Shown: positions 1 through 64,000 of the stretch, piece by piece
Numbering within the stretch: position 1 is the stretch's first letter
Layout: each line of letters opens with the position of its first letter
Source of the DNA: a virus
DNA length: 64,000 nucleotides
Direction: 5' to 3' (one strand)
IMG/VR virus record: IMGVR_UViG_3300036772_000367
Span: 32,001-96,000 of that record
The notes under the pieces: model-generated
Seen by the model: only the letters and a program-made list of their open reading frames with translations
Told to the model about the DNA's origin: nothing
Database searches by the model: none
Translations under genes and position numbers: made by a program

Positions 1-2
1 CC

Positions 3-434
3 AACCCGCCGGGTCAGCACCACGAGGCACGGGTGGTCGGTGATCTGAACCCCGACAATTTCTCCACGGAATGGGGGACCATCGAGGTCGGCGGCGGTAC
101 GTACGCCATGCCCGGCTGGGACCTGATGTTGGACAACTTCGTGAAGGAGTTCAAGGACGAGGCTGTGATGCCCACTCTCGGTCTGCTCGTCGTGACCGAC
201 GGTGAGATGGCCGACCTGTCCCAGTTCGCCGCGAAGATCGGCGGTGTCGGTGACACCGTGAAGGTGGTCATGGCCGTGCACGGATATGGTGCCGACCACG
301 ACCGTGCGGTGACCTCCTACCGCGCCGTGGAGAAGGCGCATCCCGACGCTCTGCGGGTCCTCCAGGTGGTGCCGAACACGAGCCCCGATGTGGTGGCTGA
401 TGCCATGCTGACCCTTCTGGGTCTGAACGGCTGA
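3..434 (+). CDS. vWA-like domain protein, C-terminal part (runs in from left edge)
   Basis: Frame is open from base 3; GGGTYAMP and LLVVTDGE resemble the vWA MIDAS T and D motifs. Confidence 0.6.
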   Translation, partial: NPPGQHHEARVVGDLNPDNFSTEWGTIEVGGGTYAMPGWDLMLDNFVKEFKDEAVMPTLGLLVVTDGEMADLSQFAAKIGGVGDTVKVVMAVHGYGADHDRAVTSYRAVEKAHPDALRVLQVVPNTSPDVVADAMLTLLGLNG

Positions 435-501
435 ACCACGGTCGATCACCACATCACAATGCCGCTGTCTCGCTGAAAGCCAGCGGTCAAGAAAAATCGA
501 A

Positions 502-648
502 GTGACAACAAAACACAAGGTCGAAGTGATCCACGCTCCGGACTATTGGCGAGCTATCTGTACGTGCGGTTGGAAGGGCAAGGTTCGGCGTCATGCTGCT
601 AAGGTGCATGAAGATGCTCTTAACCATGGCAAGGAAAACTGGAAGTAA
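502..648 (+). CDS. small putative Zn-binding protein (48 aa, not in ORF track)
   Basis: GTG..TAA: MTTKHKVEVIHAPDYWRAICTCGWKGK...ALNHGKENWK; H..CxCGW..H pattern. Confidence 0.55.
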   Translation: MTTKHKVEVIHAPDYWRAICTCGWKGKVRRHAAKVHEDALNHGKENWK

Positions 649-686
649 TAAACAACCCCGCCACACATTGTGGCGGGGTTGTTTAT
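648..686. terminator. perfect 18-bp inverted repeat, probable terminator
   Basis: ATAAACAACCCCGCCACA-cat-TGTGGCGGGGTTGTTTAT directly after a stop codon. Confidence 0.75.
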
Positions 687-703
687 ATGAGAGGATGTAT
701 TCC

Positions 704-1024
704 ATGCGCAAGATCGCTACGAACGTCACCGCGACCGAGAACTGCACCAATGCGGAGATTGCCATCTCAGGTTTCCTCACCGTGGTGCTGGTCGAGCAGG
801 TAGCCAAGAACCCCGACGAGTACGAGATCGTCCTGGACGACCGCCTGAAGGGCACCAAGACAGAGATCCCGTTCGACTGCATGGGGTCCTTCACCGAGGC
901 GGTGGCTGCCGCCGGTCGTGCCCTGCTTCAAGCCGCTCAGGATGCGAAGCTGGACGACATGGACGGAGTACTTGCCAGCGAGATGGCGAAGTCCTTCGAA
1001 CGGACTGGCTCTACCGAAGTGTAG
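704..1024 (+). CDS. hypothetical protein
   Basis: ATG at 704 after GAGAGGA; GC3-rich codons. Confidence 0.7.
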   Translation: MRKIATNVTATENCTNAEIAISGFLTVVLVEQVAKNPDEYEIVLDDRLKGTKTEIPFDCMGSFTEAVAAAGRALLQAAQDAKLDDMDGVLASEMAKSFERTGSTEV

Positions 1025-1099
1025 TGAGAAACCTTGCTATGAGCCTTGTCTCCTGGTAACGTCAGTCTTGTCAGTCACCCGACCGCACTGGAGGTCAGA

Positions 1100-1321
1100 A
1101 TGCCCGGTTCGATCCCTGATCGTGGCATGGAAGCACTGGTCCAGGTTGCTGGATCGATGAGCGACTTCGATGCTCGTATCTTGGTGGAAATCGGAGGCAT
1201 CCAGTACTGCCTGGGCTCACTGGGGAGCACCGACCTGGTCGAGTTGGCCAGCTATTTCCGCGACGCGGGGAATGCGATCGATCTTTTGTTTCTTGAAGCC
1301 AAGGTCGACGGCAGTCTGTGA
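1100..1321 (+). CDS. hypothetical protein
   Basis: GGAGG RBS then ATG at 1100. Confidence 0.6.
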   Translation: MPGSIPDRGMEALVQVAGSMSDFDARILVEIGGIQYCLGSLGSTDLVELASYFRDAGNAIDLLFLEAKVDGSL

Positions 1322-1500
1322 CCGACAACCATCAACACAATTACATCGGAGGTCTCTTGAGCATCAAGATCGAGCGTCGGCTGCGATGGGGCGCTCTGTT
1401 CATCGCCATCATGGTCTTGGAAGTGGCGTCGAAGCAATTGACCAAGATTCTCACCAAGGAGATGCGCGACGCCAAGGGTGCTCGTTGCAAGCACTCGTGA
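1318..1500 (+). CDS. small membrane protein
   Basis: GTGA overlap with upstream gene; one hydrophobic segment (WGALFIAIMVLEV). Confidence 0.45.
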   Translation: MTDNHQHNYIGGLLSIKIERRLRWGALFIAIMVLEVASKQLTKILTKEMRDAKGARCKHS

Positions 1501-1546
1501 CGATCGTTTGATCCACAACCAATACAACCGCACCGGAGGTTTTACC

Positions 1547-1846
1547 ATGAACACCTACACCGTCAAGATCACGGGCGACGCACGCTCCATGATGCCGCCC
1601 CACTTCCTGAGCACCGTCGAGGAGACCCGGCTGTCCGCTTCGACGGCGGAAGACCTGGAGCAGGTGATTCGGGCACTCGTCGCTGGCTACCAGGCTGGCA
1701 TGAACCTGCACCTGCCGTTGGAGGACTTCGTGCTGAAGCTGGACGAGAACGGCAACGGCGCCGGCAGCGTCAGGAGCGACAACTGGGAGATCCCCTTCCA
1801 GGTCACCCGCGTGGTTCCGGCCGAGCCGGAGTCGGAGACCGTCTGA
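1547..1846 (+). CDS. hypothetical protein
   Basis: GGAGG RBS, strong GC3 bias, followed by a terminator. Confidence 0.75.
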   Translation: MNTYTVKITGDARSMMPPHFLSTVEETRLSASTAEDLEQVIRALVAGYQAGMNLHLPLEDFVLKLDENGNGAGSVRSDNWEIPFQVTRVVPAEPESETV

Positions 1847-1848
1847 CC

Positions 1849-1888
1849 AAACGAGGGACGTGCGCATCGTCGCACGTCCCTCGTTTTT
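1849..1888 (+). terminator. intrinsic terminator
   Basis: AAACGAGGGACGTGCG-catcgt-CGCACGTCCCTCGTTT followed by T run. Confidence 0.85.
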
Positions 1889-1912
1889 GTGATCGCACTG
1901 GAGGTTTTCGAT

Positions 1913-2455
1913 ATGACCCATGTACGGCGGGAGACTGCGCCCGCACCGACCCCTGACGAGGTCCAGGATGTCCTGGAGAACTCGGGGGCCGGTCAGTATG
2001 CGCTGGCTGTCACGGAGCTGGCTACGAGGATCTGGTGGGACCGAGGCGGTGTTGGTAACCCCTACGACATCGCCAACAGCGATCCGACCCCGCGCATCTT
2101 CCCGGACCGGCTGAAGGTTCTGCTGGAGGAGATGGTGCACGCCCGTACCTTGCTGCCGGTGTCGGAGAAGTGGAATTATCAGGCACGGAGCGCGATGGTG
2201 CCGAATCCCCAACATGGAGCCACCTACTACGGCTTGACCGAGCAGGTGATTGCTGCATGTGAGGTTGGTGAGAAGCGCATGATACGACGCGATGAAGCAA
2301 TCGCCCTGGTCCGACAGGTGCGCGAGTACTACTCCGAGGTACTCAAAGATGTTGTCACGACGCCGTCGGGTGACATCTCACTGTTGATGAGCATCGAGCA
2401 GTTCCGACACTTCTTTGATCTTCCCGATCCCGAGGCCGATGACCACGATGGCTGA
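1913..2455 (+). CDS. hypothetical protein
   Basis: GGAGG RBS, ATG at 1913; 180 aa. Confidence 0.7.
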   Translation: MTHVRRETAPAPTPDEVQDVLENSGAGQYALAVTELATRIWWDRGGVGNPYDIANSDPTPRIFPDRLKVLLEEMVHARTLLPVSEKWNYQARSAMVPNPQHGATYYGLTEQVIAACEVGEKRMIRRDEAIALVRQVREYYSEVLKDVVTTPSGDISLLMSIEQFRHFFDLPDPEADDHDG

Positions 2456-2681
2456 TGAGGATGACATTCAGTTTCTGGCACCGGCTGTTGCCTCGGCACA
2501 GATCGCGGCCGAGCCGCAGATCGTGTCTCTATCTGTCACGGGAGCCACCAGTGACAGACTCGGCTCCTTCTTGGATGTGGTCGAGCATATCGCCCATGCC
2601 ATGAATCTGAATGTCATCCTTGATGTGCCTGGCTACACTCGTGCATTCTATGGCTGGGAGTGCGACATCTGGAATGGCTGA
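2448..2681 (+). CDS. hypothetical protein
   Basis: 8-nt overlaps with both neighbours. Confidence 0.6.
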   Translation: MADEDDIQFLAPAVASAQIAAEPQIVSLSVTGATSDRLGSFLDVVEHIAHAMNLNVILDVPGYTRAFYGWECDIWNG

Positions 2682-2946
2682 CAACGAGAATCGTTATGTC
2701 GATCATATTGCACTCTCCGTGACCTTCACGATGGAGGGACGCGATCTTGACAGCATGTTCGAGAACGCAAAAGTGGAGGCAGCGGCAGTGTTCAATCGCC
2801 CCATTGACCGCCTGTACATTATCAGCCATACTCCTGTGCGACCCGCTACGGCGACGAAATTCCGTGCCCACTTGGATGAGCCTTCCTTTGTGGAGACGTG
2901 GAAAGTTGACGTAACTATTGGCGTGAAACCTGAAGGGGAAGAATGA
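2674..2946 (+). CDS. hypothetical protein
   Basis: overlapping-gene chain. Confidence 0.6.
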   Translation: MADNENRYVDHIALSVTFTMEGRDLDSMFENAKVEAAAVFNRPIDRLYIISHTPVRPATATKFRAHLDEPSFVETWKVDVTIGVKPEGEE

Positions 2947-3272
2947 TGGCTGGACAGCATCGCAGGAATGTCGAAGACCCTGCCGTCGCGATCGGTACTC
3001 TTGCACAGGGAATGGTCACCACGGCCGGGCTCGCGTTGTCCGTCTGGTTGCTGTTGAGTAACTACCAGGCTGCGAATCACGGTTTGTACTTCCTCTATAC
3101 CGTGATTGCGGCGGGGGGTCCTATTCTTGCATTCTTTCTCGGGCGGAAGTTGAAGGGATGGATTTCGGCCTATGAAACGGCACCCCGAGCTGAAGAGAGT
3201 TTTGGATTCTTTGGGGAGCGAATTCAGAGTGAAGTCTACGAAGAACACGCGATATCTGCTCTACGCTCCTAA
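2943..3272 (+). CDS. membrane protein (2 TM)
   Basis: ATGA overlap; two hydrophobic segments. Confidence 0.55.
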   Translation: MMAGQHRRNVEDPAVAIGTLAQGMVTTAGLALSVWLLLSNYQAANHGLYFLYTVIAAGGPILAFFLGRKLKGWISAYETAPRAEESFGFFGERIQSEVYEEHAISALRS

Positions 3273-3372
3273 TGGAGAGTCTTATACAACCCATGCGTCA
3301 ACGGATCCACATAGTAAACGTAATTTAGTCGCCTGGATTCGTCGCAATGGATTACCCAACTTTACAGCTTGA
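3172..3372 (+). CDS. HicA-like small basic protein
   Basis: 66 aa; ...YLLYAPNGESYTTHAS.D..SKRNLVAWIRRNG resembles actinophage HicA-like proteins. Confidence 0.5.
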   Translation: MKRHPELKRVLDSLGSEFRVKSTKNTRYLLYAPNGESYTTHASTDPHSKRNLVAWIRRNGLPNFTA

Positions 3373-3383
3373 AGGAGATCGCA

Positions 3384-3758
3384 GTGACAACGGTAGCGTC
3401 CTGGAAGGACACGCCGGATTACGACGCACTCGTCGAGGAGATCGGTGATCCTCTCGAATGTGTTCGCGATCTTGATCAATTACTCGCCAGCACACAGGTG
3501 ACCTGGAACCAGTTCTTCGCGGAGCAGTTGGATACCAGCTTCCCGCCGCCGGTCGACGTCGAGCAGCTTTTGGCCCAGTACCCCAATCCGCTCTGGCCGA
3601 CCGTGCAGAGCATCTGGGACGAGTTGTGGCCACCACCGGAACCCCCGATCGATCTGGGCTTCCTCTCGTTGCCTCTGGAGCTTCAGGAGCACGCCACCCA
3701 GATACTGAACATGGCCAAGGACACGCTGCTCGCGTTGCCGTCAGAAGTTACCTCATAA
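3384..3758 (+). CDS. hypothetical acidic Pro-rich protein
   Basis: AAGGAG RBS, GTG at 3384. Confidence 0.6.
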   Translation: MTTVASWKDTPDYDALVEEIGDPLECVRDLDQLLASTQVTWNQFFAEQLDTSFPPPVDVEQLLAQYPNPLWPTVQSIWDELWPPPEPPIDLGFLSLPLELQEHATQILNMAKDTLLALPSEVTS

Positions 3759-3778
3759 CCACTTGCACTGGAGAGTTC

Positions 3779-4126
3779 GTGAGTTATCAACAAGTAGCCC
3801 AAGCCCTGAAGGACGGCGCCGATCCAGCCATGTTGTGCCTGACGTGCCCATGGGATCGCTTCTGTGTGCAGTCACCCACAATGACCCAGGCCGAGTTGGA
3901 AGCCAAGATGGATGAGGCTTCCCGGCAGGACGAGGAGCAGGCTCGTACCGCTGAGCTGGAGGGCAAGAGGGTGGGGCTGCCGGTTCGCCTGTTGCTCACC
4001 GCCGCGACGATGACGCCCCATGTCACCAAGGCCGAAATGTGCCCGGTGCTGGCCCTAGGTCTGCGGCTGCCCGAGGGCCAGCAGATCGCGGGAGTGCTCA
4101 AGCAGTACATGCAGACGTCTCACTGA
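3779..4126 (+). CDS. Cys-containing hypothetical protein
   Basis: GGAGAG RBS; CLTCPWDRFC...CP. Confidence 0.65.
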   Translation: MSYQQVAQALKDGADPAMLCLTCPWDRFCVQSPTMTQAELEAKMDEASRQDEEQARTAELEGKRVGLPVRLLLTAATMTPHVTKAEMCPVLALGLRLPEGQQIAGVLKQYMQTSH

Positions 4127-4144
4127 CAAAAAGAAAGAGGATTG

Positions 4145-4405
4145 ATGTCGGCTATTGACGACACGGTCGTATTGTTGCTACACGCGCGGGACAAGATCGA
4201 GCAAACCGGTCAGATGATCGAGGCATTCCGGCGAGAACTGGACGAGGCTGGTGCCCTACTCGTTCAGGCCGGAGGTGAGTACTACGGGACATTCGCACAA
4301 GGGCTCGTATTGGCGTTGGACACGGCCGAGCAGGCTAAGCAGTCCGCTGGAATTGTGGCTAAGGGAATTACTGATGAGGTCGCACGACTCCAGATGCCTC
4401 GATGA
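4145..4405 (+). CDS. small helical hypothetical protein
   Basis: AAAGAGG RBS; amphipathic helical pattern. Confidence 0.6.
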   Translation: MSAIDDTVVLLLHARDKIEQTGQMIEAFRRELDEAGALLVQAGGEYYGTFAQGLVLALDTAEQAKQSAGIVAKGITDEVARLQMPR

Positions 4406-4419
4406 GGAGGGGGAAAACT

Positions 4420-4620
4420 ATGAGTGACCGCGACTACTGAGTGAAGACAATGGCTGCCATGATGCGCGCACGACAATACGGTCATCCGTGTCGTGTTAAG
4501 AATCATGGCAGCCATTGTGAGGTTTCTCAGCGGCGACTTCTCCGAACCCGTGCACACGAAAAGATCCAGTGGCGAAAGGATATCGACAATGCAGTTCGTG
4601 GCGTTCACCGAGATGAATGA
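4420..4620 (+). pseudogene. small ORF with an in-frame TGA at codon 7 (4438-4440)
   Basis: Strong RBS GAGGAGG; MSDRDY*VKTMAAMMRARQYGHPCRVK... Confidence 0.4.
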
Positions 4621-4945
4621 GTCGGAGGGTGAAGACTGGCGCTTCTGGCTTCAGCGCGATGGCAACGAGGAGAAGCTGAAGCAACTGAAGGCTCAGCTCG
4701 ATGAATACGATAAAGAGCATGAAGAATACGAACTGGATATGACTCCTACTGAAAAGTGGGAAGTCGACGTGTTGGTGAAGCACACCACTGGTGGTTATAT
4801 GCCCTTCGAGAATAAGTGCGTGGGGATTCTTCAGCTTCCTGAGCTTGTTCAGGATCATCCACTGGAAGCCTACTACGGTGGCAAGATCAGGAAATGCTTT
4901 GAGGTCTCTGTCGTAGATGATGGAGAGACGGATGCCAATGTCTAG
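4589..4945 (+). CDS. hypothetical protein
   Basis: AAAGGA RBS; MQFVAFTEMNESEGEDWRFWLQ. Confidence 0.65.
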   Translation: MQFVAFTEMNESEGEDWRFWLQRDGNEEKLKQLKAQLDEYDKEHEEYELDMTPTEKWEVDVLVKHTTGGYMPFENKCVGILQLPELVQDHPLEAYYGGKIRKCFEVSVVDDGETDANV

Positions 4946-5183
4946 TCCTGAGGTTGAACGTAGGCTGCTCTGTGAGAGGTTGGGTGCCTGGTACTCCGGT
5001 CGCGAGGATGGAGACTACTGGGAGGTCGGCCCATACCGCATTCGACGTACATTGAAGGATAAGGACAATGTAGAGCGAGCTGTCTTCTTCGGTGGGCACC
5101 GTGTGGAGACATGTGTGGATTTCTTGGAGGCTCTGGAGTACGTGGATCAGCAGATTAATATGAAGGAAGGACATGTCGGCTAG
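4932..5183 (+). CDS. hypothetical protein
   Basis: GGAGAG RBS; overlap chain. Confidence 0.55.
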   Translation: MPMSSPEVERRLLCERLGAWYSGREDGDYWEVGPYRIRRTLKDKDNVERAVFFGGHRVETCVDFLEALEYVDQQINMKEGHVG

Positions 5184-5370
5184 GTATTGGCGCGATACGA
5201 ATTCGAAGCACGTCATCTATCGAACGAATGACGATGGAAGCGTGGATGTTCGTATGAGAAGTAATGGCTGGAGAATTAAGAAGTCGAAGATATACAAGTT
5301 GGCAATTAATCTGATTTCTGACACAACCATGCGAGAAGTCAACAGCAGCGAGTGGAACAAACCAGAGTAA
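5173..5370 (+). CDS. hypothetical protein
   Basis: AAGGAAGG RBS. Confidence 0.55.
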   Translation: MSARYWRDTNSKHVIYRTNDDGSVDVRMRSNGWRIKKSKIYKLAINLISDTTMREVNSSEWNKPE

Positions 5371-5383
5371 AGGATGTATCAAT

Positions 5384-5833
5384 ATGGATGTAGGTGAGGC
5401 CGAACACATTCTGAATCTGGAGGGCACCGGCTACTTTAGTCGAGCTTCGTGCACGGGGTGCGACTTCGTCATGAGAGGCCATGCCGACGACATCCAGCGT
5501 GCCTTCGACCGACAACACGAGGTGGAGCAGCCCTTCGTCGCCCCACCTCGTGTCGCGCTGCCGGAGGCCGCCGAGGATCCCACCCTAGCCAAGATCGAGC
5601 AGCGCATCATCATCCTGCTCACCCACCGAGTGGACTTCCAGACCTCTTCGGCCCTCTACGTGGCCCTGGGGCTCGCCGAGGCGCGCAGCTACCTGTTGGG
5701 TGACCACAGCGACCCGAGGGGCTATGTCAGCGTCCTGATGGCCCGCATTACCCACATGAGCAAGCACCAGCGCGAGAAGCTCCGTCACCCTACGCGCACG
5801 CGGGTCGAGCAGCATCAGTTGATGGAGGGGTAA
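5384..5833 (+). CDS. hypothetical protein with N-terminal H..CxxC..H
   Basis: AAAGGA RBS; 149 aa. Confidence 0.6.
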   Translation: MDVGEAEHILNLEGTGYFSRASCTGCDFVMRGHADDIQRAFDRQHEVEQPFVAPPRVALPEAAEDPTLAKIEQRIIILLTHRVDFQTSSALYVALGLAEARSYLLGDHSDPRGYVSVLMARITHMSKHQREKLRHPTRTRVEQHQLMEG

Positions 5834-6111
5834 TGATAATTTGTATACGCGAGGTGCGAGGCGATGATCGTCTTGCTTCTCCTTGTGTGGAATGTGGGCA
5901 CACTACTGTGGTGCATCCGGGGAAGGTGTCTAATCCTTCCATTGTGGCGTGTGTGATTTGTATGCTCATGCGTCTCCGAGACCCTCAACGTTTTGATGCA
6001 GCCACATCATGGGATGAGATTGAAGGGGCACAAGAGTTCGATCCCATCGATCCCCATCCAGGACAGCCGAATTGGCCCATGCCGGGATGGGCGCGACCGG
6101 AGGATCGATGA
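5833..6111 (+). CDS. Cys/His-rich hypothetical protein
   Basis: TAATG overlap; CVECGH...H...CVIC. Confidence 0.55.
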   Translation: MIICIREVRGDDRLASPCVECGHTTVVHPGKVSNPSIVACVICMLMRLRDPQRFDAATSWDEIEGAQEFDPIDPHPGQPNWPMPGWARPEDR

Positions 6112-6352
6112 GTACTCCACACTTCCAGACCGGTGGGACAGCGGCGATCGCCGAGCGCTCGTGTGAGGCTTGTCAAGTAGACGACCATGGGCGATGCCAG
6201 CGGTATCAGGGCAGCCAACGTGATAATGACCTATGGCATGGGATCCGCAGGATAATGCTTCTTTCGGCGAGCCGTATTATCCCTGGTGTTCTTGTTATGA
6301 ATATCTGCATGAGCAGCAATACCCAGAATACTACGATGGAGAGCTGGAATAA
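6108..6352 (+). pseudogene. Zn-binding ORF apparently frameshifted near 6230
   Basis: The 0 frame gives CEACQVDDHGRC; the -1 frame continues MAWDPQ...PWCSCY and stops at 6352, abutting the next ATG. Confidence 0.45.
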
Positions 6353-6880
6353 ATGTTCGGCCCACTTTGTGGTAGCACTCACCCTACTGGTACCACGTGT
6401 GTGAAACTTCCTGACGGCCATAAATGGTGTCTGGGATGGCATGATGGTGCCATGATCTATTGGGATAATCCGCACTACATACCGGTACCGTCGAAGGTGC
6501 GCGAACGCAGTACTCCCCAAAAGACTTTGACGAAGATGGCTGCTCGCGTTGACCCCTCAACGTCGGTGACAGCCCGAGAGATGGCTGTGAAGGGTGCGGA
6601 ACGCGCGGAGGCGATGTGGACACCGGAACAGCGCCGCGAGGTCTTTGACGCCATCCTGGCGGTCGCCCGAAACCTGAAGCGATTTACTGCTGATGATGTA
6701 TGGCGGCACTTGGACAACACCGTGCCGATAACGATGGGACTGGCCGCTGTTCTACGACGTGCTGTCGCAGCGGGACATATCCAGCCTACCTCGGACTTCG
6801 CCTATTCCACCCGACAGGATCGCACTGATCACGATTACGGTCGGCATCTACGTATATGGCAGTCCACTGACGTGACCTGA
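6353..6880 (+). CDS. putative winged-helix DNA-binding protein
   Basis: C-terminal FTADDVW...GLAAVLRRAVAAGHI...RIWQS pattern common in phage wHTH proteins. Confidence 0.5.
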   Translation: MFGPLCGSTHPTGTTCVKLPDGHKWCLGWHDGAMIYWDNPHYIPVPSKVRERSTPQKTLTKMAARVDPSTSVTAREMAVKGAERAEAMWTPEQRREVFDAILAVARNLKRFTADDVWRHLDNTVPITMGLAAVLRRAVAAGHIQPTSDFAYSTRQDRTDHDYGRHLRIWQSTDVT

Positions 6881-6883
6881 TGC

Positions 6884-6920
6884 CTGTGCCAAGCCTGGAC
6901 TCTCCCGCACAAGAGATAGA
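6884..6920 (+). promoter_or_regulatory. putative phage late promoter motif
   Basis: CTGTG-N21-CAAGAGATAGA at the start of the structural operon. Confidence 0.55.
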
Positions 6921-6975
6921 AGGAGAGCCGACATTCACCGATGGTGAGCGCGGAAGAATCCAGGAAGGCCGGAGA

Positions 6976-8475
6976 ATGCCTGATAGCACCGACGTGCAAC
7001 GGCTGCTGGTGGAGGCAGCGAAGGCACCCACATTGCAGGAGACCCAGCGTCTGGTGACGGCTGCGGAGGATCTACGCAGTCAGTTGTACGCCGAGGCCGC
7101 AGCAGTACGTGACGTTGAGCTGGGCAATGCCCTGGTACTCGACCATCTACGACCGGTTGCCACCTACGAGCGACACAGCACTGCTACCGACTGGATCGGC
7201 GACCTGGTCACCAATTCCGATGCTCGGACCGCTTCTGCACAAGCTCAGGCCCGGGGCACCGTCTGGTTCAACAAGCTGGCCGCTGTGGTTGTGGCCGATG
7301 AGGACGAGTTCGTTCAGCAGGCCCTTGGCATGGCTCAGCGCATCGCGGGCCCCCATGGTGAGCAGGCCCCGGTCGTGAAGCAAGCCTTCCTGGATCACGT
7401 CGTTGCTCTACGACAGCATGATGCCATGTTGCATGAGGCCATCAATCCAGCTACATTTCCCAGCAATCTCAATGGCACCTATGAAGGAATGCCTGAGGGA
7501 TATACCACATCGGAACGCGCACCGGTCATCGAGCAGTTGGAAGCGAATGATGGCCCGAACGCGTCACAGAATGTTGTGCCCGTGAATGATCCGGGGCTGG
7601 GACAAGTAGACACTCAAGTCGAGCGTATCAACAATACCGATCTCGGCGGCCAGAACCAGCCCACCACCAACACGGCTGACCTTGGTCAGGACAAGCAAGC
7701 ATCTCGTCGGACAGTGCACAAGGAGAGCGGTATGCAGCAGGCACAGTGCCCGACCTGCGGACACGGTCGTGTGGCCGTGCGGCAGGCTCCGTTGCCCAGC
7801 ATCGAACAGATCATCCGCCAGGGTGTGTCGGGGCTGGACCAGATCGACCAGACCGTGGATCCCCACGACAACGGTGCGGCGCCCACCCCGTATCCTGCGG
7901 ACGTTGCTTTTCCCTGGACCATGCAGGAAGGCGCACAACAGCAGACCATCAATCAGGCCGAGCAGCAGATCGCGCAGCGTGAGCAGCAAAAGGGTGCCTC
8001 CCGGCGCATGTCCAAGCAGGAGGCCGCCAACTACGCCGCCCAGGAGGCGTACCGACAGGTGATGGCCGGTTACGACGCTTCTGGTTGGGCTGGCGACATG
8101 GGCGCCACACCGCCCGGTCCAGGCCAGCAGGATGGTGGCCCTGGTGCCGGCCCGGCGGTGAACCTGGGCTTCCCCGATCCGGTGTATGGCGAGGGCGGCG
8201 ACAACGGCAATCAGCCGATGCGGCCTTACGGCCAGGACGAGGCGAACGACTACACCAACAACCAGGGCATGAACTACACCCCTGGTCAGCCCACCCAGTA
8301 CGACACCCCCATCCAGACCTCCAATGCTCCGGCTGGTGGTGGCGCACCGGGCTTCCCGAATCCCCCGATCAACAACGGTGCCCAGCAGAAGAAGTCCTCG
8401 GTGGATACCGACCCCGAGCTTCAGAAGGCCCTGGCTTTCGTGCGGCAGCGTCGGGCTTTCCTGGAAGCCAGCTAA
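6976..8475 (+). CDS. head-associated/internal protein with Q/P/G-rich low-complexity linkers
   Basis: ATG at 6976 after GGAG; several basic-x-Ala motifs (RTA, HEA, KQA, RVA, RQA). Confidence 0.7.
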   Translation: MPDSTDVQRLLVEAAKAPTLQETQRLVTAAEDLRSQLYAEAAAVRDVELGNALVLDHLRPVATYERHSTATDWIGDLVTNSDARTASAQAQARGTVWFNKLAAVVVADEDEFVQQALGMAQRIAGPHGEQAPVVKQAFLDHVVALRQHDAMLHEAINPATFPSNLNGTYEGMPEGYTTSERAPVIEQLEANDGPNASQNVVPVNDPGLGQVDTQVERINNTDLGGQNQPTTNTADLGQDKQASRRTVHKESGMQQAQCPTCGHGRVAVRQAPLPSIEQIIRQGVSGLDQIDQTVDPHDNGAAPTPYPADVAFPWTMQEGAQQQTINQAEQQIAQREQQKGASRRMSKQEAANYAAQEAYRQVMAGYDASGWAGDMGATPPGPGQQDGGPGAGPAVNLGFPDPVYGEGGDNGNQPMRPYGQDEANDYTNNQGMNYTPGQPTQYDTPIQTSNAPAGGGAPGFPNPPINNGAQQKKSSVDTDPELQKALAFVRQRRAFLEAS

Positions 8476-9024
8476 GTGGCAACGCACTGGGTCTTCCAGA
8501 TTCCACAGCGCCATGTTGAGCGAGAACTAGTCGCCGCTCATGGTGATGGCTTCGCCACGTTCGCCGAAGGCGTGGCGAAGGGGCTCGGCACCAAGACCTT
8601 CCTGATCTGGCAGACAGTCGTGGTCATCCTCTGGATCACGCTGAACCTTGTCGGTCTCACCGTCTGGCACTGGGATCCCTATCCTTTTATCTTGCTTAAT
8701 CTTGGTTTCTCGACCCAGGCAGCGTACGCGGCACCCTTTATCATGTTTGTAGGCAATCGCCAGGAGAAGCGGGCGAAGATTCGGGCTGACATCGAGTTCG
8801 AGAATGATCTGCGCAATCGTGTATATATCACGGCCCTCTGCCATAAGTTGGGTGTGTCAGTAGAGGAATTGGAGAACGTGGTGCAGCAGGAGTTGACGTC
8901 GGTACGGGATCAAGAGGTCCAGGCCGACATGACAGCTCAGCCTCGGCACAAAGCCATCGTGGACTCCGCCAGCACCGACATTCAAAGCGCTGTCCAGGAG
9001 AAGACGGATAATGGGGCGACCTAA
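8476..9024 (+). CDS. DUF1003-family membrane protein
   Basis: WDPYPFILLNLGFSTQAAYAAPFIM signature. Confidence 0.85.
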   Translation: MATHWVFQIPQRHVERELVAAHGDGFATFAEGVAKGLGTKTFLIWQTVVVILWITLNLVGLTVWHWDPYPFILLNLGFSTQAAYAAPFIMFVGNRQEKRAKIRADIEFENDLRNRVYITALCHKLGVSVEELENVVQQELTSVRDQEVQADMTAQPRHKAIVDSASTDIQSAVQEKTDNGAT

Positions 9025-9190
9025 AAAGCCTCCTAAAAAGATCAAACGCCTGGAAAAACCAGCTACGACGGAGTATCAGCGGGAACAAGCAAATGAAATA
9101 GGCGGAGTGCGCGTTAGCAAGGCTGAGGCGCGGCGGCGAGAGAAAGATAAGAAGAAGAAAGATGATGATGCGGACACCGAAAAGGGATAG
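9011..9190 (+). CDS. small highly charged protein (59 aa, not in ORF track)
   Basis: MGRPKKPPKKIKR...KDKKKKDDD; AT-hook-like GRPK. Confidence 0.55.
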   Translation: MGRPKKPPKKIKRLEKPATTEYQREQANEIGGVRVSKAEARRREKDKKKKDDDADTEKG

Positions 9191-9194
9191 GTAA

Positions 9195-9566
9195 ATGAAC
9201 TTCCTGGCAGCGGCGATTCACTTGGCTGATGGTCTGTCCAGCGACATGAGCATGGATCCCGCCATGCAGGATGCCGCCCTACCCACGACCCGCACCTGGA
9301 CACAACCGGAGCCAGAGACCGACGAGCTGGATCCCGCCGCGCCGGGAGGTCCGTCACCGTACAACGGGGTCGAACCCTTTGGTCATCCAGTCACCACCGA
9401 TCAGGAGTGGCTCGATCCCAATGGCCGCAAGCCCCGTCGGTACGAGACGATGCCGCACATCAAGGGACCGGACGAGGACGTGGCCACCCTGCACGCTGCC
9501 ACGTTGCACTCAGCTCGGCGCAACTCCTACGAGGACAAGGCGGTGCGCTATGCCCGACGTAGCTGA
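9195..9566 (+). CDS. hypothetical head-module protein
   Basis: 123 aa, GC3-rich. Confidence 0.7.
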   Translation: MNFLAAAIHLADGLSSDMSMDPAMQDAALPTTRTWTQPEPETDELDPAAPGGPSPYNGVEPFGHPVTTDQEWLDPNGRKPRRYETMPHIKGPDEDVATLHAATLHSARRNSYEDKAVRYARRS

Positions 9567-9759
9567 GTCCGTTTCCGAGGAAGTCTGGGTTGCGACGCAA
9601 CAAAGGATCGCTGAAATCCTACGGACTCATCAGTTTGATGAAAGTCGCCTCGATGGTTACTGCTTCTGCGGTAATCCGATGGGTGATCAGGACGAACATC
9701 AAGCTGACGCTCTGATCCAGGATGGCATCGTCCCGCTGGAGAGGTCGTCCCATGGCTGA
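9550..9759 (+). CDS. small Cys/His protein
   Basis: H...YCFCG...HQA pattern. Confidence 0.5.
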   Translation: MPDVAESVSEEVWVATQQRIAEILRTHQFDESRLDGYCFCGNPMGDQDEHQADALIQDGIVPLERSSHG

Positions 9760-9967
9760 TGCGATAGGCGTCCGCAGGCTGACGAGGGACAACTTCCATG
9801 CTGTCGGTCGGTGGGCTCAGTCCGACGACTACTGGCCCCTGCACGCACCACGACCGGCTTTGTTCTGGTGGTCCGCACCACACGCAGTTCGTCGAGCCCA
9901 TCTCGGTGACATCATCGTTAAATGCGGCACATATGTGCTCATCCTTCATAGGAGGACCCGTGACTGA
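9752..9967 (+). CDS. hypothetical protein
   Basis: GGAGAGG RBS; overlap chain. Confidence 0.5.
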   Translation: MADAIGVRRLTRDNFHAVGRWAQSDDYWPLHAPRPALFWWSAPHAVRRAHLGDIIVKCGTYVLILHRRTRD

Positions 9968-11795
9968 TCTCTGGGTGGAGGCGTCGCGGGACGTCGAAGC
10001 CGAAGTGTTCGCGACCCGTATGGCGTACGCCAAGGTGGCGTCGGCATCCCTCTGGCCCTTCTTGGCCAGTGCCCAGAGTGACGGGGAGTTCAACCACCGG
10101 CTGGCGTTGTCCTACGAGACCCTCGCGGCCCGGGTTGAACCGGAACTCGTGGACTCCCTGGTGGCCTCCCTGCGGGAGGATTACCAGTCACTGCGGCCGT
10201 CCACAGCAGCGTCCACAGGAGTAGGGCCACTGACGCCCGGCAGTACGCCCCACAGCCCCCAGTTCACGGTGACGTCCTCGTCGAACGTGACTCTCACCGA
10301 TCCCGTGATGCAGATGTGGCATGTGGGTTCGCAGAAATGGGTGCAGATCGTCGCAGCCGCCCAAGAATCTCCGCAGAACCCCAATTACATTCCAGCCCTG
10401 GAGGCCGGACCGGAAACTGGAGAAACAGGAACATTCCCACAAGAAGTGAATGGACCTGATCCCTGGAATCCCATTAACGGCAATCTGCCCTTGCCTCCCA
10501 GTAATGTCATCCCGCCGGCCAATCGTTTCCCGGCACAGCCACAGCAGTGGTCAGTGCCACCCAACGCCGGTTGGGTAGAGAACCCCATGCAGTTCGGGCC
10601 GTACCGGTCTGCCCAGCTCAGCACCCATGCGGACGCCAACACTAACCCAGTTCAGCAGATGCAGTCGGGGCCCCTCTCGTACACTGACGAGGGAGTAGAG
10701 ACGGGGACCGGGCAGAACCCGTATTACTTCGGCCAGGGTGATGAGGGACTCCAGAGCCAGGATGGTGGATTCCCGCCGGATCCTTCTCTGGCCGAGCCCA
10801 ACGAGCGGGTGGACATGTACCAGAATGCCCAGCCGAATGCCCAGTACATGGGCTATGAGCAGGGGTACATGGCTGCTCTCCACCAGGCCAATCAGTACAT
10901 CCACCCGGCCGAGGGTGGTGGGTTCAACGTCGTGCAGAAGGGCACTGGCAAGGTGTTGAGCCACCACGACTCCCAGGAGGACGCCGAGGCCAGCTTCCGG
11001 GCGATGGAGTGGCACAAGCACCAGGGTGTCCAGCAGGCGCCGGTCCAGTTCTTCGATGCGACCCTGCACCGCACCGCTGACCAGGGTATGGACAGCGGAA
11101 ACCAGATGGCCGGTAACCCGTACATGACCTCGGGTAATCAGCTCGCCCCGGCCAATCCAGTGCAGGCACCGCCAGCGATGCAGCAGGGTGGCCCGGGAGC
11201 CGAGGCGATGCCACCGATGGGCGCAGGAGGTCCTACACCGGGTCAGAACTCTCCCGGTGGTATGGGGCCCTCCGATCCTGGTGGGAGCGACGTAGCAGCC
11301 AAGACAGGGGTCGCTATCACCCATCTGAGTGCCGGACCCCCACCACGAGGTGGCTGGCTGCCCCGCGTCACGGCCCGGCAGTACCTGCGGCAGGTAGAAG
11401 CCGATGAGTACCGGGGTCGCCCCACCCGGGAGGACCCTACGGGTGCTGGTGACGACTACACGGCCAGGACGTGGGAGAACCAGCTCAACCAGAGCCCACG
11501 TCAGGACACCGAGGACCGTGGTGCCAACACACCGCAGCGTCCGCAGGAGCCGATCCCGACGATCTCCTCGTCGGATCGGCAACCAGCCCAGAACGATGAT
11601 GAAATGGACGAAAGGGACAGAGAGCGAGAGGCATCCCTGAACGTCTACAGTGGAATAGGACAAAACGGACCACCCTATCTGACCAGGGATTCGTGGCAGA
11701 CTTCCCCCCAGGGCGGCGCGGCGCAAAACTCGCTTTTGAAGATCATCAATGCTTCGGTTTCTCGCGCATTGGTTCAGACCAGAGGGGCACGTTGA
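9960..11795 (+). CDS. modular head/internal protein
   Basis: AGGAGG RBS then GTG at 9960 (MTDLWVEASRD); helical N-domain plus small modules separated by RSA/HQA/RTA/REA. Confidence 0.75.
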   Translation: MTDLWVEASRDVEAEVFATRMAYAKVASASLWPFLASAQSDGEFNHRLALSYETLAARVEPELVDSLVASLREDYQSLRPSTAASTGVGPLTPGSTPHSPQFTVTSSSNVTLTDPVMQMWHVGSQKWVQIVAAAQESPQNPNYIPALEAGPETGETGTFPQEVNGPDPWNPINGNLPLPPSNVIPPANRFPAQPQQWSVPPNAGWVENPMQFGPYRSAQLSTHADANTNPVQQMQSGPLSYTDEGVETGTGQNPYYFGQGDEGLQSQDGGFPPDPSLAEPNERVDMYQNAQPNAQYMGYEQGYMAALHQANQYIHPAEGGGFNVVQKGTGKVLSHHDSQEDAEASFRAMEWHKHQGVQQAPVQFFDATLHRTADQGMDSGNQMAGNPYMTSGNQLAPANPVQAPPAMQQGGPGAEAMPPMGAGGPTPGQNSPGGMGPSDPGGSDVAAKTGVAITHLSAGPPPRGGWLPRVTARQYLRQVEADEYRGRPTREDPTGAGDDYTARTWENQLNQSPRQDTEDRGANTPQRPQEPIPTISSSDRQPAQNDDEMDERDREREASLNVYSGIGQNGPPYLTRDSWQTSPQGGAAQNSLLKIINASVSRALVQTRGAR

Positions 11796-12487
11796 TGTCC
11801 GCTCTCTCACTTCCTCCACCGACCCCCATCCTGTGTCTGGGATGTGGTGCCACCGGTTCGGTGGATCGAGTCACAGCCCACCTGCAATGCCAGTGTGGCT
11901 CGACCGACCTGGACCTGTACACCGCGTCGCCCGAGCAGCAGGCCCACATTGCCGCCCTACGTCCTCCCCAGCGTCCTGGCTCGGTTTCTAAGCCAGTTCC
12001 CTTCGCTCAGTGGATGACAGGCCGTGTGGCGATCAATGAAGGGCCACAGCAGCAGCGTCGGTCTCCCGTCGGTACCGAGATTCCCGGCTGGAACGAGTAC
12101 GCCGGACCCAAAGCGTCCCCGAACTCGATGCAGAACGGCATCGGCACCCCGTACGTCTGCCCGGTGTGTCATGGCACCGGCTTTGACCTCCAGGACGGCG
12201 GCACATGCCGGATGTGTGGTGGCGCGAAGATCATCACGCCGAACGCGGACGAACACCAGGAAGTACCGGCGGTAGCTCGGCATGACTATCCGTCCAATCA
12301 GACACAGGTGCCCTTCCTGGGTAAGCGCAAGTCAAAGAAGACCACCACGAACAACACCACGACGAAGCAGAACTCCAATCCGCTGGCGACGCTCGTGGCC
12401 ACCATCCAGCACAGTAATCCAGGACTGTCCCGTGCCGCAGCGCTAGATCTGGCGCAACGCACGCTGCACTATGCGGGGAGCCGCTGA
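11795..12487 (+). CDS. Zn-ribbon protein with DnaJ-type CxxCxGxG
   Basis: CLGCG...CQCG and CPVCHGTG...CRMCGG. Confidence 0.65.
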   Translation: MSALSLPPPTPILCLGCGATGSVDRVTAHLQCQCGSTDLDLYTASPEQQAHIAALRPPQRPGSVSKPVPFAQWMTGRVAINEGPQQQRRSPVGTEIPGWNEYAGPKASPNSMQNGIGTPYVCPVCHGTGFDLQDGGTCRMCGGAKIITPNADEHQEVPAVARHDYPSNQTQVPFLGKRKSKKTTTNNTTTKQNSNPLATLVATIQHSNPGLSRAAALDLAQRTLHYAGSR

Positions 12488-12490
12488 CCC

Positions 12491-13039
12491 ATGAGCATTC
12501 TGCGTGAGGGACGCTTGGCCACCTATATCGGCGAGGGTGATGACTTCGGTGCGCAAGTCGAGGTGCTCTCACTGGAGAACCGCGCGGCGTGGGGGAGATT
12601 CGTGACCGGCGCACGCACCGGAGAGATCGAGCTGATCGAGGACCTCGATCTCACGCCGGCCGAGCCACGCTCACGTTATGCCAGGCTCGACCCTGTTGTG
12701 GTTCCCGTTTCACCCGTGAGCGCCCCTGTGGTGGTCATAGCGGCCCGGGATGACCTGGACGACTCCTTGGACGTTGGGTTGCCCTTGCGGGTGGGTGTAG
12801 CTCAGGTACAGCACACGCAAGGCACTCTGGGTGTACTGACCATGCTGGCCACTCGGGGGGATCTCCAACGGTTGTCCACTGTCGTGGACGAGGCGTTCAT
12901 GGTGGTGGCCAACCGCATCCGCCAGGATCCCAATGTCCGCACCGTCATCGCACAGCTCGACGACGAGGATGCCGAGAACCTGGTGCAGATGGCATCGTTG
13001 ACGTTGTTGCACTCGGCCTTCGGAGAGCAGCGACAGTGA
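12491..13039 (+). CDS. hypothetical protein
   Basis: 182 aa in operon. Confidence 0.7.
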   Translation: MSILREGRLATYIGEGDDFGAQVEVLSLENRAAWGRFVTGARTGEIELIEDLDLTPAEPRSRYARLDPVVVPVSPVSAPVVVIAARDDLDDSLDVGLPLRVGVAQVQHTQGTLGVLTMLATRGDLQRLSTVVDEAFMVVANRIRQDPNVRTVIAQLDDEDAENLVQMASLTLLHSAFGEQRQ

Positions 13040-13710
13040 CGTTGATGCTGCATGTCGCCACGTCAGTCGAGGATCACGTCGACCGACTGGTAGCGGGGAC
13101 CGATCTGGAAGGCAATGAGAGTATGCGTAAGCACATTGCCAAGGTCGTCGCGACTGTGCCTGAGCAGCATCTGGCGACATTGGGCAGCATCTCTATCAAG
13201 CCAGACAAGGACCCTAATACGCGCGGTCGATACCGGAGCCGTGGCTATTCGGCCCGTACCAAGCAACCCGTTCCCGCATCTATCACCTTCACGCCGCATG
13301 TGGTGAACGATGAGAAGGGGTACCACTCAGAGATTCGCGACTCTGAGAAGAAAGGTTGGCTGCGACGGACAGGTTTGCCAGGCGTGCAGGCGACCTTGCA
13401 TCATGAAGTAGGTCATCATCTCTATGATGCTATGAATCAAAAGCAGCATGATGCCATGTGGACTGAGGTTGGGGCACAACCAGAGTTCAAGCCACCCAAT
13501 ACTCGTAGTGCCCAACCCATTGGTCCGCGCTTCATTCGTAGTAATCGATCCAATATGGTCAATCAAGTCGGTGTATATGGCGCATACAATGAACGTGAAG
13601 CTGCATCTGAACTGTATGCGCAGCATCACGGGAAGTATCCCACTGAGGCATCACACATTGCATTTCGCCATATGACGGGAGGGACCGATGAAGATCCCGG
13701 GGCCTCGTGA
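13036..13710 (+). CDS. zincin-like metallopeptidase (HExxH)
   Basis: LHHEVGHH plus downstream YGAYNEREAASELY. Confidence 0.75.
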   Translation: MTLMLHVATSVEDHVDRLVAGTDLEGNESMRKHIAKVVATVPEQHLATLGSISIKPDKDPNTRGRYRSRGYSARTKQPVPASITFTPHVVNDEKGYHSEIRDSEKKGWLRRTGLPGVQATLHHEVGHHLYDAMNQKQHDAMWTEVGAQPEFKPPNTRSAQPIGPRFIRSNRSNMVNQVGVYGAYNEREAASELYAQHHGKYPTEASHIAFRHMTGGTDEDPGAS

Positions 13711-15877
13711 AGTCGGTGCGGTACTCGCTGGAGTATTGAGCGAACCGCCCTCGCTTGCTCGTGATCGTGCGCTGGCCATCCTGAGTGGAGAGGCACACAC
13801 GGCAGCCACTATCCCAGCCGGTTGGGAAGGCGCGCAGGGACCGTTCCGTAGTGACTACAACGAGCCGCATGTCTACGCTCGTGACATTCATTCCGGCGCC
13901 GGTAACTGTGTCTGCGGTGCTGGATTGCAAGAGCGAGTTCATCTCCAAGCAGCTCCGGGTGTAGAGATACCTGACAGAATGCGCACCACAGCATTCCCTA
14001 CGAGGGAGTGCGATAACTGCGGCGGTAGGATGTCACCTCGGTGGCCACGTACCAGACTCGATGATGGACGAATGGTGTGCCCCATGTGCGCTCAGAACGG
14101 GCCGCGTACCGCTGTGATCATGCCTAAGGAGTGGCTGAATTGGGCACGACAGCCGCGACTCGCGGGCCTCTCTCCTCACGATCGTGAATGGCATCACGGG
14201 TGGGATCTGGGATATGACCACGGTCGTGCCAGCGAGCCAGATCTCAGTGAGAGGGATCGAGCGTTTCACCGCTCGGCGCACAAAGAGCAGTTCTCCCAGG
14301 GATACTCTCATGGACTGCATTCCGGTCTGGATCAGACGACATCTTCGTCCACCACATCCGTGGTCGCCGTGCGGGATGACGGACAACTGCGGGTGCTGGC
14401 TCATGACTCTGGTTCGGTGGAGGTCATCTACCACTGCTTCGCAGGAGAGACGCGCTATCTCACCAAGGAGGGCACGAAGACCTTCGCTGAGACTGCGGGC
14501 ACCGTTCAAGAAGTGTTGACCTCTGCGGGTATTGCCAATGACCGTGGTCGGTGGGCGGAAGCCATCATCCATAGCTTCGGTCCGCAGCCAGTCATGACAG
14601 TGCGACTACGTCGCAACAAGGTTGTTAAAACCATTCGCGCCACACATAACCACGAATGGAACATTTTGGGTCGTAATAAGGCCCATCGTGTGGTGACCAC
14701 TCAGGATCTGAAGCCTGGTATGCGGATGGCCCACCTGCGAGCGCGGGGATACTTCTATGAGCCTGAGCATGAGGCTATTCGCATGGGCTTCGTCTTCGGT
14801 GATGGCGCTATTCTGCAACGTCCCCAACAGACATATGGTGTGGCAGTTCTCTGGGGGCCGAAGCGAGATCTGGCCAAATACTTTGATGAAGTATGTACGA
14901 CCGCCCCCCGGGAACGCACCACGATCAATGATGTACCGGGACTGGCATACACCTCCGGCATGGTGGGCTACACCAAAACACTGCCCCCGTTGACGGCACC
15001 ACTGGAGTACCTGCACGGCTGGTTGATGGGATACTTCGCCGCTGACGGCTCGGTCACTAAGACCAACATCAGCATGACGTCTTCAGTGCTGGAGAACCTT
15101 CAGCACGTGCGGGATGTAGCTATCCTATTGGGTATCGGTACTTATTCCATTACCTCGAAGTGGCGCACTGGGTTTGGTGTGACCTCGCAGATCCACACAC
15201 TCGGTTTTTCGGGTAAGGACATGGGTACGTCATTCTTCTTGCGGCATGACCATCAGGATGCCTACGACCTGCGTGACGAACGAGGCACCAATGACCGTGA
15301 GCGTTTCGGGTGGACAGTCGATGCCATTGAGGACACTGGTGAGGTCACCCCCGTCTACTGCGCTCGCGTACCGGAGACCGGCACCTTCGTGCTGGAAGAC
15401 AACATCTGGACCCGAAACTGTCCCTTCTGTGGTTCTGGTCAGGTGATCGCGCGTTCGGATGGCACTGTCATGTGCGAGTTCTGCAACTCTTCCTTCACCG
15501 TGCAGGTGCAGCCGGAGTTCTCGGCGTTCCCCCAGACCGTCGATGGTCAGCCGGTACAGATTCCTGGTCTGCCACCCGACTCCAACCAGGACGCGGGTGG
15601 TCTGCCTCCTGATGAGGGTGCACCAGGCGACCCCACGGCCGAGGACAACGTGCCGAACGATGCTGAGGAGAACGGCCCGCCCGAGGACGGCGACAACACC
15701 GAGGACGAGCCCATCGACTCCGGCGGCAATCCCTTGTTTAACAAGCACTCCTACCGCACCGCTTCGGGTCATGCCCTGTCCGAACTGGAGTATGTTCGTC
15801 ATCTTGCCTTGAAGATCACTCCCGACCGGAAGAATGTGCTCGCACGTATCCGGTTGGAGAGAGCAGCAGGTGACTGA
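13688..15877 (+). CDS. modular Zn-ribbon head protein containing an intein
   Basis: Several CxxC pairs; spliced extein junction reads IYH-CPFCGSGQV. Confidence 0.8.
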   Translation: MKIPGPREVGAVLAGVLSEPPSLARDRALAILSGEAHTAATIPAGWEGAQGPFRSDYNEPHVYARDIHSGAGNCVCGAGLQERVHLQAAPGVEIPDRMRTTAFPTRECDNCGGRMSPRWPRTRLDDGRMVCPMCAQNGPRTAVIMPKEWLNWARQPRLAGLSPHDREWHHGWDLGYDHGRASEPDLSERDRAFHRSAHKEQFSQGYSHGLHSGLDQTTSSSTTSVVAVRDDGQLRVLAHDSGSVEVIYHCFAGETRYLTKEGTKTFAETAGTVQEVLTSAGIANDRGRWAEAIIHSFGPQPVMTVRLRRNKVVKTIRATHNHEWNILGRNKAHRVVTTQDLKPGMRMAHLRARGYFYEPEHEAIRMGFVFGDGAILQRPQQTYGVAVLWGPKRDLAKYFDEVCTTAPRERTTINDVPGLAYTSGMVGYTKTLPPLTAPLEYLHGWLMGYFAADGSVTKTNISMTSSVLENLQHVRDVAILLGIGTYSITSKWRTGFGVTSQIHTLGFSGKDMGTSFFLRHDHQDAYDLRDERGTNDRERFGWTVDAIEDTGEVTPVYCARVPETGTFVLEDNIWTRNCPFCGSGQVIARSDGTVMCEFCNSSFTVQVQPEFSAFPQTVDGQPVQIPGLPPDSNQDAGGLPPDEGAPGDPTAEDNVPNDAEENGPPEDGDNTEDEPIDSGGNPLFNKHSYRTASGHALSELEYVRHLALKITPDRKNVLARIRLERAAGD
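14435..15418 (+). mobile_element. intein with LAGLIDADG homing endonuclease (328 aa)
   Basis: Starts CFAGETRYLT; block B ATHNHEW; MGFVFGDG and LMGYFAADG; ends VYC...FVLEDNIWTRN followed by Cys. Confidence 0.9.
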
Positions 15878-16161
15878 TGTTCGGTGCACACCGTCATGTC
15901 CCGATGATCGACGTGGTCTTCAGCGCACGACCTGATCTGACCGGACAGACCGTCTATCGACACGTGGAGTACAACAACACGGCGGTGGTGTTCGGGAGTT
16001 GGGTGAACCGTCCAGATGGCACTGTGGCGTTCCGGTTCTGGCCGGCGGATTTCCGGCCGGTGGGGTGGCGGGACCGGGTGTGGATGTGGTGGACCGGTTC
16101 ACCCACACCACGTGGCAGATGGGCCTATCCGATCAAGCCTGAACCACCACGGGAGGAATGA
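15877..16161 (+). CDS. hypothetical protein
   Basis: TGATG coupling. Confidence 0.55.
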   Translation: MFGAHRHVPMIDVVFSARPDLTGQTVYRHVEYNNTAVVFGSWVNRPDGTVAFRFWPADFRPVGWRDRVWMWWTGSPTPRGRWAYPIKPEPPREE

Positions 16162-16164
16162 TCT

Positions 16165-19100
16165 GTGACCGACCCAGGATTTCAGGTCAATGACCGACGT
16201 CGCACCACGAGGACGTCGGGCCTTGTCGTGGGCGGCTCCGTGGACGACGCCAAGGAATATGCCCGTCGCATGGGTCGGATGCCGCGCGAGGGCGTCACCT
16301 ACACCGGCATGGGTGATACCAACCCCTACTCACGCCAGTTCTCCCGCAACCGCTCCGAGGAGCAGGTTGTCGAGGAGATGCGCCTGAACCGGCGGGTCGC
16401 CTCACGTCGTACCGCGACGGCTGGTGGGACCACTGGGATTCCTGGTGGCGGGATGGCAGGGAATAACGTCAGCTTCGCTACGGGTCGACCACGTGACCCG
16501 ATGTTTTACTGGCGGCAATCGAACATTCCTTATGACGTCACCAAAGACGACGAGCTCAAGAAGATTCGTGAGTTTTGCAATACGCCAGAAGCTCCGATCT
16601 GGATGGGCGACTATTCATTCAAGCCCATCAGTGAGGTGCAGTCGGGTGATGAGGTAATTGGTTGGCAGTACAACACTGGTCCGAGTGGTGGTCAGCGTAA
16701 GAAGCTTGTGCGTACCAAGGTGCTCGCTGTGAAGCGTCGCGTCGCACCCCAGGTCGTGCGTATCACGATGGAGTCAGGCAAGGTCATTCGTTGTACCCCC
16801 GATCATCAGTGGGCGAATTACTCGTACTCACCCACTCAGAGGGAGGTACTCGATCGTCGTATCATGAAGGCGACGGGACAACCGCGCAATAAGCCGATTG
16901 CGTGGAAACAACCTGAGTACAGGGCTGCACAAGTGGGCGGTTATCTCACGTCTTTCATTGAACCCACGCCCGAGTTGACGGATGACAAGCAACGCATGGC
17001 TGCCATGTGGCTAGCGGGATTGTATGACGGCGAAGGCTGCGGCAATGAGCTAGGACAAAGCGCGACCCACAATCCAGCAGTATGTCAGCGTATCAAGGAT
17101 TCATTGGAAACACTGGGTCTGCCGTGGACTCAACAACCGAATGCTATCTACATTCGAGAAGCTGGACAAGGATATCGTTGGGGTGCACACCAGGATATGG
17201 TGAACTTCCTCAACTGGACTGAGCCGACCCGCAAGACCACCAAGCAGAATGATGCTGCGATCCTGGTGCGCCCTAGTGGTGGCAAGGACCGTGTCGTGTC
17301 CATCGAGTCCGAGGGCCCTGGTGAAGTCGTCTCCATGCAGACGGAGACGGGCAATTACGTGGCATGGGGCTATGCCTCAAAGAACTGTAGACTGTTATAC
17401 CTGACTCACCCGGTGATCGCGGCGTGTACCGACATCTTCACCAAGTTTCCATTGCAAGGCATGGAGCTGGAATGCAAGGACGACCAGCTCAAGGATTTCT
17501 ACGAGACATTGTTTTTCGACCAACTCGACTACCCCAACTACCTGAAGGACCTGGGCCGCGAGTACTGGTTGGTCGGTGAGGCATGGCCACTCGGGTCGTT
17601 CAACGAGATCCTGGGTGTCTGGGAGGACGAGGAGCTTCTCAATCCCGATGACGTTCAGGTGGAACGGTCACCGTTCTTGCGCGACCCGCGCTTCCTGATC
17701 AAGCTGCCGGAGACGCTGCGGCGTGTGCTGCAACAGCGCTCGCCTGCGTGGGAATACGACAAGCTGATGAGGGCGTACCCCGAGCTGGCTGCCTATGCCG
17801 GGGACGATGCTCTGATGCCAGTGAGCAACATCCTGCTGAAGCAGTTGCGTTTCAAGGGCGACACGTTCCACAAGCGCGGCATTCCTATCCTCATGCGCGG
17901 CTTTCGGGCCATCGTGCAGGAAGAGATGCTGAACACCGCGCTGGATGCCATCGCCGACCGCTTGTATACCCCGCTGATCCTGGCCAAGTTGGGTGCATCC
18001 GCTACAGACCTGGGTACCGACATGCCCTGGGTGCCCACCCAGCTCGACCTGGAGAACTTCGAAGAGGCTGTCGATGCCGCCCTGGCCGGAGACTTCCGGG
18101 TCATCACCCATCACTTCGCCACCGACATGGCGCCCGTTTTCGGTCGAGAGAACATGCCTGACCTCTCTGCCGACTTCGATCGCGTGCTTGATCGCATCCT
18201 CATGGTATATGGCATTTCTCGCACGATGCTCAACGGCGCAGAACAAGGCGAAACCTATGCGGCCGACGCTCTGAATCGGGATATGGTCAGCCAGACTCTG
18301 GCTGACTACCAGGCTCTGATCAAGGACTTCTTCCGTGATCGCGCCCTGGTAGTAGCCGAAGCACAGGAACATTTTGACTATGACGTACGCGGTGGCAAGC
18401 GCTACGTGAAGATGGAAGAAGTCATTGTTCCGGACGAGGAAACCGGCGAAGAGAAAATCATCGAACAGCCAGCCCTGTTGGTGCCCGAGCTGACGTTCAA
18501 GACCATGACTCTGGCCGATCAGCAAGAGGAACGCCAGTTCATGGAGGCATTGAACCAAGCAGGCGTGCCGGTGCCCTACACGCGGCGGCTCACGGGAACC
18601 GGTTTGGACTTCGACGACATCATTGAGCAGCGGCAGTCCGAACAGGTCGCGTTGGCCGTGGCCGAGCAGGAGACGCGCCGGGAGACCTTCAAGGCCCTGC
18701 GTGATGCTGGGCTGCCTATCCCCGCCGACCTGGCGCAGGACTTCCAGCCGAAGTCCATCCCAGCTGGACAGCCAGCGATGCCCGAGGCGCTGCCTGGCCA
18801 GGATGCGGCCATCCCCACGTTGGGTGCCCTACCTCCCGATCTGCCGGCCCTGGCGCCCAGCATGGAGGATCAACAGCAGACCGACGAGGAAGACGCCAGT
18901 GGGCCACCTGGGGCGGCGAATCCACTAGGCCAGGTCATCATGATGCCGAATGCCAACATGCCCCAGCCGGGAGACCAACGGCCGCCGGAGTCCGACGAAC
19001 AGCGTGGCCGGATGCCTAAGCCCGCGAAGCGCAAGGATGAGCTGGATCCCTACGATCAGTTCCGCGCGCGGCATTTCGGTCAGGTGAAGCAGGCAGCGCG

Positions 19101-19251
19101 AGAGTATTTCACAGCGCCTGACAATTCCGAAGAAGTCTCGCCCTCGCAGTACTATCCTTCGGGGAGGTTCGGCGATCCGCGTCATATCGGAATGCGTGCC
19201 TATGTGGATGTGCCCGAGGAATATCGTGTGCCAGACGAAGACGCATCGTGA
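16165..19251 (+). CDS. portal protein containing an intein
   Basis: Position and length; motifs GREYWLVGEA, RGIPILMRGF, DRLYTPLILAKLG resemble Bxz1-type portals (recall). Confidence 0.8.
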   Translation: MTDPGFQVNDRRRTTRTSGLVVGGSVDDAKEYARRMGRMPREGVTYTGMGDTNPYSRQFSRNRSEEQVVEEMRLNRRVASRRTATAGGTTGIPGGGMAGNNVSFATGRPRDPMFYWRQSNIPYDVTKDDELKKIREFCNTPEAPIWMGDYSFKPISEVQSGDEVIGWQYNTGPSGGQRKKLVRTKVLAVKRRVAPQVVRITMESGKVIRCTPDHQWANYSYSPTQREVLDRRIMKATGQPRNKPIAWKQPEYRAAQVGGYLTSFIEPTPELTDDKQRMAAMWLAGLYDGEGCGNELGQSATHNPAVCQRIKDSLETLGLPWTQQPNAIYIREAGQGYRWGAHQDMVNFLNWTEPTRKTTKQNDAAILVRPSGGKDRVVSIESEGPGEVVSMQTETGNYVAWGYASKNCRLLYLTHPVIAACTDIFTKFPLQGMELECKDDQLKDFYETLFFDQLDYPNYLKDLGREYWLVGEAWPLGSFNEILGVWEDEELLNPDDVQVERSPFLRDPRFLIKLPETLRRVLQQRSPAWEYDKLMRAYPELAAYAGDDALMPVSNILLKQLRFKGDTFHKRGIPILMRGFRAIVQEEMLNTALDAIADRLYTPLILAKLGASATDLGTDMPWVPTQLDLENFEEAVDAALAGDFRVITHHFATDMAPVFGRENMPDLSADFDRVLDRILMVYGISRTMLNGAEQGETYAADALNRDMVSQTLADYQALIKDFFRDRALVVAEAQEHFDYDVRGGKRYVKMEEVIVPDEETGEEKIIEQPALLVPELTFKTMTLADQQEERQFMEALNQAGVPVPYTRRLTGTGLDFDDIIEQRQSEQVALAVAEQETRRETFKALRDAGLPIPADLAQDFQPKSIPAGQPAMPEALPGQDAAIPTLGALPPDLPALAPSMEDQQQTDEEDASGPPGAANPLGQVIMMPNANMPQPGDQRPPESDEQRGRMPKPAKRKDELDPYDQFRARHFGQVKQAAREYFTAPDNSEEVSPSQYYPSGRFGDPRHIGMRAYVDVPEEYRVPDEDAS
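16576..17385 (+). mobile_element. intein (270 aa) with one clear LAGLIDADG motif
   Basis: Starts CNTPEAPIWMGD...ISEVQSGDEV; block B CTPDHQW; WLAGLYDGEG; ends YVAWGYASKN followed by Cys. Confidence 0.9.
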
Positions 19252-19260
19252 GGATATGAC

Positions 19261-19635
19261 ATGTCGCATTTGGTGAAGACCTTGGTTAAAGGACTGGAGT
19301 TGCCGGATGGCAACCTCTATCCCAATATCAATACGACGGTGACGCTTACCGATGAGCAGTTCGCCACTCTCAACGCCAGTGACTTTGTGTCCGACCTACA
19401 AGACCTTGGTGTGGCTTTCACCGCTATCACGGTCACTGCCTCCCCCTTCACCTATACCGTGGCGGCCTCGGGTACTCTCCTGATTAATCCCAGCGGAGCA
19501 ACGATCTCGGCGTTGACCTGGAACACACTCACGGTGCCCCCTGCCACTGCCCTGCTTCCTGTGTTGGCCAACGATGTACTGGTCGTGACTTACACAGGTG
19601 GCACTCCGTTGATGAACATTCGTAATCAGAGCTGA
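19261..19635 (+). CDS. virion accessory protein (paralogue 1)
   Basis: N-terminus homologous to the next gene. Confidence 0.7.
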   Translation: MSHLVKTLVKGLELPDGNLYPNINTTVTLTDEQFATLNASDFVSDLQDLGVAFTAITVTASPFTYTVAASGTLLINPSGATISALTWNTLTVPPATALLPVLANDVLVVTYTGGTPLMNIRNQS

Positions 19636-19637
19636 GC

Positions 19638-20069
19638 ATGGCACATATTGTCAAGACGTTGGTTCCCGGTATTTCGCTGACGGACGGTAAGTTTTATCCG
19701 TCGGCGAATGCTGTAGTCACTCTGACGGACGCTCAGTATGCGCAATTGTCGCCGAGCGTATTCTACGACAACATCTTGTTGGATTTGGGTACCGGTACGA
19801 CCGTCAGCACGGTACCAGTTGGTCTTCCAACGACATCAACGCAGGGTTCAGGAACACTATCTACTGGCAACGTGGCGGCAGCGGGGACCGTAGTGACCCC
19901 CATGACACAATGGACGATGGTGCATAATCTGGGGTTTTATCCAGCAGCGTTGTGCTGTCTCGATACGCAAGGAAATATCATGTGGCCCAGCTCAATCGAC
20001 TGGCCAGATCTCAACACGATGACGGCTGGTTGGTCACAGCTAGAATCTGGTTCGTGGAAGGTGTCCTGA
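19638..20069 (+). CDS. virion accessory protein (paralogue 2)
   Basis: Shared N-domain; C-terminal W.MVHNLGFYP beta domain typical of phage fibre accessory proteins. Confidence 0.7.
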   Translation: MAHIVKTLVPGISLTDGKFYPSANAVVTLTDAQYAQLSPSVFYDNILLDLGTGTTVSTVPVGLPTTSTQGSGTLSTGNVAAAGTVVTPMTQWTMVHNLGFYPAALCCLDTQGNIMWPSSIDWPDLNTMTAGWSQLESGSWKVS

Positions 20070-20070
20070 C

Positions 20071-21180
20071 ATGATGAAGTTTGATGGACCAGTCAACTAC
20101 AATAATCAGAGTCTAGTGCAGGCTTTGGCTGAACTATTGTCGGTAGATCCGTCCACGCCCATAGAGGGCCGCTTCTGGTACGACACGACGAACCACTTGT
20201 ACAAGTGGTTCAACGGTTCGACGAATATCAACCCGCTGGCTCGTACGAGTCACTCGGGGACGCAGACGTCGGCGACGATCTCGGATCTGGCTGCCGTGGT
20301 GCAAGCGTACCGGCTATCTCAGTTCGCCGCGCCGAACGCCAGCGTGCCGATGGGTGCGCAACAGTTCTCCGGGCTGGCCACTGCCAACGCATCCGGGCAG
20401 GCAGTGGAGTACGCCCAGTTCCAGACGGCGCTCGCTGCTGTCCAGTCAGGGATGGACTTCAAGCAGCACGTCAGCATCATCGCGTTGGCGAACGTAACGA
20501 CATCGAGCCCCGGCGCCACGATCAACGGTCGGACGATGGTGGCCGGCGATCGTGTACTGCTGGCAGCGCAGACGACGACGTCTCAGAACGGCCTGTGGAC
20601 GTGGAGCGGTGCCGCCAGTGCGCTCACACGGCCCGCTGACGCCCCGACAGGTGCGACGGCTGCCGTGGTGGCCGGCACGATCGTGGAGGGCTACAACGCC
20701 ACGGTCAGGACTCTGTACATGCAGACGTCTCTGGGAACCGGTACGAACGGCGCGATCGTGGTGGACACGGATGCGCAGACGTGGACGCAGCCGTTCACCG
20801 GCACCACATATACGGCGGGCAACGGTCTGCAATTGATCGGATCAGTGTTCTCGGCACTGTTGCAGTCCGGCTCGCTGCTGTTGTCATCGGGATCCGGACT
20901 GGCGGTGGACAGTTCGAAGGTCCTTCAAAAGGTAACCGGAGTTGTGCCGACAGCCACGTCAGGAATCTTCACGATCTCGGGTAGCACGGTGACGATCAAT
21001 CACGGTCTGAACAACCAGGATGCTGATTTGTCATTGCGGTTCGGCAGTTCGCCGGGCGCAGGAAACACGACCGGTTCCAAATTGTATGTCGATCACGCAC
21101 CGGTCGACGCGAACAATTTGACGTTCACCTTGTCCGCTGCTCCGGCTGCGAACCAGTATCGCGTGATGGTCAGCGGCTGA
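20071..21180 (+). CDS. head/tail fibre-like structural protein
   Basis: T/S/G/A-rich; GDRVLLAAQTTTSQNGLW and TINHGLN motifs. Confidence 0.7.
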   Translation: MMKFDGPVNYNNQSLVQALAELLSVDPSTPIEGRFWYDTTNHLYKWFNGSTNINPLARTSHSGTQTSATISDLAAVVQAYRLSQFAAPNASVPMGAQQFSGLATANASGQAVEYAQFQTALAAVQSGMDFKQHVSIIALANVTTSSPGATINGRTMVAGDRVLLAAQTTTSQNGLWTWSGAASALTRPADAPTGATAAVVAGTIVEGYNATVRTLYMQTSLGTGTNGAIVVDTDAQTWTQPFTGTTYTAGNGLQLIGSVFSALLQSGSLLLSSGSGLAVDSSKVLQKVTGVVPTATSGIFTISGSTVTINHGLNNQDADLSLRFGSSPGAGNTTGSKLYVDHAPVDANNLTFTLSAAPAANQYRVMVSG

Positions 21181-23387
21181 TGGGTGGCCCTTTGTGGCGG
21201 CAACCTGTGCGGTTGGACGCTGATCCCACCGCCTTGTCCTCGATCGCGACGAAGAACTATACGGATGGCCTGGGTGCCAGATGGGTGCCGGTCGCCGGTC
21301 GAGCGACAGTGGCGAATGAGAACACCAATTTCGCCAATGCAGGTTTGCAGTGGGCTACAGCCGCCCGGTACGGCCGCACGGTGCATCGGGTGATGGTGGG
21401 TGGCGCGAAGCAGATCCGACTGGAGTACGCGAACTGGGGCTGCCAGAACGGTGACTCGACCGCCGCTGTGGGCGGAACGTTGTCGTTGAGCGCGCGACCA
21501 TTTGAGGTGGCAAACCCCAATTCGGTGCAGTTTCGGGCGTCGATCGAGTATCCGGCGGGTGTATGGCGACAGACGGCTGGCAGCACGGCGTGGTCTTCGG
21601 CGACCGCCTATGCGATCGGGGACCAGGTCACCTCCAATGGCTCGACGTGGGTGTCGATCCAGGCCGGCACGAATCAGACCCCGGCCAGTGGTTCGGTTTT
21701 CTGGCAACAGTCACTGCGATACCTGGTGCACTGGGATGGCGAGGACACGACTCGCGCGGTGATATGTGCGGGTGGGACGATGGTGCAGTCGGTGCCGATA
21801 GCCGTTCCCACATTGCGATCCGGCACCTATCTTGCGGTGAACTCGATGGTGCTGACGGGATCAGCAACGAACAAGTTCACGGTTGGTGACATCTCCCGGT
21901 CGAAGGACTTCGCAGTCGACTACGCCACAACACCGCCGACCGCTGGTTCCGCGACAGACCCGGTTGATTCGGGGGTGACGACACAGACCTCGGCAACAGC
22001 CGGCACGCCAATCCCGATGCCGTTGATGGTGTCGGGGATCGCGTCGTCCAACACGGCGGTCGCGGTGATTGGTGACTCGATCGTGTACGGCTTGCAAGAC
22101 ACCGACACGGCGTGGGGTTTCCAGCGCGGTTATGCGGCGGCGGCGATGGAGGACACTCAGACATCCTGGCTGCGGGCTGCACAGTCTGGTTCGGAGGCAA
22201 GCCAGTATTTACCAGCGAATTCACCACTGCGGCTGTCGGTGATCAGTCGGTGTACGGCGGCATTCGTGAATCTCGGGGTCAACGACATCACTGACCAAGC
22301 CGGTGTGACGGCTACGGTGCAGGCGAATCTGGTGGCCTTGTGGACGGCGCTGGATCAGCTCGGCTTGCAAGTATGGCAGTCCACGATCATGCCTTCTACC
22401 ACGTCGACTGATAGTTGGGCCACCAAAGCGAACCAGACAGTGCAGGGCGCATTCGACACGAGCCGACAGGCGATTAACTCGTGGCTGCGTACCGGGGCGA
22501 CCTGGACGATCCTGGGGCAGTCCATTTCGATGGGTAACCCATTGCATCCACTGACCGGTGTGGTGGATCTGTCCTTGTGGACGGAAGACCCTACCGATTC
22601 GTCGCGGTGGCTATCGAATGGCACCGCGAGCTACTGGACGTTGGACGGTACGCATCCGTCCCCGGCGGCGTATGCATCGCTGGCCAGCCAGTTGATGCTC
22701 TTCGTGCGAAAGATGGCGTCCCTAGGCAGCCCCTACCCGTTTGCTGGGGCCCAGGTGGATGCGGTGCCAGCGCTGTTCTTCAACGGCCTGGTGTCTCTAG
22801 GTGGTGCGCAAGACGGATTCGTCTACGGTGACCTGCTGTCGTCGATGCCCCGCAAGGACGCCATATCGATGCTGGACACGGCGAAGTCGGGGAACTCGAA
22901 CGTGCTGACGACGCAGGCAGCCTCCACCACGAGGACGTACTACACCTGGTTGGGGACGCCGGGGATTCCACAAAAGGTGTCGACCATCAAGATTTGTCTG
23001 GGTTCGACGACATCGGCGTCAGCAACCAATGCCACGGCAGTCACGGTGGGTCTCTATGTGGGTCCATCGAATGTATCTCTGACCCAGGTTGCGACGGGGA
23101 CGGTCAGCACTCCGACGACAACCGGCGAAAAAGATGTGGCGTTGTCGAACTCGGTCACCATCAAGAATGGCCAGTACGCAGTGGTGATGGTGGCGGTCAC
23201 CCTCGGTGTGACGGCAGGTCAGGTGCTGTGCGCGAATGTCGCCGGATCCACTTTTGCTGGTGTCGCTACTCCAGCCGGACAGACCAGCTCCGGCTATGCG
23301 TTGCCGTCCGGTGCACTGCCGACTGGCACAATCAGTCTGGGTGGCTATCAACCCTTGCAGCAGAAGTTCTGGGCGGCACTCGCATAG
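21180..23387 (+). CDS. SGNH/GDSL hydrolase with carbohydrate-binding module, probably virion-associated
   Basis: IGDSI, SGS, LGVND and DGTHP blocks; CBM5/12-like AWSSATAYAIGDQVTSNGSTW. Confidence 0.8.
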   Translation: MGGPLWRQPVRLDADPTALSSIATKNYTDGLGARWVPVAGRATVANENTNFANAGLQWATAARYGRTVHRVMVGGAKQIRLEYANWGCQNGDSTAAVGGTLSLSARPFEVANPNSVQFRASIEYPAGVWRQTAGSTAWSSATAYAIGDQVTSNGSTWVSIQAGTNQTPASGSVFWQQSLRYLVHWDGEDTTRAVICAGGTMVQSVPIAVPTLRSGTYLAVNSMVLTGSATNKFTVGDISRSKDFAVDYATTPPTAGSATDPVDSGVTTQTSATAGTPIPMPLMVSGIASSNTAVAVIGDSIVYGLQDTDTAWGFQRGYAAAAMEDTQTSWLRAAQSGSEASQYLPANSPLRLSVISRCTAAFVNLGVNDITDQAGVTATVQANLVALWTALDQLGLQVWQSTIMPSTTSTDSWATKANQTVQGAFDTSRQAINSWLRTGATWTILGQSISMGNPLHPLTGVVDLSLWTEDPTDSSRWLSNGTASYWTLDGTHPSPAAYASLASQLMLFVRKMASLGSPYPFAGAQVDAVPALFFNGLVSLGGAQDGFVYGDLLSSMPRKDAISMLDTAKSGNSNVLTTQAASTTRTYYTWLGTPGIPQKVSTIKICLGSTTSASATNATAVTVGLYVGPSNVSLTQVATGTVSTPTTTGEKDVALSNSVTIKNGQYAVVMVAVTLGVTAGQVLCANVAGSTFAGVATPAGQTSSGYALPSGALPTGTISLGGYQPLQQKFWAALA

Positions 23388-23392
23388 CTGTT

Positions 23393-23433
23393 CTGTCCTG
23401 CGTGGCGCAGAGAGCGCCTCTGGTAAGGAGTGA
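23393..23433 (+). promoter_or_regulatory. putative late promoter motif (degenerate spacing)
   Basis: CTGTCCTGCG...TAAGGAGTGA upstream of 23445. Confidence 0.4.
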
Positions 23434-23444
23434 AGGAGGCAATC

Positions 23445-23978
23445 ATGGGGCTGGGATATCGTCACGCAAGTTTGCACGAAACAATGGCAGTACGCAGGCT
23501 AGCCATGGATACGTCGGTCTTCCACGTGTTCAAGGAAGGCCAGCAGGTGATGACCATTGACGGTGTGCCCGGCACCGTGACGGCCGTGCAGGATGGTCCG
23601 GTCGCGGGCAACGAGAACTACGACGTCACCCTGATCAATGGTCTGGGCGGCGGTCAGTACACGGCCAGCCAGCTCACCTCGATGGGTACTCCTACGGTGG
23701 CCTCGGAACACCACCTGGCGTCGGATGACTACGAGGAGCTGCGAGACATCCTCGTACAACGTCCTCCGATCGAACGAGAAGCTACGGCAGGGCGTCCCAA
23801 CGAGGATGAGCCGCATGACTCTACGTCTCTGACGGATCCCTTCGCCTGGGCGCCGGACGAGGAGGACTTCCAGGCCCCCGATCTGTCTCGGCAGCTTCCT
23901 CAAGGCGGCTACCACCAGCCCAACTCAGGTCCGGTACAGATGCCTGCCTACGTCGATCCGGAATGGAAGAATCACTAA
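23445..23978 (+). CDS. head-module protein with SH3-like beta domain
   Basis: AAGGAGG RBS; FKEGQQVMTIDGVPGTV...YDVTL; RHA/RLA/HLA/REA motifs. Confidence 0.65.
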   Translation: MGLGYRHASLHETMAVRRLAMDTSVFHVFKEGQQVMTIDGVPGTVTAVQDGPVAGNENYDVTLINGLGGGQYTASQLTSMGTPTVASEHHLASDDYEELRDILVQRPPIEREATAGRPNEDEPHDSTSLTDPFAWAPDEEDFQAPDLSRQLPQGGYHQPNSGPVQMPAYVDPEWKNH

Positions 23979-24184
23979 TGAAGTATTGGTCATCCTTTAC
24001 GACCAATCAGCTTCATGAGGGTCGCATAGGATATGAAGCATATGGCGCCTATACAAATATGAAGACTTTCGACGGCCGCGACATGCCTCCGTGGGACAAG
24101 TTGCCTGATCGGACGCAGAATGCCTGGACAACCGCTGCGCAGGCACTCAAAGAGCAGTTCGCTCCCGACCCGGTAGACGAGTAG
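23978..24184 (+). CDS. small phage protein
   Basis: GRIGYEAY...MPPWDKL...QNAWTTAA pattern; lower GC. Confidence 0.6.
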   Translation: MKYWSSFTTNQLHEGRIGYEAYGAYTNMKTFDGRDMPPWDKLPDRTQNAWTTAAQALKEQFAPDPVDE

Positions 24185-24186
24185 GA

Positions 24187-27100
24187 GTGGTTGTGTGGCA
24201 TCCGTCCGATCGGCTCTACGCCACCGCTGAGGTCGCTGAGGGCGATCGCAACCCCAGCGGGGTGAAGCCGTTGACCTCGGATCTGCCCGAGCAACAGTTC
24301 GAGGGTGATGGCGGGCCGCCACCGTGCCCCTACTGTGGCCACCCCGAGTTCAAGGAGTTGCCGTCCAACGGCCGGGCCGATCGCGCCCAATGTGCCCAGT
24401 GTGGTGGCATGGTCTACTCGGTCAACGGCAGTCAGTGGCAACCTGAGCTGATCGGTGATCCTTCCAATCACCCCTCCAGCGCAGCGGACCCCGCGTCCGG
24501 TGGTGTGGGTGGTGCGGCGAACTCCGAGGTCCTGATGAACCAGGGACCTGTGCGGACGCACGACGATTCTCAGCTCCGCAACTCGTTGAGTTCACTGGTG
24601 AAGACGGCCGACGATGATCAGTGTCCGCGTTGCTCCGGCGACATGACCGACACAGCGCCGGATCGTTGCTTGGACTGTGGCTATACCCAACCGACTCGTG
24701 TCTCGGACAATCCTCCGCAACATTCTGGACAACGTGTCGCCCTACTGCATACCGCATTGTCCTGGGATGAGATTGGGGATCGGCATCCCCACGTCTACGG
24801 CGACTCCGAGATCCATGGGGATGCCGCTGACGGGGCAGATGGCCCAGGCATCGGATCGGCCGCCAATTACCTAGCCCACGAGACACCAGAGGATCCGGAT
24901 GGGGAAGGGCACTCCGAACACGAGCTGGAGTTCCGCGCGAGGACGGTGCACCCGCGCCACATCGACTACAGCCCCAGCGGTTCGGATGACTACCGGGTGA
25001 AGCGCGCCCGTGAGGGCTATCAGACCCAGCCGGAGATGATGCCGCCGCTGGTGTTGGTCAAGCGCCACAACGTATATCAGGTGGCCGATGGTCACCACCG
25101 GGCCGAGGCCGCTGCTTCGCTGAACCAGCCGGTGCGGGCCTACATCGCGGACTCTCCCTATCCCGATACACCTTTCCGGGACGGCGAGATCGGTCCCTTC
25201 CACCACGCCGAGCCGATCGAGGCCGAACACCACACGGCAGCGAAACCACGACCAAGCAAGAGCTTTCCCAATGGAAAGCGTCACGGCATCGAGATTACTG
25301 ACGGTGCCTACCCAGACGAGTCAGGCATTGTTCAGTGTGACAACTGCGGTAAATACCACTCTGCTACGTACGACCATGAAGGCCAGCACCACGAGGGGCC
25401 CATCCATGCGGTGACGTGCCCGCAGGATGGCATGACCGACTACTACACCAACGAGCGCCTGGAGCCACGCGAGGCGGCACTGAACGATGAGGTTCCCTGG
25501 TGTGCGCACCTTTACCACGGCAACTGCACCTATCCCGGTGACAAGCTGCCCAACGGCACCATCCTGGGCATCCCGCAGGATCGTGGTCCGTGCCCATGGA
25601 AGCACTCGGCGTTCCAGCAGGCCGCGTGTCCCATCTCAGCGCCAGGACCGATGGCTGTCATGACGGTGACAGCCGAGTCGCATACTGCTGATGGCGACTA
25701 TCGAATGCAGCACCAAGCGCCCGATGCCGACTACGGGGCCCCGCTGCATGATGTCGAAGAGATGATGCCCGACTTCTATACGCACCCGCATTACTACAAC
25801 ACTGGTCAGGAACATTTCTGGGATTCCGCTAACAAGATCATAAAGGCGCGCGGGAACCCAGAGAAGAAGGTTCAGATCTATCGGTCGCTGCCGGCCGACT
25901 ACGCGCACGAAGGTTTCCACACGGGCGATTGGGTCACCACATCGAAGGACTATGCCCGTGAGCATGGTAAGGCCACTGAGGACAAAGGATCAGAGCACGA
26001 CTGGCCGATCATCTCCACCAGGGTGCCAGCGAAGCACCTGCACACCGAGGGAGACGTCCACGAGTGGGCCTACAACGGCCCGGAGAAGCCCTTCGGCCAC
26101 ACGGTGAGCTTCCCGGGCGGTCGTGAGCAACAGATCCGGCAGCGTGCCGATGGCACCGTGCAACGGGTCAAGCATCGTCCTGTCGACCCGTTGAATGCCC
26201 AAGGGTACAGCTTCAGTCATCACATGCTGAACGAGAACTCGGATAACCCGGCGCATCAAGTGACGGCGTATGGCCCCGACGAGAACTATGCGGGGCACCA
26301 CCGAGTCGATGCGCAGGGCACCGTCGAGTCCCACGTCGAGCCCGAACATGAGCATATGGCAGATCCGCTGCGTGAGCGGATGGCCAATGAAGTCACCAAG
26401 CGCATGGCGTCACTGCATGTTGGTATCGAGGAAATGCAGCGGATTGCCATTTTTGACGGGGAAGAACAGTGGCATCTCACTGCGGTGACCGCTGGTGCGC
26501 ACGACAGCGATACAGAAATGAAGGGCTTCGGTCTCGATCCCCTGCATGAGGACGATGACTACGCCACTCTGCATCACAAATTCTCGCAGCACTATCGCAT
26601 TCTCGATCATGTTTATGCCAGCGGCAACGAAGCGCATCCAGACGACGTGGATGCTGCTGATGCCATTGATCGGCATCATCGTGACCATGATGTCCCGCCC
26701 ATCACGGATTCCACCTACGGTGATGCGCTACCGCATCAGATGGCGTCGGTGGCTGCCCAAATGATGGTCAACAAGCGTGCAGATCACAGAAGACTCGATC
26801 ATCCTACTGTGACCATGGAGCGAATTCCAGCGAAAGATCATGCGTCTGGGGATTTCAAACAAGGCAGTGTACTGGGTGACTATCAACACGACATCTCACA
26901 CATTCGGTTGGATCCTTATGTTTTGGCCAATGCTGAGATCAACCGCGAAGAGCACGCACCTCAGTCTGATGCACGTGGCTGGCACGTACCTGCTGGAAAT
27001 GCCAATCCGTGGCAGACCACTATCTCTCACGAGGGTGGGCACCACAGGGAAATGAGCCTGACGTCACAGCAACGTGCTTCTATGTTTCGCGACATTTCCC

Positions 27101-30100
27101 ATACTATTCCTGGAGTGACTCCATACACGGAGAAGCGGGCTACTGAACACGGATTGAATAAATGGCATAACGCGAACTATGCCCACCTCATCAATCACGT
27201 CGGGACGTATGCCGCAAAGAATTACCGCGAACTTGCAGCTGAGTTGTATTCTGAACATAGACATGCCGACAATCCATCGCTTGCTGCTCAGACAGCGGGC
27301 CGTCATCTGGAGGGGCGATTTGACGACGATAACAATGAACAGCGCGGATTTGCAGGAGAGTTTGGCGAAGCTAGTTCATATGGAGCCCAGCGCCGAACGG
27401 GATCAGGCCATCGCGAAGGTCATCTCACAGTTGGAGGAGTGCAGGCAGAAGGGTCTCTAACTTTCTGCACTGATACTGAGGAAATGCAGCGGGTCGCCGC
27501 GCTCGACAAAGAGGGACAGTGGCATCTGACGGCGTCCTGGGCAGACGTCAAGGACAAGGCGAAGCTGATCCGCGCGGGTGGTGGTGTCCGTATCGCCGTG
27601 GCATCGATGGATGGCATTGGCGGAGAAGTCCAGGGTGAGCACCATGTCTACGAGACACTGCTGACCTTCGTGCCCGGCTCGTACAAAGTGGGTTCCTGGC
27701 AGTGCGGCTGCAAGTGGGCTGCCTATGCTTGGGGCCGCTCGCCAGCGTATCGACGGTTCGAAGGCCGGATGTGCTCCCATGCCCTGGCCATGCAGTACGA
27801 GGCCCAGGCCCGAGGGATGTTCGGCCGCACTGTCCAGGAGGACCGGGAGCGTCCACACTGGCTCAAGCCGCACTCGCCGGTCGTAGTGCAGTACGAGCGA
27901 CCGAGTGAGAAGCACCCGCAGGGCATCGACCTGACGCGTCGTGCGGTGCCGCCGGGCAACATGCGCACGACGTTCGGGTCCAAGGAGGCAGCGATGGAAC
28001 CAGCACAACTGATCGCGCTGGCCGTGCTGACGATGTGCGACCACGATCCGGTGCGTGCCATCCCCTCCCTGGGGCTGTACGGCTTCGACCACCGCACTGC
28101 GCAACTGTTGATCAAGCAGGCGACCGAACACGAGGACGCGGAAAGTCTGAGCGTGCCGCCGTTGCGCTTGGAGCAGCTGCACCCCGAACCGATGCGGTCT
28201 ACTGCGTCGAAGCGATGCCCTGAGTGCAGTGCCTCGGTTTCCAGCAGTGCGCTGACGTGCCCCGAGTGCGGTGCGAACCTTGCCGATGTTCCCGAACTCC
28301 ATGAGGCTTCATGGCAGGACGAGGAGCAGCGCTGTCCGCACTGTGGTGGCTACCTGGGCCCGACCGCGTTCAAGGCGGGGCGCTGCCCGCACTGCGGCCA
28401 TGCACTGTCGCACCGGGAAGGTGCCTACGAGCCGGGCCTGCACAACACGCAGGATGCCCGGATGAACACCGAGGCCCCTGACTGGGGCACAGACCACCTC
28501 GTGCCCTGCGACCAGTGTCGTGGACAAGGCTGCGGTCACTGCGGCGGCACGGGCAACGTGGTGCAGATGAACGGGGTCACTGGCTCGCCTGTGCCTGACC
28601 AGTCCGAGGGTGCCGGCGACGTCATGCGTCAGGACGGCTTGGCGTGGGGTGATCCCATCTCGATGGGTGCCGTGTTGGCAGCACATGAAGATGACCCAAC
28701 TTACTTGCGCTTTGGCTCGTGGCCGAAGGACGAGCGATCGCGAAACAATATCACGGGGTTCCCTGAAGAAGGCGTGAGCGTCTACGATCTCGACCACCGT
28801 GGTGAGCCGAAGGATCCGGACGCCAACTTTGGTCGCTTGCATGAGCACCACGAGCATTGTGATCCGGACTGCGATTTGGACTCGTGGAACGAGGACTACG
28901 GTAACGACACCCTGGAGGAAATGCGGGGACGAGTGCATCGTGCCGAGAGGACTCGCTACAACGGCAACGAGAACCACAGCGATACCGGACATCTGGTCAA
29001 GGGCGAGATGGCGGGCATTGGCCATGACGGCGAGCCGCTGCTGAAGAATGTGCGCCGAGTCGGCGACTGGATCGATCATCGCCATCTGTTTTTCCCGCAG
29101 GCGGAGAGGCACCGACTGGCTCGTGATCCCTATGACGAGGACTACGAAGAGCCCAAGCTGAACAAACGTAGCGCAAAGAAGCAGGAGAGCCACGCGCCTT
29201 CGGTCGCGGGCGTGGCGCTCAAGGCGGCCGACACGGGTCGAGTACTGATGCTGCAACGTGGCCTAGAGGACAAGAAGGATCCTGCTGCTGGTACGTGGGA
29301 ATTCCCCGGCGGCCACATTGAGCCGGGCGACAAGACGTCTCTGCATGGTGCGATGCGGGAGTGGGAAGAGGAAGTCGGTCAACCGTTCCCGGACGGTGGT
29401 GTGGTCCACCACGTCTGGACGTCGCCGAATGGTGTCTACCAGGGTCACGTCGTGGTGATCCCCGCCGAGCGTGACCTGACGATGCACGACGGCCGCGTGA
29501 TGACCAATCCTGATGATCCACATGGTGATCATGCCGAGCAGGCTGCCTGGTGGCAGGTCGAGCACGCACGCAAGAACCCCGCACTGCGGCCCGAGGTGAA
29601 GCAGAATACGCCATGGAAGCAGCTTGCCAACGCAGGAATGCAGAAGGAAGCTGACTACGCCGCGAATGATGCACTCAGTGGCGGCGGTCCCGAGGTGCAC
29701 ACGCCTACCGACGCACCGCAGCACTCTAACTCCACAAACCCGGCCAGCACCGGCTACGCGACGTCCTGGGATCCGAACGGGTGGAACGGCGAGGAACCCT
29801 TCGGCGGTCGTGATGACGTGCCCATGGCGGGCTACTCGGCATCCTTGGCACCCATCATCGAACCCCGATACTCCTACCAGCCGCCGCAGGCCGTAGCGAG
29901 TGTCCTGGGCCAATGGGGGCAGGGACAGACACCCGTGGTGTTCGAGCGTGCCGCCAGGACGCTGGCCACTCTGCACGACGAGCCAGAACCTGCGCTGCCC
30001 TCCACCGATGGTGGTGACGAGCGCATGAAGCCGATCAACCACCTGCATCACGGCATCCCACACAATGACCAGGGCACAATGCCGTACGGCTATGACGATC

Positions 30101-30555
30101 TGAGCGAATTCCGCGAGGATCACCCCGAAGTGCCGACGCGCTATACCAACAACCCCTTCGACCCCTACTACGGCGACTCCAACGACACCGGCCAGGATTC
30201 CATTGGTGACACTGAGGATTCCCTCTCGCCCAACTCCGTCACGGCCGCTGGACACGCGACCACTCATGATGCGTCGGTGGCCGACATTGTCGCCCAGTTC
30301 CAGGCCACTGCCGCCGCAGGCCAGCTGATGACCTCAGGTGGTGCGCCCACTAACGACGGCATGAACATCGCCGCCGCCGCACAAGCACACCTGCGTAAGT
30401 CAGCGTTGAAGGACTTCAACTTCCATGAGCAGCAGGAGTTGATCAACGAGGGGGCGCGTGACCGAACACGGGCACGCAACATGGGAGACTTGCGCATCGA
30501 GGGAACGCACTACGAAATGCTTCCTGACGATGAAGACGCCAACTTGTTCGTCTGA
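24187..30555 (+). CDS. 2122-aa polyvalent protein: Zn ribbons, ParB/Srx, two ART-like modules, zincin peptidase, SWIM finger, Nudix
   Basis: PPLVLV...VADGHHR (about 25.0-25.15 kb); IYR...GDWVTTS...HEW (about 25.7-26.1 kb); HEGGHH (27028); CGC...CSH (about 27.7 kb); YLRFG...GVSVY...DGEPLL (about 28.7-29.1 kb); GGHIEPGD...REWEEEVG (about 29.3-29.4 kb). Confidence 0.85.
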   Translation: MVVWHPSDRLYATAEVAEGDRNPSGVKPLTSDLPEQQFEGDGGPPPCPYCGHPEFKELPSNGRADRAQCAQCGGMVYSVNGSQWQPELIGDPSNHPSSAADPASGGVGGAANSEVLMNQGPVRTHDDSQLRNSLSSLVKTADDDQCPRCSGDMTDTAPDRCLDCGYTQPTRVSDNPPQHSGQRVALLHTALSWDEIGDRHPHVYGDSEIHGDAADGADGPGIGSAANYLAHETPEDPDGEGHSEHELEFRARTVHPRHIDYSPSGSDDYRVKRAREGYQTQPEMMPPLVLVKRHNVYQVADGHHRAEAAASLNQPVRAYIADSPYPDTPFRDGEIGPFHHAEPIEAEHHTAAKPRPSKSFPNGKRHGIEITDGAYPDESGIVQCDNCGKYHSATYDHEGQHHEGPIHAVTCPQDGMTDYYTNERLEPREAALNDEVPWCAHLYHGNCTYPGDKLPNGTILGIPQDRGPCPWKHSAFQQAACPISAPGPMAVMTVTAESHTADGDYRMQHQAPDADYGAPLHDVEEMMPDFYTHPHYYNTGQEHFWDSANKIIKARGNPEKKVQIYRSLPADYAHEGFHTGDWVTTSKDYAREHGKATEDKGSEHDWPIISTRVPAKHLHTEGDVHEWAYNGPEKPFGHTVSFPGGREQQIRQRADGTVQRVKHRPVDPLNAQGYSFSHHMLNENSDNPAHQVTAYGPDENYAGHHRVDAQGTVESHVEPEHEHMADPLRERMANEVTKRMASLHVGIEEMQRIAIFDGEEQWHLTAVTAGAHDSDTEMKGFGLDPLHEDDDYATLHHKFSQHYRILDHVYASGNEAHPDDVDAADAIDRHHRDHDVPPITDSTYGDALPHQMASVAAQMMVNKRADHRRLDHPTVTMERIPAKDHASGDFKQGSVLGDYQHDISHIRLDPYVLANAEINREEHAPQSDARGWHVPAGNANPWQTTISHEGGHHREMSLTSQQRASMFRDISHTIPGVTPYTEKRATEHGLNKWHNANYAHLINHVGTYAAKNYRELAAELYSEHRHADNPSLAAQTAGRHLEGRFDDDNNEQRGFAGEFGEASSYGAQRRTGSGHREGHLTVGGVQAEGSLTFCTDTEEMQRVAALDKEGQWHLTASWADVKDKAKLIRAGGGVRIAVASMDGIGGEVQGEHHVYETLLTFVPGSYKVGSWQCGCKWAAYAWGRSPAYRRFEGRMCSHALAMQYEAQARGMFGRTVQEDRERPHWLKPHSPVVVQYERPSEKHPQGIDLTRRAVPPGNMRTTFGSKEAAMEPAQLIALAVLTMCDHDPVRAIPSLGLYGFDHRTAQLLIKQATEHEDAESLSVPPLRLEQLHPEPMRSTASKRCPECSASVSSSALTCPECGANLADVPELHEASWQDEEQRCPHCGGYLGPTAFKAGRCPHCGHALSHREGAYEPGLHNTQDARMNTEAPDWGTDHLVPCDQCRGQGCGHCGGTGNVVQMNGVTGSPVPDQSEGAGDVMRQDGLAWGDPISMGAVLAAHEDDPTYLRFGSWPKDERSRNNITGFPEEGVSVYDLDHRGEPKDPDANFGRLHEHHEHCDPDCDLDSWNEDYGNDTLEEMRGRVHRAERTRYNGNENHSDTGHLVKGEMAGIGHDGEPLLKNVRRVGDWIDHRHLFFPQAERHRLARDPYDEDYEEPKLNKRSAKKQESHAPSVAGVALKAADTGRVLMLQRGLEDKKDPAAGTWEFPGGHIEPGDKTSLHGAMREWEEEVGQPFPDGGVVHHVWTSPNGVYQGHVVVIPAERDLTMHDGRVMTNPDDPHGDHAEQAAWWQVEHARKNPALRPEVKQNTPWKQLANAGMQKEADYAANDALSGGGPEVHTPTDAPQHSNSTNPASTGYATSWDPNGWNGEEPFGGRDDVPMAGYSASLAPIIEPRYSYQPPQAVASVLGQWGQGQTPVVFERAARTLATLHDEPEPALPSTDGGDERMKPINHLHHGIPHNDQGTMPYGYDDLSEFREDHPEVPTRYTNNPFDPYYGDSNDTGQDSIGDTEDSLSPNSVTAAGHATTHDASVADIVAQFQATAAAGQLMTSGGAPTNDGMNIAAAAQAHLRKSALKDFNFHEQQELINEGARDRTRARNMGDLRIEGTHYEMLPDDEDANLFV
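26428..27534 (+). repeat. 57-bp imperfect direct repeats (26428-26484, 27478-27534) bracketing the peptidase module
   Basis: EEMQRIAIFDGEEQWHLTA vs EEMQRVAALDKEGQWHLTA; shared GAGGAAATGCAGCGG and ACAGTGGCATCT. Confidence 0.85.
27320..27460 (+). CDS. nested out-of-frame 46-aa ORF (peptidase partner candidate)
   Basis: GGAGGGG RBS at 27309; LQESLAKLVHMEPSAERDQAIAKV resembles the N-terminus of gene 13688. Confidence 0.5.
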   Translation: MTTITMNSADLQESLAKLVHMEPSAERDQAIAKVISQLEECRQKGL

Positions 30556-30566
30556 GAGGACCCTTC

Positions 30567-31859
30567 ATGCCGACAGTACCGAATCCGCCGACAGGGGCAA
30601 CCGCGACAGCGGGAAATACTCAGGCGACGGTGACTTATACGGCTCCGGCCAATAATGGCGGGGCTACCATCACTGGCTACACCGCGACGTCTACTCCCGG
30701 TAGCTTCACCGCTTCGGTCTCGGGGGCCACGGCCACGCCCATCACGGTGACTGGTCTGACCAACGGTCAGGCGTACACCTTCACCGTGCACGCCACGAAC
30801 TCCGTGGGTAACTCCACCGAGTCCACTGCGTCCAACGCGGTCACCCCGGCCACAGTGCCCAGCGCTCCGCAGACTCCTTCGGCAACAGCAGCCAATCAAC
30901 GAGCCACGGTCTCCTTCACCGCGCCTGCCTCTACTGGAGGCGCCAGCATCACCGGCTATACGGTGACCGCGACCGACACCACAACGTCGGGCAACGGTGG
31001 CCAGACCGCTACCGGTACCACCAGTCCCATCCTGGTCACCGGTTTGACCAACGGGGACAACTACACCTTCACCGTGCACGCCACGAACGTGGCGGGTAAC
31101 TCGGTGGAATCCTCGGCCACCTCGGCGGTCAGTCCGCATACGACAGTGCCTGACCCACCCACCAACGTCACAGGTGGCTCGGGAATCGAGCAGGTGGCCG
31201 TGTCGTTCTCGTCGCCCGCGAACAATGGCGGGCACGCCATTACCAGCTATACCGTCACGGCCACCGATACCATCATCTCGGGCAACGGTGGACAGATCGC
31301 CTCCGGAGCTTCCAGCCCCATCACCGTAATCGGTCTGACGCCCGGGGACGCGTACACCTTCACCGTCCATGCCACCAACGTGACGGGTAATTCGGTGGAG
31401 TCGACTGCATCGGCCGTGAGTGTCCCCCAAGGACCGTCCAGCCCACAGGTCGCTCCCCCACCGTTCACGAATGGAACGTCCTATACAGTCACTAAGCCGA
31501 TCAACATCACGCAGCTCACCGATGAGATGACGACGGCCGCTGGTCAGGCTGTGCTGTTGTCTCCCCAGGTTTCAGCAACGTCGCCACAGCAACCTGGTGG
31601 GCCGGTGTTGAACTTCAGTATGAGTGATCCTGGCACGCTATGGGTGTCCCCTTCCACTATCTCCTCTACTGTTGTGAACAACACCATTGCGGCGCATGTG
31701 GCCAATCCTAACTATGGTTTGCCTGCTTCGGTGCAGGCATATAATGTCGTTCTGGCGCAGGTGCAGAGTAATTATGCTCTTGATCTGACTTCTAGCCAGA
31801 TGCAAACGGCGCTCAAGGGGCTGTTGCTGAATGTAGCGGCTCTGGTGACCCCTCACTAA
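30567..31859 (+). CDS. fibronectin type III repeat virion protein
   Basis: Three repeats of P..P....ATA.....V.F.AP..NGG..IT.YTVT...GLTNG..YTFTVHATN..G.S.ES. Confidence 0.9.
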   Translation: MPTVPNPPTGATATAGNTQATVTYTAPANNGGATITGYTATSTPGSFTASVSGATATPITVTGLTNGQAYTFTVHATNSVGNSTESTASNAVTPATVPSAPQTPSATAANQRATVSFTAPASTGGASITGYTVTATDTTTSGNGGQTATGTTSPILVTGLTNGDNYTFTVHATNVAGNSVESSATSAVSPHTTVPDPPTNVTGGSGIEQVAVSFSSPANNGGHAITSYTVTATDTIISGNGGQIASGASSPITVIGLTPGDAYTFTVHATNVTGNSVESTASAVSVPQGPSSPQVAPPPFTNGTSYTVTKPINITQLTDEMTTAAGQAVLLSPQVSATSPQQPGGPVLNFSMSDPGTLWVSPSTISSTVVNNTIAAHVANPNYGLPASVQAYNVVLAQVQSNYALDLTSSQMQTALKGLLLNVAALVTPH

Positions 31860-31881
31860 AAAGTCACGCACGTAGGAATGC

Positions 31882-31916
31882 CTGTCTTTGCTCCGGAGGC
31901 TCCTATCAAGAGATGA
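31882..31916 (+). promoter_or_regulatory. putative late promoter motif
   Basis: CTGTC-N20-CAAGAGATGA. Confidence 0.65.
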
Positions 31917-31982
31917 CGAGATATAATCTCGATTACTTGATGGGAGCCTCCGTCATGCCTGCAAATATTATCGAGGGGTAGT

Positions 31983-32384
31983 ATGGCGGCTACCAGGCGA
32001 CTAAATACGCGTGCCATCGCAAGTTGGATACTCTGGGCACTCCAATTCATATTTGCTGTGTTGCATATATTTCCGTCGCTGGCATACCGCGCTGGATTGA
32101 AAGGGGCGACAACCCAAGTGGTCGCCTACATTAATGAACTCGGGCCGATCTGGGTTATTGCCTTTGGATTCAGTGCAGGCGGTCTCTTTCTGTCGTTGCT
32201 ACTTCAACGAGGGAGGCATCTCTGGCACCTGGTGGCCGGTGCGGTGTTCATGGGCTATACCACGGCGTTGTTTGTGGGAGCGCTAGGAGAGTCACCACAT
32301 GGCCCTGTCACGTACCCCGTGTTGGCAGTCCTACCGATCGTTGGGAACTTTTTACTGGCGCTGTCGTACGGTGGTGACAGATGA
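31983..32384 (+). CDS. 4-TM membrane protein (holin-like candidate)
   Basis: Four hydrophobic segments. Confidence 0.6.
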   Translation: MAATRRLNTRAIASWILWALQFIFAVLHIFPSLAYRAGLKGATTQVVAYINELGPIWVIAFGFSAGGLFLSLLLQRGRHLWHLVAGAVFMGYTTALFVGALGESPHGPVTYPVLAVLPIVGNFLLALSYGGDR

Positions 32385-32767
32385 ATCTTGGACAACTCGG
32401 CGAGCTAGCTTCACTACTGACGACTTTCATCTTTGCCATCGGTGGTCTCTTTACGATTCGGCAGCGTCGTCGTTCACGAGAAGTTACCGAACTGCGTGGA
32501 CTACGAGATTTCAATGTCGCCGCGATGGGGTATATTTATTCGCTGGAGATGGCCATACAGGAAATTCAGCACAAGTATCCCATACGTGTCAAAGTGGAAA
32601 AGCCAGATATTCTCACTCAGAGTTATGTCGAGAAGCGGGCCGAGTCCACTCAGAACACGGAGCTTCAGCAGATGAAGGACATTATGGCGTTACTGCAAAT
32701 GAGTGCCCCCAAACCAGTGATCAGTGGTGAAAATGAATCAATCACCCAACAAACCCCCCACCCCTAA
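32381..32767 (+). CDS. single-TM membrane protein
   Basis: N-terminal TM then RQRRRSR. Confidence 0.6.
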   Translation: MNLGQLGELASLLTTFIFAIGGLFTIRQRRRSREVTELRGLRDFNVAAMGYIYSLEMAIQEIQHKYPIRVKVEKPDILTQSYVEKRAESTQNTELQQMKDIMALLQMSAPKPVISGENESITQQTPHP

Positions 32768-33725
32768 TCGTCATCGTTCATGGAACTGGGTATTTATTGT
32801 TCTCATCGTACTGGTTGCTCTGGGTGTTGTTGCTGCTCCCTACCTCCTAGGACGGCAAGCCCAGCAAGCTAGTGCGGCCGAGCAACAGGCCAATAATCAG
32901 TTGGGCCCTGCGCAAACACAGGCTTCGCTAGGTCAGAATCTCGCCAATAAGATCAGCGTGGCGTGTACGAACAAGGCACTTCTGGCACAGCTCCAAGCGC
33001 TTGGAGCGTGCCAGACGGCCAATCAGATACATGCGGTCCCGGGTCCGACGGGGCCTCCTGGTCAGAATGGCCAACCGGGACAGCCAGGGGCTGCCGGTTC
33101 AACAGGCCGAGGGATCACGAACACCTTCATCTCTGATAGCCATCTATTCGTGGTGTACACCGATGGCACCACGAAGGACCTCGGTCAGGTGGTGGGCGCT
33201 CAGGGTCCTGCCGGTCAGCAGGGCATCAGCATCGTCAACACCGCACTCGGTGGTACATCAGGCACGCACCTGATCATCACCTATAGCGACAATAACTCTG
33301 TCGACGTGGGCAACGTCGTGGGTTCCCAGGGTGCCCCAGGAACTCCTGGGGCGGTAGGGCCTTCCGGCCCGACTGGAATCCCTGGTGCGTCCGGCACGAA
33401 CGGCGCAGCGGGCAACAGTGTCAGTTCCGTGACGATCAACGCTCAGAGTCATCTCATCGTGGCTTTTACGGATGGCAGTACTCAGGATGCCGGCTTGGTG
33501 CCCGCAGGACCACAGGGGCCTCCTGGAGTCCAGGGAGCCCAAGGTGTCGGTGTGCAGTCCATCGTCTTGGATACAGGAGGATCCACCGGCTGCGAGTTCA
33601 CCTTTACCTTGGTGAACCCCGCGAACGGAAGCCTGAGTACTCAACATGTTGCCATAAACAACGTGCTGGTATGCGTGGGCGCCGGAGCGCCCACGACAAC
33701 CTCGCCACCACCGACGACGGGATAG
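32733..33725 (+). CDS. membrane-anchored collagen-like protein
   Basis: N-terminal TM; several Gly-X-Y runs; three repeated HL.V.YTDG...D.G modules. Confidence 0.75.
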   Translation: MNQSPNKPPTPNRHRSWNWVFIVLIVLVALGVVAAPYLLGRQAQQASAAEQQANNQLGPAQTQASLGQNLANKISVACTNKALLAQLQALGACQTANQIHAVPGPTGPPGQNGQPGQPGAAGSTGRGITNTFISDSHLFVVYTDGTTKDLGQVVGAQGPAGQQGISIVNTALGGTSGTHLIITYSDNNSVDVGNVVGSQGAPGTPGAVGPSGPTGIPGASGTNGAAGNSVSSVTINAQSHLIVAFTDGSTQDAGLVPAGPQGPPGVQGAQGVGVQSIVLDTGGSTGCEFTFTLVNPANGSLSTQHVAINNVLVCVGAGAPTTTSPPPTTG

Positions 33726-33728
33726 CTA

Positions 33729-33926
33729 TTGGCTCGACAACGAATCTTGCTGCGCTACGTCGATGATGACCATTGCGATCTCCTCCGCAATGGACGGCAA
33801 TTGCTTGCCGATATTACATGGCAGACCGCGAAACAATGGTTGCGTAAGAATGTGACTCCGCAGGACAACATTCTTCGAGAAGAAAGTGACGGCTATCGCG
33901 TGCCGGTGAAACTGTCAAGATTGTAA
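33729..33926 (+). CDS. hypothetical protein
   Basis: 65 aa filling the gap between genes. Confidence 0.55.
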   Translation: MARQRILLRYVDDDHCDLLRNGRQLLADITWQTAKQWLRKNVTPQDNILREESDGYRVPVKLSRL

Positions 33927-33946
33927 TGAGCACGCGCAAGAGATGA
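33912..33946 (+). promoter_or_regulatory. putative late promoter motif
   Basis: CTGTC-N20-CAAGAGATGA upstream of the protease gene. Confidence 0.65.
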
Positions 33947-33970
33947 AGTCGAACGATTCCGAGGTGGGCT

Positions 33971-36463
33971 GTGCTGCGGAAGACCGCTGTCTTTGATGTC
34001 CTGGATGTCATCCAGGCGCATGATATTGCGCGACAGACTCCTCTAGGGCCGATCAGTCGCATCGGTCATCGACATGTCTTTGATTTCGAGCCTCGGTATG
34101 GCTACCTCTATGTTCGTAGCCGGATGATTTCCTCGCGGTGCAATGATAACTTCGATGAGTTCCCCGCCGAGGAAATCAAGAAAGCCTACGCCACGTTCGT
34201 CGGCAAGCCAGTCTTCGTCAACCACAATAACGATGATCACCGTCGGATGCGTGGTCTGATCATCGATGCCGTGCTGCACGAAGATCGTAACCCAGATGGC
34301 TCCCCAGACACCTGGGTCGAGGGCCTGATGGAGATCGATGGCCTGCGGTATCCCAAGTTGGCCAAAGCACTCATCAAACGGCACATCGAGCGCACCTCCA
34401 TGGGTGTGGACGTTGAGTACTCCATCTGTTCGAAGTGTGGCAACAAGGCCACCACACCACTGGAGTACTGCCGCCACGTGCCGGGCATGAAGGGCAAGCG
34501 CATCTACTCCTTCACCAAGTCTGGTGCCAGGGTCAGCGAACTGATCCGGGAGAAGTGCTACGGGCTGGGGTTCTTCGAGAACTCCCTGTTGGTCGAGCCA
34601 CCAGCAGATCCAACTGCCCTCTTTTTGGACAAGCCCATCCTCGGTCCTGGACTGGAGCACCTGGCCATGACGGCATCGGACCGTTACCTTCAGCGTATTG
34701 CCTCCGTCGCGGCATCCTTTCGTCTGGTAGCTGGGATGCGCTGCGTGGCATGTCGGGGTCTGAACACCGTGGCCGACCTAGAGGGGCACCACGAGTGCTT
34801 CGACTGTTCGGCGGCTTGGAACTCGCGTACCGCTTCTCTGGAAGTGGAAGCGGCTCCGCGTTACGCCGATCCTGCCCAACATCCTTGGTTCCAGCAGCAC
34901 CCGCTGAATCACCAGAACATCGTGGATCATTGGCATCAGGCCACTCCCGACGAGCGTACCCAAGGAATGCATTGGTATTCTGATGCGCATATTATCGGGC
35001 AGGCTCTCGGTGAGCACCATGAAAAATCGCATGGTCTTGTGCACCCGCAGGGTGCATCACATCTTGGTGCGGGCATTCTTGCGACCTACTCGCCTCAGAT
35101 GGGTTGGGCAGGCAATATGCACAATGCCGCCCGAGTGTTGCACGGCAACAAGGGCATCGGTGGACCTAATTCCGGCATGATGGCCAGTACCCATCAACGC
35201 GTCGCAGCCGACCGCATTCTCAACGGTGAGAACTACATGGATGTGCTCAAGGGTCCGAAGATCCAGGACTTCGCGCACCTGATCGAGCATGGTGGGGACG
35301 CTGATCCTGATCATCCTCATGTCGTGGTAGATCGTCATGCACTCTCGGTTGCCGCTGGTCATCGGCTCACTGATGAGCAATACGGTAAGGCTCCTACTTC
35401 GCAGCGGCACTACTACGGCCATGCCGTGCAGCAGTACCATCACGCTGCCCGTGAACTGTCCAACGAGGAGTCCAGCCCCGTCGCTGGGCATCAGGTGCAG
35501 GCCACTACCTGGCTGGTCCGTCAGCGCCTCAATCAGGCCGAAGAAAAGGCTCATGCCCAAACAGGAGCCGACACACGATTGGACCGAGGACGCGATCGTG
35601 CTCGGGGCAATGCGGAAAAGAAGTGGGAGGACTGGCGCACGGAGAACCTGCCTGATCTCCAACACAAGGGACCAGGCACCGGCTATGTCGCGCGACGGCG
35701 CAGTGTGGCCTATGGCGAGACGAAGGCCCCGGCCGACGTAGACACCCTACGCGAGGAAGCTTGTCCGGTTTGCGGTGAGGAGAACGCCTACGACGGCACC
35801 GAGTGCAAGGTCTGCGGTTTTGTCGCGCCACCCAAGGAATTCCAGGATCCTGACCTGGAGATGGCCAAGCGCGTCGACCTGCGCAAGGACGTGTCCGATT
35901 TGAATGGTGCCGACGTCTCCGATCTCAACGAGGATCTCAACGACGTTGACAAGGACGGACTTGACGACGAAACCGGGGAACCGGTCGACGGTACTGGCCC
36001 TGGCGACGTGCAGCCGACGTTGGTGTGCAACAACTGCGGCACCGAGTTCGAGGCAGGCGAGCCCATCACGACCGACACACGTGATCCGCAGGCTGGTGAC
36101 GCGGGACTCGGCCCCGACGAAGGTGACGTCTGCCCGGCCTGTGGCAAGGGCATCTTGGAAGCTCCCAACGATCTGGACGTCTCTCCACAGGACGACCAGA
36201 ATCGCTCCGAGCCCGAGGACCCTGACCCGTCTGCTCAGCAAACACCTCCTTTCTCGCGCGATCGCGGCGAAGAAGATGAGGATGAGAACGAGCAGAATGG
36301 GCAACCAGACAACGACGAGGACCCCGACGCCCAGGAACGCAACTTCGTGCCGACTGACGAGGATGGGGATCCTGATGATGATGGCGACAATGACGAAGAC
36401 GCCATTCCTCCGCGTAAGCGCAAAGGCACGCCTGCTCGCCAGGACCGGAACCCCTTCAAGTGA
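33971..36463 (+). CDS. prohead (capsid maturation) protease fused to an internal cargo domain and an acidic Zn-ribbon tail
   Basis: FVGKPVFVNH...TSMG...FENSLLVEPPAD (HK97/assemblin-type His, Ser, Glu); lies upstream of scaffold and MCP. Confidence 0.85.
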   Translation: MLRKTAVFDVLDVIQAHDIARQTPLGPISRIGHRHVFDFEPRYGYLYVRSRMISSRCNDNFDEFPAEEIKKAYATFVGKPVFVNHNNDDHRRMRGLIIDAVLHEDRNPDGSPDTWVEGLMEIDGLRYPKLAKALIKRHIERTSMGVDVEYSICSKCGNKATTPLEYCRHVPGMKGKRIYSFTKSGARVSELIREKCYGLGFFENSLLVEPPADPTALFLDKPILGPGLEHLAMTASDRYLQRIASVAASFRLVAGMRCVACRGLNTVADLEGHHECFDCSAAWNSRTASLEVEAAPRYADPAQHPWFQQHPLNHQNIVDHWHQATPDERTQGMHWYSDAHIIGQALGEHHEKSHGLVHPQGASHLGAGILATYSPQMGWAGNMHNAARVLHGNKGIGGPNSGMMASTHQRVAADRILNGENYMDVLKGPKIQDFAHLIEHGGDADPDHPHVVVDRHALSVAAGHRLTDEQYGKAPTSQRHYYGHAVQQYHHAARELSNEESSPVAGHQVQATTWLVRQRLNQAEEKAHAQTGADTRLDRGRDRARGNAEKKWEDWRTENLPDLQHKGPGTGYVARRRSVAYGETKAPADVDTLREEACPVCGEENAYDGTECKVCGFVAPPKEFQDPDLEMAKRVDLRKDVSDLNGADVSDLNEDLNDVDKDGLDDETGEPVDGTGPGDVQPTLVCNNCGTEFEAGEPITTDTRDPQAGDAGLGPDEGDVCPACGKGILEAPNDLDVSPQDDQNRSEPEDPDPSAQQTPPFSRDRGEEDEDENEQNGQPDNDEDPDAQERNFVPTDEDGDPDDDGDNDEDAIPPRKRKGTPARQDRNPFK

Positions 36464-36467
36464 TAGA
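36432..36467 (+). promoter_or_regulatory. putative late promoter motif
   Basis: CTGCT-N20-CAAGTGATAGA upstream of the scaffold gene. Confidence 0.5.
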
Positions 36468-36502
36468 GATCCATCCATTCATGGTGAAGGAGTAGATTAG
36501 CC

Positions 36503-37366
36503 ATGCGTCCAGCCCTGGCTGCTCTCGCCGAGCAGCAACAGCTCATCGAAAATCTTCGCCGTCAGGCTCACATCCTGAACAAGGCGTCGGTCAAGCAGGA
36601 AGGCCAGATCACCAGTCTGGCTCGCGGCCTGCAAACACTGGCCGCGCTGGCAGGAGTAGATCGGCACGTGGCGGCTGCCATGCTCGGCCGCAAGGTGGCG
36701 GACATCCAGAACCCAGCCCAGCCGGTTCCCGAGCCTCCGGCTCAGCCTTCGCCGCAGGGCACGGAGGACGCCAAGACGCCCGAGGCGTTCGCTGATGTGA
36801 CCGCTCCTGGTCTGGCCCCTGGCACCACAAACGACGTCGCGGCCGATGCCACCACCACGGCCTACACGCCTGGCATGGATATCGGTGCCCCGGCGTTCAA
36901 GAACCTCATCGATGTCACCGCACCGGTCGAGGGCACTCAGAATCCTCGTCCGTTGGAGGAGACCAAGACCCTCACCGACGTGCGCGTGGGCAATCCGATG
37001 AACCCTCAGGTGGCTTTCCCGCTGCGGGGCGACTTCGCCAATGCTCAGCGCACGAGTTCGGCGCGAACCTACGCCTGTTTGCGTCTGGCCCGGTTGCAGA
37101 TCGCAGCTGGATTGGTCGAGGGCCAGACCGACATCGAGATCGCGACCGGACTGGAGAAGAACGCGGAGTTGTCCCTGAACTCCATCGAGGCCGAGATCGG
37201 TACGTTGGAGCGCGTTCGTACCGCAGCTCGTCGTCAAGGATCTGCCGCTTCGCGCCGGTTGGTTCCCCGTACCGCTGCCCAGCGGTCCGCACCTTCCCTT
37301 CAGGCCGTGGCTTCCCATCAGGTAGCTGCATCGGTGGGTGACAGCGACGAGGATCTGTTCCTGTGA
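36503..37366 (+). CDS. putative scaffolding protein
   Basis: Between protease and capsid genes; coiled-coil and Pro-rich; ends DEDLFL. Confidence 0.6.
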   Translation: MRPALAALAEQQQLIENLRRQAHILNKASVKQEGQITSLARGLQTLAALAGVDRHVAAAMLGRKVADIQNPAQPVPEPPAQPSPQGTEDAKTPEAFADVTAPGLAPGTTNDVAADATTTAYTPGMDIGAPAFKNLIDVTAPVEGTQNPRPLEETKTLTDVRVGNPMNPQVAFPLRGDFANAQRTSSARTYACLRLARLQIAAGLVEGQTDIEIATGLEKNAELSLNSIEAEIGTLERVRTAARRQGSAASRRLVPRTAAQRSAPSLQAVASHQVAASVGDSDEDLFL

Positions 37367-37390
37367 CCTGGTCGTCTGATCGGGGGCGAT

Positions 37391-37759
37391 ATGTACGTCA
37401 GTCGTAAAGAGTTTCACTCCGCTCTCGCCGCTGTGTGGGAACAATTGGAACAGTTCGAAAGCGCCCTGAAACAACAACTGGAGAAGGAAATGACCGACTT
37501 CACTACTGCACTGTCCGACCTGGATTCGGCTCTGTCTTCTCTGGAGGGTGATGTCACGAACCTCCAGCAGCAGATCGCGGCCGGCAACCAGGCGGCTACT
37601 GCCGCTGCCGCTACCCAACTGGAGCAGCGAGTCGCCGGTATCCGTACGTTCCTGGCTGGTCCGCCGGCAACGCCGACCCCGACTCCGACAATCGGAGGCA
37701 CCACGACCACCGCTGCGTCGGACACGGGTACGACAACGACAACTCCGGCTTCCTCCTGA
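37391..37759 (+). CDS. small coiled-coil protein (alternative start 37490)
   Basis: Heptad pattern; Thr-rich tail. Confidence 0.6.
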   Translation: MYVSRKEFHSALAAVWEQLEQFESALKQQLEKEMTDFTTALSDLDSALSSLEGDVTNLQQQIAAGNQAATAAAATQLEQRVAGIRTFLAGPPATPTPTPTIGGTTTTAASDTGTTTTTPASS

Positions 37760-37778
37760 TCTATCACTAGCAATCCTC

Positions 37779-37816
37779 AACGGACCTCGGGCCTTGTGCT
37801 CGGGGTCCGTTGCTTT
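37779..37816 (+). terminator. stem-loop terminator
   Basis: AACGGACCTCGGGC-cttgt-GCTCGGGGTCCGTT then T-rich sequence. Confidence 0.7.
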
Positions 37817-37842
37817 GTTCTGTTCTTCTGGTGACAGTAATC

Positions 37843-37879
37843 CTGTCCAGGAATAGCGTTCTCCGTCACTAAGGGCTGT
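37843..37879 (+). promoter_or_regulatory. putative late promoter motif
   Basis: CTGTC-N22-TAAGGGCTGT upstream of the capsid genes. Confidence 0.55.
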
Positions 37880-37935
37880 AGAGAGGGAATCAGTCATGAC
37901 CCTCCGGTAAGGAACCCAACAACACGGAGGACTCC

Positions 37936-38469
37936 ATGCTCCGAGTTTCCCTCCAGAACGCTTACATCAAGCGGACCATCCGGCCGACGTACGCGTTCAC
38001 CCAGGCAACACCGAAGTCGATGTACCTGGACCCGAACTGGAACAAGTCGGTCGACATCTACCCAGGCATGGCCTTGATGAAGACCTCTGGTGAGAACGTC
38101 ACGCTCCTGGGTGGCAGCACCACCACGGCCATCCCGGTTGGTCTGTCGGCGTTTTACTGCGCTCCGACGTTCGGTATCGATGAGATCACCGAGCAGGGCG
38201 TGAATGCCTGTGCCTACTGGCACATGGCATCCGACGCTGAGTTCCAGATCTTGGCCCCTGCGTTCGACACATCGTTGAGTTGGACGGATCCCGGTGACGG
38301 CACGATCGTCAAGGTCACTGCGTACACCGCAGGGCCCAAGCGTGGTCAGTTGTGCCCCTTGGGCACGTCGGACGGCACCAATCTGCCGTCCACCATCGCC
38401 ATCGCGCGGCTGCTGGAAGTCAACTCGGCATCGCAGATCACCATCGGTGGTCTGACGGGCACCGTCTGA
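37936..38469 (+). CDS. capsid accessory/decoration protein
   Basis: GGAGG RBS; immediately upstream of MCP; strong codon bias. Confidence 0.65.
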   Translation: MLRVSLQNAYIKRTIRPTYAFTQATPKSMYLDPNWNKSVDIYPGMALMKTSGENVTLLGGSTTTAIPVGLSAFYCAPTFGIDEITEQGVNACAYWHMASDAEFQILAPAFDTSLSWTDPGDGTIVKVTAYTAGPKRGQLCPLGTSDGTNLPSTIAIARLLEVNSASQITIGGLTGTV

Positions 38470-38503
38470 TCCTGACCCCTACGAGAATCCCAAGGAATCA
38501 CGC

Positions 38504-39586
38504 ATGAACCAGGCTCTCGTTCATTCCGGGGTCAATGGTCAACTGTCGCGGCAGGCAGCGTATGCGCCTCCGCAGCAGCAGGTGAGTTACGCGCCACCGC
38601 AGCCCAACTACCCGGCCATGCCGAGCAATCTGTTGCGCAAGGCAGCCACGAAGTCCGACGACTACGTCGATCGGATTCTGCAACGCCGCGAGTCGGGCCA
38701 GAAGTTGGCGCACGCTGACAAGGTCCAGAAGATGGCTCTGATCCTCTCCGATGAGGTCAGTGGCATCAAGCGGCTCGGCGTGGGCATGATCGGCCCGATC
38801 CAGCTCAAGTTGCGCTATCAGGGTATTACGCGCAACGTGCTGATCGAGGACCCGGTCACCCCCGGTACTCCGGTCGAGTACGACGTGTGGGACGACCTGG
38901 GCCAGGCGTACATCATGTCCGGCCACGAGGGTGAAGTTCGGATCACCCCGTTCGAGGGCAAGCGCGTTCCGGTGCGGTTCTTCCGTATCGCCTCGCGGCC
39001 CGCGATCCGCAAGGAAGACCTGTTCTACCTCCGCATCAACGCGGTCGAGCAGGCCCAGGACGAAACCAAACAGGCGATCCTCAAGCAGGAGGACTCCCGC
39101 TTGATGGTGATCCTCCAAGCCGCCGTGAACGACTACGCCACCCGGCCCGACCACATCGTCACGCCGAACCACAACGTCATCGAGACCAGTGGTTACTACA
39201 CACCGGCGTCGCTGTACACCGCCGTCGCGCAGACCGACATGCACGAGTTGCAGTCCGCGCGGATCATGGTCAACCCCTACGACTACCGGGATTTCTTCCG
39301 GTGGGACATCAACACCACCGGTTGGGCCTTCAAGGACCGGGTTGTCGCGGGCGAGACCATCACCACCTTCGGTGAGTTCCAGTTCCAGCGCAGCATCATC
39401 GTCCCCCAGAAGACGATGTACCTGACGCCGGAGCCGAACTTCCTCGGTGTGTTCCCGGTGCTGTACTCGTTGGACGTCGAGGAAAACCACAATGTTGAAG
39501 CATTCTGGAAAGGATGGGTCTTCGACGAAATGGTTTCCATGGCAATCCTCAACCCCAGAGGGATTGCAACTGTGTCGAAGCCATAA
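38504..39586 (+). CDS. major capsid protein
   Basis: MIGPIQLKLRYQGITRNVL...AILKQEDSRL...KGWVFDEMVSMAILNPRG matches Bxz1/BRock-type MCP (recall); very high GC3. Confidence 0.9.
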   Translation: MNQALVHSGVNGQLSRQAAYAPPQQQVSYAPPQPNYPAMPSNLLRKAATKSDDYVDRILQRRESGQKLAHADKVQKMALILSDEVSGIKRLGVGMIGPIQLKLRYQGITRNVLIEDPVTPGTPVEYDVWDDLGQAYIMSGHEGEVRITPFEGKRVPVRFFRIASRPAIRKEDLFYLRINAVEQAQDETKQAILKQEDSRLMVILQAAVNDYATRPDHIVTPNHNVIETSGYYTPASLYTAVAQTDMHELQSARIMVNPYDYRDFFRWDINTTGWAFKDRVVAGETITTFGEFQFQRSIIVPQKTMYLTPEPNFLGVFPVLYSLDVEENHNVEAFWKGWVFDEMVSMAILNPRGIATVSKP

Positions 39587-39623
39587 CAATTTAGGATCGG
39601 ATTGGTAACGGTACTAGGTAGCA

Positions 39624-39660
39624 ACAGCCCCCTCACCAGCACATATGGTGAGGGGGCTGT
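39624..39660 (+). terminator. stem-loop terminator after MCP
   Basis: ACAGCCCCCTCACCA-gcacata-TGGTGAGGGGGCTGT. Confidence 0.8.
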
Positions 39661-39725
39661 CGTATGCTCGGAGAGAACCACACTGTGAGAGTGTTTTTGG
39701 AAGGGCTGGGTTATTGAACGCATAG

Positions 39726-39755
39726 TTGCGAGCAGAGATTGGGTGTACTTACACT
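39726..39755 (+). promoter_or_regulatory. sigma70-type promoter for a leaderless nuclease mRNA
   Basis: TTGCGA-N18-TACACT, 6 nt before ATG 39762; no RBS. Confidence 0.65.
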
Positions 39756-39761
39756 GCGGGT

Positions 39762-40928
39762 ATGGCTACCATCGCCGCAGAGACCCGAGCACGAGTCATG
39801 GAGCGTCACCAGGCCGGTGACGTGCCCTCACGTATCTGTCATGTCCTGCACCTCTCGCCCTCCACGGTGGCCCGCGTGCTGCGTGAAGTGGGTGTGCTGA
39901 CCGTGGAGCACAAGACCACTGTCGAGGCCCGGCAGCTTCGAGCTGAGCAGGCACCTCAGGTGCGGCGCCTCGCTGAGAAGGGGATCAGCCCAACGCAGAT
40001 CTGTAAAGAGCTGCATCTGGGCTATGACACACTCCGACAGATCGCTCGTGAGCATGAGATTGATCTACCGAAGGGGAGGGTCGGTGCACCTACCCAGAAG
40101 GCCCGACTCATGCCTCGCATACGAGAGCTTGTTGGTAAGGGTCTGTCACAATCTGAGATTTCTGAGGCTGTGGTTGTCCCACTTCCCACTATCAGTCGAT
40201 GGCTTCGGCAAGAAGAGATTCATCTTGGTCGCATAGACCGACACCCCGATCGCTCAGCTAACTTTGGTGCGACCTCGGAAGAACGGAGTGCGAGGGGAAG
40301 TCGAGGAGGACACGCCTCAGCGGACAAACTCGTTACCGTTGCTTGCAAATATTGTGGAGAAGAATTCACCCAAGGACGCAGTGGTTCTGGCAGAACTAGT
40401 CGTGATAGATATTGTTCACGTGAACATGCCTACGCGTACCGTCGGGAAAACTCTGGCAAGATGACCGTTTATACATGTGAATATTGTTCGACCGAATTCC
40501 AGTGGTGGACGAATCAACCACGAAAATTTTGTAGTCGAGAACATTTCTTGAAGGCGAATAAGCAAGTACCGAAGTATGGGTTTGAAGGACAAATCCTCGA
40601 TTCCGGCTACGAAGCCGCCTTCGTCGGAATGTGCTCAGTCTTGGGTATTCCCTTTGAGTTCTTTGATCGTGACGAGTGCGTGGAGTGGCAACCGGGGAGC
40701 TTGTATGGTCCTGATTTTCGTGTACTGATTGCAGGGAAGCCCGTCTTTGTCGATACGAAGGGACAAGACCGAGGATCTCACAAGTGGAAAGCTTTTCGCG
40801 AGCAGCGCGGTAGGTTGGCTATCCTGCATCGAGATGATTTGGCTATCCTTATGAAGATTTCGTCGTCCACGGACTGGCTGAATCATATCCGTGACATTGC
40901 GGTTGTCCAACAAGCAGAGCAAGAGTAA
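39762..40928 (+). CDS. free-standing endonuclease: three HTH repeats, two CxxC...(Y/F)CS fingers, PD-(D/E)xK domain
   Basis: SGYEAAF...YGPDF...FVDTKG; lower GC than flanking genes. Confidence 0.75.
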   Translation: MATIAAETRARVMERHQAGDVPSRICHVLHLSPSTVARVLREVGVLTVEHKTTVEARQLRAEQAPQVRRLAEKGISPTQICKELHLGYDTLRQIAREHEIDLPKGRVGAPTQKARLMPRIRELVGKGLSQSEISEAVVVPLPTISRWLRQEEIHLGRIDRHPDRSANFGATSEERSARGSRGGHASADKLVTVACKYCGEEFTQGRSGSGRTSRDRYCSREHAYAYRRENSGKMTVYTCEYCSTEFQWWTNQPRKFCSREHFLKANKQVPKYGFEGQILDSGYEAAFVGMCSVLGIPFEFFDRDECVEWQPGSLYGPDFRVLIAGKPVFVDTKGQDRGSHKWKAFREQRGRLAILHRDDLAILMKISSSTDWLNHIRDIAVVQQAEQE

Positions 40929-40931
40929 CTC

Positions 40932-40968
40932 CTGTCCTTTGCGACCTCACTCCGCCAGCAAGAGGTGA
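40932..40968 (+). promoter_or_regulatory. putative late promoter motif
   Basis: CTGTC-N22-CAAGAGGTGA. Confidence 0.65.
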
Positions 40969-40987
40969 GAGTCGGGTTCTCAGAGGA

Positions 40988-41563
40988 GTGACAATGCTGA
41001 CTACTACATCCGAACCGATTATGATTCGGAATCTACACGCTGGACCTACCGTCTTTACGTACGGCAAGAATGCGGAAGACTTTGTGGAATGGGCTGGTCG
41101 GGGCGACCAGATGGGCAACGACATCCAGGCGGTGCCCGCTAACCTCCTGAACCTGGTGCAGTTCCGCCGGTCGCTGACGCGCGGCATCTTTGAGATCGTG
41201 GATGAACCCGATCTGGTGCTCCAGACCAACAACCTGCACCGGACGGAGTGGGAGAACCGCCAGGAGCAACAACAGCTCGCGGCAGCCGAGTCGATGGACG
41301 AGGTGCAGGACAACGACCTGCTGATGCTGACCTGCATCGCACCGGCCCAGAAGAACAGCATCAAGCAGTGTGAGACCTCGGTGCCGGTGCGCGCCAAGGA
41401 GCAGGACGACGCTCCCCCGCTGTGCGGTGAGCACAAGCACCTGTCTACGCAATTCGTGCTGGAGTACACCGGTCGCATGAACGGTGCCGAGCCGGAGAAG
41501 GCATGGAAGAAGGTCACCCTGGCGGCTCGGACTCGCCAGGCTGCTCAGAAAAAGGGAGAGTAA
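40988..41563 (+). CDS. conserved structural-region protein
   Basis: GAGGA RBS; C...C...PPLC..H. Confidence 0.7.
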   Translation: MTMLTTTSEPIMIRNLHAGPTVFTYGKNAEDFVEWAGRGDQMGNDIQAVPANLLNLVQFRRSLTRGIFEIVDEPDLVLQTNNLHRTEWENRQEQQQLAAAESMDEVQDNDLLMLTCIAPAQKNSIKQCETSVPVRAKEQDDAPPLCGEHKHLSTQFVLEYTGRMNGAEPEKAWKKVTLAARTRQAAQKKGE

Positions 41564-42061
41564 ATGACTGAGACGAAGCGGCCTGAGTTCGATGTGGACC
41601 AGAGCACGCTGTTCAAGACCACCGGGTACGTCGAAGACCCCGCCTGGGTGCCGTCGCCCTTCGATCAGTTCGGCACCGTCCAGACGGCAGGTACCGCAGG
41701 CGACGACGTGCATGGCGATGTCCGGGAGGTCTCGGCGGCTTTCCAGATCGGCCGTGTCCGTGACCTGATGCACGCGGCGCGGGCCCTCGATCCCGACGAC
41801 CCGACTCCGGCCGACAACGTGGTGCTGCCCGGCCAGGACCACCGCGACGAGTCCACGGCTCGCGAGGAGGTCTTCCGACTGGCTCGCCGGCATATCGCCG
41901 AGCCCGTTGAGCTGGGCATGACTGAGGCCCGTCGGCGTGCGGCCGAAACGGAATCCGACGCTGAGGTGGAAACGGAATCCGACGGGGAGAAGTCCGAGGA
42001 CGAGAGGCAGGAAAATCCCGATCGGACGGCGGCAGCGGGATGGACCAACCAAAACGGCTGA
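41564..42061 (+). CDS. acidic hypothetical protein
   Basis: GGGAG RBS; abuts the upstream stop. Confidence 0.7.
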   Translation: MTETKRPEFDVDQSTLFKTTGYVEDPAWVPSPFDQFGTVQTAGTAGDDVHGDVREVSAAFQIGRVRDLMHAARALDPDDPTPADNVVLPGQDHRDESTAREEVFRLARRHIAEPVELGMTEARRRAAETESDAEVETESDGEKSEDERQENPDRTAAAGWTNQNG

Positions 42062-42075
42062 CGTTCTGATTTCAC

Positions 42076-42110
42076 GACGAGCCAGGTGAGTCATTCTTGC
42101 CTGGCTCGTC
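42076..42110 (+). terminator. stem-loop terminator
   Basis: GACGAGCCAGGTGAG-tcatt-CTTGCCTGGCTCGTC. Confidence 0.7.
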
Positions 42111-42112
42111 TC

Positions 42113-42149
42113 CTGTCTTCGTTCTTTCTGCTGCCTGAGTAAGTAATGA
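42113..42149 (+). promoter_or_regulatory. putative late promoter motif
   Basis: CTGTC-N22-TAAGTAATGA. Confidence 0.6.
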
Positions 42150-42171
42150 AGGTACGAATGGAAGGAACCCT

Positions 42172-42843
42172 GTGACTACTGCCAGTAAGACTCCGAACTT
42201 GGGTCTGATGTACCCAGTGGGTTCTGACACGTTCGACATCACGGACTTCGAGAACACCTTCACCATCATCGATCAGAATCCCGGTACGTTGACTGTCGCC
42301 AATCAGGCGTCGCGACCCACTGGTTGGGGTGCCAATCAGCATGGTCGCCGGGTGATGCAGGCCGATCAGGGTATCGAGTGGTGGTGGAACCAGCCCAGTT
42401 CCATCGTGGCCGGAGTGTGGACACGGGTGGCACCCAAGGGCTGGCTGGGAGGCACCTACCACGGTGGCTCGGTCAGTTGTAACGACACGTCTACCCCGGG
42501 TGTGCTAGTGGCATCGGTGAACCTCCTGGTACCCGGCGGCCGACCTGTGCAGGTGTTCTATTCATTTCTGTACGCCACCAACACCAACAATAGTGACGGT
42601 CAGGCTCTCGTGCAGTATTACGAGAACGGCACTTTCGTCAACAACAAAACACACAATGGTACGGGCTACAATGGTGGAGATCCCTCGAACCCACCGAGTT
42701 CCGGCATGATGTACTACCTGCGTAACATCGCGCCGACCACGCAGCAGAACGTGACATTCAGCATTTATGTGACGGGGATCGCAGGTCGTCCCATCGGACA
42801 AACAACACTATGGAATACGACTCTCGATATTTACGAGGTCTGA
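42172..42843 (+). CDS. virion structural protein (fibre-like N-terminus)
   Basis: TPNLGLMYP motif; beta-rich C-terminus. Confidence 0.65.
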   Translation: MTTASKTPNLGLMYPVGSDTFDITDFENTFTIIDQNPGTLTVANQASRPTGWGANQHGRRVMQADQGIEWWWNQPSSIVAGVWTRVAPKGWLGGTYHGGSVSCNDTSTPGVLVASVNLLVPGGRPVQVFYSFLYATNTNNSDGQALVQYYENGTFVNNKTHNGTGYNGGDPSNPPSSGMMYYLRNIAPTTQQNVTFSIYVTGIAGRPIGQTTLWNTTLDIYEV

Positions 42844-42849
42844 TACGTC

Positions 42850-43722
42850 ATGACGACAGCCGGGAATCCCGTTCGACAGTATGTGAGTCAGTATTCCAAT
42901 GACGCGCTGACTCTGAATATTCACATCGCGGGTGTGTTGGCCGATCCCGACAACAGCGCGGTCACCGTCACCATGCTGGATGAAAGCACGAATGCCACCG
43001 TCTTCACCGAGGCCGCTACACGCGTGGGAGCGGGTCAATATGATGTCGTGCTCACCTCGGCACAGTCGGCTACGCCGGACAACTACACGGTCACCTGGGA
43101 ATACTCCATTCAGGGTCGAGGTCAATTTTTCCAGACCTACATCTTGATCGGGCAGGCCGACCCCAACTACGACAACCTCACGCTGGACATGAAGAACCTC
43201 GTGGAGAGCGTCTGGTTCCGGTTCGCCGATCTGTTCGACTCCCCCGAGGGCGGTCCGAACCTCCAGACCTACTTCCAGACCAACTGGACCCGGGGTCGTG
43301 TCGCGCAGCTGTTGGGCGTGGCGTTCGGCTACATCAACACGATCCAGCAACCCTTCCAGACCTGGTCTATGGACGGTACGACGGGCCCCATCTTCCCGGT
43401 GGCTCAGTGGGGTTCGCTGCTGAGTCAGGCACTACTGGTGGAATGTCTCAAACACCTACGCCGGTCCTACACCGAGCAGCCGGACTTCCAGGGCGGTGCG
43501 GTTACCCGCCTGGACCGACAGCAGTACTGGGACCGCTGGGGTCAGATCTTGCAAGAGGAGCAAGCCACCCTCAAGCAGCAGCGCGACGTACTGAAGATCA
43601 GCTCCATGAGTCTGTCTCAACCAATGGTTCTGGTGAGCGGTGGAGTGTTTGGCAAATATGGGCCAACGAGATATGCAGGAAGTGCCGCAGCCCGTCCTAG
43701 GCTATGGGCTCGGTTTTATTAA
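42850..43722 (+). CDS. head-to-tail adaptor (neck) protein
   Basis: Synteny; FADLFDSPEGGP, RRSYTEQP, RLDRQQYWDRW. Confidence 0.65.
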   Translation: MTTAGNPVRQYVSQYSNDALTLNIHIAGVLADPDNSAVTVTMLDESTNATVFTEAATRVGAGQYDVVLTSAQSATPDNYTVTWEYSIQGRGQFFQTYILIGQADPNYDNLTLDMKNLVESVWFRFADLFDSPEGGPNLQTYFQTNWTRGRVAQLLGVAFGYINTIQQPFQTWSMDGTTGPIFPVAQWGSLLSQALLVECLKHLRRSYTEQPDFQGGAVTRLDRQQYWDRWGQILQEEQATLKQQRDVLKISSMSLSQPMVLVSGGVFGKYGPTRYAGSAAARPRLWARFY

Positions 43723-43734
43723 TCACTAGGAAAG

Positions 43735-43769
43735 CTGTCATTTCACGTAGCTCTCCCTCTAAGAGATGA
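43735..43769 (+). promoter_or_regulatory. putative late promoter motif
   Basis: CTGTC-N20-TAAGAGATGA. Confidence 0.65.
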
Positions 43770-43799
43770 CCACGGTCGTCGGTGAGGGAGAGCTATGTC

Positions 43800-44033
43800 A
43801 TGACCACTCCAGAATTGCCCGTCCGCATCTGCGTCGGGTGTGGACAATCCGATGATCACCCACGCCATGTCGTCGTGGATCCCCAACATGGTGATGAGCT
43901 GCCCTGGCACATGGACTGCCACTCCCACGTGGGGTGTGAGACCTGCCAGGCGTCCGTGTCCGGCTCCAACGGAGCCCAGGGCCATGTACTGCGCCAACAC
44001 ATCGTCACAACGGCGCAGGGAGGCGCACAGTGA
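43800..44033 (+). CDS. small Zn-binding protein
   Basis: CVGCGQSDDHPRH...HMDC...CETC. Confidence 0.7.
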   Translation: MTTPELPVRICVGCGQSDDHPRHVVVDPQHGDELPWHMDCHSHVGCETCQASVSGSNGAQGHVLRQHIVTTAQGGAQ

Positions 44034-44425
44034 GCAATCTCGTCCAGGTCGAAGCCAACCACCTGTTGGATGCTTCCCTGGGGACCGCCGCGTACACCGC
44101 GCCGACGTCACCGGTTCAGCTGGCTCTGGTGACCACGGCTGGCTCCAACACGGCCGCCGGCACCGAGGTCGTCAACGCGGGTGGCTCCTCCTACAGCCGT
44201 CAGAACATCACATTCAACTCGGCGTCGGCGGGGAGCACTTCGAACTCGGCCATCATCAACTTCACCAACATGCCGGCCACGACGACTGTGGGCGTGGAGA
44301 TTTGGGATTCTGCCACCGGTACGCATGTGCGCCGGTACTTCGGGAACCTGACCGCCTCCAAGACCACCGCGCTGGGTGACACGCTGTCGTTCGCATCCGG
44401 AGCTATCACCGCCACGCTGTCCTGA
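44030..44425 (+). CDS. virion structural protein
   Basis: LAL.T.......GTEV..GSYSRQ.I.F...GDTLSF..G.I pattern common in phage structural genes. Confidence 0.75.
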   Translation: MSNLVQVEANHLLDASLGTAAYTAPTSPVQLALVTTAGSNTAAGTEVVNAGGSSYSRQNITFNSASAGSTSNSAIINFTNMPATTTVGVEIWDSATGTHVRRYFGNLTASKTTALGDTLSFASGAITATLS

Positions 44426-44437
44426 GAAGGGAACCGA

Positions 44438-46849
44438 ATGGCGACATTTGTTGCCAAAACAGACTGGGTGCATCCGAAGTCTGGCGGTACTTCCTTTTCC
44501 GTGACCCTGTCGCACACCGCTACCGCTGGCAACAAACTGGTGTTTTTCAGCGGTGGCGGTGCTATCTCCACTCCCACGGGTTTTACTGAACTCACCACCT
44601 ATGGGGGCGGTACGGAGGACGTTTCCATCTGGGACAAGACCGCTGCGGGCGGTGAGACGTCAGTTTCGGTGTCTCTCAATGGCTCCGGAGACAATGTCGG
44701 TGGAACCATCCTGGAGTTCGGGCCTGGCTTGACCTTCTCAGCGTGGTCCAACAATGGCACTGGCAACGTCGCCCAGCAATCCAACGACTACCAGATCTTG
44801 CCTTCGTCGGCGGTGTCGTTGTCCTCCGGCAACGGCGTGTTGGTCTCTATCCACACGGCCGCCACCTCGGTGGCCTGGTCGTTGGCCAACTCCATGCGCT
44901 CCTACGGACCACTGGGTTCGCTGATCAGCGTGGGTGGCAACGTGGATGCCAGTGGCACCGAGTTCTTCAACTACGGCATCGGCATCGCTGATGTCACGTC
45001 CACCGGTTCCTACCCGGCCACCGCAGCGGCGGGCCACTACACGGCGACGACGAACTACACGCCTGGCTCAGGGCGATGCTATGCGGCCCAGGTGCTCTAC
45101 ACCGACACGTCGGGTGTCGCCACCGTGGCTCCGTCGACCAAGACAGCGCAGGAGAACTCCCTGCCGGGGACCGTCTACCAGAACTGGTTTCTGGGTGACA
45201 ACGGCACCGACTCCACGACAGCCGCGTACACGGACTTTTGTTCGTATAACCCCGGCGACACTGTCAATTTCAAGGTGAATTCTTCTAACAATCCATTCCG
45301 AGTGGAGATCTATCGTCTAGGGTTCTATTCCTATGAGACATTCGGCGCTCGCAATGTGTTGGGTAATCAGGCTGGCTACATCACCGGCACCGCGATGGTC
45401 CAGCCGACACCCACCACTGATTCCACGCTGGGGTCGGTCTCGTGTGGTTGGACGACGAATGCCACCTGGGCGATCCCCTCGACCGCACAATCTGGTGTGT
45501 ACTACTACTTCGTGCGTCGTACGGATGTGACCACGCATGTTGCCTCAGGGCACTTCGTGGTCAAGGCAGCCTCGGTGACCAACAAGATGGTGGTGGTCAT
45601 CCCCGATCAGACCCATCAGGCGTACAACCGCTGGGGTGCCATCACGGACACTGGCACCACCATGACCGGCCGCAGTCTATATGCCTCCGGTGCCGACGGC
45701 GGCACGTGGGTGTTCACCGACCGGGCCTACGCGGTGAGCTTCGATCGGCCCTATGGTCTGCAAGCCGACCGCGACGTGACGTATCTGTTCGACTCCACCA
45801 TGTCCTTCATCTCTTTCGCCGAGGCGCAGGGCTACGAGATGTGCTATGTCAGCGACATGGATCTGCACGCCAGCCCCACGATCTGTCAGGGTGCGGCGAT
45901 GGTGGTGCTGGCTGGTCACCAGGAATATTGGACGACGAATACGTACAACGCGATGTACAACATCGTGAACAATTATGGCATCAATGTCGTGAACCTCTCT
46001 GCGAACACGGCATTGTGGCATACGCGGTTCGCGTCGGCCGACACAAACTACCGCACCATGATCTGTTACAAGGAATCCGGCACCCTGGATGTTGGGCCCA
46101 ATGGTGCGCTGCCGGGCACCGGATATGATCCGGTATCCTACACGGGAACATGGCGTGACACTCGGCAGCTCTCGGGCACCGTCAACAATGTTGACATCCG
46201 GCGCGAAAATTTCTTGGGTCAGATCTTTGTGATATCGGGTCACTTCTCCGGTCAGGCGGTCATCGACGCGGCCCACAAGACAAGCCCGATCTGGCGCAAC
46301 TCGGCCGGAGTCCAGGCGCTGACCACGGGGCAGACTTACACGTGCCCCATCACCTCGATCGGTGATGAGACTGACTATCCGGATGGCTCCTCCGGGCAAC
46401 CGGCCAACATGGTGATGTTGTTCTCCCAACCAGGCGTGACGTCGAGCTTGGGTGCGAACGCGGCAGGCACTTTGTACAGCAGCAGCGTGACAGTCACGCT
46501 GGGATGGACACTGGCACAGACCTCGGGCGGATCACTGATCTTCTCCACCGGCAACTGGCGTGGTCACAACCCGATCTCCCGCTGGCGTACCGCTTCCACT
46601 GCCCCCTCCACCGGAGGCATAGATCTGAACTGGCAGAACGCCCTGCTCTGCATCTTGTACGACATGGGACAGACGCCCGTCACGCTCACTGCGATGCAAC
46701 CGGGCACAGACACGGCTGTCACCGATCCCGCGATGGGTGGCATGGGGCAAGGCAAGACCACTGTAGGCAAAGCTTATGGATTGCTGGAGCCCACCCCCAA
46801 AGTGGCCTTTATGTACAGCCAGGCCGTCAATCGTTCGGCAACATACTGA
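44438..46849 (+). CDS. virion protein with N,N-dimethylformamidase beta-subunit-like domain
   Basis: YNPGDTVNFKV, EIYRLGFY, QAYNRWG, VSFDRPY, GHQEYWT, SANTALW. Confidence 0.75.
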   Translation: MATFVAKTDWVHPKSGGTSFSVTLSHTATAGNKLVFFSGGGAISTPTGFTELTTYGGGTEDVSIWDKTAAGGETSVSVSLNGSGDNVGGTILEFGPGLTFSAWSNNGTGNVAQQSNDYQILPSSAVSLSSGNGVLVSIHTAATSVAWSLANSMRSYGPLGSLISVGGNVDASGTEFFNYGIGIADVTSTGSYPATAAAGHYTATTNYTPGSGRCYAAQVLYTDTSGVATVAPSTKTAQENSLPGTVYQNWFLGDNGTDSTTAAYTDFCSYNPGDTVNFKVNSSNNPFRVEIYRLGFYSYETFGARNVLGNQAGYITGTAMVQPTPTTDSTLGSVSCGWTTNATWAIPSTAQSGVYYYFVRRTDVTTHVASGHFVVKAASVTNKMVVVIPDQTHQAYNRWGAITDTGTTMTGRSLYASGADGGTWVFTDRAYAVSFDRPYGLQADRDVTYLFDSTMSFISFAEAQGYEMCYVSDMDLHASPTICQGAAMVVLAGHQEYWTTNTYNAMYNIVNNYGINVVNLSANTALWHTRFASADTNYRTMICYKESGTLDVGPNGALPGTGYDPVSYTGTWRDTRQLSGTVNNVDIRRENFLGQIFVISGHFSGQAVIDAAHKTSPIWRNSAGVQALTTGQTYTCPITSIGDETDYPDGSSGQPANMVMLFSQPGVTSSLGANAAGTLYSSSVTVTLGWTLAQTSGGSLIFSTGNWRGHNPISRWRTASTAPSTGGIDLNWQNALLCILYDMGQTPVTLTAMQPGTDTAVTDPAMGGMGQGKTTVGKAYGLLEPTPKVAFMYSQAVNRSATY

Positions 46850-46860
46850 AAGGCAGTGAC

Positions 46861-47328
46861 ATGGGTGCGTATGTTGTCCACAATCAAGGGGCTATTCCAG
46901 CGCTGACTGCCTCCACGACCAAGACGTTGGTTTATATCAACCCTGCTGTGGTGGATATCGTTATTAACGAGATTAGTATTTCCTTTGACTCACCTTCGGC
47001 GGCTACGGCGATCGAAGTGGATCTGTATCGAACAACCAACGCGACGAGTGCGGCCGGTCCTTCCTTCACTCCGGTAAAGACGACCAAGCCTGGTAGTGGT
47101 GGTACTGCTGCACAGTCCACTGCCTTGATCAACCTCACAGTGGAACCCACTGCCATAGAAGTGGTGCGCACCTACTTCATTTCTCCCGCTTCGGGTTTGA
47201 TGGTATTGCAGTTCCCCTTGGGCAAGGAGCCTGCTGCGCTAGGGGGCGGTCAACCCATTGGCCTACGGGTGGTCACTCCAGCAGGAGTGACACCCCATGC
47301 GTTGGCGTATCTCGACTTTTCTGAGTAG
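46861..47328 (+). CDS. virion beta-sandwich protein
   Basis: ATG at 46861 after AAAGG; in structural operon. Confidence 0.65.
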   Translation: MGAYVVHNQGAIPALTASTTKTLVYINPAVVDIVINEISISFDSPSAATAIEVDLYRTTNATSAAGPSFTPVKTTKPGSGGTAAQSTALINLTVEPTAIEVVRTYFISPASGLMVLQFPLGKEPAALGGGQPIGLRVVTPAGVTPHALAYLDFSE

Positions 47329-47354
47329 TGATCTTCTGACATAGGTGATCTGAC

Positions 47355-48911
47355 ATGGCACGGTTGGCGAGGTCGTTCCCCGGCTTCATCGTGCTACGGG
47401 GCCCGATCGCGACGACGCCGTCTTGGACCACGTGGCAGGGTGCCGCCGCGTTTGCCCCTGCCCTGACCTTGACAACAGCCGGCACCTTGATCTTGGCGTC
47501 ATCGGCCGCCACCCTGTCGGTCACGGCTGGGTTGTCCGCTGATGGCGGGGCAATCAGTCAGGCTGTTGTCACCTTGACGCCGACGGCCAGTTTGTCCAGC
47601 GCGGCCATCGACGTTGTTCCCGGAGCGGTCTCTCTGTCCGGCACAGCGGGGTTGAATGCCGCCGGCAGCTATATTGCCCAGGGCAGCGTCACGATGTCGG
47701 CCACGGCGAGCCTGGGTACCGTTGCGGTCCAGACTGGCTTCGGTCAGGCATCGTTGGCACCGGTTGCGTCCCTCGTGGTGGGTACACAGACGGTGTGGCA
47801 GGCCAGCGCCACGTTGGCTCCCGTTTCTGTTCTGGTCGCCGGAGCGGCCCAGACGAGCTTCCCTACGGTAGATCTGACTCCCTCGGCCGGGATGACGGTG
47901 GCGGCGACACGGATCGTGTTGCCGGGAGTCGCGCTGGCACCCCTGGCTGCTCTGACCACCGCGACACCGATGGCGATCTATCAGGGCGCTGTGTCCTTCA
48001 GCCCTGCCATGTCGTTGACCCTGGCATCCGGATCGAACTTCACCGGCAATGTCATTATGTCCGGGACCGGCGCGCTCACTATCGTTGGTCCGAAGGCGAT
48101 CTATCAGGCTATTATCGCGCTGGTTCCGATGGCGACCTTCACGGTGGCCAGTCTGATCCTGCCCTCTGGCGTGCTCCTGGCTCCCGTCATATCTCTGACG
48201 GCGGCGGCCGACATCCAGCTCAACGTCGGCCAGGTCCAGCCCTACTACATCAGGCAACGCCAGGACTGGGCTATCCAACAGGAACGTCAGCGTCACGCTG
48301 AGGCCATCTACTGGATCGGCGAGATGGTGTGCCTTATTTTGATGTGGCACGAGATTGATTTTCAGAAAGGTCTCGTGCAGCGCTGCCATACTTGTTACAA
48401 CACCACGGACACTATCACCAATCGCATCACTGCGGTATACAACCAACCGACGCGTAATGAATGCCCTGATTGTTTCGGTACAACCTTCGAAGGTGGCTAC
48501 CGAGCCCGCATTGTGCGACCTGCGATCCTGACCGATGTGGACGAGACCGAACGCCAGGACCGCAAGGGTTCCATGCATCCGAGTTCTCTGAACGTAGAGA
48601 CCGTCTGGGACTTCCGGTCTCGGGCGGGAGACTATCTACTGCGCGCGGACGGATCACGCTGGCGGCTCTCCGATCCCCAGCGCACCACGTTGCGCACCGG
48701 CTTCTACCATCCGGCGCAGTCCACTAGCTCCATCACGTACGGCAATATCCGCGCGCAGTACGAGGAAGAGACCACGGTGGCCTACCTCTTGCCACCCACC
48801 GATGTTTCCACTCTGAGCACATTGTTGCAGCAACAGGTGTTCTTCCCGCCGAACTTTTCCAGCTTCGAGATCATCCGGGCACCTCTCATTCCGACTGCCC
48901 TGCAAGACTAG
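47355..48911 (+). CDS. head-closure/stopper-like protein with N-terminal Ala/Thr/Val repeats
   Basis: About 24-aa repeats then RCHTC...CPDCFGTTFEGGY. Confidence 0.65.
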   Translation: MARLARSFPGFIVLRGPIATTPSWTTWQGAAAFAPALTLTTAGTLILASSAATLSVTAGLSADGGAISQAVVTLTPTASLSSAAIDVVPGAVSLSGTAGLNAAGSYIAQGSVTMSATASLGTVAVQTGFGQASLAPVASLVVGTQTVWQASATLAPVSVLVAGAAQTSFPTVDLTPSAGMTVAATRIVLPGVALAPLAALTTATPMAIYQGAVSFSPAMSLTLASGSNFTGNVIMSGTGALTIVGPKAIYQAIIALVPMATFTVASLILPSGVLLAPVISLTAAADIQLNVGQVQPYYIRQRQDWAIQQERQRHAEAIYWIGEMVCLILMWHEIDFQKGLVQRCHTCYNTTDTITNRITAVYNQPTRNECPDCFGTTFEGGYRARIVRPAILTDVDETERQDRKGSMHPSSLNVETVWDFRSRAGDYLLRADGSRWRLSDPQRTTLRTGFYHPAQSTSSITYGNIRAQYEEETTVAYLLPPTDVSTLSTLLQQQVFFPPNFSSFEIIRAPLIPTALQD

Positions 48912-48919
48912 GAGGGGCG

Positions 48920-49648
48920 ATGCCGCAACTTCTCGCCCCGCAGATGCGTTTCGCCGCCGGGGCTCCGGACCGGCTGGTGATGTTGGCCGACGTCAGCCGG
49001 GAGGAGTCCTACTACCTGGCGACCGAAGCGGTCTACATCGCCCGGCAGACGATGCCCCGCGTCACGGGTGTCACCGCGTCCCGACTGGCCACCATCGTGG
49101 CCGAGGGTTACTTCGGCATCTACTTCCCGGACGCCACTACCTGGTTCCTGGAGGCGGGCACGCGGGCCTTCACCATGAGGTCGCTAGCCGGCAAGACCAT
49201 CCCGATGTGGGTGTCCGATACAGATGGTCAGCTCCGGCGGGACAACCCGAAGATCCGTATCCACACCACGGAGGATGGCCGTCTCCAGGTTCTGATCTTC
49301 CGTCGTGCCGCGCGCCTGGGTCAGCGCAAGGTCGTTCGACGGAAGGATCCGGTCACCGGTCAGCTGACCCTCCGCACGACGGTGGCGTCCTACCCTGGAG
49401 CGCCAGGTCGGATTAACCGTCGTCAGCCTGCCGCTCCGTGGAATGCGTCTGGGACGCAGGGTGGTCAGATCGCCGGAGGGAATGTCGGTGTTCGCTGGCG
49501 GCATCCTGGCATCCAAGCAATGCAGTTTCTCAACGGTGCGCTGGCGCGGACGGCTTTCGAGGCGGGGTTGCCGATCACCACGGTCTACGCGGTGGATGGC
49601 GCCAGTTGGCAGTCCTTCTTGAGCTTCCGCCTACGAGGAGTGCAGTAA
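48920..49648 (+). CDS. neck/tail completion protein
   Basis: GGAGGGG RBS; basic; RWRHPG motif; synteny. Confidence 0.55.
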   Translation: MPQLLAPQMRFAAGAPDRLVMLADVSREESYYLATEAVYIARQTMPRVTGVTASRLATIVAEGYFGIYFPDATTWFLEAGTRAFTMRSLAGKTIPMWVSDTDGQLRRDNPKIRIHTTEDGRLQVLIFRRAARLGQRKVVRRKDPVTGQLTLRTTVASYPGAPGRINRRQPAAPWNASGTQGGQIAGGNVGVRWRHPGIQAMQFLNGALARTAFEAGLPITTVYAVDGASWQSFLSFRLRGVQ

Positions 49649-49650
49649 TC

Positions 49651-50265
49651 ATGTACCTAACACCTCTGAAGACCGCTGTGGTGGAAGCACTCCGTGACAC
49701 CTTTAATGGCAGTTATCCGAACTCCGACTTTCAGAACATCAACATCAGTGTGGAATATCCCGTACTGAAGTCGCAGTATCCCAATCTCTGGGTGACGTAC
49801 GAAGATACCGCTGAGTTGAGCATTGCCAGTATTGGACACCTGGAAGTCAGCTTCAATACCCAGACTAGAACTTATACTCAGGTGAACCGGTGGCGCTTCC
49901 AGGGGAGCATCACCATTACTATTGCGGCTTTGTCCTCTCTGGAACGCGATCGGCTCTATGACGAAGTCGTGCGTACCTTCGCCTTCGGTGGACAGAATGA
50001 TTCTTTGAATGTCTTTCGACAGAAGATCGAACAGAACGACTTTGTCGGTATGAACTTCAATTTCGACGATCTTCAGCCCACCGGAGACACCGCCGCGATG
50101 GGAACACCGTGGCAGACCGATGAAATGATTTACGAGAAGTCACTCACTATCGACTTGATCGGTGAGTTTGTGGGAGACCCACGTACCCAACAGTTGGTGG
50201 CTCTGTCGAAGTTCGACATCATCGGGACGCCTGAGGCACCAGATGGTATGCAGTTGGCCGGTTAA
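49651..50265 (+). CDS. tail terminator-like protein
   Basis: Directly upstream of sheath; ISVEYP...YP, SSLERDRL. Confidence 0.6.
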   Translation: MYLTPLKTAVVEALRDTFNGSYPNSDFQNINISVEYPVLKSQYPNLWVTYEDTAELSIASIGHLEVSFNTQTRTYTQVNRWRFQGSITITIAALSSLERDRLYDEVVRTFAFGGQNDSLNVFRQKIEQNDFVGMNFNFDDLQPTGDTAAMGTPWQTDEMIYEKSLTIDLIGEFVGDPRTQQLVALSKFDIIGTPEAPDGMQLAG

Positions 50266-50267
50266 TC

Positions 50268-50303
50268 CTGTCCCTGCTGTGCTTGACCCGGATCAAGAAC
50301 TGA
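50268..50303 (+). promoter_or_regulatory. putative late promoter motif
   Basis: CTGTC-N21-CAAGAACTGA upstream of the sheath gene. Confidence 0.6.
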
Positions 50304-50361
50304 GGAAGGGAGACGAGTCCCTTCGGGTGATCGTTGTTGGTGGCCGAAGGAGCTGAGTCAC

Positions 50362-51891
50362 ATCCCGAACTTCACTCAATACGTGCCGCCCAATGTGTAT
50401 ATCAATACTGCCTCGACACCTGTGGTGGCGCCGATCGGTGTCAACCCCACGGTCATTTGTCTCATCGGTGCGGGTGTTGGCTATAACACTTTTCAGGACA
50501 TTGTCACCTTCAGTGGATCAACACCGGTCACCCTGACGAAGAGTGGCATCAATGCTTCATCCATTGTGGTGACGGGATACATTCCCGATCCCAATGCCAG
50601 CAACCAGGCGCTGCCACACACCTTCTTGCCGGACATCACCGGTGGTTCCCCACAGACCAGGGACTATTCGGTCAACCAGACCGGCTCCGGGGCCAGCAGC
50701 GTCACCACGCTGACCAAGGAGGGGTCGGGCACGATCAGCACGACTTATCCGCAAGCAACGGTGTCCTACCAGTACACCGACGCCAGCTACTACGGATTGC
50801 ACTTCTTTTCCGACTACACCAGTTTCACCAACGCCTACGGTCCCGCGTTGGATCCCACCACCGGAGCTCTCGTCAGTCCTCTGTCGCTGGCTGCCCAGGT
50901 CGCCATGCAGAACGGCGCGAACCAGCTCTACGCCATCGCGCTGGAGGGTGGCTCCAACACTCTTCAACAGCAGTTCGCCGATGCCTATGCGCTGTTGTCG
51001 TCTACGAATACCGATGCCAACATCATCGTGCCGCTGTGGAATGAGGTTACCGATCCCACGCAGCTCGCCGGGATGCTCGCCACGCTCAAGGCATTCGTGG
51101 AGGGAGATGCGACCAATCAGGGCATTCTGCGGATGGCATTCGTCGGGTTCGACGAGGCTTACGCACCGGCAATATCGGACCTGGCGACGCTGGCGGTGAA
51201 CGTGGCCTCCGAACGAGTCGTGATGGCGTGGCCGAACCAGTTGAACTTCTTCAACGGAGTGACCTCCCAGACACAGATCTTGGACGGCTTCTATCTGGCC
51301 ACGGCCTATGCGGGGCTGCTGTCCGCGCTACCGCCGCAGATGCCGTTGACCCAGAAGTATCCCCAGGGCTTCTCGGGTGTGCCTATAGCGATCAGCCAGA
51401 CTCTGACTACGACAGCGAAGAACCAGCTCTCCAGCTCCGGCGTCACCGTCTGCAATACCGATCGACGGGGTCGTCTGGTTGTTCGACATGGTCTCACCAC
51501 AGATTATGTCGGCGGAGTGCTCGCTCGCGAGATCAGTCTGGTGCGGGCCGAGGACGCCCTGTTCAACTTGGTCGACCAGAACTTGCTCACCGCTCAACTC
51601 ATTGGTCAGCCGATCATCACCAACACGGTGACCAGCACCAACACCACTCTGTTGCAGGTACGGTCCATTGTGACCGGCGCGCTGGATACGGCGACGACGT
51701 CCGCGCTGATCAATGGCTACAACAACGTCGTGGTGACGGAACAGCAACCACCGTCGGGCGACCCCACTATTATCCAGGTGCAGTTCGCCTACTTGCCGCC
51801 GTGGCCGTTGAACTACGTCCTGGTGTCATTCAGCGTCGACACGACGACCGGTCAGACGAACCTGACGGCCTCGGGAAACACCACGGGCTGA
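50362..51891 (+). CDS. tail sheath protein (possible ATC start at 50362; first canonical start GTG 50383)
   Basis: YVPPNVY N-motif; LVVRHGLTT...REISLVR...PLNYVLV C-motifs of contractile sheaths. Confidence 0.85.
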   Translation: MPNFTQYVPPNVYINTASTPVVAPIGVNPTVICLIGAGVGYNTFQDIVTFSGSTPVTLTKSGINASSIVVTGYIPDPNASNQALPHTFLPDITGGSPQTRDYSVNQTGSGASSVTTLTKEGSGTISTTYPQATVSYQYTDASYYGLHFFSDYTSFTNAYGPALDPTTGALVSPLSLAAQVAMQNGANQLYAIALEGGSNTLQQQFADAYALLSSTNTDANIIVPLWNEVTDPTQLAGMLATLKAFVEGDATNQGILRMAFVGFDEAYAPAISDLATLAVNVASERVVMAWPNQLNFFNGVTSQTQILDGFYLATAYAGLLSALPPQMPLTQKYPQGFSGVPIAISQTLTTTAKNQLSSSGVTVCNTDRRGRLVVRHGLTTDYVGGVLAREISLVRAEDALFNLVDQNLLTAQLIGQPIITNTVTSTNTTLLQVRSIVTGALDTATTSALINGYNNVVVTEQQPPSGDPTIIQVQFAYLPPWPLNYVLVSFSVDTTTGQTNLTASGNTTG

Positions 51892-51896
51892 TGATG

Positions 51897-52748
51897 TTAC
51901 TCGACGTGCTTCCACGACTTACGTCGCACGATAGCGCTGACGTTTGCGGCAGACATGCCGTACGCGTGAGCGATGTCGTCGGTCAGATCACCGGAGGCGT
52001 ATCGAGCACGGATAATGCGGATGTCGTTGTCAATGAGACGACTACCACCACCTTGTCGACGAACATGAGGGGCTTCGATCTCGTCCAGGTGCTGCCAGGT
52101 CTGACCTCTGATCGCATAGCCCAAAACAGCGATCTGGACATTATGGTGAGCTGCGATGGAAGCTTGGGTCTCGCCTGCTTTGGATCGAGTCCGAGCATCC
52201 AATACGATGGCATCAGTCAGGACGGCCGAGTCATTGGCTTCGCCACGCTGATTGGTCTTCCCTCTAGCTCGGCCGCGCTTGCTTTTGTCTCGCATGTTGT
52301 CAGCATGGGTTCCGTTCTCCAGATGACTGGGACGACAACAGGGTGGGTTGTCGCACTTGTGTCGGGCATGGTCTGGGATCGCTCCGCCCTGACTCAGCAT
52401 CAAAGCCATACGGTGGGCTCCGATGGTGGACTTACCATCAGGATTCTTCCGGTCATTGAAGATACGGAACAATCCGTACTCCTCGCCTTGAACGGGTCGT
52501 CGTCCGGCGGTCCACTCCCAACACGAGTCGTCGTCGTCAATGATGTTGACCTTCGACCAGAATCGAACTTCCAGTTCTGTCAGCTCTTGAGGACAGCTCT
52601 GGAACAGGAGGGCCTTGCGTTCGGCCACCTTAGCTCGAAGATCTTTGAGTGTGTTCCACACCTCGGTGATCTGACTTTCGAGCGCCCTGATCGGTTCCCA
52701 GCCTTCGTTCCAATCGGCGAGGGTCCGTACTTTGTCGTCGTATTCCAC
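51897..52748 (-). CDS. free-standing HNH homing endonuclease with two C-terminal HTH repeats
   Basis: RFWSKV...CWEW...YG...AHR...RHKCDNPPCCRPSHLENGTHADNMRD; GTG start at 52748. Confidence 0.9.
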   Translation of the reverse strand: MEYDDKVRTLADWNEGWEPIRALESQITEVWNTLKDLRAKVAERKALLFQSCPQELTELEVRFWSKVNIIDDDDSCWEWTAGRRPVQGEEYGLFRIFNDRKNPDGKSTIGAHRMALMLSQGGAIPDHARHKCDNPPCCRPSHLENGTHADNMRDKSKRGRARGKTNQRGEANDSAVLTDAIVLDARTRSKAGETQASIAAHHNVQIAVLGYAIRGQTWQHLDEIEAPHVRRQGGGSRLIDNDIRIIRARYASGDLTDDIAHAYGMSAANVSAIVRRKSWKHVE

Positions 52749-52754
52749 GGCGGC

Positions 52755-52763
52755 AGTATAGCA
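52755..52763 (-). promoter_or_regulatory. extended -10 promoter for leaderless HNH mRNA
   Basis: TGCTATACT on the minus strand, 6 nt before GTG. Confidence 0.7.
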
Positions 52764-52865
52764 GGTAGTGAAACCTCTTCGTTGGGTGCCTCGGAACCGC
52801 ACCAAAATGATCTTGAAGAGATCATCTTCGATGAGCGTTTTCCCTGCTGGGGTGGTGGTTAACTC

Positions 52866-53360
52866 ATGCCGAACACACAGGTTCGTGTCGTGGGATCTTA
52901 GTCCGGATTTAGCACTTTTAGCTACCAAGGACACCCTATTGCGTTCCTGGAGGGTGTAGAAGATTCCGGTCAGCGGGCCTTCTCCGACGCAGGTCAGGGC
53001 TACCAGTTCATCCACCCGTTGGGTTTCACGCACCCGATCGAGATCGCGACCTCGCGTGTGCTCGCGGGTGGCACGCTGAACCTGACCATCCGGGAATTGT
53101 GGAACACCTTCATCTGGGAGCAGCTGTTCGGTCTGGCGGGGACGCACAACATCGTGGACGTGTTCGCCGCCCTCGCTGCGAACCCCGCTTATGTCACCTG
53201 TCAGACGGTGATTCAGCCACCCGGTGGTGCTGCTCCTCGTGGAAAGAACTTCCACAATTGCGTGGTGGTTGACATTGCCGACAACGACACCATCACCGTG
53301 GGGGCGCTGGCGGTGACCAAGGGAATCGTCGTGGCATATACCCACTCATCGGCGCTCTGA
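52866..53360 (+). CDS. tail tube protein with an in-frame TAG at codon 12 (52899-52901)
   Basis: GGTGG RBS; MPNTQVRVVGS*SGFSTFSYQGHPIAFLEGVEDSGQ continues in frame into ORF 53019-53360; lies between sheath and chaperone. Confidence 0.85.
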
Positions 53361-53399
53361 TGATCATGCATCAGCGCTGATTACAGAAAGGGTCATTAC

Positions 53400-53951
53400 A
53401 TGACCGCATTCAGTGCTGATGAAGCCCTGGTGGGTCCGACGTCCCGATCGTCGGACCCACCAGGCGTCTGGGATGCCCCAGAGCAGGAGACAACCACTCC
53501 TACGACTCCTGTGCGGGACGACCCGGTCAAGGACGATACCGATGATCTGACGCCGCGCGAGTTCAACCCTCGGGCCAGAGAACCGTTCATCGGATTGCTG
53601 TACCTGGGATCGCTGGACCGAGAGGTGACACTGTACGGCCACAAGTTCCTGTTGGTCACGCCCACTAATGCGGAGCGCATCCAGATGGGGTTGATCACCA
53701 AGGACTGGCGCGACACTGCGACCGAGGAAGTTGCCCTGGGTCAGGCGCTCGTGGCGGCCTTCCTGCACAAGGTCGACGGCCAACCGCTGCCAGAACCGAT
53801 CAGCCCAGATCCGAAGGACACCGCACTACGCGGCCGGTTCAATTGGGTGGGGGAAAACCTGCGGCGGCAGGTGATCACCGCGTTGTTCCAGGAGTGCATG
53901 ATCCTGGACACCCAAGTCGATATCGCGTTGGAGGCTATGGGAAAAGCGTAG
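53400..53951 (+). CDS. tail assembly chaperone
   Basis: Between tube and tape measure; ends at a slippery site. Confidence 0.8.
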   Translation: MTAFSADEALVGPTSRSSDPPGVWDAPEQETTTPTTPVRDDPVKDDTDDLTPREFNPRAREPFIGLLYLGSLDREVTLYGHKFLLVTPTNAERIQMGLITKDWRDTATEEVALGQALVAAFLHKVDGQPLPEPISPDPKDTALRGRFNWVGENLRRQVITALFQECMILDTQVDIALEAMGKA

Positions 53952-54355
53952 CGCCAGCCGGAGTGGACCCGTGGCTGAAGACAGAGTTGCGGTTGGCGGA
54001 ACGACAGGGACTGCTCACGGGACGTTACTTGTCGCCGATTCAGGTGCAGGGGATTCAAGTCCTCCGGCTGTTGGACGAGGTGGAGAAGCAGCAAACGAAG
54101 TTCGATCTGTTGCGGACGGCCTTGGTGGCGGCGGGAGCCCCTCCTCAGGACATGTGGCCCGAGTTCAAGGAGCTGTTCGGTGACGCCACGGTGGAGATGG
54201 ACGATCCGGCCGCTGACGATCCGAACGCGACGTATGACTACCGTGACGTGGAGTGGAAGGGCATCAGCGATGCTGCGCAGGAATACGAGGATCTGATGGT
54301 GAAGGTTGCTGCGCTCCACACGGGACGCATCAATGGTGAGTCCCTGACGAAGTAG
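53939..54355 (+). CDS. tail assembly chaperone -1 frameshift extension
   Basis: G GGA AAA at 53939-53945; the -1 frame is open to 54355. Confidence 0.8.
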   Translation, partial: GKSVAPAGVDPWLKTELRLAERQGLLTGRYLSPIQVQGIQVLRLLDEVEKQQTKFDLLRTALVAAGAPPQDMWPEFKELFGDATVEMDDPAADDPNATYDYRDVEWKGISDAAQEYEDLMVKVAALHTGRINGESLTK

Positions 54356-54360
54356 GAATC

Positions 54361-56913
54361 ATGCCTCGGGAAAACGCACGCAAGACCGAAAACGCGTGGA
54401 AGCTTCGGGATGAGGAAGCAGCGCGCAACCAAGCGCAAGCTGCTGGTCAACCGAATCCCGCTGATGTGCGTTTCGGTGGCACTTCACAGATGCGGACCAT
54501 GAAGGTTCAGATCGTGGGTGCCGATAGTGCTTTCGTCGAGGACTTGAAGCGTGCGTTGGGAATCTCGGATAATTCAGGAACCATGGGCATCCATGCGAGT
54601 ATCGGTGGTGGCTTCGGAGAACTGCATACTCAACTTCAGTCCGTCATCACAGATCAACAGGCGATTTCCCAAGCCACCAAGCAGGTAGCGCAAGATCTTT
54701 CGTTGGCCGTGAACATGGTCACGAATTATCAAGCCACTATCGCTCGGCAAATGGGCACTTATATCTCGGATATGAGTAATCTGCGTCAGCAAGAAACCCA
54801 GCACATGCAGAACCTCGTCAGCATGATGACCAACGCGGTAGCTCAGATGCAGGGCGCCCCCGGTGGAGGGGGCGCCGTTCCGACGTCACCAACTCTTCCT
54901 GTCCCTCCTCCATCTCCTGGTGCACCACCACCCACCCCGTTGCCACCACCTCCTCCCAGGGGCGCAGGTGGTGGAGGTGGAGGCCCGACACCCCCTCTGC
55001 CACCTCGTCGTCCACGGACGCCTCCCACCCCATCCGGTGGTGGTACCACGATGAGTCAACTTCGTCAGCAGGCCGCACGGGGATATCGGAGTTGGGCGAG
55101 TGGTCATGGGTCAGCCGGTCAGACTATCGCCTCCACGGCCACGAATATAGGAAGTCGACTGCTACGGGCGAATCCCGTCACAGGAATTCCTCTCGCAACA
55201 GGGCAAATAATAAATGATGCAGCTATCTGGGTCACCAATCAACGTCAGGCCAATGCGCAGTATCAGTCGATCTATGACAATGGAAATTTCTCGGCAGGAG
55301 GAGCACTCTCTCAACTGGGTAGTTTCATTACTGGTGGTGCGACCAACGACACCTCCGGCTTCGGTCAACGAATGGCTGAAGAAGGCTTCGTCTTGTCCCA
55401 ACGGTTCTCTGGCGGGATGACAGAAGGTCAGGCGCGACAAGCTTTTCAGGGTGTTTCTCAACTCGGTTACGCTGGAGGTCAACGAGACAACGCATTGCAG
55501 TTTGTCTCAGACAACTACAAGCAGATGGGCATGGACATCGCCCAGTCTATTCAACTTGTTCAGTCGGCTGCGCAGAATGGTAATCAATCTCTCGCCGGAT
55601 TGGCCCAGCAACTTCAGGCGGTGTCTTCGCAAGCAGCCGCTACCGGTCAGAACGCGGGCGCGTTGCGACAACAGTTTTCGAATTACTACTCCCAGGGTTT
55701 GCAGTCGGGCCTGGGTGCAGGGTCTGGTTCTGTGGCGCAAGTGCTTACGTCGACTACTTCGGGTACCAGTCGTGACTTGACGAACGTCAACTACAGTTCG
55801 CTACTGTCCAACCCGGTCCTCATGCAGACCCTGGCGGCCCAGCGGGGGATGACTTTGGGACAGATGGAATCCCAGGTGGCCCAAGGCAATACCGGAGCCT
55901 TCACTCAAGCTTTGGGACAGCGCACCAATCAAGTATTGACAGGTTCTATGAACCAAACTCTGCGGACTCTGTTCAGTCAACAGGTGCAGCAAGCCGGTGG
56001 CTATCAACGAGTTGCACAGACACCTGGTTCGCAATACAACATTGCCGTCCAGCTCATGCAGAGTCGAGACTGGAATGTCATGGAAGCTCGGGCGGCCATG
56101 GGCACCCTGGGTATCGACACGTCCAAAATGAATGATGAGCAGATTGCCGAATATTACGTGTCGACCCTCTCCAGCGGCGGTGTTCAGGCTGCCGGCAGAG
56201 CACAACAGAGCAAACTCGGAACCCTCACACCACAGGAACGTGCTGCTGCGGGGGGTGGTAGCCCTAATATTGGTGGATCGTCTTATCTCAATAAGATGGC
56301 CCAGGACCGGGCTCAGAATACCCCCAGTGTGTTGGATTGGGCCAGTCAGCTCTTCGGTGGTGACAGCACAGAGAACAATGCTAAGAATGCCAAATCGCTT
56401 GCGCAGGCGTATCAGGGTTACGAGTCGCAGCAGGGCAACAGCAACCCGGCCATCGAATCGATGATCTCGTCACTGGGTACCACCGGTTCCTCTCAACTCC
56501 GTGTGCAGACACCCCAGGGTGACCGGGTGGTGTCCATGCAGGATGCGATCAAGTACTACTCCGACCAGATCTCCACTGGCTCGGCTGTCGTGGTGGGAGG
56601 CGCCCAGAACGGCAAGACTCTGGGAGAGGCCACCGGCACCGTCATCGCGGGCTACCAGTCACCCCGTCCGGGTGGTTCGGCCAAGAACGGCCCCGCCAAC
56701 ATCGGCCAGTCCTGGGCGGACTACCAGAAGGCCAACCCGAGCCAGCAGCAGGGTGCGGCGGCGGCCACCGGCACACAGACCAACGGCACCGTCACGGTAA
56801 GTCCGAGCCCCACGCTGATGCAGATGTTCAACTGGTCTTCCACGGGAGGCGTCAACATCGCGGGCTCCACGGCCCAAGGTGTGACACCCGCGATTCCGGG
56901 AGGCAACTATTGA
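54361..56913 (+). CDS. tape measure protein
   Basis: Follows the chaperones; A/Q/G/S-rich helical, 850 aa. Confidence 0.75.
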   Translation: MPRENARKTENAWKLRDEEAARNQAQAAGQPNPADVRFGGTSQMRTMKVQIVGADSAFVEDLKRALGISDNSGTMGIHASIGGGFGELHTQLQSVITDQQAISQATKQVAQDLSLAVNMVTNYQATIARQMGTYISDMSNLRQQETQHMQNLVSMMTNAVAQMQGAPGGGGAVPTSPTLPVPPPSPGAPPPTPLPPPPPRGAGGGGGGPTPPLPPRRPRTPPTPSGGGTTMSQLRQQAARGYRSWASGHGSAGQTIASTATNIGSRLLRANPVTGIPLATGQIINDAAIWVTNQRQANAQYQSIYDNGNFSAGGALSQLGSFITGGATNDTSGFGQRMAEEGFVLSQRFSGGMTEGQARQAFQGVSQLGYAGGQRDNALQFVSDNYKQMGMDIAQSIQLVQSAAQNGNQSLAGLAQQLQAVSSQAAATGQNAGALRQQFSNYYSQGLQSGLGAGSGSVAQVLTSTTSGTSRDLTNVNYSSLLSNPVLMQTLAAQRGMTLGQMESQVAQGNTGAFTQALGQRTNQVLTGSMNQTLRTLFSQQVQQAGGYQRVAQTPGSQYNIAVQLMQSRDWNVMEARAAMGTLGIDTSKMNDEQIAEYYVSTLSSGGVQAAGRAQQSKLGTLTPQERAAAGGGSPNIGGSSYLNKMAQDRAQNTPSVLDWASQLFGGDSTENNAKNAKSLAQAYQGYESQQGNSNPAIESMISSLGTTGSSQLRVQTPQGDRVVSMQDAIKYYSDQISTGSAVVVGGAQNGKTLGEATGTVIAGYQSPRPGGSAKNGPANIGQSWADYQKANPSQQQGAAAATGTQTNGTVTVSPSPTLMQMFNWSSTGGVNIAGSTAQGVTPAIPGGNY

Positions 56914-57644
56914 CCGGCATCGCTTCGCTGGGTGGATTGTCTTTTCGGGTCAACCCCAGCCAGATCACCGTCGACTACTCCGTGGACACCTGTGTCATCA
57001 ACACGGTGGGTGGCCGCGTCGTGCAGGTCTATGGCACCACACTGGGCGACATGACCGTGCAGGGCCTGTACGGGGTCGACCGCGCGACACCGCAGGAGTC
57101 TTGGGAGATCGCGGAAACTTTCCAAGGACAAATCGCTCAGTTGATCAACCAGCAGGGTGCGCGGCCCTCCATCGCACAACTCAGTGGAACCGACCCCACA
57201 CCGATGCTGCCGCCTTTGCGTTTTACCTATTCCGATCCTAAGCATACGTGGGATTACAATGTCTATATCAAGTCATTCAAGGACATCAACAATCCTGAAG
57301 CGACTATCGAGCATGTCACAGGGAAATACTCCTATGGCTATTCTCTGATACTGTTCATTGTGCAGGATAATACCGGACAGCTTGCGCAGGTGGCGCAGGA
57401 TCAGTTCATCAGTCGACTATCTGATGGGCTTGGCTGGCAGCGCACTGCGTACAACGGACAGATGACGATTGCCGACCTCCAGAACTACTTGACGAAGAAC
57501 AGCCCGGACGGGACGATCCATGGATTGATCTTGCAGGAGTTCAACCAGGCGTCTCAGGGACAGCTCCCCACGGCCGGGTCGGCCACCAACCCAGTGCCCG
57601 GTGGCGCGGGCACCGTGAACAGCTTGGGCACATCAGGAGGCTGA
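56910..57644 (+). CDS. baseplate/tail tube initiator-like protein
   Basis: FRVNPSQI...NTVGGRVVQ...MTVQG. Confidence 0.6.
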   Translation: MTGIASLGGLSFRVNPSQITVDYSVDTCVINTVGGRVVQVYGTTLGDMTVQGLYGVDRATPQESWEIAETFQGQIAQLINQQGARPSIAQLSGTDPTPMLPPLRFTYSDPKHTWDYNVYIKSFKDINNPEATIEHVTGKYSYGYSLILFIVQDNTGQLAQVAQDQFISRLSDGLGWQRTAYNGQMTIADLQNYLTKNSPDGTIHGLILQEFNQASQGQLPTAGSATNPVPGGAGTVNSLGTSGG

Positions 57645-57645
57645 G

Positions 57646-57846
57646 ATGGCGACATCCGATCTGTGGGGGACTGACACCCCCATCTCTATGCCCGAACCCA
57701 TCGTCCCCAGTCAGCCGGTTCTGGTGGACATGGGAGGGTTCGGCTTCACCCAGACCGGCATCGCACACAACATCACGCGTGCAGGTCTGGAGGTTTACAC
57801 CACCCCCTCGTTCTTGCCGTCTCCATCGCTGGAATCTGACCGGTGA
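57646..57846 (+). CDS. small hypothetical protein
   Basis: AGGAGG RBS. Confidence 0.55.
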   Translation: MATSDLWGTDTPISMPEPIVPSQPVLVDMGGFGFTQTGIAHNITRAGLEVYTTPSFLPSPSLESDR

Positions 57847-58460
57847 GTGGCACCACGGGAACGAGTGGGCCGAATAGCAATGCAGCCTTCGCGTTCACAG
57901 CGGGCGGCTCTGGATATTACTTCCAGAGCCGCTGTCGAGGCATCACCCATGGTTATGAGGTCGTGGCATCGGAATCGCACGCTCGCACCACTCGTGCGTT
58001 CTATCCGCGCCAGCGAGCGCTGGCCCAGTTCACACTCACACTGGAACTGAAGGGGTACGCAGACTACAAGGCTTTCATGGACTTCATGCGCAGCTACCTC
58101 CAGAACTTCGCCGCCAACACCGCCACGGGAGCCATGAGCGTGGGGGTACCGCAGCGCAATTTCCTGCGCTACGGCGTGCCAGTCGGTGGCATCTCCGATG
58201 GAGATCACATCGGGTCGATGGTCTTTGCACCCACGATCGTCTTCGAGTCCATCTATGATCCGCTGGATACAGCTATTTTCACTACCACGACCGACACTTC
58301 TCAGGTGGACCTGGGGACTTCCCAGAGTGACAATGCCGCGACGTTTTTCTATCCGGTTACCGCACCCACCAACGACCCCAACGCCACGGGAGAGTCTCTC
58401 TACGACGCACCACCTCCGGTGACCCAACCCGGTGGGCCCAGTAGTAAGCGGGCGGTGTGA
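57843..58460 (+). CDS. baseplate/minor tail protein
   Basis: Synteny; 205 aa. Confidence 0.6.
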   Translation: MSGTTGTSGPNSNAAFAFTAGGSGYYFQSRCRGITHGYEVVASESHARTTRAFYPRQRALAQFTLTLELKGYADYKAFMDFMRSYLQNFAANTATGAMSVGVPQRNFLRYGVPVGGISDGDHIGSMVFAPTIVFESIYDPLDTAIFTTTTDTSQVDLGTSQSDNAATFFYPVTAPTNDPNATGESLYDAPPPVTQPGGPSSKRAV

Positions 58461-58466
58461 ACTGGA

Positions 58467-61136
58467 ATGCCCACATTTGTTTATGCCCCGAGCGTCACGG
58501 CCCATGTGGAGGTCACCAATAAACAGGGTCAGGCTGAGATCGTTGACATCTCTAATGATCTGACCGCAGGGCAAATGAATCTTCGCACCAATGGTGTGCA
58601 TTTGTTTCAATTCAAGCTCCAGAATTCTCAGCGCAAATATGACGGTCTGATCCGGCCGATGGATCGCATCGTCATATCGATGTCCCGGATCGGTGCCCCA
58701 CTTCGAGTGTTTTCTGGGTACATGAACAACGGGCCGATCTTTTCGGTGTGGCCGCGCGTGCTCAATATGACTGCCTCGTGCACCATCAAGAAGCTTCAGT
58801 TCTGGTACTGGGACTCCTCATCGAACGCCGCTCAGACTCTTATCACGAGCTGGCAACAGCTCCAGGCCAATCAGTCCACCCAGACGAAGGCCAACCAGGG
58901 CAACCAACCGAACGCGGCGGACGGCGGCATCCGCGACATGGTCATCCAGCTGCTGACCGAGGTCGTGGGCTGGCCCCAGGAGAAGATCCACATCGGGGCT
59001 ATCCCCACTCGATGGTTCGACTTCGCTACGTCGGTGGGCGACGAGATCATCAAGGCGGCCGACGAATCGGCCCTCATCGGCACGCTGGGCGGCTCGGCCT
59101 CGGTGGGTGGCTCAACTCTCACCGCGAACGGTTCGCTGCCGCCAGGGACGTACGCAGGCGTTGCGTTGAACCAGGATCAGGCCAACAACGCGGCGACCAT
59201 CTTCAACGTCGCTGTCTCCCGTGGTCTGACGTCCCATGACGCCGCGCTGGGCATCGGTTGTGCCATGCAGGAGTCCTCGCTGGTGAACCTCCACAGCGGT
59301 TCGGCTGACTCGGTGGGTCTGTTCCAACAACGGCCGTCTCAGGGCTGGGGCACCGTTGCGCAGATCGAGGACCCGCAGTACTCGGCCGGGAAATTCTTCG
59401 ACGCCTTGATCAAGGTCCCTAATTACGAGACACTGCCGTTCACAGTAGTGATCCAGGATGTCCAGCGTTCAGGGAATCCGAATGCTTATGCGCAGTGGGA
59501 GAATCTTGCCAACGCGTGCGTACAGGTCTTGCAGAAGAACAACACGAGCAGTACCAACGCAGGCATTCTGACACAGGGTTCGACGACCATCGGCTCCGGC
59601 GGTGCGACGGGAGAGAACATCGCTTCAGTGTCCTACAATCTTATCAAAAGCCATCCTCCCGGTTACATTCGTTATCGAGAAGGTGGCGACTCCGCCTACA
59701 ACGATCCGGATCCTCGGATTCTGGATTGCTCTAGTTTTGTAGATTGGGTCTTTTATCACACCACGGGTCGACCGTTGAATCCTTCCGGGCAACGCTCGGT
59801 GGCCGCATCTATCGGGCCGCAGTGCATCAACATCGACCAGGCCGCTGCCAAGAACATCAAGGGCGCCCTGCTGTTCCTCGGCGGTGTCGGTGCCGAGACG
59901 CATGTGGAAGTGTCCTTGGGCAATGGCTACACAGCCGCCGCGCACACCGACCAGGTCCCGCTCGCTCAACAGGTAGATGTTGGTCAGGCGGGGAACTTCA
60001 CCCACGGTGGTCTGCTGCCAGGTATCAACTACTCGAACTCGGCGACCACGGCAGTCGCCGCAAATCTCATCCAGGCCGTGGAGCACTATAAGGCCAGTAC
60101 GTCCGACCCCAACCAGTTCGGACCTAACGCTCCAGCCAGTTCCGTCAACCCCACCAACCAGACCGGAGCCAACACGGGAGACCCCTTCAACGCACTGATC
60201 AATGTCTACACGTGGGGCTTCAACCCCAGCAACGACGCGGATATTTTCGCTGGCCCACGCGCGATGATGAACGACGAGCCGATCCTGCCCTATATCTCGA
60301 ACCTATTGGGCGCGTCGATGCGTTCCTGGTGCTCGGCCCCCAACGGAGACTTCATGGCCTGGTTCCCGGACTATTTCAACATCTGGGGCATCAGTGCGGT
60401 CATGAATGTGCGGGCGATCGAGCTGATGGACTTCACGGTCGACTGGTCGGATCAGCAGATCGTTACTCATCAGTATGTTGTCGGTGTCCCCCAAGGAATG
60501 TTCGACACGGCATCAGGCTCTGTGTCGGCCTACGACCCAACCGGCGGCCAGGGACAACTCTACTGGGAGCTGACCACCCAGGGCGTTGCTACGATGGACT
60601 TCCCGCAGATCTTCCGAGCTATCTTCGGTCAGGATGCCACGACCGACTTCGTGAACAATTACTTGTCGCGCTTCGGTGGCCGTCCGAACATGGTCACCAT
60701 CCCGACCATCTCTCAGGGACGACCAGAGTTTTTCATGGCGCTGTATCTGTTCATGCAGCGGTGGGCCAATCAGTTCCAGGCTAATGTGCCCATGACCTTC
60801 ATGCCCGAGTTGTGGCCCGGCATGATTCTTCGCTTGCCGGAATTTAACTTCCAGGCGTATATCAGCGAGGTGCAACACAACTTTCAGTTCGGGCCAGACG
60901 GTGGTTTTTCCACCACGGCATCCATCAGTGCCCCAGCTCGTATCAACGATCAAGCCAGCATGTTCGGTCTGCTGCCACTGGGTGGTCAGGTCTACGCTCA
61001 GCCCATCACACCCAACGCACCCCAGACGCCGCCCTCCAATACCACCGGAGCACCACCGTTGCCGTTGCCGACCGCGACGGCCCCTCCGACGAGCTTGCCT
61101 GGCCTATTGAACACCCTGACGGGAGGTAACCCGTGA
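58467..61136 (+). CDS. baseplate hub with lysozyme-like and NlpC/P60 cell-wall hydrolase domains
   Basis: AMQESSL...SVGLFQQRPSQGWG; LDCSSFV...HVEVSLG; C-terminal FMPELWPGM...YISEVQH. Confidence 0.85.
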   Translation: MPTFVYAPSVTAHVEVTNKQGQAEIVDISNDLTAGQMNLRTNGVHLFQFKLQNSQRKYDGLIRPMDRIVISMSRIGAPLRVFSGYMNNGPIFSVWPRVLNMTASCTIKKLQFWYWDSSSNAAQTLITSWQQLQANQSTQTKANQGNQPNAADGGIRDMVIQLLTEVVGWPQEKIHIGAIPTRWFDFATSVGDEIIKAADESALIGTLGGSASVGGSTLTANGSLPPGTYAGVALNQDQANNAATIFNVAVSRGLTSHDAALGIGCAMQESSLVNLHSGSADSVGLFQQRPSQGWGTVAQIEDPQYSAGKFFDALIKVPNYETLPFTVVIQDVQRSGNPNAYAQWENLANACVQVLQKNNTSSTNAGILTQGSTTIGSGGATGENIASVSYNLIKSHPPGYIRYREGGDSAYNDPDPRILDCSSFVDWVFYHTTGRPLNPSGQRSVAASIGPQCINIDQAAAKNIKGALLFLGGVGAETHVEVSLGNGYTAAAHTDQVPLAQQVDVGQAGNFTHGGLLPGINYSNSATTAVAANLIQAVEHYKASTSDPNQFGPNAPASSVNPTNQTGANTGDPFNALINVYTWGFNPSNDADIFAGPRAMMNDEPILPYISNLLGASMRSWCSAPNGDFMAWFPDYFNIWGISAVMNVRAIELMDFTVDWSDQQIVTHQYVVGVPQGMFDTASGSVSAYDPTGGQGQLYWELTTQGVATMDFPQIFRAIFGQDATTDFVNNYLSRFGGRPNMVTIPTISQGRPEFFMALYLFMQRWANQFQANVPMTFMPELWPGMILRLPEFNFQAYISEVQHNFQFGPDGGFSTTASISAPARINDQASMFGLLPLGGQVYAQPITPNAPQTPPSNTTGAPPLPLPTATAPPTSLPGLLNTLTGGNP

Positions 61137-61921
61137 TGAATACCAACGGGTTGTCTCAGCCAACCTATCCAGGGAGCGCTAGCCGGGGCTTCGCGTGGAA
61201 GCAGGTGTTGGTGCAGGGGGTCGACGGCAATGTAGCTGTCGTGCAGGACTCGGTCACCAAGAAGACTTTCAACGTCTCCATCACTAACATGCCTGCCAAG
61301 GGCGTCCCACCCGCACCAGGCGAAATGTGGTTGGTGAGTCGTCAGTATGCGGTGTGGGCCTTCGTATTGTGTCTCAATGCTCCCACGGCGTTGCAAATAT
61401 CCAATATCCAGAATCTGACGTCGGATTTGGCTACGCTCACTACGGCTACTCAACGTCCTCAGCTATTGTCTACTTTGTACAGTACGGCTAGCGTGCAGTA
61501 TATGGAGCAGGGCGCAGCCATTGCTTCAATCACCAATCAGACGTCGTACAGCACCATGCTGACTACTGGCTCGCCGGGCGCCCCCAACGGCTTAGTGTTC
61601 ATCGCACCACCTAGCGGTATTGTGCGATTGAGTTGGGGCGGGAATTTTCGCGTCGACACAGCCGCCATTGTGGTATATATCGGGTTGCTCGTCGCAAGTG
61701 GCGCCGTAATTGGATCAGGAACCCCTCTCTTGGGTATCGCGGACTTCGAGGCTATTCAAACGACTGCGACCAACATTGTTGTCCCTGGTGCACGCACGCG
61801 TTACATTAACGGACTGGTCTCAGGTGGCTTCTACAATGCCTATATTCAATGGCGTACGAGTGGCAACGGGACAGGTGAGGCGAATGGAGTGTGGGCCGAC
61901 GCGGTGCCCTCACCGCAATGA
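61133..61921 (+). CDS. baseplate spike-like/minor tail protein
   Basis: N-terminal OB-like PAPGEMWLV. Confidence 0.55.
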   Translation: MMNTNGLSQPTYPGSASRGFAWKQVLVQGVDGNVAVVQDSVTKKTFNVSITNMPAKGVPPAPGEMWLVSRQYAVWAFVLCLNAPTALQISNIQNLTSDLATLTTATQRPQLLSTLYSTASVQYMEQGAAIASITNQTSYSTMLTTGSPGAPNGLVFIAPPSGIVRLSWGGNFRVDTAAIVVYIGLLVASGAVIGSGTPLLGIADFEAIQTTATNIVVPGARTRYINGLVSGGFYNAYIQWRTSGNGTGEANGVWADAVPSPQ

Positions 61922-61923
61922 TC

Positions 61924-61958
61924 CTGTCCTGAGCATTCCAGTTAATGCTAAGGGCTGA
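61924..61958 (+). promoter_or_regulatory. putative late promoter motif
   Basis: CTGTC-N20-TAAGGGCTGA. Confidence 0.65.
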
Positions 61959-61963
61959 AGGAG

Positions 61964-62404
61964 GTGGACGTGGAGACTTTTGCTCTGGTGCACGGAGATC
62001 TGATGGTGGACAGTTCCGGTCAACTGTTGACTTACTCGGGTCCTAATCGTATTCGCCAGGATCTTCAATTGGCGCTCTCAGAGGAGTACGGAGCAGACCA
62101 TTTCCACCCGAAGTGGGGATCTATCGTCAAGAGCTACATCGGCAATCCCATCACACCCAGCCTTGAGCTGCTTGTTCAAGCCGAAGTAAATCGGGTAGTG
62201 CAGAACTACATAACTCTTCAACAATCCTCGGTACTGCGTAGCACTACTTTTGATATTGCCGGAGTATTTGATACCTCGGATGTCGTACAAAGTGTAGGGC
62301 CACTGCGCGTGTCGACCGCTTACGACACGATTTACATCTCTGCCACTTTGACTACCGTGGATCGTCAGACAATCACCATTACCCAGCAGGTGAGCAATGC
62401 CTAG
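61964..62404 (+). CDS. baseplate wedge subunit (gp25-like)
   Basis: GDL...IRQDLQLAL.E.YG...FHPKWGS. Confidence 0.75.
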   Translation: MDVETFALVHGDLMVDSSGQLLTYSGPNRIRQDLQLALSEEYGADHFHPKWGSIVKSYIGNPITPSLELLVQAEVNRVVQNYITLQQSSVLRSTTFDIAGVFDTSDVVQSVGPLRVSTAYDTIYISATLTTVDRQTITITQQVSNA

Positions 62405-64000
62405 TGCTGCGGATATTGCTAGCAACATGATTGCGGCACTCCAGGTGTCTATTCCAAACTTGGACACCTCGATCGGCACACCGTTGCGTCATGTACTGGA
62501 CTCGCTCAGCGAACAGATCGCTGAGGCGTACACAGATGGTTATCTGATCAACTACCAGTACGACATCGACTCCAAGGTCGGTGGTGACCTGGATGACTTC
62601 TGTTCGCTGTTCGGGATTACACGTATTCCCGCGCAGCGGGCCACGGGCGTCGTGACCTTCAGCCGACCGAGTGACGCGAACACACTGGCCACGATCGTGA
62701 CGATCCCGCCGGGCTCGCAAGAGATCGCGATGACCAACCCGATCGTCTACTGCCAGACCACGGTGTCGGCCATCATGAACGTCAATGACTCCACGGCGAA
62801 TGTGCCTGTGCAAGCCGTGGTAGCGGGTTCTCAGGGTAATGTGCCGGCTGGGCTGCTCAACACGATCGCCTCGGCGCTCAGTGGTATCACCTCCTGCACC
62901 AACACCAGCGCTCTCACCGGAGGTCAGGACCGGGAGTCCGACACAGACCTGCGGACGCGCTTCAAGCAGACTGTGTTTCGTTCCCTGGCGGGCACCTCGG
63001 CCATGTATCAGGCCATTGCACAGTCCGTTCCGCAGAACCCCACTACGGCTTCGACGTTCGCGGTGAAATTCACCAACATCATTGGCTCCTCGAAGCGTTG
63101 GCAAGAACAACTTCAGGTTGTCAGTGGCACAGCCACCAGTACGGTGACGAATGCGGCCTACATCTTTCCCGACAACGTCTTCTGCGCGGTAGATCTATCC
63201 TCGGGCGTTTTCCTCAACCAAGAAACAGATTTCAGCTTTGCCCCCACCAATCCCACGGATGGGATCAGCAACGCTAGTGCGGTGCTGACATCCTTGAGTT
63301 CCACCACGATGCCAGATGGACTATACGATCTGGACTTCGAGTATGTACCGCAGGCATCACGCAATGATCCCGGCAATACAAGGTTCGGCCAGGGTGGTAT
63401 TAATAATCGCATTGACGTCTGGTGCAACGGTAGTATTCCACAGTCGGCGACGCAGAATGTGGTCTTCTCGACGGCACTGACGTTCTCGACGTTGTCGACG
63501 AGTCCGTACTACAACGTCAAGTACAGCATCGGTAAGACGGGATCACAGACGCCGACGGCTGGGCAAATCTTCGTTCCCCTGAGTTATGGGCCCATTCTCA
63601 ATGTCCCTTTGACACTAACGATAGGCGGCACTGTCTACAATTATCTTACAGATTACTTCGCGGTGCATCGCACTGACTGTTTCGGCTACACCATGAACAG
63701 CACCTTCGGTCTTGCGTGGACCACTACCTCCGGCCGCATCCCGGCCAACGGCTCCATCATCACGCTGACCTACACCTACAACCAGGTGCCGTCTTTGGTT
63801 CAGCAATCGATGGAACAGTGGCGGCTGGTGGGCACCGATGCCAAGGCGCACGCGGGCAAAACCATCCCTCTGTTGTTCAATTTCGCCATCGTGTTCGATC
63901 AACGTTTCGACTCGACAGCGGTGACGACGAGCATCAACGATGCCCTAGCTGCTTATCTCAGTACCATTGGGTTCGATGCGACCCTCAGGGTGGCTGGAGT
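62397..64000 (+). CDS. baseplate J-like protein (runs off right edge; not in ORF track)
   Basis: MPSAADIAS...GGDLDDFCSLFGITRIPAQRATGVVTF...GSQGNVPAG...GGQDRESDTDLRTR. Confidence 0.9.
   Translation, partial: MPSAADIASNMIAALQVSIPNLDTSIGTPLRHVLDSLSEQIAEAYTDGYLINYQYDIDSKVGGDLDDFCSLFGITRIPAQRATGVVTFSRPSDANTLATIVTIPPGSQEIAMTNPIVYCQTTVSAIMNVNDSTANVPVQAVVAGSQGNVPAGLLNTIASALSGITSCTNTSALTGGQDRESDTDLRTRFKQTVFRSLAGTSAMYQAIAQSVPQNPTTASTFAVKFTNIIGSSKRWQEQLQVVSGTATSTVTNAAYIFPDNVFCAVDLSSGVFLNQETDFSFAPTNPTDGISNASAVLTSLSSTTMPDGLYDLDFEYVPQASRNDPGNTRFGQGGINNRIDVWCNGSIPQSATQNVVFSTALTFSTLSTSPYYNVKYSIGKTGSQTPTAGQIFVPLSYGPILNVPLTLTIGGTVYNYLTDYFAVHRTDCFGYTMNSTFGLAWTTTSGRIPANGSIITLTYTYNQVPSLVQQSMEQWRLVGTDAKAHAGKTIPLLFNFAIVFDQRFDSTAVTTSINDALAAYLSTIGFDATLRVAG

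What the first reader, a model, noticed from the sequence alone, without database searches (positions are those of the whole stretch)
51897..53360. HNH endonuclease beside a Ser-amber-Ser 'stop-hop' in the tail-tube gene: candidate homing-endonuclease/ribosomal-bypass cassette
Seen: the tube gene reads ATG CCG AAC ACA CAG GTT CGT GTC GTG GGA TCT TAG TCC GGA TTT, then stays open and in frame to 53360. The TAG (52899-52901) sits between two Ser codons (UCU, UCC) that one tRNA-Ser(GGA) can read. The first ~35 codons are AT3-rich while the rest of the gene is GC3-rich, and an HNH gene starts divergently 118 nt upstream. Established: matched codons around a stop can be hopped. In T4, the bypassed gap in gene 60 (take-off codon then UAG) travels with the HNH endonuclease MobA and protects against its cleavage. 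Inference: related tube proteins read R-V-V-G-S-G-F (recall), so this looks like a 6-nt insertion that destroys the HNH site, and a UCU-to-UCC hop would restore the exact protein. A weak stem (GAUCU/GGAUU) would loop out exactly UAGUCC. Amber readthrough by a suppressor tRNA, or a dead gene, are alternatives.
Basis: partly seen in the sequence, partly recalled or inferred. Interest (0 to 1): 0.95.

Follow-up and report, generated by a model that had tools for sequence, protein, structure and literature searches.

The report
Natural stop-hop in phage tube gene
An essential phage tail-tube gene is interrupted by six extra bases that include a stop codon; about 100 relatives suggest that ribosomes hop over it, and that it belongs to a family of tiny skipped inserts found only next to a selfish HNH nuclease gene.

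Summary
The tube gene (ATG 52866, TGA 53360) reads UCU-UAG-UCC at codons 11-13. All of about 95 relatives read RVVG-S-G(F/Y), without these two codons. A second assembly (Logan, SRR11832861) carries the same insert. TAG is an ordinary stop in this phage, and none of its 40 tRNAs is a suppressor.

New here: 12 of 22 distinct related loci with an extra gene or gap between sheath and tube carry 2-16 nt inserts in the first 140 nt of tube. None of 55 loci without such a gap does. Every insert starts with the very rare codon TTA; the window alone has TAG. Each ends so that an identical, synonymous or near-cognate landing codon restores the ancestral protein exactly. Two relatives (L081 +15, L047 +16) are hit at the window's own site, with the same UCU take-off. 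Each HNH clade has its own insert site. HNH, 5' tube tract and insert appear to move together.

Best reading (about 0.6): peptidyl-tRNA-Ser hops from UCU over UAG to UCC. This would be a natural stop-hop, akin to T4 gene 60/MobA and to phage Hau3 UUA bypassing. Nothing has been shown at the protein level. Protection from HNH cleavage is inferred only.

The parts
50383..51891 (+). Tail sheath gene (502 aa as listed; the true start may lie upstream)
   Evidence: phrog_2839 tail sheath, E 1.3e-51. Relatives show the same order of sheath, tube, chaperones and tape measure.
51897..52748 (-). Free-standing HNH homing-endonuclease gene (283 aa, HNH_3 core plus C-terminal HTH-like repeats). It sits between sheath and tube, and 55 of 77 distinct related loci with a measurable sheath-tube gap have nothing there.
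   Evidence: Pfam PF13392, E 1.4e-6, above the cut-off; phrog_59, E 7.5e-28. Homologues at 37-56% identity sit at the same place and in the same orientation in L011, L012, L033, L039, L047, L060-65, L074, L077, L081, L098, L100 and L104.
52749..52865 (.). 117-nt divergent intergenic region, with a GGTGG ribosome-binding site 8-12 nt before the tube ATG
   Evidence: Direct reading. No sigma-70 consensus promoter was found.
52866..52898 (+). Tube gene segment 1: codons 1-11 (MPNTQVRVVGS), ending in the proposed take-off codon UCU (52896-52898)
   Evidence: It aligns residue for residue with the N-termini of the relatives. R7, V8, V9, G10 and S11 are invariant in 35 relatives.
52899..52904 (+). 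The 6-nt insert: UAG (52899-52901) and the proposed landing codon UCC (52902-52904). It could equally be written TCTTAG at 52896-52901.
   Evidence: Absent from all relatives. Relatives L081 and L047 have +15 and +16 inserts at the same site with the same TCT take-off.
52905..53360 (+). Tube gene segment 2 (GFSTFSYQG ... THSSAL, then TGA)
   Evidence: phrog_2756, E 2.5e-29, covering residues 4-162. It is 81-88% identical to the IMG/VR relatives. It is the only copy in the 155-kb genome.
53400..54355 (+). Tail assembly chaperone pair with a -1 slippery site G_GGA_AAA at 53939. ORF1 ends in TAG at 53949-53951, which shows that TAG terminates nearby.
   Evidence: phrog_2792; heptamer and stop; relatives annotate a joined chaperone CDS.

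Best explanation
The tail-tube gene carries a 6-nt coding gap that is most likely skipped during translation. With UCU (Ser11) in the P site and UAG in the A site, peptidyl-tRNA-Ser would unpair, re-pair with UCC six bases downstream and resume at GGA. The anticodon would be GGA, and the phage encodes such a tRNA. Nine bases would then specify one serine, and the product would be the ancestral MPNTQVRVVGSGF... protein. The gap is one member of a family of 2-16 nt gaps in the first 140 nt of tube genes in this uncultured actinophage-like myovirus group. These gaps are found only beside an endonuclease gene or its remnant between sheath and tube. By analogy with T4 MobA/gene 60, the gap probably disrupts the nuclease's target, so that the carrier genome is immune while the nuclease gene, the recoded 5' tube tract and the gap spread together by homing. 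Shown: the insert, its context, its absence from relatives, the family-wide rules and the link with the HNH gene. Inferred: hopping itself, its efficiency, and protection from cleavage.
For: (1) Every relative lacks the two codons, and the flanking residues are invariant.
(2) At least five apparently independent insert origins at four sites obey one rule. The sites are A after Ser11, B after Tyr13, C after Trp29 and D after Gln45/Phe46. Each has a take-off codon X, then UUA, then a landing codon identical, synonymous or near-cognate to X, placed so that the ancestral protein is restored. The cases are UCU..UCC +16 (L047), UCU..UCU +15 (L081), UAU-U-UAC +4 (L066/67), UGG-UUAAU-UGG and UGG-UUACC-UGG +8 (L060, L063), UGG..UGU +8 and UGG..UGC +7 (L061/62, L064), UUU-UU +2 (L066, L068-73), CAG-UUAGG-CAG +8 (L067) and CAG-UUACU-UAG +8 (L105).
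(3) TTA is otherwise almost unused: 8 in 16,333 codons of this phage and 1 in 7,634 in the hop-bearing loci.
(4) The same inserts recur in contigs from different samples (L069-73, L063/65). Both halves of the genes stay conserved, and L066 and L067 each carry two gaps. These genes therefore look functional.
(5) Inserts occur in 12 of 22 gapped or HNH loci and in 0 of 55 others. Site C belongs to one starred HNH clade. Site A +15 and +16 belong to another, which lies in the window HNH's larger clade. Sites B and D go with an HNH-AP2 type.
(6) Mosaicism: L060 is 98-100% identical to HNH-less L052 after nt 120 but only 65-70% before it, while its first 60 nt match HNH-bearing L061.
(7) L081 and L047 fold the take-off codon into an 8-bp hairpin with UUA in the loop.
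(8) This phage has no suppressor tRNA and uses TAG as a stop.
(9) The UUA-gap phages lack tRNA-Leu(UAA). The window phage has it and is the only one that uses UAG.
(10) Precedent: synthetic stop-hops and gene 60/MobA (PMC5009743), and UUA or UAA bypass of 7-10 nt in the phage Hau3 terminase with a junction peptide seen by MS (PMC10732093).
Against: There is no protein or ribosome data for any of these genes. As I recall from Weiss et al. 1987, synthetic stop-hops in E. coli run at about the per-cent level, yet a tube protein is needed in hundreds of copies. RF1 competes at UAG, which is not the case at a hungry UUA. The window's hairpin is only 4 bp and is not better than shuffles. The 6-nt form occurs in this one genome and was not seen in an independent sample. 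The nearest HNH relatives (L011, L012, L077) manage without any insert, so a gap is not required for carrying the HNH. The intact control phage G005 also lacks tRNA-Leu(UAA), so the tRNA correlation rests on n = 1. The HNH-insert association is not corrected for phylogeny: the sign test on starred branches is not significant.
Confidence: 0.6

Rival explanations
1. Amber readthrough. UAG is read by a near-cognate or host suppressor tRNA, giving a 164-aa tube protein with two extra residues (S-x) inside the VVGSGF motif.
For: The insert is in frame, so readthrough would give a full-length protein. Near-cognate reading of UAG is an established phenomenon (my knowledge).
Against: None of the phage's 40 tRNAs has a CUA anticodon. 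TAG ends the neighbouring chaperone gene and about a quarter of long high-GC3 ORFs. None of about 95 relatives tolerates extra residues at this invariant spot. The elements at the same site in L047 (+16, out of frame) and L081 (+15, UUA plus UAG) cannot be rescued by readthrough alone.
Confidence: 0.12
2. Dead allele. The assembled genome carries a recent null mutation in tube, for example an error-prone repair scar after HNH cleavage, and no functional protein is made from it.
For: This exact insert was seen in one genome only. Actinobacterial hosts have NHEJ, which can leave small insertions (my knowledge).
Against: It is the consensus in two assemblies of a complete 155-kb genome. There is no second tube copy. 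A random scar is unlikely to produce a stop flanked by codons read by one tRNA, at the very site and with the very take-off codon of the L081 and L047 gaps. Related gapped genes persist across samples under purifying selection.
Confidence: 0.15
3. Sequencing or assembly artefact. The six bases are not in the real DNA.
For: It is a metagenome-derived contig, and the reads could not be examined.
Against: An independent Logan assembly encodes the identical 482-aa antisense ORF across the insert, with identical gene spacing. A clean 6-nt non-repeat insertion is not a typical assembly error.
Confidence: 0.05
4. Termination and re-initiation. An 11-aa peptide is released at UAG, and the tube body is made from a downstream start.
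For: Coupled re-initiation after short ORFs occurs in bacteria (my knowledge).
Against: There is no in-frame ATG, GTG or TTG until TTG 53019, which is codon 52. The N-terminal residues R7-G12 are invariant or nearly so across the family, so a truncated protein is unlikely to work. This does not explain the matched codons.
Confidence: 0.03

Closest known systems
T4 gene 60 50-nt bypass plus the MobA homing endonuclease cassette (Bonocora et al. 2011, as summarised in PMC5009743; Manning & Atkins, bioRxiv 10.1101/2022.08.31.505936)
   Same: A free-standing HNH-family endonuclease gene lies next to an essential gene that carries a non-coding insert absent from insert-free homologues. Take-off and landing codons match, and a stop or rare codon follows the take-off codon. 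Nuclease, flanking tract and insert are inherited together. Some nuclease-bearing relatives have no gap.
   Different: The gap is 6 nt (2-16 nt in relatives), not 50. The gene is a tail tube, not a topoisomerase subunit. The phages are high-GC and actinophage-like. No nascent-peptide signal has been identified. No homology to the gene 60 element has been shown. Several gap sites occur in one gene, and two gaps in some genes.
Synthetic 'stop-hops' in E. coli (Weiss et al. 1987, ref. 54 of PMC5009743)
   Same: The architecture is the same: matched codons flank a stop codon, and 9 nt encode one amino acid.
   Different: Those were engineered reporters with low efficiency. This would be a natural case in an essential, highly expressed structural gene. 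I did not find a natural stop-hop in the papers I read.
UUA-mediated bypassing in the Streptomyces phage Hau3, StrepC.1 and S. catenulae prophage terminase genes (Smith et al. 2013; Antonov et al. 2023, PMC10732093)
   Same: Actinophage genes are interrupted by 7-10 nt gaps that begin with the rare UUA, with a landing codon downstream. Bypass was shown by MS when UAA replaced UUA. The window's relatives follow this pattern.
   Different: The window uses UAG, not UUA. The gene is tube, not terminase. The Hau3 case was read as a bldA-linked regulatory sensor, and that paper does not mention HNH at all. Here the gaps track homing-endonuclease insertions. Hau3-type gaps were found in 3 of 100 terminase genes, against at least 12 distinct tube loci here.
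Programmed +1 frameshifting at a stop codon (prfB CUU-UGA-C)
   Same: A slow A-site stop codon provokes re-pairing of the P-site tRNA. A G-rich stretch (GUGGGA) abuts the shift site.
   Different: The re-pairing codon does not overlap the take-off codon, and the reading frame is unchanged, so this is a hop and not a frameshift.

Membership tests
Homing-endonuclease-linked bypass cassette (T4 MobA/gene 60 type) | Endonuclease gene adjacent to the interrupted gene, and present or absent among relatives | tested here: met
   The HNH_3 gene lies 117 nt upstream and divergent. It is absent from 55 of 77 distinct related loci with a measurable sheath-tube gap.
Homing-endonuclease-linked bypass cassette (T4 MobA/gene 60 type) | Non-coding insert inside a conserved ORF, absent from homologues | tested here: met
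   The 6 nt are absent from about 95 relatives.
Homing-endonuclease-linked bypass cassette (T4 MobA/gene 60 type) | Matched take-off and landing codons, with a stop or hungry codon after take-off | tested here: met
   UCU-UAG-UCC. The phage encodes tRNA-Ser(GGA). All related gaps obey the same rule.
Homing-endonuclease-linked bypass cassette (T4 MobA/gene 60 type) | Insert co-inherited with the endonuclease (co-conversion) | tested here: inconclusive
   It is clear for site C relatives (L060 against L052 and L061) and from the link between HNH clade and insert site. For the window itself there is no close enough relative, and its nearest HNH kin have no insert.
Homing-endonuclease-linked bypass cassette (T4 MobA/gene 60 type) | Take-off stem-loop | tested here: inconclusive
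   The window has a 4-bp GGAU/GUCC hairpin, z = -0.49. L081 and L047 have 8-bp hairpins, z = -0.9 and -1.8.
Homing-endonuclease-linked bypass cassette (T4 MobA/gene 60 type) | Endonuclease cuts the insert-less allele and spares the insert-bearing one | not testable with these tools
   This needs an in vitro cleavage assay.
Stop-hop (9 nt encode one residue) | Product lacks the two residues expected from readthrough | not testable with these tools
   This needs MS of the junction peptide. The sequence architecture is met.
UUA-mediated bypass (Hau3 terminase type) | Gap begins with the rare UUA codon | tested here: not met
   The window has UAG. Eleven related gap classes do begin with UUA. The window phage alone carries tRNA-Leu(UAA).
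Stop-codon reassignment or suppressor-tRNA decoding of UAG | Suppressor tRNA present, or TAG not used as a terminator | tested here: not met
   There are 40 tRNAs and none has a CUA anticodon. TAG ends the chaperone ORF at 53949-51 and 43 of 177 long high-GC3 ORFs.
HNH_3 homing endonuclease | HNH_3 catalytic motif above the Pfam threshold | tested here: met
   PF13392, 28.3 bits against a cut-off of 24.8; several PHROG HNH families.

The most novel reading that the evidence does not exclude
Tail-tube genes of an uncultured lineage of about 150-165 kb actinophage-like myoviruses hold a recurrent, so far undescribed class of micro-bypass elements. The gaps are 2-16 nt long, lie at four sites, and come two per gene in some cases. 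They ride with two types of HNH homing endonuclease as immunity scars and are decoded by P-site tRNA hopping. The window's element would be the first natural stop-hop. The choice of stall codon (UAG or UUA) would follow from whether the phage brings its own tRNA-Leu(UAA).
Probability: 0.45. Interest if true: 0.9.

Novelty: new variant of a known kind. Interest (0 to 1): 0.85.

Why it matters
Efficient translational bypassing has rested almost entirely on T4 gene 60, with partial support from the Hau3 terminase. The recoding field has long expected shorter natural counterparts with matched take-off and landing codons (PMC5009743). This locus and its relatives offer a graded natural series (+2, +4, +6, +7, +8, +15, +16) in one essential, highly expressed gene. 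The series includes cognate and near-cognate landing sites, cases with and without hairpins, and UUA against UAG stall codons. That is ready material for testing what a hop minimally needs. It also extends, beyond T4-like phages, the idea that homing endonucleases drive the origin of recoding signals. There is a practical point too. Gene callers miss these tube genes: here a spurious 482-aa antisense ORF was called instead. Essential genes in phage metagenomes may therefore be mis-scored as absent or broken.

Tried and rejected
- Megablast of the region against cultured phages found no match.
- An exact-pattern scan of IMG/VR for the Ser-TAG-Ser context found no other contig.
- A genome-wide list of in-frame TAGs by GC3 was too noisy to use beyond the stop-codon tally.
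- The AlphaFold model of the tube protein was poor (pLDDT 54), so I ran no fold search. A profile search of PDB sequences found nothing. The name 'tube' therefore rests on synteny and PHROG 2756.
Local nucleotide alignment of the 117-nt spacer, on either strand, against the tube 5' end scored 13, against a shuffle mean of 14.6. This is not supported at the DNA level.
- No sigma-70 consensus promoter lies in the spacer.
- Simple -1 or +1 frameshifting was considered as the common mechanism for the relatives and rejected. No slippery overlap fits the +8, +15 or +16 cases, and it would add residues at invariant positions.
- Transposon excision footprints with 3-bp duplications were considered. 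They do not explain the universal TTA or the hairpins formed with upstream coding sequence.
- No cultured phage has a close HNH homologue next to a tube gene.

Full report
**What is in the window.**
The window is bases 32001-96000 of a 155,226-bp IMG/VR virus record. The record is 59% G+C and rated complete. Around the finding the order is:
- tail sheath, 50383-51891, + strand (phrog_2839, E 1.3e-51);
- an HNH gene on the minus strand, 51897-52748 (Pfam HNH_3 above its cut-off; phrog_59);
- a 117-nt spacer;
- a 165-codon frame from ATG 52866 to TGA 53360 (phrog_2756, E 2.5e-29);
- the tail assembly chaperones and the tape measure.

Codons 11-13 of that frame are TCT TAG TCC, with TAG at 52899-52901. 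The cultured relatives are Mycobacterium cluster C phages, Gordonia phage Stormageddon and Rhodococcus phage Finch, at 31-39% identity. They place a 155-156 aa 'virion structural protein' directly after the sheath, with no HNH between. Aligned to them, the window shows exactly two extra codons. I call the gene 'tube' from its position and PHROG family. A structure model was too poor to add anything.

**The insert is real and specific.**
Five IMG/VR relatives (81-88% identity) read MP(N/D)T(Q/K)VRVVGSGFS.... So do 68 metagenome relatives and 28 further IMG/VR loci, apart from the cases below. R7 to S11 are invariant in 35 diverse sequences.

A Logan assembly of SRR11832861 holds a 98.6-kb contig. 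It encodes the identical chaperone and the identical 482-aa antisense ORF that runs across the insert, with the same spacing. The six bases are therefore not one assembler's slip. I could not see reads.

The genome has one tube copy and one HNH of this type. It has 40 tRNAs and no suppressor, but it does have tRNA-Ser(GGA), which reads UCU and UCC. TAG is a working terminator: it ends the chaperone ORF 1 kb downstream, just after a canonical G_GGA_AAA slippery site. It also ends about a quarter of long high-GC3 ORFs.

**A family of micro-gaps.**
Relatives with something inserted between sheath and tube often have a broken tube frame. In each case, removing a short insert restores a full-length, conserved protein.
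- **Site A**, the window's site, after Ser11:
  - L081: GGC TCT [TTAGGAGCCTAG TCT] GGT, +15;
  - L047: GGT TCT [TTAGGACCCATAA TCC] GGT, +16.
- **Site B**, after Tyr13:
  - L066 and L067: TAT [T TAC] ACC, +4.
- **Site C**, after Trp29:
  - TGG [TTAAT TGG] in L060;
  - [TTACC TGG] in L063 and L065;
  - [TTAAT TGT] in L061 and L062;
  - [TTAA TGC] in L064.
- **Site D**:
  - CAG TTT [TT] ATC in L066 and L068-73;
  - CAG [TTAGG CAG] TTC in L067;
  - CAG [TTACT TAG] TTC in L105.

L066 and L067 each carry two gaps. Every gap starts with TTA right after the take-off codon. Every gap ends with a codon identical, synonymous or near-cognate to the take-off codon, so a hop would recreate the ancestral sequence exactly. 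TTA is otherwise almost absent: 8 of 16,333 codons in this phage and 1 of 7,634 in the gapped loci. Several gaps recur in contigs from different samples. Both gene halves stay conserved: L060 is 97% identical to intact L049 downstream of its gap. These are working genes, so the gaps must be decoded.

The window's TCT [TAG TCC] fits the same rule with UAG in place of UUA. It looks like an L081-type element that has lost TTAGGAGCC.

**Link to the endonuclease.**
Among 82 distinct loci, 55 have a sheath-tube gap of at most 160 nt and no HNH. None of these has an insert. Of 22 loci with a larger gap, 12 have an insert; 10 of those 12 have a recognisable HNH. Fisher p = 1.8e-8. This is not corrected for phylogeny. 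On the tube tree the insert state needs at least 7 changes, or at least 4 on well-supported branches. In independent pairs it always goes with the gap state, but there are too few pairs for a sign test.

Insert site tracks endonuclease type:
- site C belongs to one fully supported HNH clade;
- site A +15 and +16 belong to another, inside the well-supported group that also holds the window's HNH;
- sites B and D go with a different HNH-AP2 type, which is intact in L067 and L105 and a remnant in L066.

The tube genes are mosaics. L060 matches HNH-less L052 at 98-100% after nt 120 but at 65-70% before it, and its first 60 nt match HNH-bearing L061. This is the signature of homing with co-conversion. 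In line with it, the 5' 35 codons are more AT3-rich in HNH loci. The mean GC3 difference is -0.19, against -0.08 without an HNH. In the window the values are 0.49 and 0.79.

Eight HNH-bearing loci have no insert. They include the window's nearest HNH kin, L011, L012 and L077. A gap is therefore one route, not a requirement.

**Mechanism.**
Hopping of the P-site tRNA is the only mechanism that fits all cases. Readthrough cannot rescue the out-of-frame gaps, and simple frameshifts would add residues at invariant positions.

In L081 and L047 the gap pairs with the upstream coding sequence. The result is an 8-bp hairpin with the take-off codon at its top and UUA in the loop. L081's gap also contains AGGAG, 5 nt before the landing codon. 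The window keeps only a 4-bp GGAU-CUUA-GUCC hairpin, which is no better than shuffles.

The UUA-gap phages lack tRNA-Leu(UAA). This holds for G001 and G004, each with about 40 tRNAs, and for G003 and G002. The window phage carries it and is the only one that stalls on UAG. This would make sense, but it rests on one case, and the intact control G005 lacks the tRNA too.

**Literature.**
[quoted passage not shown] It also gives the view that the gene 60 gap protects against the neighbouring homing endonuclease, and it mentions possible UUA bypassing in phage Hau3 (PMC5009743).
- Antonov et al. 2023 found 7-10 nt UUA-started gaps in 3 of 100 actinophage terminase genes. They obtained a junction peptide by MS with UAA in place of UUA. 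The paper does not mention HNH (PMC10732093).
- Manning and Atkins report dozens of MobA/gene 60 cassettes with a stop or hungry codon at the take-off site.

The present case combines these themes in a new gene and a new phage group, with a much shorter gap.

**Verdict.**
Hopping, its efficiency and HNH immunity remain inferences. I put the hop at about 0.6, a dead allele at 0.15, readthrough at 0.12, an artefact at 0.05 and re-initiation at 0.03.

Noticed in passing
L066:2150-2320 and L067:2690-2850 (metagenome relatives): Two separate coding gaps lie in one tube gene: +4 and +2 in L066, +4 and +8 in L067. If both are hopped, a single essential protein needs two recoding events.
   Followed up: partly
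window 51897-53345, minus strand: A spurious 482-aa ORF fuses the HNH gene to the antisense of the tube gene. The Logan gene call for SRR11832861 lists this ORF and no tube gene, so automated annotation hides the interrupted tube.
   Followed up: yes
window 53939-53951: A canonical -1 slippery heptamer G_GGA_AAA lies two codons before the TAG stop of the tail assembly chaperone ORF1. The -1 frame ORF continues to 54355.
   Followed up: partly
genome 13136-31688 (upstream of the window); L139-L141: This phage has 40 tRNAs, including Leu(UAA), Leu(UAG), Ile(UAU) and Arg(UCU). Relatives G001, G004 and G005 have 38-40 tRNAs without Leu(UAA). Relative G002 (166 kb, rated complete) has no tRNA at all, and G003 has two.
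   Followed up: partly
window 52805-52830: An inverted repeat AATGATCT-TGAAG-AGATCATC sits in the HNH-tube spacer. It could be an operator or an RNA hairpin.
   Followed up: no
window 39482-40928 (earlier notes e1-5789079 and e1-5789095): Earlier readers report a second free-standing nuclease next to the capsid gene, with an AT3-rich recoded 3' end and a decayed copy of that segment. It would be worth checking for matched-codon gaps there too.
   Followed up: no
L063:2469-2876, L066:1888-2172, L068:2597-2971: These loci hold truncated or lost endonuclease genes (an HTH-only remnant, fused N- and C-terminal fragments, or nothing recognisable), yet the tube gaps persist. This suggests that the gaps outlive the nuclease.
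   Followed up: partly
L042/L043/L078/L085 and L054 (gaps of 600-900 nt): Unknown ORFs with no Pfam hit lie between sheath and tube, and the tube genes are intact. They may be other cargo or very diverged nucleases.
   Followed up: partly
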